Assembly: GCF_006345805.1 (NCBI RefSeq)
Contig: NC_043011.1
Span: forward strand, 15,512,464 to 15,576,463
Direction: 5' to 3'
Length of the DNA stretch: 64,000 nt
Source: Octopus sinensis
Taxonomy: Eukaryota
Part shown: in pieces, positions 1 through 64,000 of the stretch
How the letters are laid out: each line of letters begins with the position of its first letter
Position numbering within the stretch: position 1 is the stretch's first letter
Notes under the pieces: generated by a model
What the model was told of the DNA's origin: nothing
Databases searched by the model: none
What the model saw: the letters and a program-made list of their open reading frames with translations, nothing else
Position numbers and translations under genes: made by a program

Positions 1-229
1 TTATGATTTATAGCTGCGAAAATACGTTAAACCCGAATTTGTTGATGCAATTGAATGTAGATTGTTTACGCGGAAAGAGAGTACATTTAATTTTACAGAT
101 AGATTAATATTTACATCACTTGTCTTATGTAGTTTTATTCGCAGGTGTATAAAGTTTAGTCCAATTCCAATATTTTAAAACTTTATCTGTATTCACTTGC
201 ACCTATTTATATGACATTAAACTGATTTA

Positions 230-465
230 CACTAATCCTTCGACTATCGCGAGTGTTACGTTCTAAAATACCCGCGATAGGTGAAAATCCGCGAAGTAGA
301 AATAGTGCTATATTGCATGTTTCTTTTTAAACATTTTTATAATTTTATATATTTATTTTATCACAAATGCTAAACAACACCACGGAGGAATCGACGTAGG
401 CTTAAATAATAAACCACGGTAGGTAAAGCGTGACAGGTGAACCGCGATATAGCGAGGGGTTAGTG
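230..465. mobile_element. MITE, Tc1/mariner-pogo (Tigger-like) type
   Basis: Imperfect TIRs CACTAATCCTTCGACTATCGCG ... CGCGATATAGCGAGGGGTTAGTG, TA on both sides, no coding capacity. Confidence 0.7.
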
Positions 466-1475
466 TATATAGCTATATTGTTTTTACCTTATTCAAATGT
501 TTGGTACATTTCATCAAAAGAAAAATTACATTAACTTAATACAATAAGAAATATTTATAAAGTATTGCACCATGCATCAGTTGATGGATTTTAAAGTGGT
601 TTTTTCTAAGCATCAATAAAAGTGATTTCAATTCCCATTTTTTCATCTGATATTTATGCTTTATAAACTTCTGTTGCAGTTCACAAGTGTATATAAATAA
701 GTAGAATTCAAACATTTTACTTATTTGTTTCTCTAACTGAAACGATTCTGCTTGTGTTTGAATTATACTCTCCACTACCTTAAACACGTAGGTTTACAAA
801 TGCATCAACGTACAAAACGCTTCCTCTCCTTATATATATATATATATATACAGGATTAAATTGCTCTAACTTATTTTATATCCTAAAATGCACTCGGAAT
901 ATAAAACGCGGTATGCTATTTCATTCTTCTCTTGGCCAGATTATGCACCTTCTCACACATAAACACTGAAAGTCACCTATAAAAAAAAATTTGGTTTAAG
1001 CTCAATAGTCTGACTAGAATATTTCAAAATTAAATTAAAAAATATAAATATCAACATTTTGTTTTATTTCTCATGCTGATGACACAAATTTAATAGCTGA
1101 AGCACAAAATTTGTACTTAAATGCTGCTGCCAACTAAATATGTGTAAACTGCAGTGGAATATGAATTAATACAGCATATAGCTAAACACTGGTTACGACA
1201 TCGAACATGACCTGTCAGGTTACGCTGCCCAAAGCTGACAGGTTGTTAGTCACTGTATTGAATGGCCAACCTTGGGATATACTGCAATACTATATATATC
1301 CCCATAACCTGGCTCATGACTCGGCTTCAATTGCGCATGCCCTATGTTGTGAGACTGAAAAAGCTCCTAGGGTAGTCACATAGAGCATTAATATTGGTTT
1401 CAAATTTTGGCACAAGTTCCATATCGTTGGCGACTCCTTAAAATCGCTGTCCTTTTACCTGCATTCGAAAGATAA

Positions 1476-1500
1476 ATGATGATGATGATGATGATGATGA

Positions 1501-1531
<31 letters not shown>

Positions 1532-1554
1532 TATTATTATTATTATTATTGTTT

Positions 1555-1588
<34 letters not shown>
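1476..1588. repeat. Compound microsatellite (ATG)n(ATT)n(GTT)n
   Basis: Directly visible. Confidence 0.95.
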
Positions 1589-2273
1589 ACTCTTTCTCTC
1601 ACTCTTTCTTCATGTTTCTTGTCCCCGACTTCTTATGCAACAGCTGAGCCTGGATGCGCATTCATCCATCCATCGATGTTCTCGGTGTCGGGAGTTGACC
1701 TGCTTTCTCTTCTGCGGGTCTTACAAATAGCAAAGGACCATGTTTCGAACTTCTCCCACTACAGACATGGGACGAACACCGCTTCGCTCAACAAAAAAGC
1801 AAACAAACAAAAGCAGCAGAAGCAAGAACAGCAACAAAATCCGACGACGACAAATTGATGGGTTCAACTCCTTGCTTAGGGAATCTTTTTACTGGCATGG
1901 CAGCGAAATCCACGTAATACTTTACCCTCTCCCAAAACCCGCTTTTCAAAGTGAATATGTGGCCACGTTTCCATCCCGGTTAATATCTTGCGGCAACTCT
2001 TCTAAAGATGGTGGTGTATCGCTGTGTATCAACAGAATCCCGACCCCTAGAAGCAGTGACGCCCGCTTATGTGGATAAGCCCTGAAGAGAAATACGGCCT
2101 GATATAGATGATGCGAGCAAAGCATGGCGCCGATCTAGTCTATTGTTAACGATAATCATGGGATGCATAAAGCATTTGCACGTTTTATATGTCTTGCAAA
2201 CAACTTGCGCCAGTCAAAAACTCCGCATACCGGAAGCCAGCAAGTGTATGGGGTCATCAGCAGCGAATGCGCG

Positions 2274-2356
2274 CCGTTTCGGGGCCTACCTCTCGACGGC
2301 ATCAATGCGCACCGGCCCCCCTCACTGATGCCGTCGAGAGGTAGGCCCCGAAACGG
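2274..2356. repeat. GC-rich inverted repeat, about 31-bp arms
   Basis: CCGTTTCGGGGCCTACCTCTCGACGGCATCA ... TGATGCCGTCGAGAGGTAGGCCCCGAAACGG. Confidence 0.9.
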
Positions 2357-3197
2357 CATATTAGTTGATATTAGTTGATTTTATATGCCTCTAACTTTTA
2401 ACCCTTAATACTTTTTTCACCTAAACCGAAACAAAGACCAACCCCCAAATTTAAATTCCCTCTAAAAGATTAAACCTATACGAATGTCAATATAATAAAC
2501 TATAATTAAACCCTAAGATAGCGATACACGATACAAACGAGTAGGATATTTCCCAGCCTAAATGAACCTACACCTTTAAATTAACATTCGAAGATATTTT
2601 TCAGATCAATTATACATTCACACATAAAGTCATACAAAAGCCGCAAGCACTTTATTCACCTACCGTCAATGAACAGCCAGGATCGGGGCGAAACGCAGAG
2701 TAGCCTGCCAAATTCTTTACATAATAAACACACGTTTGCACACAGTCACACACAGGCACACACACACATACACCCATGCACATAAGCGTATATGTGTATA
2801 CGTATGTGAAAGATTGTGTTTGTGGGTGGATGGGTGGTCGTGATTGTGCGTGTGTGTCTGTAAGTGTATAATAATTTCTTTGAATATATAGGATTTGAAA
2901 TCTCCCTCACATTCTCTCTTGCTAGCTGTTGTACTCGTATTGGGTGCAATCAACGAGAAGTTACCAACCCAGAACACAAGAAGCAGACTAAATGAAACAG
3001 AAGAACGGTCTAATTAAGTATATATTCATCCAGCAAGTGAAGTTATCTAATTGAGAATCATAAATCACAGGACATTTTCATGTTGAATGGAAATCATTAA
3101 TACTATTTCATATGATATGGGATTATACCTCTGCTATGATTGATGCACATCCGTAGATTTTCACTTCTTTTCTTCTACTTTCTCTGATATTATATAT

Positions 3198-3263
<66 letters not shown>

Positions 3264-3321
3264 GCTAGCAGACATACCCGGCATTGCTCGGGATTAAAAT
3301 GACATGGCTTTTAGTTTTTTT

Positions 3322-3598
3322 ACTTGTTTCAGTCATGTGACTGCGGCCATGCTAGAGCACTGCCTTTGGTGGAAGAAATCGAACACAGGATTTATTATTT
3401 TTTGGTTAGCCTAGCACTTATTCTATCAGTTTTTTTTGCCGAAGCGCTAAGTTATGGGAACGTAAACACAATAACGTGGGTTGTCGAGCATGGTGGAGGA
3501 ACAATCACAGACACACATACACAAATATATACACATATACGACAATCTTTTAACTTCTCTGTACGAAATCCACTCGCAATGCTTTGCTCGGACACAGG
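3322..3598 (-). mobile_element. SINE family A, partial and degenerate
   Basis: TTACTTGTTTCAGTCA..GACTGCGGCCATGCT shared with the copies at 31757 and 58302. Confidence 0.75.
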
Positions 3599-3618
3599 CT
3601 ATAATAATAATAATAATA

Positions 3619-3669
<51 letters not shown>

Positions 3670-3671
<2 letters not shown>

Positions 3672-4102
3672 CACAGATAGAGAAATTAAGGCCAACAGAC
3701 CAGATATAGTTGTCAGAGATCATGAAGAAAAAAATGCTTTCTAATTGATGCATCAATACCGGCAGATGACAACGTGTCTCTAAAAGAAATGAAGAAACTC
3801 TCAAAATACAAAGACCTGGAAATAGAGGTAACCAGAATGTGGAATCTAAAAACAGAAACAATTCCTATCATAGGCATGATAAAAAAATATTCAGACAAAT
3901 ACATAACAAAAACACCAGGACTTATAAACACATATAACATACAGAAAATTGCACTTCTAGGCACCGCACACATCCTACGCAGAACACACTTTCCATACAA
4001 TAACCATCAGAGCATCACAACAAATCTCAGCACATACCCAAGGCACACAGAGCTGCGCTCGGTAGTGAAGTGAAAGCACGCTATAAAAATAAAACTACTG
4101 AA
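3670..4102 (+). mobile_element. 3' end of an R4/Dong-like non-LTR retrotransposon with REL endonuclease, inserted in (TAA)n
   Basis: Translation HTDREIKANRPDIVVRD..KKCFLIDASIPADDNVSLKE..KLSKYKDLEIEV..W..QKIALLGTAHILRR matches the PD-(D/E)xK REL motif; (TAA)n on both sides. Confidence 0.88.
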
Positions 4103-4146
4103 AAATAATAATAATAATAATGATGATAATAATAATAACTATAATA

Positions 4147-4183
<37 letters not shown>

Positions 4184-4302
4184 TAATAATATTGATAATA
4201 ATAACAACAACAACAATAATAATAATGATAATAATAATAATAATGACAACAATAATAATAATAATAATAACAACAACAACAATAATAATAATGATAATAA
4301 TA

Positions 4303-4356
<54 letters not shown>

Positions 4357-4360
4357 TAAT
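4103..4360. repeat. (TAA)n/(CAA)n/(TGA)n microsatellite
   Basis: Directly visible. Confidence 0.95.
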
Positions 4361-4910
4361 AAATTCCCTGATGCAGTACCAGGCAGTGACTCTCATGGCT
4401 TTTGATCTTAACTGATTGGAAGTGTTATCATGTACATTGTTTTGTCTTGGTATAAAAGATGGGCTACAGCAAATATTCTACTCAATACCACAGATTTGCT
4501 TGTCAGTTGTTCGACCTTAATCAGTTGAGCATGTCCCTGAGAGGCTGACGATATGTGTAACTCTGATCACGAGCAGAAGTAGTGGGGGAGCATCATAGCC
4601 ATGTGTTGAGAGGGATTCTTTGGGGTTTGAATAATTCACCTTTGGAAACATGGGTGGTTCTTTTAACATCCTTAAACAACCCTTATTCAGGGACCTTATG
4701 AGCCGATGGTCTACTCAACCTGAAGAAAATTCTAACTGGGCCCCACCTGCAAGGTCATGTGCTGTTTATCTTGATATGAGATCACCATGTCGCGCACATA
4801 TGGTTGTGATGCATGTGCCTGGTGTACTCTTATCAGACATGATGGGTATATTGGGCTTCGTATATTTTACTCCAGTTTCACTTTGATGGCATGAACTGCT
4901 CTCTCACTCA
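4361..4910 (+). mobile_element. Probable interspersed repeat (LINE 3' UTR-like) bracketed by (TAA)n
   Basis: About 550 bp of complex, GC-richer sequence with sharp (TAA)n borders on both sides; ends CTCTCTCACTCAATAATAAT. Confidence 0.5.
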
Positions 4911-4919
4911 ATAATAATG

Positions 4920-4989
<70 letters not shown>

Positions 4990-5366
4990 TAATAATTGTA
5001 ATAATAATACTGATAAAATATATATATGTGCGTGTGTGTGCGTATATGTGTCTGCGTATATGTGTGTGCGTGTATATATATATATAAATTTATCAAAATA
5101 AAAATATGATGCCAAGGATTTAGCACGTTGTGCGCGGCTGAAGAAGGCCACAGAAACACATTATGCATTGTTATAAATCCGTCTAATAAAGGCCCGAAAC
5201 ATATGTACCGCTGATTCCTTGGCATCGTGTTTTTATTTTGATTAATTTACTCCACCACCTACACCACCAAACGGTATATACAGGTGCTTACAATTATCAA
5301 GTACTCACCCTGAATTTGTATACCCAACTCACCTATATATATATATATGTATGTATGTATGTATAT

Positions 5367-5492
5367 ATGTGTCTGTGTTATACTTATGTATATATATATA
5401 AGTTCAGCAAAAATTTAGATTCAAATGAATATGGTACTTAATTTAGATGCACCAGAATTTTGTTTGGTGTTATCCATAAAAATCCATGGGGT

Positions 5493-5541
<49 letters not shown>

Positions 5542-5668
5542 CACCCCATGGATTTTTATGGATAACACCAAACAAAATTCTGGTGCATCTAAATTAAGTA
5601 CCATATTCATTTGAATCTAAATTTTTGCTGAACTTATATATATATACATAAGTATAACACAGACACAT
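5367..5668. repeat. Near-perfect inverted repeat (about 128-bp arms) centred on (TA)n
   Basis: 5367-5495 is the reverse complement of 5541-5668. Confidence 0.93.
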
Positions 5669-5822
5669 ACATTTATCTAAATATATTAATATGTATATAT
5701 ATTATTTTTATTTAAAAAGTTTTTTATATCTAGTTTCAGCACACGAGCTGTAGCCATGCTTGGGCACCGGCATTTATATATATATATACATACATACATA
5801 CATACATACATACAGACATACA

Positions 5823-5856
<34 letters not shown>

Positions 5857-5860
<4 letters not shown>

Positions 5861-6696
5861 TCAATATAGGGTGCCAAAAAATTTTGTAGAATTTTTTTGC
5901 CACCAGCGGCCTAGTGGGAAAAATTTAAATAGTCATAGACCATTTTTAAGTTCAACATCACAATCAAGGAACGGCCATAATAGGCCATTCACCCACTAGA
6001 AATAACAGCCAAAGCTTCAACCGCAAAATAACATCAATTCCGTAAACCAGGAGAAAATTAAAAAACATTTACCCTGTAATTTCTTATACGATGCACCGTA
6101 AATGTTTTTTAATTTTCTCCTGGTTTACAGAATTGATGTTATTTTGCGGTTGAAGCTTTGGCTGTTATTTCTAGTGGGTGAATGGCCTATTATGGCCGTT
6201 CCTTGATTGTGATGTTGAACTTAAAAATGGTCTATGACTATTTAAATTTTTCCCACTAGGCCGCTGGTGGCAAAAAAATTCTACAAAATTTTTTGCCACC
6301 CTATATTGATTAATTATGAATTTTCTGGTTAATTCCGCAATGGAATCGGCGGCTTATACTTATTTGCTGCCGATAAATTTGGCGCGAGTGCGATGATTTG
6401 AAAATTTTAGGTCAGATATTGCCGAGGCAGGGACAGAAATGCCTCGTGAAAATATCTGTTCCGATCTGGCTATTTCTTACTGACGATTCTAAGGGCCTAT
6501 GGAAGATTGGCTTGATTTAATTTAATCAGGTTAGTTTACCATTAAACAGTAGATGAAACGGTGCATCGTATAAGAAATTACAGGGTAAATGTTTTTTAAT
6601 TTTCTCCTGGTTTACGGAATTGATGTTATTTTGCGGTTGAAGCTTTGGCTGTTATTTCTAGTGGGTGAATGGCCTATTATGGCCGTTCCTTGATTG

Positions 6697-6701
<5 letters not shown>
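5857..6701 (+). mobile_element. Non-autonomous HHR-carrying element (PLE pLTR/retrozyme-like): inverted copy plus partial tandem, period about 487 bp
   Basis: 5857-6072 is inverted relative to 6098-6313; 6098-6213 repeats directly at 6585-6701; HHR lies inside; (TA)n on both flanks. Confidence 0.8.
6472..6578 (+). ncRNA. Type I hammerhead ribozyme with extended stem II
   Basis: Stem I ATTTCTTA (6472-6479) pairs with TAAGAAAT (6571-6578); core CTGACGA (6480-6486) and GAAA (6555); stem II TCTA/TAGA; stem III ACG/CGT around GTGCAT; GTA cleavage triplet at 6568-6570. Confidence 0.8.
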
Positions 6702-6741
<40 letters not shown>

Positions 6742-7128
6742 ATCATCTGAGATCGAGATCGTGTGCTGAAACAAACACAGTTGCAGCGTGGAAGGTGCAT
6801 ATATGTATATATATATATGTTTATATATAGGTAGATAAATAGATAGATAAATCGATAGATAGAAAGAGAAATAGATGTATAGATAGATAAATAGATAGAT
6901 TCACATCAACATTTATACTGAAATTTAAATGTTGAAGAGAATCTGACGGTTTTGCGTGTTTTTCAATGGTTTATAAACACCTTCCACGCTGCAACTCTAT
7001 TTGTTTCCGCACGCGATTTCAGATCAAGTCACATTCTACGCAGCTACATCTCCGTAATATACATATACATACACACACACATATATATATATATATATAA
7101 TACCTGAACATCATCTCCAAAACTTCTA

Positions 7129-7159
<31 letters not shown>

Positions 7160-7401
7160 TAGAAGAAATAAGGTACTCAGAAATCTGGATGGATTTATAT
7201 TTGCACGTATTTATTAATATATCACGTTTTTATAAATCAAAAATTAGCGCTTGCGTCCACTCTAATGGAGTCGTCAGATTGAGCTTTTTCAGGAATTTTG
7301 TCTCTTTTTATACCCATATGCAGAAAGATAAACAGACACACATTCTCAGTGTTATATATATATATATAGATAGATAGATATATAGATAGATAGATAGATA
7401 T

Positions 7402-7445
<44 letters not shown>

Positions 7446-7878
7446 ACACACACACACATGTATATACGAGTATGCATGTGTGCATGTGTGTATAGATAAG
7501 TAAGGCAAATATGGTTGATACTTCTTGCAAAGTGATAGACCATGTTGAGTTCCCTACAATAAGATGGCGCAGCTGTTGATATACTGTCAACCGCTGAAAT
7601 GAAAGCCTCTAGGGCAGAATGATTTCTTTTATACTCTATGCCATCACCTTAAGGTCATTCTCGAAGCTGATATGCTGCATCCTTTCATTTCTTTCTTTGA
7701 CACTTAATTCCTGTTAAAGCCATAGCTGATTGTACACCTTGCGGAACCCTTATCTCTGTCAGACTGAGGCTACCGATCTCTTCGTGATATATAAAGAGAG
7801 AGGGAGGGAGAGGGAGGGAGAGAAAGAGAGAGGTGAGAAAATGAAGACTTTTAGGTTGGTATTTTGTTTTGTTTTTAA

Positions 7879-8109
7879 GGCGACGAGCTGGCAGAAACGT
7901 TAGCACGCCGGGCGAAATGCGTAGCCGTATTTCGTCTGTCGTTATGTTGCGAGTTCAAATTCCGCCGAGGTCGACTTTGCCTTACATCCTTTAGGGGTCG
8001 ATAAATTAAGTACCAATTACGCACAGGGGTCGATGTAATCGACTTAATACCTATTTCTGTCCTTGTTTGTCCCCTCTGTGTTTAGCCCCCTGTGGGTAGT
8101 AAAGAAATA
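7879..8109 (+). mobile_element. SINE family B (tRNA-like head, CORE-like body)
   Basis: GGCGACGAGCTGGCAGAAACGTTAGCACG..GAGTTCAAATTCC (B-box-like)..GGGGTCGATAAATTAAGTACC; several homologous copies in the window. Confidence 0.88.
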
Positions 8110-8875
8110 TGTATTTTGTTTATCAATCTCGAAAATAACAACCCAATGCTGACTGAATTGGGATTTGAATTCAGAGTATAGAGGGCCACAGGATACAGTA
8201 CAATCATTCTACCGGACGCCCTAACTATTCTGTAGCTCACCACATATAACATAAATCTTGTAGGGAAAGGTAACAAGATATATTTTGAGTATATGTGATT
8301 CTTCATTAGAATAAATGTAATCTGCTATACACTTTTTTTAATTTCGAAGATAGCCATGAACTCATACGTCCACACATACTAACACAACAGGTGGAAGGTC
8401 AGTTGGAAACTCATAACATAGGCCAACCCGAGCATAAACAGTCTCCAAGAAAGGAAGCCGCAACATTTGATTTGACCTTATGTAGATTTGGAAATGAACA
8501 CTCGAAATAGAAAATATGGAAGAAATGATTTAGAGCATACGTATTGAACATCATAGATAAAAAGTGTTTCTATGATATGACAAACTAGCTGTTCGTATTG
8601 AACATTAGACACGAGAGGATTTAATGGCTTTCGAGAATTGATTGTCATCTGTATAATGCAATTGACAGTATTGATTGATAGATTTGCTTCGAAAGAATCA
8701 GAACACTTACGTTGTTCTTTTATTGGTTTCTATGAAGATTGGACTGTGACCAGACTGGAGCAGCACCTTTACCGGTTTTACTCGATTATGCAGCGCCTAA
8801 TAATTTAAAACGTATTTTGTGTACAGGTATTGATCAAAATTGAAAAGGTGAAGGAAACATTGACTTTTAAAGTCG

Positions 8876-9036
8876 CAGGCGTGGCGGTGTTTGTTAGGAA
8901 GGTTGCTTCTCAGTCACACGGTTCCGGCTTCAGTCTCACTGAGTGACATAGTGGGCAATTTTCTTCAACTATAGCCCCAGCAGATCTAGGCCTTATGAGT
9001 GGATTTAGTAGACAGAAACTGAAAGAAGCCCGTTGT

Positions 9037-9038
<2 letters not shown>
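8876..9038 (+). mobile_element. SINE family A, 5' half, degenerate
   Basis: GGCGTGGCGGTGT..GGTTCCGGCTTCAGTCTCACTG..AAACTGAAAGAAGCCCG. Confidence 0.65.
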
Positions 9039-9084
<46 letters not shown>

Positions 9085-9293
9085 TGATGGCCGTCCACTC
9101 GTGACCGAGGAAGACCATTGCCTACCTTCAGGAACATTGTGCGCTCTGTGGCTAATGAGCACTGCTCTTGACAAGCATATATATATATATAACGGGAAGC
9201 TTTATGAAAATAGACAAAAGACGAAGGCAGGTGGAAAACAAACAAACAATTGTATTAGTATGGCGCTCAGGAAATATAAATAAAACAAGTCTT

Positions 9294-11162
9294 GGACGAA
9301 AGAGAGGAAGGAATCTAGATGTTCACGGGAGAGTGAGGTGGCACCGATAATGTCGTCAATGTAACGACCATATAGTTCAGGAGTGGGACCAGTGAAATTA
9401 GAGAATATTTGGGCCTCAACATAGCCAACGAACAGGTTCGCATAGTTGGGGCCCATTCGCGTTCCCATGGCCACTCCCGAGACCTGATGGTAGAACTTGC
9501 CCGCGAACGAGAAGCAGTTCAGAGTAAGGACAAGTTCGGCCAGACGAATGAGTGTGGAGGTGTCAGGTACAGGGTTGGAGCGGAGGTCAAGAAAGTGTCG
9601 AAGGGCTTTGGATGTCCATAGTAAAAAGGATTTTGGAGGAGCCGGGAGGAAAGGAGAAAGAGTTGAAAAGCCGGAGAGCATGGTTGGTATCGTGGATGTG
9701 GGAGGGAAGAGATGCCACTAGGGGGGCAAGGACACGGTCGAGGTATTTAGAGATGAGCTCCGTGGGGCAGTTACAGGCGGAGACGATGGGGCGGCCAGGG
9801 TTGTTGGGTTTGTAGATTTTGGGGAGGAAGTAAATGGTGGGGGTACGTGGGGTTCGCACAATTAGGTTGGATGCGGTGTGGGGGAGACGGGAGGACGAGA
9901 TGAGGTCGCGGACAGTAGAGGATACCGTCTGTTGGTAGCTACGTGGGGTTAGATAGAGGCAGAGGGGAGTAGAAGGAGGTGTCATTGAGTTGGCGGAAAG
10001 CCTCGGCCCTATAGAGGTCCGCGCGCCACACTACTACAGCTCCACCCTTGTCAGCCGGTTTGATGATAATGTCAGCGCGCCGTTGGAGGGAACGAAGAGC
10101 CAAGAGCTCAGCCGGGGAGATGTTGAGGCGGCGTTGGCGCCTGGAGAAGTTGAATCGCTCCAATGCACGCTGACAAGCGCCCGCGAAAAGATCCACTGCT
10201 AGGAACTGGCCAGGGGCAGGCGTCCACGGGGATGGTCGGCGGCCCAGGCCAGTGAAGCAGTCCTCCTCGGTGGGTGTGGGTGGCGAGTCGTGGTAATGCG
10301 CACCCAACCGGACGCGGCGCACAAAGCTGTGGACATCAACCCGCGTTTGGAATTCCTTACAGGATGGAGTGAGGGGGATGAAACGCAGACCCCTACCAAG
10401 GACGGAGCGTTCAGCCGCAGAGAGGGGAAGATCGGGGGGAATGGTAACAACAGACGGAAGTGGAGAAGGGGTGGGTGGAATAGAAGAGGGAGGGGTGGTA
10501 GGTCTCGTGGGGGAGGGATGGGGAGGTGTGTGGGGGTGGTTGGGGGGGCAGTAGGGTTAGGTGTAGGTGGATGGAGCCTATCAGGGGGGAGAAGGGGTTG
10601 TAGGAGGGGCAGTGGGTTAGGTGTGGGTGGATGGAGCCTATCGGGGGGGAGGAGGGTAGAGTGGAGAGTTGGGGGTAGTGGCGTCGTCGGTAGGGTGGAA
10701 TGGAAGAGTGACTGGAGTTTACGAAGTTTAGTATCAGAAAGAAATTGATGGAAGAGGTGATTCAAATGGATAATGAAGCGTAGCGTGTTTGGGGCATAGA
10801 GAGGCGGCAGTAAGGAGAAGAATGTGGAGAAAGCAGGAGGAAGAAGGCGGTTGATGGTATGTAGTTTAGAGAGATTGGAGCGAATGGTGGCCCGCATAAG
10901 GCGGTAAGATGTGGTGCGGAGTATAGGTAAGATGGAAGAATCCGAGTGGAGAGCAGGGTGGAAGTGGAGGCGGAAACCTTTAGGGATGAGTCGGTGATGT
11001 AGGCAGCGGCTTAGGAAAGAGACATGGCTAGAGAAGTGGGTTTTTTTAAAAAGAAGTAGAGAGAGATTAACGGACGGCTGAAGGCAGTTTACGGTGAGAG
11101 GACGGAGATGATCCTTCAAACGATGATGGAGGGTGAGGAGGTAGGACCTAGGATCCGGCATG
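9294..11162 (-). pseudogene. Frameshifted, 3'-truncated PLE polyprotein (N-terminal domain plus RT; no GIY-YIG)
   Basis: MPDPRSY..FLSRCLHHRLIPKGF; IIIKPADKGGAVVVW; YFLPKIYKPNNPGRPIVSACNCPTE; TMDIQS; QVSGVAMGTRMGPNYANLFVG; RYIDD, spread over four ORFs in different frames. Confidence 0.9.
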
Positions 11163-11870
11163 ATGGGATAGCGGAAAAAAACAAACGTTCGAAAAAACAA
11201 AAAAAAACAAAAAAAAAAATTATCGTATGAAAAAAATAGATAAAAAAGGATAGCGAAAAAAAGGGGAAAAAACAAACGTTCAAAAAAAACAAAAAAATAA
11301 TAATCGTATGAAAAAACTAGATAAGTAAGCGTTAGGGGCAGAAAAGACGGGGCAAACGGAAAAGGGAAAGAAAGAAGGGAAGCAGAGAGAGGGGGAGGCA
11401 AAAAAGGGGGTGCAGGCAGAGGAAACAGAGTATGGACATCCAGAGAGGGAAGAAAGACGGAAAGGAGAACAAAAATACAGGAAACTGTGGAAAGCATGAA
11501 ATGAATGTAAAAAAGTGGTAATATATGAGAAAATAAAAATACAACAAACGGGACAAGTTCAAGGTTGAGAGTTCAAGGTTAGAAATGTGTAGACGTCGTG
11601 GTATATTTTTTAAGGATTTCACATCAATAACAAAGTCACTTTGATCCGCGAAAGAGAGGTGCAGCCAATGGTAAGTATCCAAGAGGTAAAGAAAATCCAA
11701 GGTAGAGGTAAGTGTTGATAGTGGTATTGGTAGAATATAGGATGAAAGTGAGACCACGTGAGCGCATAATATATAACGGGAAGCTTTATGAAATAGACAA
11801 AAGACGAAGGCAGGTGGAAAACAACAAACAATTGTATTAGTATGGGGCACAGGAATATAAATAAAACAAG

Positions 11871-11908
11871 TCTTTAACGTTTCGAGCCTACGCTCTTCAA
11901 CAGAAAGA
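11871..11908 (-). ncRNA. Minimal type I hammerhead ribozyme (CUGUUGA core variant) in the PLE repeat
   Basis: Minus strand TCTTT-CTGTTGA-A-GAGC GTAG GCTC-GAAAC-GTT-AAAGA; palindromic AACGTT stem III, as described for dimer-forming PLE HHRs. Confidence 0.7.
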
Positions 11909-12079
11909 TACACAGAGAGAAAAAAAAACACAGAAAGAAGGAGAGAAAAAAATGCGTGCAGTAACTAACGAATCAACATGGCGATCTGATTTCGGCAGAG
12001 GTCAAAGATCAACATGAGACGCGAGAGCGAAATTAGGGGAGATAATAGGTTGATAATAGGGTTGAATGACCAGCTCTAA

Positions 12080-12440
12080 CATAAGGGTGTGTGTGTGTGT
12101 GTGTGTGTGTGTATGAGAGAGTATTAGTGCGTATGAGAGGTCTGGACGTGTGTATGTATAGGGTTAGTGTATGTATTAGTATGTATTAGTATGTATAAGG
12201 GTGTGTGTGTGTGTGTGTGTGTATGAGAGAGTATTAGTGCGTATGAGAGGTCTGGACGTGTGTATGTATAGGGTTGGTGTATGTATTAGTATGTATTAGT
12301 ACGTATTAGTATGTATAAGGGTGTGTGTGTGTGTGTGTATGAGAGAGTATAAGTGCGTATGAGAGGTCTGGACGTGTGTATGTATAGGGTTGGTGTATGT
12401 ATTAGTATGTATTAGTATGTATTAGTACGTATTAGTATAT
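12080..12440. repeat. Three-unit minisatellite (about 115-120 bp) inside the PLE UTR
   Basis: ATAAGG(GT)nATGAGAGAGTATTAGTGCGTATGAGAGGTCTGGACGTG.. occurs three times. Confidence 0.9.
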
Positions 12441-12467
12441 ACGTGCATGTATATATATATATATATA

Positions 12468-12718
12468 ATGACATCAGAAAACGTTGAACACAATGAGAAA
12501 CGAAAACGTAAAAACAAAAACATAGAAAACGAACTTTCTTTCAAACAACGGAAAGGCAAATGCAGAGTAGATCAAACAGGGACCACTGATGAAGGGGAAT
12601 ATTCTTTATGTTGCATGTCTCTTATATGTTTCTTTTTTCGTTGTTCCCCCAAATATTCGTTTTCTGTGTTTTTGTATTTATGTTTCGTTCTCATTGTGTT
12701 CAATGTTTTTCTGATGTC
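12468..12718. repeat. Imperfect inverted repeat element in (TA)n with an internal CTGATGA
   Basis: ACATCAGAAAACGTTGAACACAATGAGAAACGAAA versus TTTCGTTCTCATTGTGTTCAATGTTTTTCTGATGT. Confidence 0.7.
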
Positions 12719-12784
12719 CTGTACTCATATATGCATGTATATATACATATATATGTAGGTATGTACATCTATATATATATATAG

Positions 12785-12815
<31 letters not shown>

Positions 12816-13407
12816 CATATATATATATATATATATGTATATAGCATATATTATATATTATTAATCTAATACATATATATATACATATACACAGAGGTTT
12901 ATATATACTATATTATTATTAAAGCTGGATAAACATCACAAAGATATCAAAAAATTGCTCCTCAGAGTTGCACGATCTTATTCATCGGACAGTTCAGAAT
13001 GAAACTCGAACATTTCTGTGGTTCAGCCAAAAGAGTCTTATTGAATACTAACAGTCGAAAGACGTTGGTTAAATTGCTCATTCTTCTCACTCCTTTGTTT
13101 TGTCTTTCTTTTTTCCTTCTTGTATTCCTAATTTCTCCCTCCATTTATATTCTCTGCTCCTATTGTGCTCTCTAAACATTCTGATTGAATCTTCCATGTA
13201 CTTCCTTGCGACGCTGTAGACTTTCATATAACCAAGATATCCTTGGCCTGAAGAGTAGCCTGTGGTATGCACCTCACTTGGATATTTATCACCTCGGAGT
13301 CTCGGAGGTTCCACCCGCTATCAAATATATGTAGCCCCGATCTTATCTACTCCATTCCTTAACTCTTGTGTACACACACACACATACACATGCATACACA
13401 CACACAG

Positions 13408-13444
<37 letters not shown>

Positions 13445-13728
13445 GGCATATATATACACATATATATATGCATACATACATATATATTTATATATCTATG
13501 TATACTTATATACACACATATATATGTATACATACATACACACAGATATGTATGTAAGCATATGTAAATTTATATATATGCATACATATATATACACATA
13601 TATTTGTATATACATGTATGCATATTTTCATATATATACATACATACACCCTCTGTATGTATATATATATATATAAATATTTGTATATTTATACATATAT
13701 ACATATATATATATATATAAATAATATA

Positions 13729-14986
13729 CAGGGTATCTCAAAAAATGCATGCAAACTTTAGCACCTGATAACTAAAGATATATTTCCAAATTAAAGCCAT
13801 TGGCATTAATGATGGCACTCAGACTAAGCTTTAACAAAGGAAGTTTATTCTAAAATGCTACTGGCAGTGTGAAAACGCAGTTGAAGTGCAAAGACAGTTT
13901 AGGACGGAATTTCAAAGAGATCCATCAACGCGACTTGCCATCACTCGAATTAGAGATAAGTGTGAAACCGATGGACGTGTTCAGAATGTCCTCGAGAAGC
14001 GTTCCAGTAGACCTCGAACATCAACAACCTCCACAAAGCAAGAAGCAGTTCTGGAAACTTATCACCAAAGTCCAAGAAAATCTGTGCAGCAAGCGAGTCG
14101 AGAAGTAGACATTTCAAAAATCGTCTGTTCAACGCAATTTGAAGCGTCGTCAACGGAAAAGTTACGTTCCGAGATTAGTCCATGCTATTATTAAAGATGA
14201 TCCAAGTGGAAGATTGCAATATTGAGAGTGGTACCATGCACGATGTGTAGATGTACACCTTCCAACAAAGATTGTGTGATGTGATGAGTCTAGATTCAAA
14301 TTAAATTGTTCAATTAACTGCCACATTAACTGCACCTACTGGGGACATAAGAATCCGCATGTTATGGTGGAACATTATGTTAATTTACCAGCATTTACAG
14401 TGTGGTGTGGCTTATCATCAAGAGGATTAAGTGGACCATTCTTTTTTGACGCTACTGTGACTGGTTTCATTTACTTGAACTTGCTGCAACAGTCTCTCAT
14501 ACCAAGCATTAGAGAAGACTTTGAAGATGAAGACTTTTATTTTCAGCAAGAAGGGATACCCCAACACTACCATCGCGATGTTAGATCTTTCTTGATGAGG
14601 TCTTGCCAAAATGGTGGATTGGACTAATGAGCTTCGTTGAATACATTCCACGTTCACCAGACCTCACATCCCTAGATATTTTTTTATGGGGATGCCTAAA
14701 AGAAAAAAAAATCTATGCTACGAAACTTGCAACAGTCACTGAATTGTGAGCAGCCACTGAACGAGAATGCACACAAATATCAAATTAATTGTTTTGTGAC
14801 GTTGCAATTCCATTACTTCACGTTGTTATTAGTGCCTGGAGTAAAACGAACGTCAGAGTGAAAACAGGCGTTGACAAAACAATAATATAACGTCTGTAAA
14901 TTCAACTAAATTTTGATAATGTAATGTATTTTGATAAATACCTACTTTACAATTATTTAAAGTGTTTATGCATTGTTTTGGGACAT
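13729..14986 (+). mobile_element. Tc1/mariner-superfamily transposon remnant (DUF4817-like HTH plus DDD, probably DD41D-like)
   Basis: 5' TIR TA|CAGGGTATCTCAAAAAATGCAT and degenerate 3' TIR ATGCATTGTTTTGGGACA; disrupted transposase motifs [52 protein letters not shown]. Confidence 0.85.
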
Positions 14987-15049
14987 TTTAATCCTCATGG
15001 CAGTTGTCAACAGTACATGCATGTGTGTGCGCGCACGCCCACCTGTATA

Positions 15050-15096
<47 letters not shown>

Positions 15097-17477
15097 TACA
15101 TATGTATGTGTGTGTGTGTGTGCACTCCAGTTTTTCATCTTTGCCTCTCACATAAGGCAGTTATCTAACCTATCAGTGTATATATATGTGCTTTGACGCA
15201 GCTGTAACTCTTATTTCTAGCAATATATTTGCTTGTAGCGCATACAGTCACAGTTTGTGACGACTAAACTTTACTTGTACAGTTTATATTTCTCCCAGCT
15301 GCCCACATTAATTTTATACCATATATATAAAGACTAGAAGGAAATTCCAATAACGCCTGTACTAACCGAATCTCATGTATTCTGTAAAATCTTAACTCAC
15401 GCTAACCCATAGGCCAAATTATCATTAGACCTTCAATCAGACAATTTAGAAGTGTCAGCATAACTAATTAGATTTCATTGTTCCAGTTGCTCTCAACGAG
15501 AAACAACATTCCTCCGACTGGGTTTCCACATAATGTTCATGCACCTGTTTTCACTCACAAATTCATGGTAAACGCGAGACTGTTTCAGAGCTGAAGCTTC
15601 AGATGTTGCGCTGAGTCACTGATTCTTCTATTACCTGTTTAAAAAGTTAATTTATTAATCACATGAACACACCTTTGAATAACACAAGACAAAATTGAAT
15701 AATAACCAAGAAAACACCTTTCATGTATAATGCTCGCAAAAGTCTATATTCTTTCAAAGTCCTTATATACAATTTAGAATATGGTTTATGGAAAAAGTGT
15801 TATGAGAACGGCCTATATCCGGAGTTGTTACCCTTCTCTGATTAAACGCGTAAAATTCTCTCCTCTTTAACAATAATTTTATTCGTACGGGTTTTTTTTC
15901 CCAGTTGAACTTGTGTTTGAATTTTGACTTGCATGAATAATAACTCGAGCGGGCTCATTGTACCTTCCTTAGTGGCTCTGTCTCTTATGTCGCTTTAAAA
16001 TACAACAAAGAAGTAATTGAAATTGTTTCCGTTGAAGTGCTTTAAAAATGGATTGAAAGCAATTACTGTTTCAAGTTTATCTTTGGTGAACCTCGATTTT
16101 CCCACTTGGCCTGTATAGCAATAAATTGTGGACATAGTAATGGAATAAGCATTAACAAAGTTAATTTGGAGAGCAAAATCACTAATGAATAAAGACTATA
16201 ACTTTCGGTGAGAGGTAAACATTTAACAACATGTAATTTAACCAAAGAGTGGCAGGGGCGACAACTGAGTATTAACAGAATCAATATACATTTCTGAATA
16301 GAATTTTTGTGAAACCTGAAGTTACAGTTAATTAAAATTGGAAATAGGAAATGTGGTGGAGGGAAAAATCAATCTAATCTTTGGCAAACAAGTTGACACA
16401 TCTGGACATTCTTTGGTCTTATTAGATATAATTTGTGCTAATTCCAAATGAAAACATTCCACCAACTGAGAATCAAAATAGGAAGTATGAAATTTCTTAA
16501 TTAAACTAACTGCCAGAGGACGTTTCATAATATTCCCTTTTAGTGTTGGAAAGAAATTTTTGAACGTAGCCTGTTTAAAGATGATATTATGTTAAATAAC
16601 ATTCATTATCCTTATAACCTGTTAACACGACTGTTTGAAAAGAAGAAACGACGCATAATTTTTCTTTGTTCCATGCGACGCTATTAATGTTTAATAATTA
16701 AACGTGTAACTTTTAAAATTGATTAAGAATTTACTTCTAAAGCATTCTTCTTCTATAATGAAAAGCGTCTCTACTCTTTTATATTGTTCAATATAATTCA
16801 AAGAGATTACAGAAAATAATTTCATATTCTCCGTTTACATTCTGGAGAAAATTTGACATTATTTCACATTTAGTTTTTATATAAATAGTATGCTAAATTC
16901 AATAAAGCGCTGAAACAAACGACAAAGAAGAAAGTAAAATCATTAAATTGAAGGCGAATCATGTTGCTCCCGTTCAGCTGGTCAGATTTTAATTCAATAT
17001 CTTAAGTAAAGTTGTATTTTTTGGAGCTTCCTAAACTTTCAATTGAAGCCCTAAACTATAATCGATTTCAATCAAATATACGCTAATTAACGATTGAAAG
17101 GCTGGTTGCTATTGTTTTATAATGGAATAGCGTATTCACTAACAAAACTTAGATGTAGAAAATTGTGAAGAATGGTGCTAGAATTAGACATAACCATAAT
17201 TCTATATCTTCTTTTCTCTCTCAGTCTCTCTCTCTCTCTCTCTTTCACCTTCTCTCTTTCTCCCTCTCTCTCCCTCTTTACACACACACAAGTGCGCGCG
17301 CACACACACACACAGATATACAGTTGTAGGTTTGTTTAGAATCTAGGTATTTCAACGTGTAGGACCCAGGAAAAGGCTTGGCACTGGGCTTGCAATGCAT
17401 AGTAGTCGTTTGCTGATTATGGCGCAAGTAGCAAGCATGGATATACATATCCATAATCAATATATAATTTCACGCAA

Positions 17478-17526
<49 letters not shown>

Positions 17527-17533
<7 letters not shown>

Positions 17534-17746
17534 ATCACGTGACCGACCAGACCAGACCATCAGATGAAAGAGAGAGAAAGAGTGGTGAATGAGTACAGCA
17601 GAGATCACCACCCGCTGCCGGAGCGTCGTGGAGCTTTTTAGGTGTTTTCGCTCAATAAACACTCACAACGCCCGATCTGGGAATCGAAACCGCGATCCTG
17701 CGACTGCGAGTCTCGCTACCCTAACCACTAGCCATTGCGCCTCCAC
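17527..17746 (-). mobile_element. SINE family C, tRNA-derived head
   Basis: Minus strand GGAGGCGCAATGGCTAGTGGTTAGGG (A box) .. GGTTTCGATTCCC (B box), followed by a non-tRNA body. Confidence 0.75.
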
Positions 17747-17747
17747 G

Positions 17748-17800
<53 letters not shown>

Positions 17801-17878
17801 GTATATACTATATATATTATAATATATTATATATATATATATAATATATAGATTATATATATATATATAGATTGTGTT

Positions 17879-18278
17879 GGTGTGCTGCGTGGTAAGTAGC
17901 TTGCTTACCAACCACATGGGTCCGGGTTCGTTCCCACTGCATAGCACCTTGAGCAAGTGTCTTCTACTATAGCCTCCGGCCGACCAAAGTCCGTAGACGG
18001 AAACTGAAAGAAGCCCGTCGTATATATGTTTATATATATATATATATATGTGTGTGTGTATATATGTTTGTGTGTCTGTATTTGTCTCCCCAACATCGCT
18101 TGACAACCGATGGTAGTGTGTTTACGTCCCCGTAACTTAGCAGTTCGGCAAAAGAGACCGATAGAATAAGTACAAGGCTTCTGAAGAATAAGTCCTGATG
18201 TCGATTTGCTCGACTAAAGGTGGTTCTCCCACATGGCTGCAGTCAAGGGACTGAAGCAAGTAAAGAGTAAAAGAGTAT
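17879..18278 (+). mobile_element. SINE family A, near full length
   Basis: tRNA-like head GTGGTAAGTAGCTTGC..GGGTTCGTTCCC, internal TA/TG tract, AAGAGT-type tail. Confidence 0.88.
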
Positions 18279-18592
18279 GTGTGAGAGAGAAAGAGAGAGA
18301 GGTAGACAGACTGAGAGAGTGGTACCTGGTCTAATATAAACTATAGATCCAACCTCGGTATGGTTCCAGCTGTGTCGTTTGAACAAAAGAACACGAGTGG
18401 AGTTTCGAAATTTACAACAGCTTTTTTATTGATAAATGCGTCAGTTATATTATGAGAGATGTCTGTCATCATCAGGTGATGGCAGATTGTTGCATGATAG
18501 GATCAAAGTATTTAGTAATAAAATGGTACTGAAACGACTGTTGTGAATTTTTAAACTGCAACAGTGTTCCATACATATATATTATATATATA

Positions 18593-18664
<72 letters not shown>

Positions 18665-18684
18665 CATATATATACATATACATG

Positions 18685-19240
18685 TACCTTCCAGACGGTT
18701 TGAGAAGCTTTTAGTGGAGGCGTTTTAACTCTATTGGATTATTATAATCTTGCCATATCATTACTACATATCTAATAAGCTCACCTGCCAAAAATTCTTA
18801 GATCTCAGATTGAAGAAAACGGCTGCAGCAGTACTTTGAATACACCCTACTAAACACTGATCGTCACAGCTGATTAATCGTAGAATGCACTCGGGGTGTG
18901 AAGACAATTCGGAATATCTCTTTGCAAAGAAGTCTTGCATTAAACAGGGCAAAAAAGTACAGTAACTTAAGTAATACTCCACAATACTCATGGATTAACT
19001 TGTATCAGCCGAGCATCTGCTTTTAGCTGCCCAAGAAATTCAAGGACACAGTGAGGAGGTGAGAGGCGCTGTCGATTTGAAGACAATGAGAAGATAAAGA
19101 CGCTGTGACAAGAATCCTGGATATCTTCACTTTTGGGGACATCCATGAAGCATTTACAAAGCAGATGGAGAATTTTGTACTGATTTAAAATTCGTAAATG
19201 TCTCTCCTAAAAAAAGTTTCTAAATTTCTAGAATGCATAA
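18685..19240 (+). mobile_element. Degenerate mariner-like remnant
   Basis: 19060-19170 resembles a mariner C-terminus (R..RFEDNE..KDAVTRILD.FT); heavily decayed. Confidence 0.4.
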
Positions 19241-19329
19241 TGCATTTCTTCCATACGCACAGGCACAGATGTATATGCATGTGTTTGTGTATATGTATGA
19301 ATACTACCAGATTAGTTAAATCCATTATA

Positions 19330-19375
<46 letters not shown>

Positions 19376-19387
19376 TATATATATATG

Positions 19388-19453
<66 letters not shown>

Positions 19454-19583
19454 AGGTCCCGGATTGAGTCGGGGTTAACCACAGTAAATAAGGTACTCAA
19501 TACATAGCAGAGTAAATTAATTTATTATATAGAAGGAGCTTCTACAGGACTAGAACTGTTTCATTCAAAGGAAATCATCAGGA

Positions 19584-19634
19584 AGCTTCCTGATGATTTC
19601 TTTTGAATGAAACAGTTCTAGTCCTGTAGAAGCT
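19584..19634 (+). ncRNA. Type I hammerhead ribozyme, mirrored on the minus strand by palindrome 19521-19650
   Basis: Stem I AGCTTC/GAAGCT; CTGATGA at 19590-19596; stem II TTC/GAA; GAAA at 19609; stem III ACAG/CTGT; GTA triplet ending at 19628. Confidence 0.8.
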
Positions 19635-19665
19635 CCTTCTATATAATAAAAATTATATATATATA

Positions 19666-19718
<53 letters not shown>

Positions 19719-22700
19719 TACATATATACATATATACATACATAGATACATAGATATATATATCTTTTCTCCTTAGTCTTTTCAGTCATTGGACTGCAGC
19801 TCTACTGGCGCACTACCTTCACGCATTCAGTCAAGCGCATCATGCCCAGCAGATATTTTTTAGTTTGATATATGTTCCAACGTTCTCTGTTGCTCCCCTG
19901 TATGTTACGGTAAAACTGGCTAACAAGCAATGATGGCTGACAAACACAAGCATACACGCACACAAACACACTCACACAGACGCATACACAAACACACACA
20001 TATATATGACAGGATTCCACGCAATTTTCGTCTGCCATACTCATTCACAACGCATTTGTTCACCCTATGTGCCACGCAGCGGTATCGAATCTAAAACCAT
20101 ATAGCTACAAAGGGAAATTATTAAGTACGCAAATAATGTGTGTATGTAAATAATATAAAATATTTAATACCTTATGTATATATATATATATAATCATTAT
20201 CTTTCACCCTATATCTGTAATGATTATTTCACTCCCCTACGACAAAACTACGAATCTTTTTTCGGCAGTACTATTTTGTGACTAACATGGTAGAAGAATT
20301 TGGAGGGAAATACGAATTCACTCGTCTATATAAATATGGATATGCTGATTAGCTTTTATATGTTCCGATGACGCTTGGTCGGAAATATAAGAGGTAAGTT
20401 TTCCTAGCATTTCTAGATTTATTTATCGGAATATGTCGATGAAGGAAATGAATCTCATGATTCTAATCCAGAAACGTATGACCATCATTGATCCAAGACT
20501 GTTTGATTTCATTATTTTTCTTCTTTTTTTTGTGTGAGTTACAAATATTGTTGTCTGTGGAGACATATATTTTGTAGAAAAAGGAAATGGTAGTTCTTTG
20601 GCTGCTATTTCTAAAATTTTCGGTATGTGGTCAAGCAACTTGTTGCAAAATCCTTATTGTTATATTATATATATATATATATATATATACATATCTACAA
20701 GCACAGCAATTGTATTGATTGAATAATTTCAATATTTTTTTACGCAATAAATACTAAGAAAATACGATATGGCCTTGAAAATACCTTGTTTAATAATTGA
20801 TATACCAGCTGAGAGAGATACTCATACTATTTCGGGGAGTGAAAGGAGGCTTAAGAAGAGTGGCGTAACGCAGTCGTTTATTGTGCGTAAGTGTGTATGA
20901 ATGTGTGTATGTCTACGCGTGAATATATCCTTTACTCGATAATTCTTATGCAATTCAAAGTAGCTTCCTGTCTTTCGATTTTTCATGCAAATTTTAATTG
21001 TGCTTTAATTTTAATGTTCCATATACTATTCTTCTTGGTTGCATAATTCTTCTTTTTAAAATTATCAGTAAGATGTATTAGCAATCTATAAGAATATTAT
21101 GAAAATATTAATTTAAAGGAAGTTTTAGAATAAATCTACTTACGACGTTGTTCTATATCTTTGAATATGTGGAGTATGAATTTTAGTTCCAAAGTTTTGT
21201 TAATTGTAACTGTGGCACGTCCAACCATTTCAAATGTACATTTCTTTGATTTTTATGTTTTCGTTAAGTAGTATCTAGAGAAGTTCTCCTTTTCTACATA
21301 CATCGAGGTATGACGATAATCATTTAAAGTTGCTCTGCTCACCATAATGTGTGTTATCTCTCACTTCATTATGATTATACTGTCTGGTTTGAACAGAAAC
21401 CTGTGGGAGGCTTCTGACTTTGACTTCATATGTAGATAGTAATTATATAACATATGCCGCCTATAAAAGCGAATAAACTGTCCTCTCCTCAATTCTCTTC
21501 ATCTTGCCTTAAAGTACTTAATCTGTAAATAACAAAAGGAGTAAAAAATTAAACACATTTTCCTTTCCGGTGTTTGCGATATAGCGGTTGTAATCTCTGG
21601 ATCCCATTGTTCTGAGTTAACAGCTCTGTATGTGACCTTAGACAGACATCTTCTGATGTCTATCTAAGCTCCTACCAATTATCCCGCGGATACCTTCAGC
21701 AAGTTCTGCTTTGCGTGTCTTTTTCCCACTTAACCTGGAGGCTCTGAAAATGATAATAGCCGCTTATCATCATTGACTAGCGTAGAGTGATTCTCAACAG
21801 AAAATAACAAATATTAATTTCATGTCTACTCTGCATTACATGAACACCTTTTCATGTATATTAAATTTCTGTCTAGAGCATTGAAAGGTATGTTGATACA
21901 ATTATCTCATTGCAGCTGTTTATATTTCCAATTTAACCCTTTTACTGCAGAGAGCAGATATATCCACTCAAAACTTCATTACTCTTAACGCCGGGAAGCA
22001 ATCTTATGTAGCAATCTTTTGTTGTTGAATGTCCATTCTAAAATTAGTTTCTCTTGAGATACTTCTAGTTAATTCACTGAGGCAGCGTGGGTTGCAGAAG
22101 ACACCATTCTTTTTCTTTTTCGTTAGGTATTTAAGATTATTACAGGAATAACCATAAAATTTCCTTTCGCAGATAGAAGGTTACACCTTCCATACTGGAT
22201 ATCCGATATATAAATCATGTATTAATTCTATCTTAATGAGTTGATATCAAGGTTTAACATTTTGTTTAATTATCTGATTGAAACTGGAAGGATATCTCGA
22301 GAACCTGCACTATGGTTTTTAGTTTTAGGTTGTACATTTTCTAATTATCTTATTTAGAAATACAATATATACCATACATTACAATTTCCTCTTTCTTATA
22401 AATCTAAGTTTTCCTAAGGTCAGGTTAAAATTAGAAATAGTGTAAACGAAAGTTTCTCTGAGTTCGTTAAATATATAATATCTGAGATATGAAAAATAGA
22501 ATCGTTATCCTCCAGCATTTGGTTCTTAGAAAATTCATTTCATACGAGTAATCAACTTCCAAATAAGAAACAATATATCATGACTTATATCGTACATATT
22601 CTTTTAAATTGGAAATATTTAGACAATTTTGAAGCTGCATTTGTAGGGTTGACTGTTATATGAAAAACTTTTGAGAGGTTCTGATTCCAGAATGTTGTAT

Positions 22701-22870
22701 AATTAGAGGAAAGAAAAGGAAAGAAGAATCCACAATGAATTATAGTAATAATACCATTTTGATGCATGAAAACATACGTCCTAGAAATAGCTTCATAACT
22801 ACCGTTACAGCACTTACCTAGCGTACCTAATCGTTTAGTTCACCCGTGAACTAAACCCCCATAATTTGTA

Positions 22871-22901
<31 letters not shown>

Positions 22902-22912
22902 ATATATATATA

Positions 22913-22976
<64 letters not shown>

Positions 22977-24136
22977 TGGTGTGTGTGTGTGTATTTGTGT
23001 GTGTTTGTGTGTGTATCTGACTGCGATGCATTGAAGTTAATCTTGGCTTTATGTAGGCTCATGATGTTTTTTTTTATTCCTATATATAAACAGAAAATTT
23101 TTGAAGAATATGAAATGCGAAAAGTGATAGCACTCACTACCAAATAACTACCGCGGTTATATACGGAGAAATAGCTTTATGTGGATATTGATGAAATGTT
23201 ATGTAAACTATTTTCGAAACTGTAGCATTGATTTATAAACGCAGTTAATCAATTTAATATTGAAATTATCGATTACATACAACACCACTCTTTGTTTCTT
23301 CTTTCATTATCTACCATGCCAAATACACCGTATTATATTCGACACCAATTTTCTTTAGAAGTTACAATGAATAGCACCGGATTGATGAGTTCGATTTTAA
23401 GTTTCAGAAATGATAATTTAACGATTAGATATATTGCACATGTATTACTTCTTTTGTTTGTCTTTGTCTGTGTACATGCATACATACATATTTATGTAAT
23501 TATGTGTATATATGCATGTAATTCATGATCGCCCGAACAGATTACAATGGGTTGATTAGGACGGTTTATAAACATGCTAGCTATCTGCTCAACGATCTTT
23601 CTTCTACTTACTCTTCTTACACTGCCGCAACATATATATTCAACAGCCTTATCCAAACTATAACTTTCTCTCGCTTCATGAACTGGGTCAACTCTGCCAC
23701 ACCATATTCACAGTATTGATAGTTTATTTGAAAGTCATACTATTTTTCACGGGGATTCTTACTCTATAATAGCTATATATTCAGCTAAATTTCTTTCACT
23801 CTTTCTCTCTATAGCAAGAATTTTTACGGCTTAATTTACGACTTTATGCCGTGAATTGGAGAACTGTAGGATATTTGCGATAATAACTCCCATTACCATG
23901 ACAATGGATCATTATATTGTTTGGGATAGAATAGTCTCCACTGACTCATTTATTTCTACTCAGTAATTTTCCTATTGATTTGTAGTACTATATATTTACT
24001 TACGATTTTTTAATCCTCACCTTTTACACTATTGCAATTCATATCTGCATCTAATATAATTATATATATATATATATATAATATATATATATATATATAA
24101 TATATATATATATTGGCGTGCGTACATTTTGGTCTC

Positions 24137-24188
<52 letters not shown>

Positions 24189-24669
24189 GAGGCAGAAACA
24201 GGGAAAATGCCACTTGTATTGCATGCACACTATACAATTATTCTTTTAAAAAAACTTCGCTTTTAATTTTTCTAAATTTAATTATTTAATTGTTAGAGTT
24301 GAAAAAGTCTCAATGACTGAAACCGGTACTGAAGTGATTTTTATAAAATTATTTTACCATTTTCTATCTTGACATTTTTTCCATATATATATTTATGTTG
24401 GCGTACGTACATTTTGGTCTCTTATATACACATATGTATATATATATAACCAACATAGTGGTTATAATCACTAACCTAATTAGTGGCTATAGTTATTTCA
24501 TCTATATTAGTTAGCTAAAAGATCTCATACAATGTAGTTCAAATTGCTCCCGGCACTCCCATAACAATAGAATCCTGGCTTAATTGGCCGCTAGTCTAGA
24601 GACGTTAAACACCCAGGTGGAATATAATATAGACTCTCTTCTCAAACCAGTTCAGAAATAAATATTTTT

Positions 24670-24832
24670 TTATGCGCCCATTTCAAGACTAGCCAGGCTC
24701 ATGGACTCGGTTTCCTGGTTTCCTGGTTTCTGTCGCGTATGTATTCCCCCAGCTGGACGGGACGCCAGTCCATCGCAGTGTTACTCAAGAAACAGGAAGA
24801 GAGATTGAGAGAAAGTTGGGCGAAAGAAGGGA
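24670..24832 (-). mobile_element. SINE 3' fragment with a V/Meta-like domain (probably family C)
   Basis: Minus strand CTGCGATGGACTGGCGTCCCGTCCAG; GA-rich segment resembling 17567-17600. Confidence 0.5.
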
Positions 24833-25213
<381 letters not shown>

Positions 25214-25718
25214 ATATATATATGTGTGTGTTTGTGTGTTCTGTGTGGCTAAATGAATGAGTAGGTATTTACAGTGTTAACGCGAATGTCGTGTCGTTTA
25301 TTCTTTGAAATCTACGAAGACGTCCTGCTATGTGACCTGTGGTATTATCCCGTATTATCTATATTTAGTCACTATAAAGTTCATTCTTACTGTTCGAATT
25401 ATATTTACTTAAGTTCATTGCAGTGACTACCTGGTGAGTCGTTATGCAGTCACTGATGAAATATTAGTTCATGTGCATCTCTCTCACACCTTCTTCCTCT
25501 CTCTTTTTCTTTGTCTACCTATCTATCCAAGCATTAACACGCACACGCAACACATATGTACATAAACATATGCATTTATATAATTATATACATATGTATA
25601 CTTACATATATACATACATACACACACACATATATAAATGAAAGTATGTATGCCAGCATGTATGCATGTGCATAGGAACATACGTACTTATAACCGTGAG
25701 TGAGAGAGAGAAAGAGTG

Positions 25719-25797
<79 letters not shown>

Positions 25798-25878
25798 GAG
25801 ACGGAGAGAGCGAGAGCGAGAGAGAGAAGGAGAGAGAGATAGATAAAGAGAGAGATAGCGAAATAGAGAGAGAAAGAA

Positions 25879-25917
<39 letters not shown>

Positions 25918-26507
25918 TGACACGGAATCACATCTGCATTGGTAACAGGATCTCCATTACTTAACCTTCAGTTTGTTAAAATTAACGATTCTGACATTTA
26001 GAGTTTGTATGAAAAAAAATTATGTATATATATTTTTTTCAAATAGATACTATCGGGAGATGGTTGAGAGCTAACAAATAGTAGTAAAGAGCAAATATGT
26101 AGAGCGCATATTGAACTTCTGTTATATTCTCATAGATCTATTATTTTGTTTGTATCTATATTTATCATGAGTTGTTTGAAGTGATACAACAGAATTCTCA
26201 ATTGCTGAATTATGGTTTGACTAAAAATCCGCGCTCGTTACCGGACGAATTCTCTTTTTTTCCCGGATACCATCAATATTGATGTCTGAATGTTCTGTTA
26301 ATAGAAGTGACAGAAATAAATCAGTGGTAAGCACTGTTCGAAATAACTTTCTTACTCATCATTTATCTTCGTCCATTGATTTCAGCTGTCAATGTCCAGC
26401 CCTTTTTATAAGATGGGCAAGCATACGTATATGGTCATGGAGATTCCGCCTTGCAGTATAGAAATGTGGTTTTCAATCACATTCTGTGACAGATCATATC
26501 GCCAAAA

Positions 26508-26542
<35 letters not shown>

Positions 26543-26548
<6 letters not shown>

Positions 26549-26775
26549 CTTTACTGCCCACAAGGGGCTAAACATAGAAGGGACAAACAAGGACAGACAA
26601 ACAGATTAAGTCGATTACATCGACCCCAGTACGGAACTGGTACTTTATTTATTGACCCCGAAAGGATGAAAGGCAAAGTCGACCGCGGCGGAATTTGAAC
26701 TCAGAACGTAACGACAGACGAAACACCGCTAAGCATTTCGCCCGGCGTGCTTACGTTTCTGCCAGCTCGCCGCCT
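26543..26775 (-). mobile_element. SINE family B
   Basis: Reverse complement of 7879-8109. Confidence 0.88.
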
Positions 26776-26885
26776 TATATGTGTATATATATGTTTGTGT
26801 GTGTGTGTGTGTGTGAGTGGGTGTGTTTTTGTGTGTGTGTGTGTGCGTGCGTGTGCGTGGGTGTGTGTCGCCTGCGACTATATAT

Positions 26886-27495
26886 ACAAGAGTGAGTTGA
26901 AAAGTTCAAAGTCTGACTCTGAAGGAGTGATGCCAGAGCTGTGAAATCTTGCATGCATTAATTTGAACGATCCTTATTAATAACTGCATTGTTTCGTTCC
27001 AGGCAAACTGAAATCTGCAAAAGTAACTAGTAGCTACTTCCCTTGAAAATAGACAAAATTTGACATATTGCTGTTATCAAGAACCTGCCCCTGACATGCT
27101 TGCTACAGCTTACTGAATCGTGCAATGTGGGAAGTTGAATTTAGGACGGGAAGGGAAAGTCCTGAAGATGACCCGATGTCCTGCAACTGCTACCACTAAG
27201 GAACACCTTGGTCGTGTTCACCACGTGGTGATGGACGACAGACAATTGACAATAAATCAAATAACCATCAAATAAGCATATAGTGTGACCGTGAGAACGT
27301 TGCCAATATTCTGTACAATGTACTTGGCTTCAGGAAGGTTTCCCATCAGTGAGTTCTATGTCTTCCGAAACCCAATCAAACACGTACCAAGATGATTATA
27401 TCACAAGAAAATCTGACTTGGTTTCATGCAACTTCAGCGGGTTTCTTTGAACGTTTCCTAATTCAGGATGAGGGTTGGCCTCATCAGTTTGACTC
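26886..27495 (+). mobile_element. Mariner (DD34D-type) 5' remnant
   Basis: TIR-like TACAAGAGTGAGTTGAAAAGTTC; HTH region EDDP..ATATTKE..RVHHVVMDDRQLTINQI; IQDEGW resembling the first catalytic D. Confidence 0.65.
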
Positions 27496-27519
27496 ATTGG
27501 AAACACCTCTCTTTATCTG

Positions 27520-28184
27520 CTTCAAATACGTGAACATGAAAATCAATGCGTATAAGTCGGTGGTCTTGACAACATTGCTTTATGGTGCTGAATCTTGGAC
27601 CCTGTACCGAAAGCACATCAATCAGCTTGACAGTTTTCATATGCGATGCCTGGCTACTATCTGCAACAGAAAACCGAGTGACCATGTTCATAACAGTGAA
27701 GTACTAAAAAATGTAGCATATCAGGTATTGATGTCATCCTCATAAAATACAGCCTAGATGATCAGGCCATACGTGTGATATCCGAATTCCGAAGTCACTT
27801 CTCTATTGGTAATCCCCAACAGGAAGGTCAGTTGAAAGGCTTCAAAGACAAACTAAAAGACAATCTGAAGCGATGTACGATTCCCCTTTCTTCCTGGGAA
27901 AACAAAGGATTAGAACGCAGGACCTGGCGCCAACTCATCTCGCCAGTTCAAATATTTGAGCAAAGTCGAATCCATCATCGGGAGCAGCTTCGTGCAAGCA
28001 TGAAAGCATGCTGACAAATCTCTGCTCCTCTAAATAGAAATCTTACCTGTCACTGTGGTTTTGTGACACGAAACAAAGCATGTCTTGCCGTCCACTCACG
28101 AAAACACATAGTAAATAATCTACAAGCAGACAAGCAAACTGAATCCTCAACTTTTTCCTTTTGCCCAAAAGTTTGCAAGGCACC
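27520..28184 (+). mobile_element. RTE-clade LINE 3' fragment
   Basis: KINAYKSVVLTTLLYGAESWTLY..QLDSFHMRCL; FKDKLKDNLK..W..RRTWR; C-terminal C2H2-like TCHCGFVTRNKACLAVHSRKH. Confidence 0.8.
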
Positions 28185-28778
28185 AACAGCCTGGCCTTTT
28201 CTCCACCTCAACCCATTCTCCCTTCTCTCCGTCGTGCCCCTCCCCTAGCCCAAACCTAGCCTCACAAAACTGCGCGCCTTCTTTCATGGCACTACACAGC
28301 CCCAAAACAATCAGGATGACTTCTGAGCTGTCGTCCATCTAACTGGGCGCCCTCTCAGTCCGCCTTAGCAGCCTAGATTTGTTTGTGAACGCATGCAGCA
28401 ATCATAGTCAATTGCTTTCATTTTAAGAAATGATCCTGCCGTGCAAAATATCTCTCGTGCCAAATTCTCAGCCCTCCGCAACCTCCATCCTCGGGTCGCC
28501 ATCATTATCAAACTAGCTCAGAAAATTGGAGCTGTAATGGTGTGGAATGCTGACATTTATATGGAGAAAGCATTCCAACAGCTTCGTGACCGAGTTTTCT
28601 ATCACCTCCTGCCCTCCTATCGAACCCCCATCTACCAGCAGCGCGTGTCATGCACCATCCGAGACCTCATTTTTACTCGTCTTTTGCCCTTCCCACTGTT
28701 GTCACCAACCACAATGTCGAATCTCCCTACGCCTCCCCCATATATTTCCTTCCCCAAATCCATAAACCCAACCCTGGA
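28185..28778 (+). mobile_element. PLE RT N-terminal fragment related to the 9.2-11.2 kb element
   Basis: NISRAKFSALRNL..IIIKLAQKIGAVMVW..AFQQL..YQQRVS..IYFLPQIHKPNPG aligns with NISPAELLALRSL..IIIKPADKGGAVVVW..YFLPKIYKPNNPG. Confidence 0.8.
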
Positions 28779-29731
28779 TACCGGGGTGGATGGGTGGACA
28801 GTGTTCATAGCAAATACACACACAGAGACTCCCGCACACACGCACGTATGTGTGCATCTGTGTGTATGCGTGTGCATGTGTGTGTGTGTGAGTGCGTGTG
28901 TATGTGAGTGTGTGTATGTCTATGCTTGTGTGTGGGCGCGCGCACACACAGTATTCGATACCTTTCATTAATATTTATAGCAAACACCAGAATAATTACA
29001 GATGGCAAATTAGCTATAGTTGTTGGCAACCGTCAAATTTATTAATCATTTTGATTTAATTTAAACATTTAATTTCGTCTAATTTACTGTTCCACTATGA
29101 GCACTTCTGTGTTCGTGTGCGTGTGCCTTTATGAATCTGTGCGCGTGTGTTTAGTGTTTATATATATTTAAAAAAATCTTATATATGTATATAGATGTAT
29201 ATGTGCCTCAGTATGCCCACACCCTTAATGCTGAAACGTATAAAATAGTAAAAGAATGTGTTTGTGTGTGTGTGTTGATGTGTATGTATCTATATAATCA
29301 TATACATAAATACACACACGCACACACCACACAAACGTGTGGCTAACGTATCAGGTTACGTATTTTTCTCTTGTATGTGATTATATGTATATATAAAAGC
29401 ATGTATAAATGTAATAAAAAGGCTTCTGGACCTATTGGTGCATACCAAGTGTTACTCTCATTGTTTTTGCTCACCACGGGCACTTGAACATATAGAATCA
29501 ACGCATTTGTTCCATACACCCGCCCACTTTTATCGACGTTGCTCTATATAGTTAGGGTGTTAAATCCTTTACCACATTACCATGTAAGCGCATTCTAATT
29601 TTTTTGCGCTTACAGTACTTAGGTTTCACAGTCTGTTAACCATTTAAATATTACCTAAGGTCCATGCTACTGTGATGATCAGGGAAAAAAAATCAGTATT
29701 GCAATGTGATGCGGTTATTATTTACAATGCG

Positions 29732-30149
29732 GGATCCTATCGGTTTGACCGGCAGTTTTTTCTAGCGGTGTCATATGAAATTGTCCCCCATAATTATGAC
29801 CCTAGTATCGATCTATTGCATTTCAATCTGTTTTAGGGTTAGGGTTAGGGGTGGGGGGAAGGGTATATTTTTTTCTTCAGTAATGGAAATAAACCCAATC
29901 TGTTTCTTAAACGAGGGTCATATTCATACGGCACAGAATGTTTTCACCCCAATAGACGTCATTGATTGGTTGAAATTGCAGAAATTGCAGAAAAAACAAC
30001 AACAAATATCTTACAAACTATGGAATTTTCTCAATAAAGCCAAGAGAAAAAGATGTTTTATAAACACATTCTACCAGTACACGAAGTTTAAAAGTGTTTA
30101 GTTACGTGGAAATTATTTTAAACAACTGCCGGTCAAACCGAAAATATCC
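29732..30149 (+). mobile_element. MITE with 8-bp TSD (ACAATGCG), GG termini and internal TTAGGG repeats; copy 1
   Basis: TIR GGATCCTATCGGTTTGACCGGCAGTT / AACTGCCGGTCAAACCGAAAATATCC; TSD at 29724-29731 and 30150-30157. Confidence 0.9.
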
Positions 30150-30540
30150 ACAATGCGTTTACATCGTTGTTAATAAAAAAAAAACTATTCATACATCCAG
30201 ATTCAACTTTCGTGTGTGTGAAATCGAGTTGAGGCAGGCCAAAGCAGTCATATTGTTTGCACCTCATTGCCTACAGTTTCCTCCACCTAATTATTTCCAT
30301 TTCCACACACGCTTATTCTAATACTGTCAAAAGTAGGTGACCTAGTTAAATAGTCAAATGAACGAAAGACGGAAGCGACAGATATTCCTACTTTAACTTT
30401 GGTTTCTGTTCGAATGCAATAAGGGTTTAACTTTATTTGCTAAGAGAGAAGTTAAAACAAAGTATAAGAAACGCACATAAATATGTAAACAAATGACAAA
30501 TGTGAAATACAAATGCAAACTTTACATTCTCTTTTAGGTA

Positions 30541-30914
30541 TAGGGTGGTCCGAAAGTCTTGTCATCCCGTACCGAAAAGTACTAAGAACAATAGAGGGAC
30601 AATATAATAATATCAAACACGTGTACTGGTTTTAGTATATTCACTTTGATTGACACTGAGACTGTCACACACCGAGAAGGTCTGTATGAATACCATCATT
30701 TTCGTGGCACAACGTGATGCGGCGCCATGTCCTGTGTGATATTTTACGAAGCTCTCGGTGCTCATACAGGCCTTCTCAATGTGTAACAGTGTCAGTGTCA
30801 ATGAAAGTGAATACACAAAAACCAGTAACATGTGTTTGATATTATTATATAGTTCCTGTATTTTTCTTAGTACTTTTCGGTAGTGGTGGGTGACAAGACT
30901 TTCGGACCATCCTA
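30541..30914. mobile_element. Fold-back MITE, Tc1-like, TA-flanked
   Basis: About 150-bp imperfect inverted arms: TAGGGTGGTCCGAAAGTCTTGTCA.. versus ..TGACAAGACTTTCGGACCATCCTA. Confidence 0.85.
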
Positions 30915-31756
30915 TAATCACCTCAGCTAAAAGTGGCAGAAGCGACGCTGTGAAGAGCAACCAGTAATATTTGTTGCATCAGTCACTCCATCTCCGGGAG
31001 CTATTTCCACAGGCTTGGTCCTCACTCATCCTGTCACGAGGGCGAGTGCAGTCAAACCTTGTCGATATTATGTCCACAGTGACACCTATATGGCGTACAC
31101 ACACATGGAGATGAGACGTATATATGTCGTATATTTGCTCGACATAAATATAAGGTGTGAGTAACGTAAATGCTACAGACGGGAAAGCTAACTCAGATGT
31201 GTATGGACTCACCATTTAGAAGGTTTCAGATGGAGGAAAAAATACCACTTTGAAAATAGAATAACTGAAAATAATTGCTTTAACATGGTTAACGTGAATT
31301 CCTGAAACAAAAAATACGGGAAAACTGTAGTCGCTACTTAACTGCATCTTTCATCAATAATTTCAAAAGTGACTACTTTGTGTTTTAACTGTATTCTAGC
31401 TATTTACTAAAATGATATAGTAATGCTGTCTTGTGAATACAAATTACTGAACGCTCATACCACCATTCTTTTGTTCAAGTTCAGTCTCCCTTTAGTAGTT
31501 ATGGTAATGATGAATGGTACCGTGTGTCGAAAAAACACTCGAGCATACTGATAAATTAGGCAGCAAATAAATTAAATTTTATCAGACGTGTTTCCAGTTA
31601 ACACTTTAAAAGTTGGTTCAAATATATCGTCATCAAAGTTTGTATTGCGAAACGTCGGATTATATTTGTACTGATCGGCTATGTGATAGGTGTTATGAAG
31701 ATAATGTAGAGCGCTAAAGCAGGTATATACTAACAAAACAATAATTCACAATCTTA

Positions 31757-31972
31757 TTTACTCTCTTTTACTCTTTTACTTGTTTCAGTCATTTAACTGC
31801 GGCCATGCTGGAGCACCACCTTTAGTCGAGCAACTCGACCCCGGGACTTATTCTTTGTAAGCCCAGTACTTATTCTATCGGTCTCTTTTGCCGAACCGCT
31901 AAGTGACGGGGACGTAAACACACCAGCATCGGTTGTCAAGCAATGCTAGGGGGACAAACACAGACACACAAA

Positions 31973-32025
<53 letters not shown>

Positions 32026-32187
32026 TACGACAGGCTTCTTTCAGTTTCCGTCTACCAAATCCACTCACAAGGCATTGGTCGGCCCGGGGCTATAGCAGAA
32101 GACACTTGCCCAAGATGCCACGCAGTGGGATTGAACCCGGAACCATGTGGTTGGTTAGCAAGCTACTTACCACACAGCCACTCCTAT
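31757..32187 (-). mobile_element. SINE family A, full length
   Basis: Complete head-to-tail homology with 58302-58720. Confidence 0.9.
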
Positions 32188-33526
32188 CCACAGAGGCCCA
32201 GCTTTCAAGAATTACATAAAATAAACTTAAGCTTGTAATTCAATTTCTCTCTAATTCTCTCTAGTAGGTAAAAAAATGTAGTTTAACAACATTTTAATGT
32301 AATAGGTTTAATAAGTGATAAGAGCAGCGTGAAAATTAAGGTGTAATAAATTTTCTTTTTACTTGTGTTATATCTTAAATATCTCCATCGCTGAGTTTAA
32401 GAAAATGACACTTTCTGAAATGTATAATTTTCGGAATCAAATGTCTTGGATCTTTCAACGATACCCAAGAGTTTAAACTGTCACCACATTTACACAGTTT
32501 GTATTGTTCTTCAGTCAATAATGCAATTCTATTTTTCTTCAACGAAACCAAATTATCTAATGTTAAATATTCGATTCGATTCAGAAAACATTTGTCATCA
32601 CGACACATTTGGAACATTCTACAGCTCTACTGCTGTGATGTTTTACTGATGAAAAACAAAAATCGCTGTTTCTTTAAATGTCATGCTTGTTACCTCTTAC
32701 CTTAAACATTTCAAACTTGAAATTAATACGATAAATCTAAATTTGAAATATAAAATAACTTTTTATTTCCAACATTTTATATCCCGCCTGTCACCTTTTT
32801 TTTTATACGCCGCTCAGTGACTACAGAAAGTACATTTAGGAGATACATACGTATTTGAATTGTAACATTGGTGTTGATGCAATGGAAAACTATACATTTA
32901 ACAATGAATGCCTGTAAACCATTAAGAAAAAAAAAAGAATTTCATGAAATTAGACATCCGTAATAGTGAGAAAGTTGGCAAATGAGGCACTTACATTCAC
33001 TTGCCGATTCTAAATCATTTTTTTGCCGACAAGGTTCTGGTTTGCAAATGTGTTTGTAATATTTGGAGACGCGTGACAATATAGATTATGGTCCTCACTT
33101 TTGCTAAGAGACCGGTAAATCAGAAGATGTAGTAGAAAATTTGCGAAAAGCTATTGTTCCAACACAAAATCCGAGGATTCTTAAAACCTGAAGTCCTTCT
33201 TGGATGCGAATGAAATTATTCTCTTATTCAGAGTGACGAAACGTAGGCTGTGTGCGTATATATCAACTTCTCTGTAATAGAGGAAACATCATTTTGTAGG
33301 GCACCGAATAATCCCCAATCTATAGCTAGGGGGTTTCTGATAATGAGAAGCCGTAGTAGGAGCCGCAGAGGAGCCATTATTTATCTTTATTATGGTGAGG
33401 AAAAAATATTAAACTTTTGAAAAGAAACAACAACTTATAAGGATACATCATTACTATACTGGAGCAGACTGATATACTAGTGACAGCAATTACTCAGAGT
33501 TGCAGCAAAAAATATAAGACAATTCT

Positions 33527-33764
33527 TTTATTTTTTACTTATTTCAGTCATTTGACTGTGGCCAAGCTGGAGCACCGCTTTTAGTCCAACTAAACGACTC
33601 TAGGACTTATTCCTTGTAAGCCTAGTATTTATTCTATCGGTCTTTTGCTGAAGCGCTAAGTCATGGGGAATTAAACATACCAACAGCGGTTAACAGACTA
33701 TTGTGGAGGGGACAAACACTGACACACAAACATACATACATACATACATACATACATACATACA

Positions 33765-33819
<55 letters not shown>

Positions 33820-33982
33820 GACGGGTTTCTTTCAGTTTCTGCCTACAAAATCCACTCGTAAGGCTTTGGTCCGCCCGAGGGTATAGTAGAATTCACTTGT
33901 CAAAGGTGCCACGCAGTGGGACTGAACCCGGAACTATGAGGTTGGGAGGCAAATTTCTTACCACACAACCACGTCTGTGCCT
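33527..33982 (-). mobile_element. SINE family A
   Basis: Homology to other copies; internal (CATA)n. Confidence 0.85.
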
Positions 33983-35036
33983 ATAATGTTAACTTTTTCA
34001 TTTTTGGTATGGTATAAGCTTGTAAAAGACCTGAAAATATATTTGTTATATGTCTCTCTTCTTGGAATTCCAGTGATGGCCACGTACAAGAGGATTAAGT
34101 TTGTGTTTAACATAATTTATACTGATATAGAAACATCATTTAAACATTTTCACGCGCCATCAAACTGCAGCCCAGCCATTATTCAGAAACTAGCTATTAT
34201 GAAATACATTTACGCTAAAACATCCACTGCAAACTAAAGGAAACAAAAAAGCACTGTTTACCCTTTTATCTGCTTTATTACCTTTGAACCAATTCGTGCT
34301 TCGCTCTGGCGATGAATTTGAAATAACATTACTACCAGATGACCTTAATCTATTTATCATATTTGCATAGGGAAATATGGAAAAAATCGGTTCACGTGAA
34401 TTTATTTTCTGTCTTTATATTCTTGTGGTATTTTATAAACTTCATTAGGAGTCATTTAAATTTGATTTTGGCAACAACGAGATTTCATCTAAAATTTTTA
34501 CTGCATTCAAGGTTTTTTTGCTTCCCTCCGTTATCAGGTGCCGATGACAGAGGGAAGTTTAAAGGAAATAACATATTTAACTGTGTTACAAAGGCTATGC
34601 GTTATTCCTTCACATATCTGTGATGCGGGCAAGAAAAATTATTTGAAAGATGTGTTATCTAATCGTTTCTTAATAGTATAACCGATTTGAAATCAGTTGT
34701 CAGATTGATATCTTAAGAAACTTGAACACGTTTTATGCTTTTCTATTATGTTTGATTTGCTCCGTGCAATGCAATATGATGACATGACATACTACAAGGA
34801 ACTTGAAAAAGGTTTGTGAATTGAAATCATATTAATCGTCATTAGAGAAATAACCTTACGAATATGATGAACAATATATGAAATATTTTGACAACAAATT
34901 AAATGTTGGGTGCAGAAAATTAGCAAAAAAAAAAATTCGAAGTCAGAATTCATGTCTAATTAGAATATTTGCACCAGTTGGATTTCAAACTGATAAAGAC
35001 TTATTATGATTAAGGAAAGCTATGTAAACATTTACC

Positions 35037-35268
35037 TATTTCTTTATTACCCACAAGGGGCTAAACATAGAGGGGACAAACAAGGACAGACAAAGGGATT
35101 AAGTCGATTACATCGACCCCAGTGCGTAACTGGTACATAATTTATCGACCCCGAAAGGATGAAAGGCAAAGTCTATCTCGGCGGAATTCGAACTCAGAAG
35201 GTAGGGGCAGACGAAATACTGCTAAACATTTCGCCCGGCGTGCTAATGCTTCTGCCAGCTCGCCACCT
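35037..35268 (-). mobile_element. SINE family B with 20-bp TSD
   Basis: TSD AAGCTATGTAAACATTTACC at 35017-35036 and 35269-35288. Confidence 0.92.
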
Positions 35269-35483
35269 AAGCTATGTAAACATTTACCCTCAACATCTTA
35301 AGTGTTAAGGAGTAAACCGGAATTTGTTTTCAAATGAATCAAAATACTGATAATTTAACCATTCTTATGCTGTGTATTAGGTAACATGTGGTAGAAAAAT
35401 CATGACTATCGATGCATGGGTAATTTAGTCCAGAAGAAAATATTCAAGAAAACATTTTCTAAGGACCAGTCCAAGAAGTAACA

Positions 35484-35540
<57 letters not shown>

Positions 35541-36107
35541 GATATTTTTGACAGTGAGTATTGCAACAAAGTTAGTGTTTGTGAAAGGAGTGAGTCACTT
35601 AGCTACAATTTAGTTGGAATATAACTAGCGAGCATGTATTTTTAATACTGCGTTCTTTTTAAACTTTTATTCATGCTTAACTAGTTTTCTGAGATAGCAA
35701 TAAGGAATATGACATTCGTTGAATTTAAGAATTATATTTTTAATTGCTACCATTGTAATTGCCGGTTGCTTACGATTGAATTCTAATTGGAAATTTTTAA
35801 CATATTACTGCTATTCGGAAATATATAACTGCCTGTCAAACCGAATTAAAAACTTGCATGCTATACATACTGTTTATAATTTTTTAAATCAACGAATATG
35901 GTACTCATAAAACTATAAAATATTTATGATGTTTACCAGAAATATTTGCTATCATACCAATAATAAGATGGCGATGATATCGTAGAACTCCTTCAAGGTG
36001 GAATAACTATATTGCAATATTCTCTTTCATGTCTTAACCTTTTTGATTCACAGCCGAACACAGCCAAATTTTACTTTTTTCCCGCAGAAGTCGATAAAAT
36101 ATATACT

Positions 36108-36430
36108 CATCATCATCATTGTTCGACTGTGGTCGAGACAATGGAATTTACCATGCTACGCCAGACTTCACGGTCCATCATAGCATTACGGAGGTCCTGT
36201 TGCTGGATGCCTGCGTCCCTGGAGATTACATCAGAGTAGGAGAGTGTGAGCCCTCTGGTATTGCGAGTGGATGGCTTCCTGATGAGAAGAGTAGAAATTG
36301 CCTTGTTTTCAGCTCTACAACAATGTTCAGAAAACTGGTCTCTTCTACCTTTCACAAGAGATGACACAGGTGGTAGTTTCCCATATATTTGCATTTTTGT
36401 TGGATGAGGCTTCCACGAGAAATATATACT
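36108..36430 (-). mobile_element. RTE-type LINE 3' end with (ATG)n tail
   Basis: SWKPHPTKMQIYGKLPPVS..RRDQFSEHCCR..AMMDREVWR; tail reads (CAT)n on the + strand. Confidence 0.8.
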
Positions 36431-36786
36431 TCTTGTATACGGTTTGCATTGCATGGATTGCCATTCATAAACGATTATTGACCTTTATTGCACATGAAAT
36501 ATAATATTTCAACACTAATATGTGTATGTAATTCATAATAAACTATTCGAAAAATATAAACTTAAGATATAGTTATATCTTAATATATTTCATGGAGCAC
36601 AAACGAAAAATTTCAAAATGCATATGTGTTTAATATTATCTTCAGATGTTGAAGTAAAATTTTAATATTAATTCGAATTAATGGGTTTTGCTTTGGAGAA
36701 TATAAATATTTCATACTCAAATATAGAAATATAAACAGTGAGAAATAGTTTACACAGAAACAATTGGTCGTGAATTATCATCATCT

Positions 36787-36828
<42 letters not shown>

Positions 36829-36852
36829 GAATATGATAATGATGATGATGAT

Positions 36853-37225
36853 ACCAAATTACTAAGCCAGACATAGTGTTAATTGAGAAACGAAACAAAC
36901 TATGCTGGATCATAGATAAACATGCCCAGCTGACAACAAGGTATGCGATGAGGAAGAAAGAAAAGTTGAGAGATATGTTAAGATAGCTTAGGAAAAAGTA
37001 GCAGTAGTACCAATAATTGTCGGAGGCATGGAAACAGTGAGCAAAAATCTCGAGAAGTATGTAGAAGAAATAGGGGCTTCAATAAGAGTGGAGCACTTGC
37101 AGAAAACAGCACTGCATGGAACCACTCGAATACTCCAGAAGGTGCTCGAACAATAAGTGGTGTTACCTTAGTACACTGGCAGTGAACAGCTGACACTGTA
37201 ATACATCTCCAGCGTTAGAAGTTGT
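36853..37225 (+). mobile_element. R4/Dong-like REL endonuclease 3' fragment
   Basis: KPDIVLIEKRNKLCWIID..CPADNKV..VVPIIVG..LQKTALHGTTRILQKVL. Confidence 0.8.
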
Positions 37226-37239
37226 GTAAGACAAACTTG

Positions 37240-37850
37240 AGAGTATTGACCATATCGTTGCAACCGGCAACGTTCTTGTCCCTACAGAATATAAAACTAG
37301 GTATGACCGAATTGGCCAATACCTACACTGGAATGTATGCCGTCACTATGATATTCCGCACCCTAAGAACTGGTATGAACTCCATCCAGAGCCAGTCACT
37401 GAGCCGGGGGGAGAATGTTACCATCTTATGGGATAACGGAATACATACAGAGAGGCAAGTAAATACTAACAGACCAGACATCGTCGTCAAAGATCTAAAA
37501 CAAAAAAAATACCTGTTAATAGACATAACAGTGCTTACTGATCGAAATATCTCAGCAAAAGAATTCGAAAACATGTTGAAGGACCATGAGATTGAGATAT
37601 ATAGGACGTTGCAATTAAAGATCAAAACCATCCTTGCTGTTGTAGGTGCTCTGGGAATGATCAAGAAAGGTACTGACATGTTTTTGATTAATTCCCTGGG
37701 AAACCAACAATCTATGATGAAACTCAAAAAAATTCTGGACATCTACCGCCCACACTCTCAGTAAGTTTCTCTCCATTTAATATATACGCGCCTTAAGTCT
37801 CATGTTGAGACCCGATCATAAGATGAAATAAAATGCAATTCAATCGGAAA
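37240..37850 (+). mobile_element. R4/Dong-like zinc-knuckle region plus REL 3' fragment
   Basis: IDHIV..EYKTRYDRIGQYLHW..WYELHPEPV; ILWDNGIHTERQVNTNRPDIVVKD..LLIDITV. Confidence 0.85.
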
Positions 37851-37899
37851 ACGATGATGATGATGTTGATGATAATGATGGGGATAATGATGATGATGG

Positions 37900-37974
<75 letters not shown>

Positions 37975-37975
<1 letters not shown>

Positions 37976-38410
37976 CGAATTAGATGTTGAAACAGTAATA
38001 AATGAACTTGAGTAGGAACAAACCTATAAATACCTAGGAATAAATAAAGGCTCTGGTATCCAGCATGCAAGCATGAAATAGAAAGTTAGGAAGTAATGTT
38101 ACAAAAGATTTCGAGCAGTCCTGAAGTCCTGAAGCCTATAATAAGGTGTTAGCCATAAACTCCTTAGCAGTCCCAGTTGTTCTTTATAGCTTCAATGTGC
38201 TTGATCCAGCTTGAACTTACGTACAAAACCACCACAATCGGACTGGCCAAATACCTTGAAACAACCAACGAATTGATGCTAAATCGTGTTGAAAAACATG
38301 AAAGACCGAAAAAAATTCACTCTATTCTGAAAGAGAGCAAAACTTCGCTACTGATCTCTTAGAAACCTACCAGATTGATCAGGCAATGCGCCAACTGCTG
38401 CTGCACAGAT
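37975..38410 (+). mobile_element. R4/Dong-like fragment of the region just after RT
   Basis: INELE*EQTYKYLGI..IQHASMK..NKVLAINSLAVPV. Confidence 0.7.
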
Positions 38411-38421
38411 AATAAAATGAA

Positions 38422-38795
38422 TTGTTTCAGTCATTTGACTGCGGCCATGCTGGGGCATCGCTTTGAAGGGGTTTTAGTGGAACAAATCGCCCCCAGGATT
38501 TGTTTTTCTTTAAAGCCTGCAATTTAAACTCTCGGCTTCTTATACCGAACCACTAACTTACGTAGTTCTAAACAAACCAACAGCGGTTGTCAAGCAATGG
38601 GGGCGGACAAACATAGACACAGAGATACACATCAAACACACACACACAACGGGCTTCTTTCAGTTTCCGTCTACCAAATCCACTTGCAAGGCTTCGATAC
38701 GCCCGATGTAATAATAGGTGCGATGCAGTGGGTCTAAACCCGGAACTGTATGGTTGGGAAGAAAGCTTCTTAACACATAGCAACGCTTGCGCATA
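38422..38795 (-). mobile_element. SINE family A
   Basis: Homology to other copies. Confidence 0.8.
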
Positions 38796-39548
38796 CAACT
38801 ATATTTATTTCTAATATAATCGAAAAATCTCGTATTCTAAGCATTTTATAAATCTGGAAATGCTAAAATGCAAAATGGCTTCGAATGAAATAAGAGCAGA
38901 AATTAGAAGAAAGTAAATGCAAGAAAGCATTTTATTCGATATTGTCAGTCATTCCCGCCGGGTTTTATGATTAAATTAAATACACATGATACAAAGGATA
39001 TAATAGCAGCAACCTTAATGATGTCTAAGTGTAACAGACTCGGTATAATTCAATGAGATTAAGAAAACCATGTCTCCGATTGTACAGTCCTCGTTAGGAG
39101 GATATCAATAACAGCTTTTAATAAATATGTCAGTAAATAGATAAATAAAATGCAACGGGCCGGGAAAACAAAAAGGAAAAGTACAATTGATGCATGAGTC
39201 CCACCTTCAAAAAGAGGAATGCTACATGCTTAGAAAAGTACAACAGGTTAAAATATAGAACAAATTATATAATATTTCGAAAGATTATGTAATAAACTTG
39301 ACTTAAAGATCAATGTTATGAAGGAACGAAGAAATAAAGAAAGAAAGCTGAGAGAAAACTGCGTTTGATCATGAAATTTGTAAGGTAACTAAATAGCAAA
39401 CCAATGCAGTGGAATTACGTGATTTATCAAAGTGTAGAAGAATGTGGGAATTATTCAACGTTTCAGCGTAGTAGACAATACTAGATAAAGAGGAAGCCAT
39501 ATTTTGTGTGTTCTTTAATGACTAACTTAATTTTCGACACTATATTCC

Positions 39549-39650
39549 TGTGTGTGTGTCTATGTATGTATGTATGTATGTATGTATGTATGTATGTATG
39601 TATGTATGTATGTATGTATGTATGTATGTATGTATGTGTATGTGTGTACG

Positions 39651-39683
<33 letters not shown>

Positions 39684-39875
39684 GTGTGTGTATGTACGTA
39701 TGCATGTATGTCTGTATGTATGTGTGTACGTACGTATGCATGTATGTATGTATGTATGTATGTGTGTGTGTACGTATGTATGTATGTATGTGTGTGTGTG
39801 TACGTATGTATGTATGTATGTATGTACGTATGTATGTATGTATGTATGTATGCATGTATCTGTGTGTGTGTGTAC

Positions 39876-39906
<31 letters not shown>

Positions 39907-40165
39907 TGTATGTATGTGTGTATGTATGTATGCATGCATGTATGTATGTGTGTATGTATGTATCTATGTATGTGTGTATGTGTGTATGCATGTATGCATG
40001 CATGTATGTATGTATGTATGTATGTATGTGTGTATGTATGCATGCATGTATGTATGTATGTATGTACGTTTGTATGTATGTATGTATTTATGCATGTATG
40101 CATGTATGTATGCACGTATGTATGTACGTTTGTATGTACGTATGTATGTATGTGTGTATGTATAT
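39549..40165. repeat. Degenerate (TATG)n array, about 600 bp
   Basis: Directly visible; explains the overlapping ORFs at 39481-40273. Confidence 0.95.
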
Positions 40166-40267
40166 AAAGTTAATCCAAACATGAAAACACAAAGAGAAAA
40201 CACAACAGCGCGAGGACGTGGAACAAGTATAGTGTTATTGGACGCCCAGGAAAGGAAAGAAAGGAGG

Positions 40268-40302
40268 ATCTAACCTTCCGAGCGGAGCTCTTCGTCAGAA
40301 AC
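40268..40302 (-). ncRNA. Degenerate minimal HHR in a pLTR-like solo fragment (about 40166-40355)
   Basis: Minus strand GTTT-CTGACGA-A-GAGC TCC GCTC-GGAAG-GTT-AGAT; GAAAC box mutated. Confidence 0.5.
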
Positions 40303-40385
40303 AAAGGAAGAGGAAAGATCCAAGAAAGGGAAGACAGAGGACAAAACATCGCCAATGCATATATACGTATGTATGTATATATATC

Positions 40386-40610
40386 TATCTATATATATAT
40401 ATATACTCTTTTACTTGTTTCAGTCATTTGACTGCGGCCATGCTGGGGCACCGCCTTTAATTGAGCAACTCGACCCCGGGACTTATTCTTTTGTAAGCCC
40501 AGTACTTATTCTATCGGTCTCTCTTTTGCCGAACCGCTAAGTGACGGGGACATAAACACACCAGGATCGGTTGTCAAGCAATGCTAGGGGGACAAACACA
40601 GACACACACA
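40386..40610 (-). mobile_element. SINE family A, 3' half
   Basis: Homology to 31757-31970. Confidence 0.85.
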
Positions 40611-40794
40611 CGCACACACACATTCGGATTGTAAGAAACTGGTGAAATGTACAAGGAAAAGGAGAGTATTTACACACGGCCAATAAACTCATCACTCGCA
40701 TCCACATCTAAAGTCACCTACTGACACATACATAAACCCATCACACAAAATGATTCATGTGGACACATCTGTTTAGAATTTCAAATCATTTGGA

Positions 40795-41010
40795 GTCGAG
40801 TTGGCAGAATCGTTAACACACCGGGCAAAAGGTTTGGCGGCGTTTCGTCCGTCGTTACATTCGGTGTCCAAATTCCGCCTAAGTGGGCCTTGCCTTTCAG
40901 AATTTCGGAGTTGATAACATAAGCAGTATTTGAGCGCTAGGGTCGCTGTAATCGACTCACTCCCTCCTCCGAAGTTGCTATCTTTGTGCCAAAATTTGTA
41001 ACCAATATTA
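40795..41010 (+). mobile_element. SINE family B-related, old copy
   Basis: GAGTTGGCAGAATCGTTAACACACCGGGC..AATTCCGCC. Confidence 0.6.
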
Positions 41011-41282
41011 CAGCTAGTAATTGACTCGGCCGTGCATGTACCCCCCCCCCACACACACACACACATCATTAAATATTTAGGGCATGAATTAGCTGATTAA
41101 ATTCTCCCAGGTCGCAAAATATGTGAACTCAGAACATGAAGAAAGGCAATTGTGGCCTTAGAACATCATGGATGGGAGCAAATACCGAGAAGCGATTCCT
41201 CATCTGCTCGAACGTCTTTTCCTATTCATCATTGTGGTACATAATATTGATTAAAATTTTGGAACAAGGCTAGCATGTTTGA

Positions 41283-41338
<56 letters not shown>

Positions 41339-41340
<2 letters not shown>

Positions 41341-41550
41341 TCTTACTCCTTTACTTGTTTCATTTGACTGCAGCCATGCTGGTGCACCACCTTTAGTCGA
41401 GCAAATCGACCCCAGGACTTATTCTTTGTAAGCCCAGTACTTATTCTATCGGTCTCTTTTGCCGAACCGCTATGTTACGGGGACGTAAACACACCAGCAT
41501 CTGTTGTCAAGCAATGCTAATGGGACAAACACACACACACACACACACAC

Positions 41551-41602
<52 letters not shown>

Positions 41603-41760
41603 TACGACATACTTCTTTCTGTTTCCGTCTACCAAATCCACTCACAAGGCATTGGTCGGCCCGGGGCTATAGCAGAAGACACTTGCCCAAGATGCCACGC
41701 AGTGGGACTGAACTCGGAACCATGTGGTTGATAAGCAAGCTACTTACCACACAGCCACTC
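41339..41760 (-). mobile_element. SINE family A, full length
   Basis: Homology to 31757-32187. Confidence 0.9.
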
Positions 41761-41772
41761 ATATATATATAT

Positions 41773-41930
41773 ATCGACACCAGTGTTTTAAATGGTACTT
41801 ATTTCCTCGACCCTAAATTGATGAGAAGCAAAGTTGACCTCGGAAGAATTTGAACACTGATCGTAAAGTCGGACGAAATGCCGCTAAGTATTTTGCTCGG
41901 CGTGGTTACGATTTTATCAGCTCGCTGCCT
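41773..41930 (-). mobile_element. SINE family B, partial and degenerate
   Basis: TCGACAC..GGTACTTATTT..GCAAAGTTGACCTCGGAAGAATTTGAAC. Confidence 0.65.
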
Positions 41931-42550
41931 CTTATATCATACTTAATATTAAAATATGTAATCTATGTTTGTCATCTTCAGACTTATGTGACGAAAATTC
42001 TTATCGACGTAACTAACAGGTCTCATCTTTACCCCAAACATTTCCTATTAACCCCAAACCCTATAGTAATTAATTATTTTTTCTTTGTCATTTTCATTCA
42101 CGTTATACCCATTAATAAGCACCCTAATTTCAATTGAATCTGGAGTCTAGAAAAAACAGGAAAAAAAACAGGTAAGTTTATTATTCAACTAATGATGCAA
42201 GTATATATATTTGGCGTTACACATATTTATCGAACATGAATACGGAAGGTTGATATGCTGTGCACTAATTAAGAACAAAGAGAAACATATACGCACATAC
42301 AGCACACACAACAGACTATAAAAGCAGACATCGACATGTGTAAATACACTTATATGCATATGTATATATATGTATATGTGTGTGTATGAGAGTGTGTGCA
42401 TGTGTGAGAATGTGTGCGTGTGTGCATGTGTGTGAATATGTGTGCATATCTGTGTGCATATGCACTTGTGTGTAAACAAGATATATATCACAAATACTGG
42501 TAGACAACTATGCATATCTGCACTTCAACAAGTGTATATATTTATTTATA

Positions 42551-42585
<35 letters not shown>

Positions 42586-45329
42586 GAATTTTATATGCGT
42601 ATGTAAGCTCCAGTGTTGTCTATGTTTATAACTACATTCTAGTATATAGTTCAACACCTCAAAGATTTATGCATTGAAAAACATTTGATAGAATTTTTCA
42701 TGTATTTAATATGTGTGTACATAAAATAACTCTTGATAAATGCTCACAAAAATACGTTTACAAACATTCACCTATCATACATACACAAACACACACGGAC
42801 ATACGCACACAGATTTTCAGTAGCAGAAAACGTTGAAAAATATAGATTGCTATCGTAATAAACGTCGGTGTAAATCTATGAAATTTTGCCCGTAAGTCGT
42901 TTTAAATATAATTTAGAAACTTCATCAAAGGCTAATATCTTGTACCAAAAATAAAAATTAAAAATCTTAAAAAAAAAAAGATTTGTATCAAAACATTTCC
43001 CATTTAATAAAACAGTAAAAATTATTACAAAAAATAAAACCACAACAAAACTGTCTCATAAAGTTGAAGATGATCTTTTACTGAATTAATTATATTTAAA
43101 ATGAATTCGTTGAGGCTTAACGCAAAAGCTATTAAATGAGAATAAGATGAAAAGGAAAGTTCTTGTTGAAGTATTTTATAGCTAATATTTTATAGATGCA
43201 CTATTTCTGGAGTTTGTTCATTATAGAGTCAGGTTAGACTGAATGTAAGGGAAGATAGCAAGTAATTATCACTTACACCGTCTTATTTTACTGTTTTAAT
43301 CCATTCAATCATTCGCACACTCCAATATTATACTTCAGTTCTCCCTCTGTAGGTCATTCAACTCATACATCATGTTATTTTAGTCTTAACTTTAGAAAAT
43401 TTACTCGATTATGTCCCACAATTTTATAATGGTTCAAGAACGCATACAATATATTTTATACCTATTTTTTGTCATTTTGCGAGGATTTATCATAAGCAGA
43501 TGTTTTAAAGCTTTTTTCAGTGGAGTTCTTGTTTAGCTCTATATTGATCTTGATTGAATAGGCCTATGATGAAAAGCATTAAAATCCTCTCTACCTTATC
43601 TATATTACTAGAATAGTGTTTCCTAGTTTACATTATGCATTATGCAAGTCTTTTTTTTTTAAAGATGATAGGACGTTATTTAAAGGAGATTTTGCCGCTA
43701 TTTTTTCGCGCATACCATAGATTTTTTACACTAATTAAATTCGATGAGCTTTTTCCTCTCTTCGTGGTAACAGTTTACCGTATCTAGATGATTAACTGCT
43801 ATATGTCCGACGATTTATGTGTATCTCAGCCAATGATATGATTCTTAGTTCACTAGCTACTAGCAACATACTACTTTCATTGTTTCAATTATTCGCTTTT
43901 TACTACTATCATTTACTTTGTGAACAATTCAGTTATACAAATATGATACTACATCAAATAATGTACACAACTGTATGTATATTTACTTAGTGATTATTTC
44001 ATTATAACTTCTCCAAATATAGTGATAGACATGTTTTGATGACGAGGTCATAAAAAGACTAAAACATGCTAAGAGTTATCCAATGTATTTGCCCAAATAA
44101 TTAAAATGTTATTTGATAGACATTGTATTTTTTCTCCACGTAATTAATTTTCGTAAATTTTTTGGCGTTCCTTGTGTTAAAATTATTAACACAAAATTAA
44201 GTACGACCGAATGTCTTTTGTTCAACTTAATTATCAATATCTTCTAGTTAATAGTTTTCGTGATTTTATGGATCTCATTACGTGTGTCCCTACGAGCAAT
44301 CTAAAATTATTGGAATAAAATGGATGTCATCGAGTTGTAAGCTCTTACAACTGGTCACCTTCATATTTACCAGCAATTTGTTCCATTCAGTCAAACACTT
44401 TGCTTCTAACATATGCGAGATCCAACCACTCATGCCAAACCATTCTACCAAACCATGTGCTTTTAAAGAATAGATTTCTGATCTTATGTCGATCACTACT
44501 TCTCAAGAAGTGTATTAATTAGCATTGAAAAGTATTGATTATTTGTTGGGAAATCATTAATACGTGTGGTGGCACAACGGCATACAATATTAATATTGCT
44601 TTTGTTATGCATGATAATATTGCTATTACAATCGTTATCGGTACAAACGCCATCGCTCTTATAAATATTACTGCTATCATTTTTAATCTACGATATTACT
44701 AATTAAAGACACACATAAACAACTGACACATTCAGCATATTTATTATAAATGATAGCTCTCAGTGAAATCCCTTAGAACCTGATCCAGCTCTTGCAATAA
44801 TATTGCTGTCGAAAAGTCCAACCGATCCGCATACGAACATCCATTTAAGTGGGGCCACTTAATTCATACTGACAGCCACTGATTCCTTTTATTGGATTTC
44901 TAATAATTTGGCGCAATGACTCAAGGTCGTTACTAAGTGCACACGTAGTAATATCAATAAAACCCCAAGAATCATTAACTCTATGATGCTGACAGCTAGA
45001 GTAGCTAACTCATTATACACATGCTATATATCTATAAAAGCGTCGGCTCCTGAAGCAACCCATCATAATGAATTGGTATTAATTTACCAACACAGTAACC
45101 ATTTCCGTAGTCAGGTATCCGTTTTAGTTATCGCTGTTCATACCAAAAGCACAAAATAGTTGAAAACAAATAACCCTGAGGATTTTTGTATTCGAACACT
45201 AAAGATTCAGCCATATTTACTTCAACAGAATTTTCACCAAGAATTTAGTATAAATATATAAAAATGTATAGCATCGAGGAATGAATCCGTGGGTCAATAG
45301 CAAGGGAGTAAACATGCCCTCTTAACTGA

Positions 45330-46245
45330 ACATCATCTTTGTACTTATACATTATTTTTTCTCTGTTGTTCCCAATCAATGTTTCTGGGTTTCTGACACC
45401 ACATCGCCGAGTGTTTGTCCGTACACCCTATAGTTACTACTGGCAAGTATTCACGGTGTCCTTTTAAGGAAATAAACCATTTCGTTATACTCCTCTTGAT
45501 TATTCGTTGAAGCACCTGACATTTTTTTTTACCTGAGATCTCGGTAATGCAAATGCTTTGTACGTAAAAGCATCTTTCTGTAATATTTCTTAATCTGTTT
45601 TGTCATCTAACATCCATGACTTGCATTCATAGTCTGCAGCTGAAATAGTATTGCTGTGAAAAATATGAACCTTGATATTGCAGTCCTTAAACTCGATGAA
45701 CCATGGTCTAATTTAGGTAACGTCTCCGTAATTCCCTTCCAATTTGTTCAGAATCCATGCTTCGTAACCATAAATGTCTATCGGCCAAATCATCGTTCGC
45801 ACTAACCTTTTTAACATTGTGGATTTTTGCCTCTCCAGATATTATTAAGCTTTCCTATGGAGATCCTTCTCATGTCTAGTCATGTCCTAAATTCTTTCTT
45901 AAATGTCACTTCATCAGATATTTGGGCTCCAAGAAGCTCGTACATCTCAACCTGTTCCACCTTCTCAGTACTCAGTCTGATGTTAATATTTTTTTCTTTA
46001 CCCACTACTATGGTTTTTGATTTCCTGTGTTTCAGATAAAGATCATGCGTATTTGATAGCTTCTCCATTCTATTATTTCTTGTAGTCTGGCTTCACTCTT
46101 GGCTATTAGAATAGCGTTGGCTACATACCCAAGATTAAAAATATGCAAGCCATTTTGCTTCCCGTATTGCTTCTCGCATTATCCACTCAGTGTAGATGCT
46201 GAACAAGTATAGAGGAAGAAGACAGCCCCGACTAACTCCTTTGGA
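45330..46245 (-). mobile_element. RTE-clade LINE RT fragment
   Basis: Minus strand GVSRGCLLPLYLFSIYTEWIMREA; EKVEQVEMYELLGAQI; RLVRTMIWPIDIYGYEAW. Confidence 0.75.
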
Positions 46246-46249
46246 ATGT

Positions 46250-46575
46250 GCGTGTATAGGAGAATGTTAACAGTCTCTAACAAGGACCACCGGACAAACG
46301 AATGGGTGTTACGGGAAATAGGTGAAGTACGAACAGTGTGAAATCTTAAAAAAATAAAACCTCATTTATTATGGACATATTCGAATAAGCAGAGGTCTGA
46401 ATAATATTACCAAGTAGAGAGTAGTTGATCTAGAGGCAGGCAAAGAACGCAATGTATGACCAGTATCACAAGCTGGATGGAGAGGTGTGGCAAGGCAGTG
46501 TGGAGAACTTGCGCTGATTCGGGAAGACTTTCATTATAACGTCATCTTTGTGCTGCAGGGTTACGATGCATAACA
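46250..46575 (+). mobile_element. RTE-clade LINE 3' end followed by a (GAC)n tail
   Basis: YRRMLTVS..HRTNEWVLREIG..RSRGRQR. Confidence 0.7.
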
Positions 46576-46833
46576 ACGATGACACAGACGACGACAGCGG
46601 CGGCGGCGGCGGCGACGACGACGACGTTGACTACGACGACGACGACTTTGACTACGACGTCGACTTTGACGACGACGACGTTGACTACGACGACGACTTT
46701 GACGACGACAACGTTGACTACGACTTTGACGACGACGACGACGACGTTGACGACGATGACATTGATGACGACGACGTTGACGACGACGGCGATGACTACG
46801 ACGACGGAGATGATGACGACGACGACGACGATG
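46576..46833. repeat. (GAC)n-based compound repeat
   Basis: Directly visible; source of the poly-D, poly-T and poly-R ORFs. Confidence 0.95.
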
Positions 46834-46899
46834 GTAAAGTTGCTGTAGCATGGAGCTGTATTGTTTTCTTAGCCGTTACATTTTCCTTTATTATTCATC

Positions 46900-49290
46900 A
46901 CAGTTATTTAAATTTATGAAAATGATTGAGAAACTTCCGGGCTGTTCCAGATGAATTGATCGTTTTCTCTTCAATTTTCATTATCGTTCACCAAGTTCTT
47001 CTTTTGGGCACTCATTTCTATTGCTTCACCTACTGCAATTATTCTTAAATGTGTCATTACATCACGAAGCGATTCGGAATTCTGCTCAGTTAAACAATAT
47101 CCTCGATCAAATAGAGATTACTGACTTCCTTTTAAATGACTGGTCATTAGATATTCTAGAAATACACTAAAAGAACAATCCCCTTTTCTGACATCTACTG
47201 TTTTAAGCCAGTTAAAATGTGTATTTCCTGACAAAAATATTTTTTGCATGTTCTCTTTATAACAGATATACGATTGTAAGCTTCATGCTATATTTTGTTA
47301 TAAAACATCATTGGAACCATATCTCACTCAAAAGAATTTGAAGTGAATTAAGTTTTGACAAATTTCCAAGTGGGCTTCTAAGAATTTCTCCTTCAAAACA
47401 ACCGTTTAAAGCCTATTTAATAATGTCTCTAAGACTCTGAAATCCATGCTCTGTTTTCCAAAGCATCATTTTTTATTATTGTTTTGATTCGAATAAGTTA
47501 AATATATATAAAAAGTACCTTGCTTGGATGAATAATTCTCCTGTAGACAATATTACAAGTTGTAGATTTATTCTTGTTCGTGTACTTAGCTCACTCCCTA
47601 AACTTTTCCCTGATGGCAGAAACGTTAGCACGCCGAATTCCGCCGAGGTCGACTTTGCCTGTCATCCTTTCGAGGTCGATAATTAAAGTACCAGTGTCGC
47701 ACTGGGGTCGATGTAATCGACTTAATCCCTTTGTCTCTCCTTATTTGTCTTGTGTTTAGCCCCTTGTGGGTAGTAAAGAAATAGGTATTTCGTCTGTCGT
47801 TACATTCTGAGTTCAAATTCCGCCGAGGTCGACTTTGCCTTTCATCCTTTCGGGGTCGATAAATAAAGTACCAGTTTCGCACTGGGGTCGATGTAATCAA
47901 CTTAATCCCTTTGTCTGTCCTTGTTTGTCCCCTCTATGGTTAGCCCTTTGTAGGCAGTAAAGAAATAGATATATTGCATGTCAATTCCCCAGTTTCTTAT
48001 ATAACTTCCTTTGATGTTATTTATAGCCCCTGTTGAATATTAATTAAAGAAACATATTTTGTTAATTGTTGTACTTTATTACCTGTTTCTACTTTATTGC
48101 CGTCGTACACTCTCCGGTTACAATCTTATTTCGACAAATTTCTTGCTATAATTACCCGGCTGTCCAGTTTTGTGGTAATTATTTAAACATTTGCAATATC
48201 TTTCAGTTATTTCTCTTTCGTCACATGTCTTGTAATTCACGTATCTCTTGCTGTCATATATTTTCCCTTTCTTATTGCCAATCTATATTTTACTACATTT
48301 TTTATTTTCTATTTTCTGTTACAAAACCGCCTCTCACACCAAAACTAGCTAAAACGTTTTATTCATTCGACGACTTTTAACATTCTTCTTGTTACTAAGG
48401 GTCCTGATGGCTATTATAACTTCTGTTATAAATTCAATAGGCCCTGTTAATCTTTGAAACATACTTGTAATAATTAAGCTGCAAATCTACCTGTTTACCT
48501 TGGCTTAAATTGGACGGTTATGTTCAGGCCATTCAATATTTCAAGAGGATGTTTTGTTCTTAGATACGTTCATCCTGACTGATGTAAGCTAAATCTTTAA
48601 TGCTATTATCAGACATTTATTTTCCCTACCTGTAACTGAACTACGCGAGGAAAACTAGAGTTTTAACTCTATTTATAATTGATTCATACTTTTTGGATAT
48701 TGGTTTCTTATATTTTCTTCGGTGCTGTTTTGTTAATTCTATTGAGCATATTCACAGCTTGTTAGATTTATGAAAGGCACATCTACCAAACATTCCAATC
48801 CAAGACCCATGCCCATCGCTTCTAATCTTTGCATTTCGTTCACAATGAATTATGTCTTTATTTTAATGAATAATTGCATACATATTTACACCTTCACAGA
48901 ATTTCCCCATCTCTTTACTTTTTAGAAAAAGTTCACTAATGAATAAGTTTCGTTAATTTCGTTGTTATTATGATACATCGGATAACCTACAATCTATTTA
49001 TTTTTACATCATTTGCATTTAATAATATTTTATGGCGATTATCTGTCATAAATCCTTCACATTTTTAATCTTATTTGAGGAGTCGACCATTTATTTCGAG
49101 AATACCAATCTCTCTCACAAGTTAACCGTACTTCTTCAGATTAATGAAACTTCTGTATCTTCTAGCTTCTATCTGCAAAGGAATTTATACCTATTTCTAA
49201 ATGTTGCTTTGTTTCATTAACGCATCCTTTGATTACGTCACGTCATTAATCTGCTAGAGCGCTGCTTTTTCATGGCATCAACTTGAGTGT
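46900..49290 (-). mobile_element. Very old LINE (APE/RT) remnant interrupted by SINE B
   Basis: Minus strand VDVRKGDCSFSVFLEYLM (about 47200-47145) resembles RT motif B; KTEHGFQ near 47450; many stops. Confidence 0.35.
47614..47968 (+). mobile_element. SINE family B, internally duplicated or tandem pair
   Basis: AATTCCGCCGAGGTCGACTTTGCC..GTAAAGAAATAG occurs twice (47636-47783 and 47816-47968). Confidence 0.88.
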
Positions 49291-49315
49291 CTTTCTCTTC
49301 CACATTAACCGTTAG

Positions 49316-49766
49316 GGATCTTTTCGGTTTGACCGGCAGTTTTTTAAAATAATTTCCGCGTAACTAAACACTTTTAAACTTCGTATACTAGTAGAATGTG
49401 TTTATAAAACATCTTTTTCTCTTGTCTTTATTGAGAAAATTCTATAGTTTATACGATATTTGTTGTTATTTTTTCTTCAAATTCTGCAATTTCAACCAAT
49501 CAATGACGTCTATTGAGCTGAAAACAATCTGTGCCGCATAAATATGTCCCTCGTTTAAGAAACATATTGGATTTATTTACATTTCTGAAGAAAAAAAGAT
49601 ACCCTTCCCCCCACCCTTAACCCTAACTAACCCTAACGAACCCTAACTCTAATCCTAACCCTAAAACAGATTGAATTGCAATAGATCGATACTAGGGTCA
49701 TAATTATGGGTGACAATTTCATATGACACCGCTAGAAAAAAACTGCCCTTCAAACCGAAAAGATCC
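49316..49766 (-). mobile_element. TTAGGG-bearing MITE, copy 2 (TSD ACCGTTAG)
   Basis: TIR GGATCTTTTCGGTTTGACCGGCAGTT; TSD at 49308-49315 and 49767-49774; (CCCTAA)-like tract at 49614-49665. Confidence 0.92.
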
Positions 49767-50056
49767 ACCGTTAGTCATTAACATCATTGAGAAACGGCCT
49801 CTTCTACACTTTAAAAACTTGTATATTTATTAATCTTGCAGCGTCGTTACACACAATACTCACTAATAAATTGTATAGCGAAAGCTGGTTTAGCTACATA
49901 TGTAGCGGGAATAATCAACAATCACTCGATATCCTGATTCGCTAGAATATTGCCCACGTGATCAACAAAATCTGATCAATCATGACTTCACGTCGAACAT
50001 GCACCAGCAATGATTTTTTTCTTTTGGGGCGCTCCCGTCTGCGCCTATCAACCTAT

Positions 50057-50279
50057 TTTTTACTGCCCACAAGGGGCTAAACACAGAGGAGACAATCAAG
50101 GACAGACAGACGAATTAAGTCGATTATATCGACCCCAGTGCGTAACTGGTACTTAATTTATCGACCCTGAAAGGAAGAAAGGCAAAGTCGACCTTGGCGG
50201 AATTTGAACTCAGGACGTAACGGCAGACGAAATACGGCCTCGAATTTCGCCCGGCGTGCTAACGTTTCTGCCAGCTCAC
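50057..50279 (-). mobile_element. SINE family B with about 15-bp TSD
   Basis: CGCCTATCAACCTAT at 50042-50056 and 50280-50294. Confidence 0.9.
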
Positions 50280-50751
50280 CGCCTATCAACCTATATATAT
50301 TCAGTACGTCCAGAACACGAGACGGAAAACTTTGAGATGCAGCAGAGAGACCTTTTGGGATGCAACAGTGAGAGCAGCGGCTAACAACACAAAGGCAATG
50401 AATCGTCGGAAGACGAACGACACAAGTAGTCAGGGGCCGTCAAGCAGCTAACCACCGTTTACCTGCTATTACAACTAGACCAGGAACAAAATCTCTCCCA
50501 ATGTTTTGTCATTCGTAATAACGACGTATCTCATTTCTCGCGTACGAAAAGAATATATTGTTGTTTATCAAAACTTCAACAGACTGCAGTGCTCTTCTTT
50601 GAACACATACATACCACTTATGCCACGTATGGTACTCTATTGTATGACTTCAATATCGACCAGATGAACTAGCCAATTGTTGGTCATTATTTTTAGTAAA
50701 AAATCGATGATGTTATACAAGTGCGTTATATATATATATTATATATATTAT

Positions 50752-50798
<47 letters not shown>

Positions 50799-50799
50799 A

Positions 50800-50831
<32 letters not shown>

Positions 50832-50841
50832 CGTATATATA

Positions 50842-50872
<31 letters not shown>

Positions 50873-50963
50873 CATACATAGATACTTATATATATATGTG
50901 TATATATATATACATATATAAACATATACATACATGTATATACATACATATATATACATATAT

Positions 50964-50996
<33 letters not shown>

Positions 50997-51181
50997 TATA
51001 TCTATATATATATATACGTATGCACATATATATAATTGCTAAATGAATAAATGTTCGGAATTATTAATATATATATAATATATTAATTATCTTTAGTAAA
51101 ATGAATAATAGCAACAGTAATATGGGTGGCCAAGAGCAAAAGCTGATAAATGGCAAATCCAAAATTTTAGAATTTATTTAT

Positions 51182-51239
<58 letters not shown>

Positions 51240-51420
51240 GCCATAATTGAGCGCTAGTCACTAAACCTTTTTTTATATTTTCTCTCTCTGCTTAATTCTG
51301 TTGAAGGGCGTAGGCTGGAAAGGTAAAAGATTTTCTCACTCCCGAGCGTTAAACTAATACATCTGTTTGTTGTTTACACACGTCTTCCTCTTTTGTTTTG
51401 TTTATTTTTGTAAATTCCAA
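51240..51420 (+). mobile_element. Solo PLE pLTR-like fragment with a degenerate CUGUUGA HHR
   Basis: CTGTTGAAGGGCGTAGGCTGGAAAGGTAAAAGA..CTAATACA..TTGTTGTTT resembles the reverse complement of 11775-11908. Confidence 0.65.
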
Positions 51421-51492
51421 GTGTATATATATGTATATATATATATATATATATAAATGAGGAGATAAGCTGAGATGCATGTAGACAGATAA

Positions 51493-51559
<67 letters not shown>

Positions 51560-51863
51560 TACACTTATCTGTCTACCTGCATCCCTGCTTATCTCCCCAT
51601 TTCCCCAAATGCATACTTACCGCTATTCTGCTAAAACTTAAATCAGGAACATTATAGTCTGTTAAATTGTTTTGATGTTTCATTTTATCACATAATTTAT
51701 TTAATAACCGGCTCCCGCTCGGCTATTAATGACATTATTTAAGTGCAATGATATCATGCGCACACTTAATACACATACACGTACCACATGTACATACAAT
51801 GTACGCACATCTACTTCCATAGGTACATACAGAAATATACATATGGACTCATACATACATACA

Positions 51864-51897
<34 letters not shown>

Positions 51898-53677
51898 CAT
51901 ATATTCATACATACATACATACCATATACATACATACATACATATATTCATACAGATACATATGTCTGTGTGCGTGTGTGTGTGTGTGTATGCGTGTGTG
52001 TATGTGTTTGTGTGTGAGTGTATGTTTGAAGATTCTTGTGTGTCTGTGAATATATAAATTATCACTTATATTTTTAATGGCCATTAAGTAAAATTTATAG
52101 GACGTTCAAGACCCTTCAATCTTTCGTAAAGTCGTGCACCTTGAAACATATGACAGTATATATGTATAAATATGTGTATGTGTGTGCGTGTGTGCGTGTG
52201 TATGTATGTATGTTTATATATGCATGAGTGTACGTACATATATACATAGACGTACTTATCAATGCATGTATTATACATATGTGAATAAATAGATATGTAA
52301 CCAGCACAGAAGTATATGCACGGTTAATCCATAAGCCTGAGTCCAGCCAAATTATGGAGATATTTTAGGAGGTACATGTGATATGTGACTAACGAGTTGT
52401 TGGAGGTGTTGGGCATGAGAGGAGTGATATCAGTGATGCGCACTGTAACTGCTAATGGCGCTCAAAATGTGTAGTGATATATTTGTCATCCTTTCGAATC
52501 AGGTTGTATTAGTACAAGTATATACTCGCTGGGTTGTAGTGTGTGCGCATCGTCAATATATCGTGTACATTAGAACACATCGACGCGGTTCTTTTGAAAA
52601 ATTAGGATGTATAGGCAACTAGTTTACATGCGAATATAGTCGTGTGTATATTTGAAATCTAAAGGCTCCCTACTGACGAAAACTACCCTCAGTAAATATA
52701 TTTTTACTGGAATGAGTTAGAAACCATGGTCTAGGAACTAAATTAGATGGTAAACGTTTTTAATTTTCAATCCTTTCGGGAATTTATCCATAATTAGTCG
52801 TTTGTGTTTTCTACTGCTCTTTCTAGCTCAAGACTTTCCTATTTGGAAGCATCTTAATGTGTTCTAATGTACACTATATTTTTATGGGAGTAATATATAG
52901 TCTATTGACTATTATTTCGTGCTAGGCCATTGGTAATAATAATTTCTATAATTCTTATTACCCTAATAAGATATATATATATATTGACGATGCAGGGTGA
53001 GTTAATATTGTCTCTAGCCGTTGAGTGTCCACAATTGATAAGACAAAACAAGGTCGTAATCACCTTATCTAGTGGTCTCAACGCTAGAGTAGCAGGAATT
53101 TACCTGCCCGCTTGCGATATAACCAAGAGTACATCTTGCACCAAAAAGCCAATGTGAGAGTTTCTCCCATGTTAAATACCGCAGTAAAGTTCGCTCTTAA
53201 AGAACCTTCACGTTTGTGTGGGGATAAGTATTATCTCTCGTTATTAATGCGGCCTCCCTCACTAAGATTATATATATATATATACATAGACTCAAGAACA
53301 AAAGAAATAGTGTATTTCTTCTTTATTGGTTAAATTTTTTTAGATAGTTATAGGCTCTACTTCCACTGAAATACTCACTGGGATATGCCAGAATTATATC
53401 TGGTCATCTATTCGTCTTTTTGGTTATTTGCCTTAAGGTGTCGAGAAAAAAAGGCAATGTCGAGTAACACAAAACACATTGAATTGAAACAGTTGGAACC
53501 GAATACGATATGGATTATTGAATAGTTATAAATATGGCCTCTATTTTGAGAAGTTGTATTTGTAGACGATATCTGCCATGCAGAACCATCCAGCATATGT
53601 AAAATGCCAAACATTGATTTCTAATAAATCCTCGTGTGTATATATATATAAGATATTATTATATACATACACACACT

Positions 53678-53755
<78 letters not shown>

Positions 53756-53990
53756 CATACATGTATATGTAATATATATATAATTTATATATATACACAT
53801 ATATATACATACATATATATATATATATGTAATATATATATTTATATATATAATATGTGTAATATATATAAATAATATATATATATATGTAATAGAAATA
53901 TAATATTCTATATATACATATATATATGAATATATATATATATATACACACATACACATATATACACATATATAGGTGTGTATATGTGTG

Positions 53991-54032
<42 letters not shown>

Positions 54033-55734
54033 TGTATATATATATATAATATATATATAATAATATTGTAATTATTATTATTATTAGTAGTAGTAGTAGT
54101 ATGTGCTATCATTATTATTAATGCTACTACTGTGTTGCGTGTTGTTGCCCAATCCCGCTGCTGTGTAGGTCGTGTAAAACGTTATATCAGCAGCATTTGA
54201 GTGTTGACTATGTCGCAATATTTTGGATAATGTCCGGTAGGTCAATATTTATGCTACGTAGTCGTCCTTAAATTTAAAATTTAGGAAGTAATATGAGAGA
54301 AAGTTGGCTCCCAGTTCTTGGAGTTCGTCTAATATGCGGGGCTTTAGTTTTCGTTTGTGAATTTACATATATATATAAATAAATATATATATATATATTT
54401 ATATATATATATAAATAAATATATATATATATATTTATATATATATATATAAATAAATAAATATATATATATTTAAATATATATATATATCTTAAAGTTA
54501 CTAAATATTACAGATATTTCACATAATCCTGGTACAAAACGTAATAAAGCCGGAAGGGATAAAAAGTATACTCAGGTTCTGTGAAACTGCTGAACCAAAT
54601 AGAACTTAGTTCATTCTTCTACTCTTTCTACCACTCTCTGTCTCTGTTTGTCTCTCTATCTCTCTATCTTTCCCTTAATAAGCTTCCTTTTGTACACTCA
54701 TACCCACACATATATTCTCTGTTTACCTCGCGTTTTTTTACTTTTCTTCACAGATAAAGATAAATGGATAGATTGATAGCTACAGAGATAAATACACACA
54801 CACATACGTAATATGTACATATTTCCAACCGACACATGAATAAAACCATGTTTGTCTTTGGCAAATTTCCAACCGAATTGATTCAATTACGCTTAGCGCC
54901 TCAATTTTGATATATTTAATAAAATTCTAATGATATCTGTATATATTATATGTAATAATAAAATCCAACCGCATCTTGTAATATAAATCTTTTATCCTCA
55001 TCTTGCTAATAAATTTTGTAATGTTTTATCTCAACAAAGGACTGGCAATGATTTCATGTTTAATATTTTCCATTCTCTGCATTATTTACAAATAATGTTT
55101 ATCCGTGAAAAACCAGCGCAGCTGTTATATATTAATCGTTTTTTGTGAAACACGAAACATAGAACAAAACCAATAACGCGTCCCCGAATCTTTACAGCAA
55201 CTGGTATGTTGGCAGTAGTTTTGTACGTTACACAAACAATCTACAGCGTTTTTAGGCTACGCTGTATAGGTTTTTTTATATTGAAATTAAGTTTTCCTTT
55301 TTAATATACACACAGCATGATGTAATTTATAAGCATGCATTCACACACACTGGTATATTGAAGGATCCTTAAATGATCTCGAATATGTATGTTCGGTTGT
55401 TCGGCCGTTAGAAACCTCTACTTATTAAACTAATATATAAGTAATTAATTAAACTAATAAGTAAGTAAATTCAGTATTCCACAAACACCAGTACACAAAT
55501 CCAAATTTTCAGAAGGCATCAGTAGGAAAGTCTGAGTACACGGGACGTTTGAGTCAGAAGACTTTACTAGGGTCGGACGACCGTTCAAATAATTAGGAAG
55601 TGAATTGCACACAACCTGCGAAAAACTAAATTCCACATAAAGAAGTACATACATTTTTCCATATAAAGGCGCGCACGCACACACACATACATATACACAC
55701 ACATTTCTGTATCTATACAGATATTCAGCTCCAG

Positions 55735-55932
55735 CGACCGCTTGACAACTGGTGTTGGTGCTTTCATGTCCCCGTAACTTAGCAGTTCGGCAAAAGCAAC
55801 TGATAGAATAAGTATCAAATCTAGCAAAAATATTTAGTACTGGGGTCAGTTCATTCGACTAAAGATTCTTAATGGCGGTGCTCCAGTAGGGACGCAGGCT
55901 AATGACTGAAACATGTGAAATATAAAAGATAA
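55735..55932 (+). mobile_element. SINE family A, 3' half
   Basis: CGCTTGACAAC..CCCCGTAACTTAGCAGTTCGGCAAAAG..ATGACTGAAACA. Confidence 0.8.
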
Positions 55933-55935
55933 AAA

Positions 55936-55972
<37 letters not shown>

Positions 55973-56879
55973 GATTAGTAGATATGCGGGTATTCTATTT
56001 TAGATTATACAAAAAAAAATTACCTAATGAGTATATCTGAAAGTAAACTCATGGTATCCATTTGCACATCACGAAATAATACCTTAAAAGATATAACCAG
56101 TATATCTGCAGGGTACATAATATACTTCCTTAATTATCTCCTCCTTAAGTTAACATTTAAATTTACTAATTATGACGGAACTACACGTGTTTCAGTATTG
56201 AAAGATTACAATACACACACACACACATACACACACTTATATATATATAAATAAATATATATGCAATCATCAGATTTACAATTATTCCAACACATCTTGA
56301 AGTTCTTTTTCAAAGTATTGTTAATATAATTTTACATCTCTTTAAAAAATGCGTGTTAAATTAAGCAATAAATTAAACATTAAAAATTAAAAAGAGAAAT
56401 TATACTTTATAATATTAAGAATTAAAACTTATAAATTGTACATTATAAATATGAATTAGTATATACACCCCCCTTATAAAATCAAGTCTATAATGTCAAA
56501 TACAAAATATAAGATATAAAATTATACATCAGAATAAAAATGTCTGTGTTTGAATGTGAAATATAACAAGAAAAAAGCAAGTGCATTTCTTTCTTTTTGT
56601 TGGAAACAAGATTTCTTTTCAAAATGGATATTAGAAGAATATAGCAGGGAACTATGGGAATTTATAGGTGATTATTACCAAGGGGGTAATTAAACTATGC
56701 ATAGTTTAATTTAAATTAGCCTCTCTTATTATCTTCAATTTACTTATGTTGGGAGATATATATATATATAATTTGTTATAATATAATTTTAGTAATATTT
56801 AATTCATTTATTTATTTAAATAATTTATATAATCTTTCCAAGTGCTGTAGAAATAAAAGTTGTGGTTATTTGAATCAAG

Positions 56880-58220
56880 GGTGGGTTTAGTATTTCATTT
56901 TATTGAAGATAAAATTGCTTCAGTGCCTACATTTGACTCCACGTTCATCGTATGTCTTTAATAATTTGTCTCTAGACTGTAGCAGTTCCATAAATTCTGT
57001 TATGCATAATAAGCGCAATTTATTCCGAATATTATAGGAGTGGACTTTACCTATTATACTCCAGTTAAGAATGTACTCTGTTTTTCTACATTTTAATTCC
57101 CATATATATTTACTTAAGCCTGTGGACTTACTTAAATTAGGATTTTCGAGGGTCTGGTAGTGCTGGGATATTCTTTTTTAAATTTCATTAGCTGTTGAGC
57201 CAATATAAACCTTGTTTATAATTTTATTATTATTATTGTTCTTGGATCTTACTATACATTTTAAAATTACATTATCAATATTACAATTATTACAGACTTT
57301 ACATTTAGTCTTATCCCGACATGAACATTTTTCTATATGTTGATTAAGTCTTCTATCACTATCGGTTGTATTATGGCTAGAGCTATTATTTATTATGCTA
57401 TTATAACAATTATTTAATTTCTTATTATTTATAGAGGAAATGATATTACTTACTTTTCACGATGTTGAGTATATCACTCTTATAGCTTTATTAGAAAATA
57501 TATTTGAATAACTGTTGTCCTTTTTTAAAAAAAGCATTTTTACAATTTTAAGTGTCTCCTTAATAGTATTAGTTATCATTTGTGCTCCATACAGAATAAT
57601 TAACCATATACTATCCTTTTTCTTTTTTATACTATCATTATTAGACATCATCAGTGTCAATGTTTTATTCTTAGGTGTATTATGTCCCCACATGTATAAT
57701 TTACTATTGTCCTTACTATTGATCATATTCTCATTATCAATATTACTATTAATATTGTAATCATTAATAACAATTATATTGTTTTTATCTTTATTTAATT
57801 TGTTATATTGTCTTTTATTATTATTCACATTTTTACTGTTAGAATTATTATTAGTTTTATTAGCTGTACATGTTATATTATTAATGTGTTCATAATAAGT
57901 AAAGGATTTTATATTAGAATTATAGCCTGGTTCTTTTAATGCTTTATTATAATATGAGGCATGTTTATTAAAAGAGTTATAATCTGAGGATAGCATAGAT
58001 TTTTTTGCCTATATCATCTATTAAAAATTCTTTAACTGGTCTAGGATGGTTACTTAAAGAACTAATATACTTTAAGATTTCATTCAACTTATGGAATGGA
58101 TGGAGTTTATTAGTGACTGTCTAGATAATTTATTGCATAATATTCATTTTCTATAGATATTCCTAGGGTATAACTCTTAAAGAACTTGTACATTTTCTTC
58201 TTAAGGCATTCTAATGACCT
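56880..58220 (-). pseudogene. AT-rich PLE C-terminal fragment: post-RT region plus GIY-YIG endonuclease
   Basis: LSSDYNSFNKHASYYNKALKEPGY; about 57300-57000 reads CNIDNVILKC..KVYIGST..KRISQH..STGLSKYIWELK..LNWSII..LLCITE; KCRH near 56925. Confidence 0.75.
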
Positions 58221-58301
58221 GTTAGTACTTGAAACTTGTATCTCTTGGTACTTCACATTTTATTACACTAGCAACTATAAATATAAGCAATGAAGAATGC
58301 T

Positions 58302-58720
58302 TAGGACGTAGGAGTGACTGTGAGGTAAGTAACATGCTTACGAACCACATGGTACCGGGTTTAGTCCCACTGCGTGGCACTTTGGGCAAGTGTCTTCTAC
58401 TAGAGCCTCGAGCTGACCAAAGCCATGTGAGTGGATTTGGCAGACGGAAACTCAAAGAAGCCCGTCGTATATATGTATATATTTATATGTATGTGTGTGT
58501 GTATATGTTTGGATGTCTGTGTTTGTCTCCCACCAACATCGCCTGACAACCGATGCTAGTGTGTTTACGTCCCCGTAACTTAGTGGTTCGGCAAAAGAAC
58601 CGATAGAATAAGTACTAGGCTTACAAAGAATAAGTCCTGGGGTCGATTTGCTCGACTAAGGTGGTGCTCCAGCATGGCCACAGTCAGATGACTGAAACAA
58701 GTAAAATAGTAAAAGAGTAG
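58302..58720 (+). mobile_element. SINE family A, full length
   Basis: tRNA-like head through AAGAGTA tail; homologous to other copies. Confidence 0.9.
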
Positions 58721-59790
58721 TAGATATAATATCGATATAACAATATTAAACGGTAACAATGTATATAAACTTTCCTACACAGGTAACAGTATCATTGTGA
58801 TTGCGATAAATTCAGTTAAGCAGGTTTCTCATGAATATGTAGATGATATTTTATATAATTTATTAAACAAAGCTAGAAGTAAACGTATTTGTTTATAGTC
58901 ACTGTAGTTTTAGTATAGGTTTAGCATAGTAATAATAAAAATTATCAATTGTGTTACGTCTCCTCTACTAGTATTTCTTTTTTATAAACATTGCTAGTTG
59001 TTGTAGAAACACCTCTTTCAAAGTTAAATAAGAAAGAATTTTATTTCCAGCTGTGATTGAGCTATTCGAAATAACATATAATGTAAATACTGTCACCATA
59101 TATAACTGGTGTAATGTCCAAAATATTGGAATAAGTGCTTAAAATGTATCGGATTTTGTTCATAGACTAAAGGCTTGTGAGTTTGTTAGTACCCTGTTAT
59201 TAGTTTAATTACATCAAAATATGTTCAAGTACTCAATATGAACGATGATCTAACGAGAGAATGGATACCATTCAAACACTCAGGTAGTTTAGTAATATCA
59301 ATTCTACAAAATGCTAGATATTAAACATCTATTTATTTTCACTTAGAATGGAATGTTACGACCGTATTGTTTCATACTTGCTCGATAACATTATCTAAGT
59401 ATTCTCAGCTAAATTGTTCCTTATTGAATATTAACACAACATACAGCAGCGAACATTACATTAATGCAAATAATATAATAAAATGAAAATATAAATTCAA
59501 TGCAGGAAGATTGCACTTGTATGTTTTTATGAAATATTTCCTTTAAAATATAACAGTAATATCTAATGCTATATCATACCGGTTAGAAAATGCTGTCCTC
59601 TTTCACTGTAAGTGTATATCATACCTACTCGTTAGACACACATACACACGCGTGTGTATGTAAGTGTGTGCATGTGTGTATCTTTGAATGTTGGATAGTG
59701 TACACCAATGAGAGTGGAATATGCAAGCTATATGTTAGAGTATGTACTTTATTGAAGCTTCATGTTAATCTCGTGATTTCAGTTTCAATA

Positions 59791-59902
<112 letters not shown>

Positions 59903-59942
59903 GTTTGTCTATCTATTTATATATGTACATATGTATATATGC

Positions 59943-60510
59943 ATTGGGTCATCCCATAAATAATGCGGTTTTTTATACTTTTGTTTTTCAAAATTAAGAA
60001 AAGCAATGTTCTCTTTTTAATCTAAAATATACTCTCCTCCATTTTCTACAAAGCTCTTCCATCTATCTGGTAGACTTGCAGGGTCCCCTCTTCCAAAATT
60101 CACTTGCCCGTGACGAAAAATACTCCTCCAGTGCTGTTCCTACCTCGTCTACAGAATTCATATTTTTTCCGTTCAAATCCTTTTGAACACTGCGGAATAA
60201 ATGATAATCAGATGGGGCAATGTCCGACGAACATTGGTGGGTGGGCATCGTTTTCCATTCAAAGTGCTCCAGCCTTTGGAATGTCAGCCTCGCCGTATGT
60301 GGCCGAGCATTATCCTGATGGAAGAACACCTTTGGTCTTGAAAGCAAAGATGGTCGTTTTTCTTCTAGCGCTGACTTAAGCCGCTCAAGCTGCTTGTAGT
60401 AAATCTTCTTTGTTATTGTTTGGTTTCGATTTAAAATTTCAAAGTGGACTGAACCTTTCATCTCACCAAAGGGTCAATAACACCTTACGTGGGTGAAGAT
60501 CTTCTTCCGC
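59943..60510 (-). mobile_element. Mariner (DD34D) 3' remnant with TIR
   Basis: FFHQDNARPHTA..SSDIAPSDYHLFRS; terminal ATTGGGTCATCCCATAAATAATGCGG. Confidence 0.88.
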
Positions 60511-60975
60511 CTTTTCTTTTCAGTTTCTATTAGCTCTATAAACAAGAGAGAGTTTTCATTTAAAGTTTGGTGAAATGTAGCATAAAATCAAACCTATATA
60601 TGATTTGATATGCAAAAGAAAGTATACTTATCTGCCTCTATTAAAAAAAGGCTTATTTATAAACAACCGACATGAAAATTTAAATTTATTGAGTTTATTC
60701 TTACAATTTTCATAATTTAAATATATCTCGTATTTAAATTTTGAAATGATATTTATTAAGAAATAAATTTTTCTACGTCAATGAAATTTATAAAAGGGTG
60801 GTGTTCAATGATTAAGAATGACCGATATTTTGTTTTTAGTATCGACACAATTCGCCAATTTCCTCCAAAATGAATTGTTTTGAAACGGCAGAAGCCTTAT
60901 AGTTGACACTATTTAACTCACTATGTGTGTCAATATTGAAAATATTTAACTGCTTTATTCAAATATCAGTATCAA

Positions 60976-61290
<315 letters not shown>

Positions 61291-61819
61291 CTGTGTGTAA
61301 GTGTGTGTGTTTGTGCATGTTTATTTTGTGTAGAACCGTTTGACTGAGTTGAACACAATTAAACTTTGTGTAGAAAGTGTCTTATAGAAGAATGAACTTA
61401 ATGCTACTGTATACAAAGTAAACTCACATGCCATCTCGCTATTTATACAGCAGATAAATCAATACTCAAAATCATTCTCATTCATGAGTGGTATAAAGAA
61501 GGGAAAAATGTCAGCTGAGGGGAAAAATAACGACTTGTCAATTGCTGCACTGTATGAATCTGTTATTATATCAGCAGAAAAAAGAAAATGTTCCAGAGAG
61601 GATGATGAAAATATTGGGATGTTTCATATATGATGAATATAAACTGTCTCCAGGAAGGCAGAGTTATACATAGATGCATGTATAATGCCAAAACATATAA
61701 AATTATCTGGAAAATTTTCTGTTATCGAGCATGCTTTATCCCATATTTCACGAATGACACTTCTAGTAATAATTCGTTTCTGGATCACTCCTATCCCAGA
61801 TGTCATTCGATGTAGCAGA

Positions 61820-62450
61820 AAGTTTAAACAAAGAAGAATTCCTATCTAAAATGGGAAAGCAAGACTCAACATCATGTTCCAGATATTTATAGTCGACTAA
61901 AAAACACTAACTACAACGCAGATTAAAAAACTCATACATTTTTACCTGCGAATCATACGCAGTATGACCACATATACAATGGAAGCAAACTTTTATTGTG
62001 TTCCGGTGTCCTTATAAATGTTAAATTTTCCTTTAAGATAAATAAGAATAAAAGGATACAGTTACTTATTTGGGATTCCAACATGTCATAGATTAACACA
62101 ACAAAATGACTGAAACATGTAAGGCAAGGAATGTGGAGATCTGTGGGAGAACTACTGACTATGAAGCTGAGATAATTTAACAAAGGGATTATTTTTAATG
62201 GTTTAGCCTTAGAAAATGAATGTTTTCATTGTCATCCGAAGCTCTTCGAGCTGGAAGAAAGAACTTTAACGTTTGCTGACAAGAGTACTTTTAACCAGCC
62301 AGTTGCACATCTTAAACTAATGAAAGTGGTTCTTCTTCCATCGGAAACGTCAGGAATTGAACCACAGTAGTAAGGCATTGTAACTGCTTTGTAATCCATA
62401 CATAGAGACATCTTGGTGGAAATTAAATCAATATGGTTATTCAAATCACA
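61820..62450 (+). mobile_element. Highly decayed pogo/Tigger-like DDE_1 transposase remnant
   Basis: KVVLLPSETSGIEPQ**GIVTAL*SIHR resembles VVFLPPNTTS..QPMDQGII..FK..YR; IWDSN upstream. Confidence 0.35.
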
Positions 62451-62660
62451 AAATTGGACAGCAGTCCTGCAGCTTCCAGAACGAGAATGTCCCCAATATT
62501 ACTGGGTTTACAGCTGAAAAAATGTAAATCACCTGAAAAATATTCAGTCTGTAGCAGCCCACTATAGTAGGTTATTTGACATAATGTGGTTTGAGCAGAC
62601 ATTCATTGTATTATAGAAAACTAGTGTAGTGCATACAGATAAATATAAAAAAAATATCCA

Positions 62661-63073
62661 GGATCTTTTCGGTTTGAACGGCAGTTTTTAACATAATTTC
62701 TAGGTAACTAAAAAGTGATAAACTTCGTATACTGGTAGAATGTGTTTATAAAATATTTTTTCTCTTGGCTTTATTGAGAAAATTCTATAGTTTGTAAGAT
62801 ATTTGTTATTTTTTTTTCTTCAATTACTGCAATTTCAACCAATCGATGACGTCCATTGAGGTAAAATAACATTCTGTGCCGTATGAATAAGAAACGGATT
62901 GGGTTAATTTACATTTGTGAAGAAAAAAGATATCCTTCCCCCACCCCTAACCCTAACTAACCCTAACCCTAAAATAGATTGAAATGCAGTAGATCAATAC
63001 TAGGGTCATAATTATGGGTGGCAATTTCATATGACACCGCTAGATAAAACTGCCGTTCAAACTGAAAAGATCC
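62661..63073 (-). mobile_element. TTAGGG-bearing MITE, copy 3 (TSD AATATCCA)
   Basis: TIR GGATCTTTTCGGTTTGAACGGCAGTT; TSD at 62653-62660 and 63074-63081. Confidence 0.92.
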
Positions 63074-63639
63074 AATATCCATCATAAGAATTTCGAAATT
63101 ATGTCATAAAAATAGGCAACTGCTTTTGATATTTCAAGTTAAAATATCATTTTAAAGAGCTTTAGAGAAAAAGAGGAACATATGTTATCCGTTCATTTTC
63201 TCGGGTGATCAATTATTGTTTTAACTGTATCGCTAATAACGATTTGGAATGTCGTGATATCTGTAATATCTGTATTTGTATGATAATGCAAGATCAACTG
63301 TAATGGTAGGAATGAATATCTATGGTAAAGTAATTCTAATATCTGTTGTCGAGATAGCAAACTTTCCCGACAGTAGACGTTACACTAACCCTGTCTACTG
63401 TTCGAAGATTATGAGAGATTACCGCTGAATGTTTTAACGATTTTTTAAAATGCAATTAAATACTTGTGCGGAATAAATATATAGCGCCTAGAGAAAATCA
63501 GAATTTATCAGCTGGACACATTAGTGGCATTCAAAATGTCGTAGTTATGTAAGCCACGAATTATATTGCTCTGAGATTGCCAAGGAAATGGATGGAATAA
63601 GAATACAGAAGGAAAGTACAGTGATGTTCTTGCTAAAAA

Positions 63640-64000
63640 AAAAGACAAAAAAACTTATCACAAATATGGTACAGTTAGATGATACAAGCTACTACCTATT
63701 TTAAAATCTAAAAACCACAGATAAATAAATCAGCTTCTATAACATCAATTATAATGTATAGCCAGAGTATAACAACAATTAATATGGACAGCAATAATTT
63801 TATTCTTTTCTGCATATCCCAGCATGTAGCTTTGGCATTTTGTTAACAGGGCTGAGAAGGGGCTCATTGCTGGTGCAAATAATATTACAGATAAACTATC
63901 CCTCTGGTATATTGCTTGTTGATGGCTTAATTCTCTTTGTAGCAATAGCTGTTGTTTTGGAAGATGTCAGTAATAATTGTGTGGACAATGATGCGGTGAG
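63640..64000 (-). mobile_element. R4/Dong-like RT fragment
   Basis: IYQRDSLSVILFAPAMSPFSALL..SY resembles GIFQGDSLSPLLF.LAL.PLS.LL..GY. Confidence 0.65.

Follow-up and report, generated by a model that had tools for sequence, protein, structure and literature searches.

The window, a 64,000-nt stretch of the Octopus sinensis genome, contains a copy of a 487-nt hammerhead retrozyme, and we consider it likely that this element is pasted into (TA)n microsatellites by a PLE RT/endonuclease that is double-primed on one RNA, probably a circle. The class is known as non-LTR retrozymes, and the family is a variant of it with a long helix II, a tail of ~104 nt and a duplicated end signal. The first-pass annotation of the window had offered the element as an undescribed system, a claim that falls because animal non-LTR retrozymes have already been described (PMC7229834; bioRxiv 10.64898/2026.07.22.740005). 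Our literature search returned no report of a cephalopod retrozyme, of a strict pairing of short and long insertion ends or of PLE twin priming, though supplements may list such families, and the words 'hammerhead' and 'ribozyme' are absent from the available text of an octopus repeat paper (PMC13282606).

The window copy consists of two arms placed back to back between two tracts of the (TA)n target microsatellite, at 5828..5857 on the left flank and 6703..6735 on the right flank (no strand assigned). With monomer numbering starting at the predicted cut (m1 = 6571), the inverted arm (5856..6099, - strand) contains the 12-13 nt preceding the predicted cut followed by monomer positions 1-231, and it terminates 3' at the long end, within (TA)n. 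The forward arm (6098..6702, + strand) contains positions 15-487 and then 1-132, and ends 3' at the short end, also in (TA)n. The two arms overlap by 2 nt at the inversion junction (6098..6099). One full 487-nt unit with 37% GC lies at 6098..6584 (+ strand). The partial direct tandem of a ~487-nt unit seen in the first-pass annotation was confirmed, as 6098-6215 is repeated at 6585-6702 over 118 nt with one mismatch and a period of 487; likewise, the upstream inverted copy begins at the equivalent of 6558/6559 and matches 6558-6702 at 100% and 6098-6314 at 99%. The longest stop-free stretch of the doubled unit is 47 aa on the + strand and 60 aa on the - strand, and a coding role was rejected because the unit has no long ORF (stop-free stretches of at most 60 aa).

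Each of the two 3' ends follows a hairpin. The short-end signal (6180..6213, + strand) is a conserved hairpin at 6180-6201 followed by CCTTGATTG (6201-6209), with the short end near 6213 and a second copy of the signal at 6667-6702. The tail between the short and long ends occupies 6214..6317 (+ strand, ~104 nt). The long-end signal (6266..6317, + strand) is a hairpin at 6266-6300 followed by CCTATATTG (6300-6308), with the long end near 6317 and a mirror copy at 5856-5904. We infer that these two hairpin signals are candidate RT start signals. Two further features neighbour the copy: a 184-nt near-perfect palindrome centred on (TA)n adjoins it at 5334-5701, and at 6755-7020 a different small repeat forms a 49-nt inverted pair (86%).

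The unit carries a complete type I hammerhead at 6472..6578 (+ strand), in which all the parts named in the first-pass annotation were located: helix I of 8 bp (6472-6479/6571-6578) and the core segments CUGACGA (6480-6486), GAAA (6555-6558) and GUA (6568-6570), with the predicted cut after 6570. The extended helix II (6487..6554, + strand) begins with a U.U mismatch, followed by 4 bp (UCUA/UAGA) that enclose 58 nt, an internal loop and a hairpin of ~18 bp at 6499-6542. The insert of ~58 nt reported earlier thus stands, and its inner hairpin, drawn earlier with 5 bp, is in fact the ~18-bp one. Helix III (6558..6569, + strand) is a near-palindromic 12-mer, as had been noted, and is predicted to pair between two units; it is the wobble version of a 12-nt palindrome that is perfect in the sister subfamilies. 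The fold of the window hammerhead is stable (z = -4.1), with 0 of 200 shuffles as stable. An Rfam scan at E<=1 gave no hammerhead and only microsatellite-driven matches among the 150 of 169 matches listed.

Across the family, invariance at the 14 fixed core positions reaches 97.9-100% (185-199 segments). Position N7 is free (C in 96, A in 53, T in 36), H17 is A or C depending on the subfamily, and the core CUGANGA / GAAA / UH is otherwise kept. In 19 distinct sequences, 95.7% of cells pair in the hammerhead structure, against 26-47% in slid controls. Helices I-III covary, as they should if the first-pass reading of the stems is right: 9 of 35 pairs are changed on both sides (4 in helix I, 3 at the helix II base, 1 in the inner hairpin and 1 in helix III), so that compensatory change backs all three helices, and helix I is open-ended as in type I. 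Since the 19 sequences are related and the events are not independent, these counts are inflated by shared descent, and we read the covariation as support and not as a probability. Judged from these alignments, the hammerhead is under selection in the family.

Every subfamily seen retains the long helix II, though its sequence differs, and the extension is conserved at 55-60 nt. Because position 10.1 varies (A in 128 and U in 59 of 188 segments), the U.U of the window at 10.1-11.1, where most copies have A-U, is a subfamily trait; a U.U at the helix II base is also known in natural hammerheads (PMC3088659; PMC7229834). The predicted occupancy of the monomeric active fold is 0.5% for the window and 3-80% for four other haplotypes. 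The internal loop of helix II might supply the tertiary contact between loop 1 and loop 2. Given the 55-60 nt extension, short-stem descriptors in hammerhead searches may overlook whole families. Two other loci, L146 (2584-2700, on the strand of its GIY-YIG match) and L113 (410-560), each contain a hammerhead-like motif in which helix II encloses a very long AT-rich insert; their sequences are unrelated to the 487-nt family, and hammerheads with a long helix II may thus recur as a design in the genome.

Besides the wobble form of the window, helix III takes the form of five perfect palindromes of 12 nt across the subfamilies. Its computed energies are -0 to -2.9 kcal/mol as a hairpin versus -15 to -19 kcal/mol as a duplex. 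Being weak as a hairpin and stable as a duplex, helix III suggests that the hammerhead would cleave as a dimer, which is how metazoan hammerheads have been described to cleave (PMC4209133). Only one hammerhead in the window copy is complete, and the copy is for this reason likely passive, a short product with one full hammerhead; although self-cleaved monomers had been envisaged for the family, this copy could not release one by itself.

The family is abundant and young, and the genome-wide copies and tandem arrays looked for after the first-pass annotation were found. A 20-nt core motif has 2,680 exact matches in the 2.7-Gb genome (control 0); the first 100 of these fell in 35 loci with 36 insertions, which extrapolates to ~960 insertions. 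Of 1,699 genome candidates, 40 were scored, each with an identity of 99% or more. Sister subfamilies add 425 core matches and are ~74-90% alike with units of 470-490 nt, and a tail-hairpin pattern has 4,829 genome matches (control 1). As in retrozymes generally, the unit is a noncoding tandem one with GC under 45-50% and one hammerhead per unit. The longest arrays have 14 units, and 19 of the 35 loci hold two or more hammerheads in one orientation, compared with the one in the window copy. The most diverged subfamily member seen (L238) has its own helix I/II sequence, a palindromic helix III and a GUC cut triplet, and retains the long end. At L069, the whole two-armed insertion is tandemly duplicated with its TA flank included. 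Among 11 non-TA neighbours of the family's insertions, compared for a second retrotransposon that might target the unit, no insertion point was common to them.

Eight of eight public runs, from four organisms coded A to D, had contigs covering the window unit; these contigs are assembled, and ends, strand and circularity are not readable from them. One 478-nt contig, from a run whose type is guessed as RNA, joins head to tail, and we did not count it as expression because tandem DNA yields the same junction. Over 6098-6584, two runs (X13 and X17) each have a single low-depth contig with clustered A-to-G changes at positions that are almost invariant in genomic copies, one of the contigs crossing the GAAA core. 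With the run type guessed, these clusters may be ADAR editing of paired arms.

We examined 103 insertions: 36 found with the core motif and taken in chromosome order, 27 top matches, 16 of the sister families and 24 picked by the tail hairpin, the last of which would overlook small insertions with two short ends. Eight duplicate loci, a spurious 100-nt match in L049 and the second copy of the L069 insertion were left out. Among the 68 readable two-armed insertions, 66 have one short and one long end. The short end falls at ~m112-135 (mostly 127-135) and the long end at ~m226-238, so that one arm ends ~130 nt and the other ~234 nt past the predicted cleavage site. The two rule-breakers are L018, with two short-type ends, and L027, with two long-type ends, one of them not in TA. 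Of the remaining insertions, 8 carry a tiny inverted remnant of the complementary end, 21 are one-armed and 6 were unscorable. In the core-motif set alone, the pairing holds in 20 of 21 (p = 2e-5 against independent choice). Both end types sit just 3' of a conserved hairpin plus the CCTNNATTG motif, and the arms overlap by 1-6 nt at their junction in 25 of 49 cases. No difference in length was detected between short-end arms (median 470 nt) and long-end arms (median 613 nt; n=50, p=0.32).

The family thus shows the arrangement of PLE insertions, with a partial tandem, an inverted 5'-truncated copy and a 3' tail at one end only. Inverted copies with a tail of 30-40 bp, often at one end only, are described for PLEs (PMC8557442), and a PLE protein that is predicted to be a dimer cleaves and extends both DNA strands, with two internal RT starts that bound the tail (PMC11167929). 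That the inverted arrangement is a long-read fold-back or an assembly artefact around a satellite is scarcely credible to us. Homopolymer indels are frequent in the family loci and the second palindrome (184 nt, 5334-5701) lies next door, as such an artefact might leave them; yet the arms are not mirror images, having two different fixed ends with different lengths and flanks, and both ends recur in the public-run contigs, where they pass into (TA)n at 6213-6214 and 6312-6317.

The same genome contains a young autonomous family with a 784-aa RT + GIY-YIG frame and 2,107 motif matches, which we assigned to the Neptune clade from its CxxxxCxxC linker, as defined in PMC8557442. Its copies at L113, L131 and L132 (C17, C12 and C3) have an upstream ORF, full tandems of 4.4 kb and a minimal hammerhead variant. 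The family targets (TA)n, and its short and long ends are ~31 nt apart; one short and one long end are paired in 8 of 8 scorable pairs and in L140 (9/9), with the pair L171/L172 left out as an internal pLTR. Since Neptune follows the same short-plus-long rule in (TA)n, the retrozyme carries the footprint of a local PLE. The Neptune ends lack the CCTNNATTG motif, and further GIY-YIG PLE families occur in the genome. A different PLE family, with RT and GIY-YIG and one stop, adjoins a Neptune copy at L139 (5882-7936, + strand) and has relatives at L143, at L158 and beside L032. The window itself holds a broken Neptune-type PLE at 9202-12060 (- strand) whose sequence is unrelated to the retrozyme; it has RT fragments (RVT_1 E=0.005), terminates 3' in (TA)n and carries, near 11900, a motif resembling a minimal hammerhead. 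PLE-like coding fragments with no Pfam match also occur in the window at 57457-58008 (- strand), which we take to resemble Naiad, and at 28408-28971 (+ strand).

A partner was sought with a Neptune RT query, full Neptune elements, Pfam GIY-YIG and the tail-hairpin pattern with upstream stretches. Among the PLE families sampled (150 of 10,348 and 150 of 5,029 candidates scored), none has a pLTR similar to the 487-nt unit, with no meaningful DNA similarity. A 37-nt match of 78% in L159/L170 was considered as a pLTR link and dropped, as it belongs to a distinct palindromic insertion past the end of the PLE. No contiguous RT or GIY-YIG frame was present among 150 fetched retrozyme loci, and tblastn of five PLE peptides against these 150 loci gave separate neighbouring fragments only. 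The sequences therefore support a non-autonomous family. It is very improbable, in our judgement, that the unit is instead the pLTR of an unsampled autonomous PLE and that the arrays are its 5'-truncated or locally amplified ends. The PLE architecture (inversion, one-sided tail and TA target) would suit such an origin, of 57 retrozyme families in Xenopus, 24 match repeats, nearly all of them PLEs (bioRxiv 10.64898/2026.07.22.740005), and our sampling covered a part of the PLE families of the genome. Against this, the units run head to tail at a fixed period of 470-490 nt with no ORF between them, 0 of 150 loci have a contiguous RT or GIY-YIG frame, and several subfamilies that are ~74% alike retain the ORF-free unit. 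The first-pass idea of a non-autonomous hammerhead family mobilised by a PLE is upheld by the ~960 insertions, the arrays of up to 14 units, the covarying helices, the absence of a contiguous PLE ORF in the 150 loci and the PLE footprint.

The two arms of an insertion come from one template. They differ at 71 of 11,661 shared positions (0.6%; 41 insertions), compared with 2.7% between insertions (mean of medians). Of the rare variants, 20 are common to both arms (9 insertions) and 64 are confined to one arm; in 14 arrays of at least 3 units, 12 rare variants are in all units, 9 in some and 64 in one. The one-arm and some-unit variants fit later mutation, assembly error or a mixed multimeric template. 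Of 114 arm 5' starts, 8 are found no more than 15 nt from the predicted cut, against 7.0 expected. On this ground, 5' junctions as marks of a cut linear monomer were rejected, and the start of the window's inverted arm 12 nt from the cut, which the first-pass annotation had pointed out, is a matter of chance. Because 5' starts are not enriched at the predicted cut, copying traverses the cleavage site, and the template is therefore a circle or an uncut multimer.

At L047, L056, L064 and L066, every unit carries variants seen in no other of the 53-62 sampled insertions, which requires a bottleneck of one monomer followed by amplification. Fixation of such variants across as many as 10 units of an array speaks for a circle. 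An uncut linear multimeric transcript of the source array, with the same double priming, seems to us an unlikely template; the hammerhead would then serve end formation or read-through release, and no circle would be copied. Single-haplotype arms and read-through of the cut site fit a linear multimer equally well if the source array is homogeneous, and a homogeneous source array or later local amplification could also fix variants. Moreover, four variants at L033 are common to 2 of 5 units, the autonomous Neptune likewise forms full tandems of its 4.4-kb unit, and for the Anolis PLE hammerhead cleavage is dispensable in vitro, with uncut RNA as the main substrate (PMC11167929). On the other hand, arrays of 10-14 units are present although a linear template could not make an array longer, and circles are documented for the retrozymes of coral, mussel and axolotl (PMC7229834). 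We hence retain the circle as the probable template.

The following sequence of events would account for the insertions. Arrays with two or more hammerheads would be transcribed, and neighbouring hammerheads would pair via the palindromic helix III and release 487-nt monomers, which would be ligated to circles. A PLE protein, likely of the Neptune clade and likely a dimer, would bind the two hairpin + CCTNNATTG signals ~104 nt apart and cut both (TA)n strands. As the footprint shows, the copy on one strand starts ~130 nt and that on the other ~234 nt past the cleavage site, and both pass the cleavage site for up to 14 laps with the same haplotype. The two cDNA ends would finally be joined by short microhomology, giving the back-to-back arms. 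More tentatively, we propose that a PLE dimer may grip one ribozyme-made circle at its two duplicated signals, prime both strands and copy several laps, and that the palindromic helix III may limit cutting to multimers and so protect the circle. If this is true, the insertions are direct genomic records of rolling-circle, double-primed retrotransposition, and the inverted and tailed ends of PLEs and the arrays of retrozymes are both explained.

The proposal that PLEs mobilise animal retrozymes via circular RNA is an earlier one, based on pLTR similarity and on the co-occurrence of the two. Cervera and de la Pena 2020 (PMC7229834) defined the non-LTR retrozymes, reported that those of coral, mussel and axolotl cleave and form circles, and put forward a PLE RT as the enzyme that copies circles into tandem cDNA. 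Li, Clavereau and Pollet 2026 (bioRxiv 10.64898/2026.07.22.740005) tied vertebrate retrozymes to PLE pLTRs and left the mechanism open; in their in vitro assays, 1 of 9 Xenopus retrozymes cleaved and 8 of 9 did not. The octopus family adds roughly a thousand young insertions that stem from a short, defined RNA, with a PLE footprint, a near-strict pairing of ends, one template for each insertion and two candidate start signals. Intact local Neptune ORFs and the in vitro PLE assay already published make each step directly testable. The main value lies in the footprint, which makes PLE double priming on one, probably circular, RNA open to test.

Compared with the animal non-LTR retrozymes described in PMC7229834 and the 2026 survey, the family is similar in its noncoding low-GC tandem units of a few hundred nucleotides with one type I hammerhead each, in its thousands of copies and in the presence of PLEs in the same genome, and it shares the U.U at the helix II base with axolotl HHR_Amex2 (PMC7229834). 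The units of 470-490 nt compare with ~170-400 nt in PMC7229834 and 51-972 bp in the bioRxiv survey. Helix II has an extension of 55-60 nt, whereas the described retrozymes have ~4 bp and a small loop. The insertions are back to back in (TA)n with two fixed ends, features to which the available text of the two studies gives no counterpart ('inverted' and 'microsatellite' occur 0 times in PMC7229834). Cleavage and circles are demonstrated for the retrozymes of that study, while the family here is known from its sequence.

Compared with PLEs, the family resembles Neptune (PMC8557442) and Poseidon PAc of Anolis (PMC11167929), as described there, in the partial tandem, the inverted 5'-truncated copy, the tail at one end, the microsatellite or AT-rich target, the hammerhead upstream of the 3' ends and the two internal RT starts. 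Unlike endonuclease-bearing PLEs, the retrozyme has no ORF and forms arrays of up to 14 units; its tail is ~104 nt, against 30-40 in PMC8557442 and ~31 nt in the local Neptune, and its hammerhead is full with a long helix II where that of PLEs is minimal. MRC1 of Chlamydomonas (PMC8557442) is similar in being noncoding, pLTR-forming and multicopy with head-to-tail insertions. Elements of the MRC1 type, by that account, usually have a 3' end similar to that of an autonomous family, whereas the retrozyme matches no sampled PLE. Finally, the family shares with the dimeric type I hammerheads of PMC4209133 a weak helix III with a palindromic loop and an organisation in tandem repeats; it differs from those described there in a 12-nt palindrome with five compensated versions, a helix I of 7-8 bp and an extended helix II.
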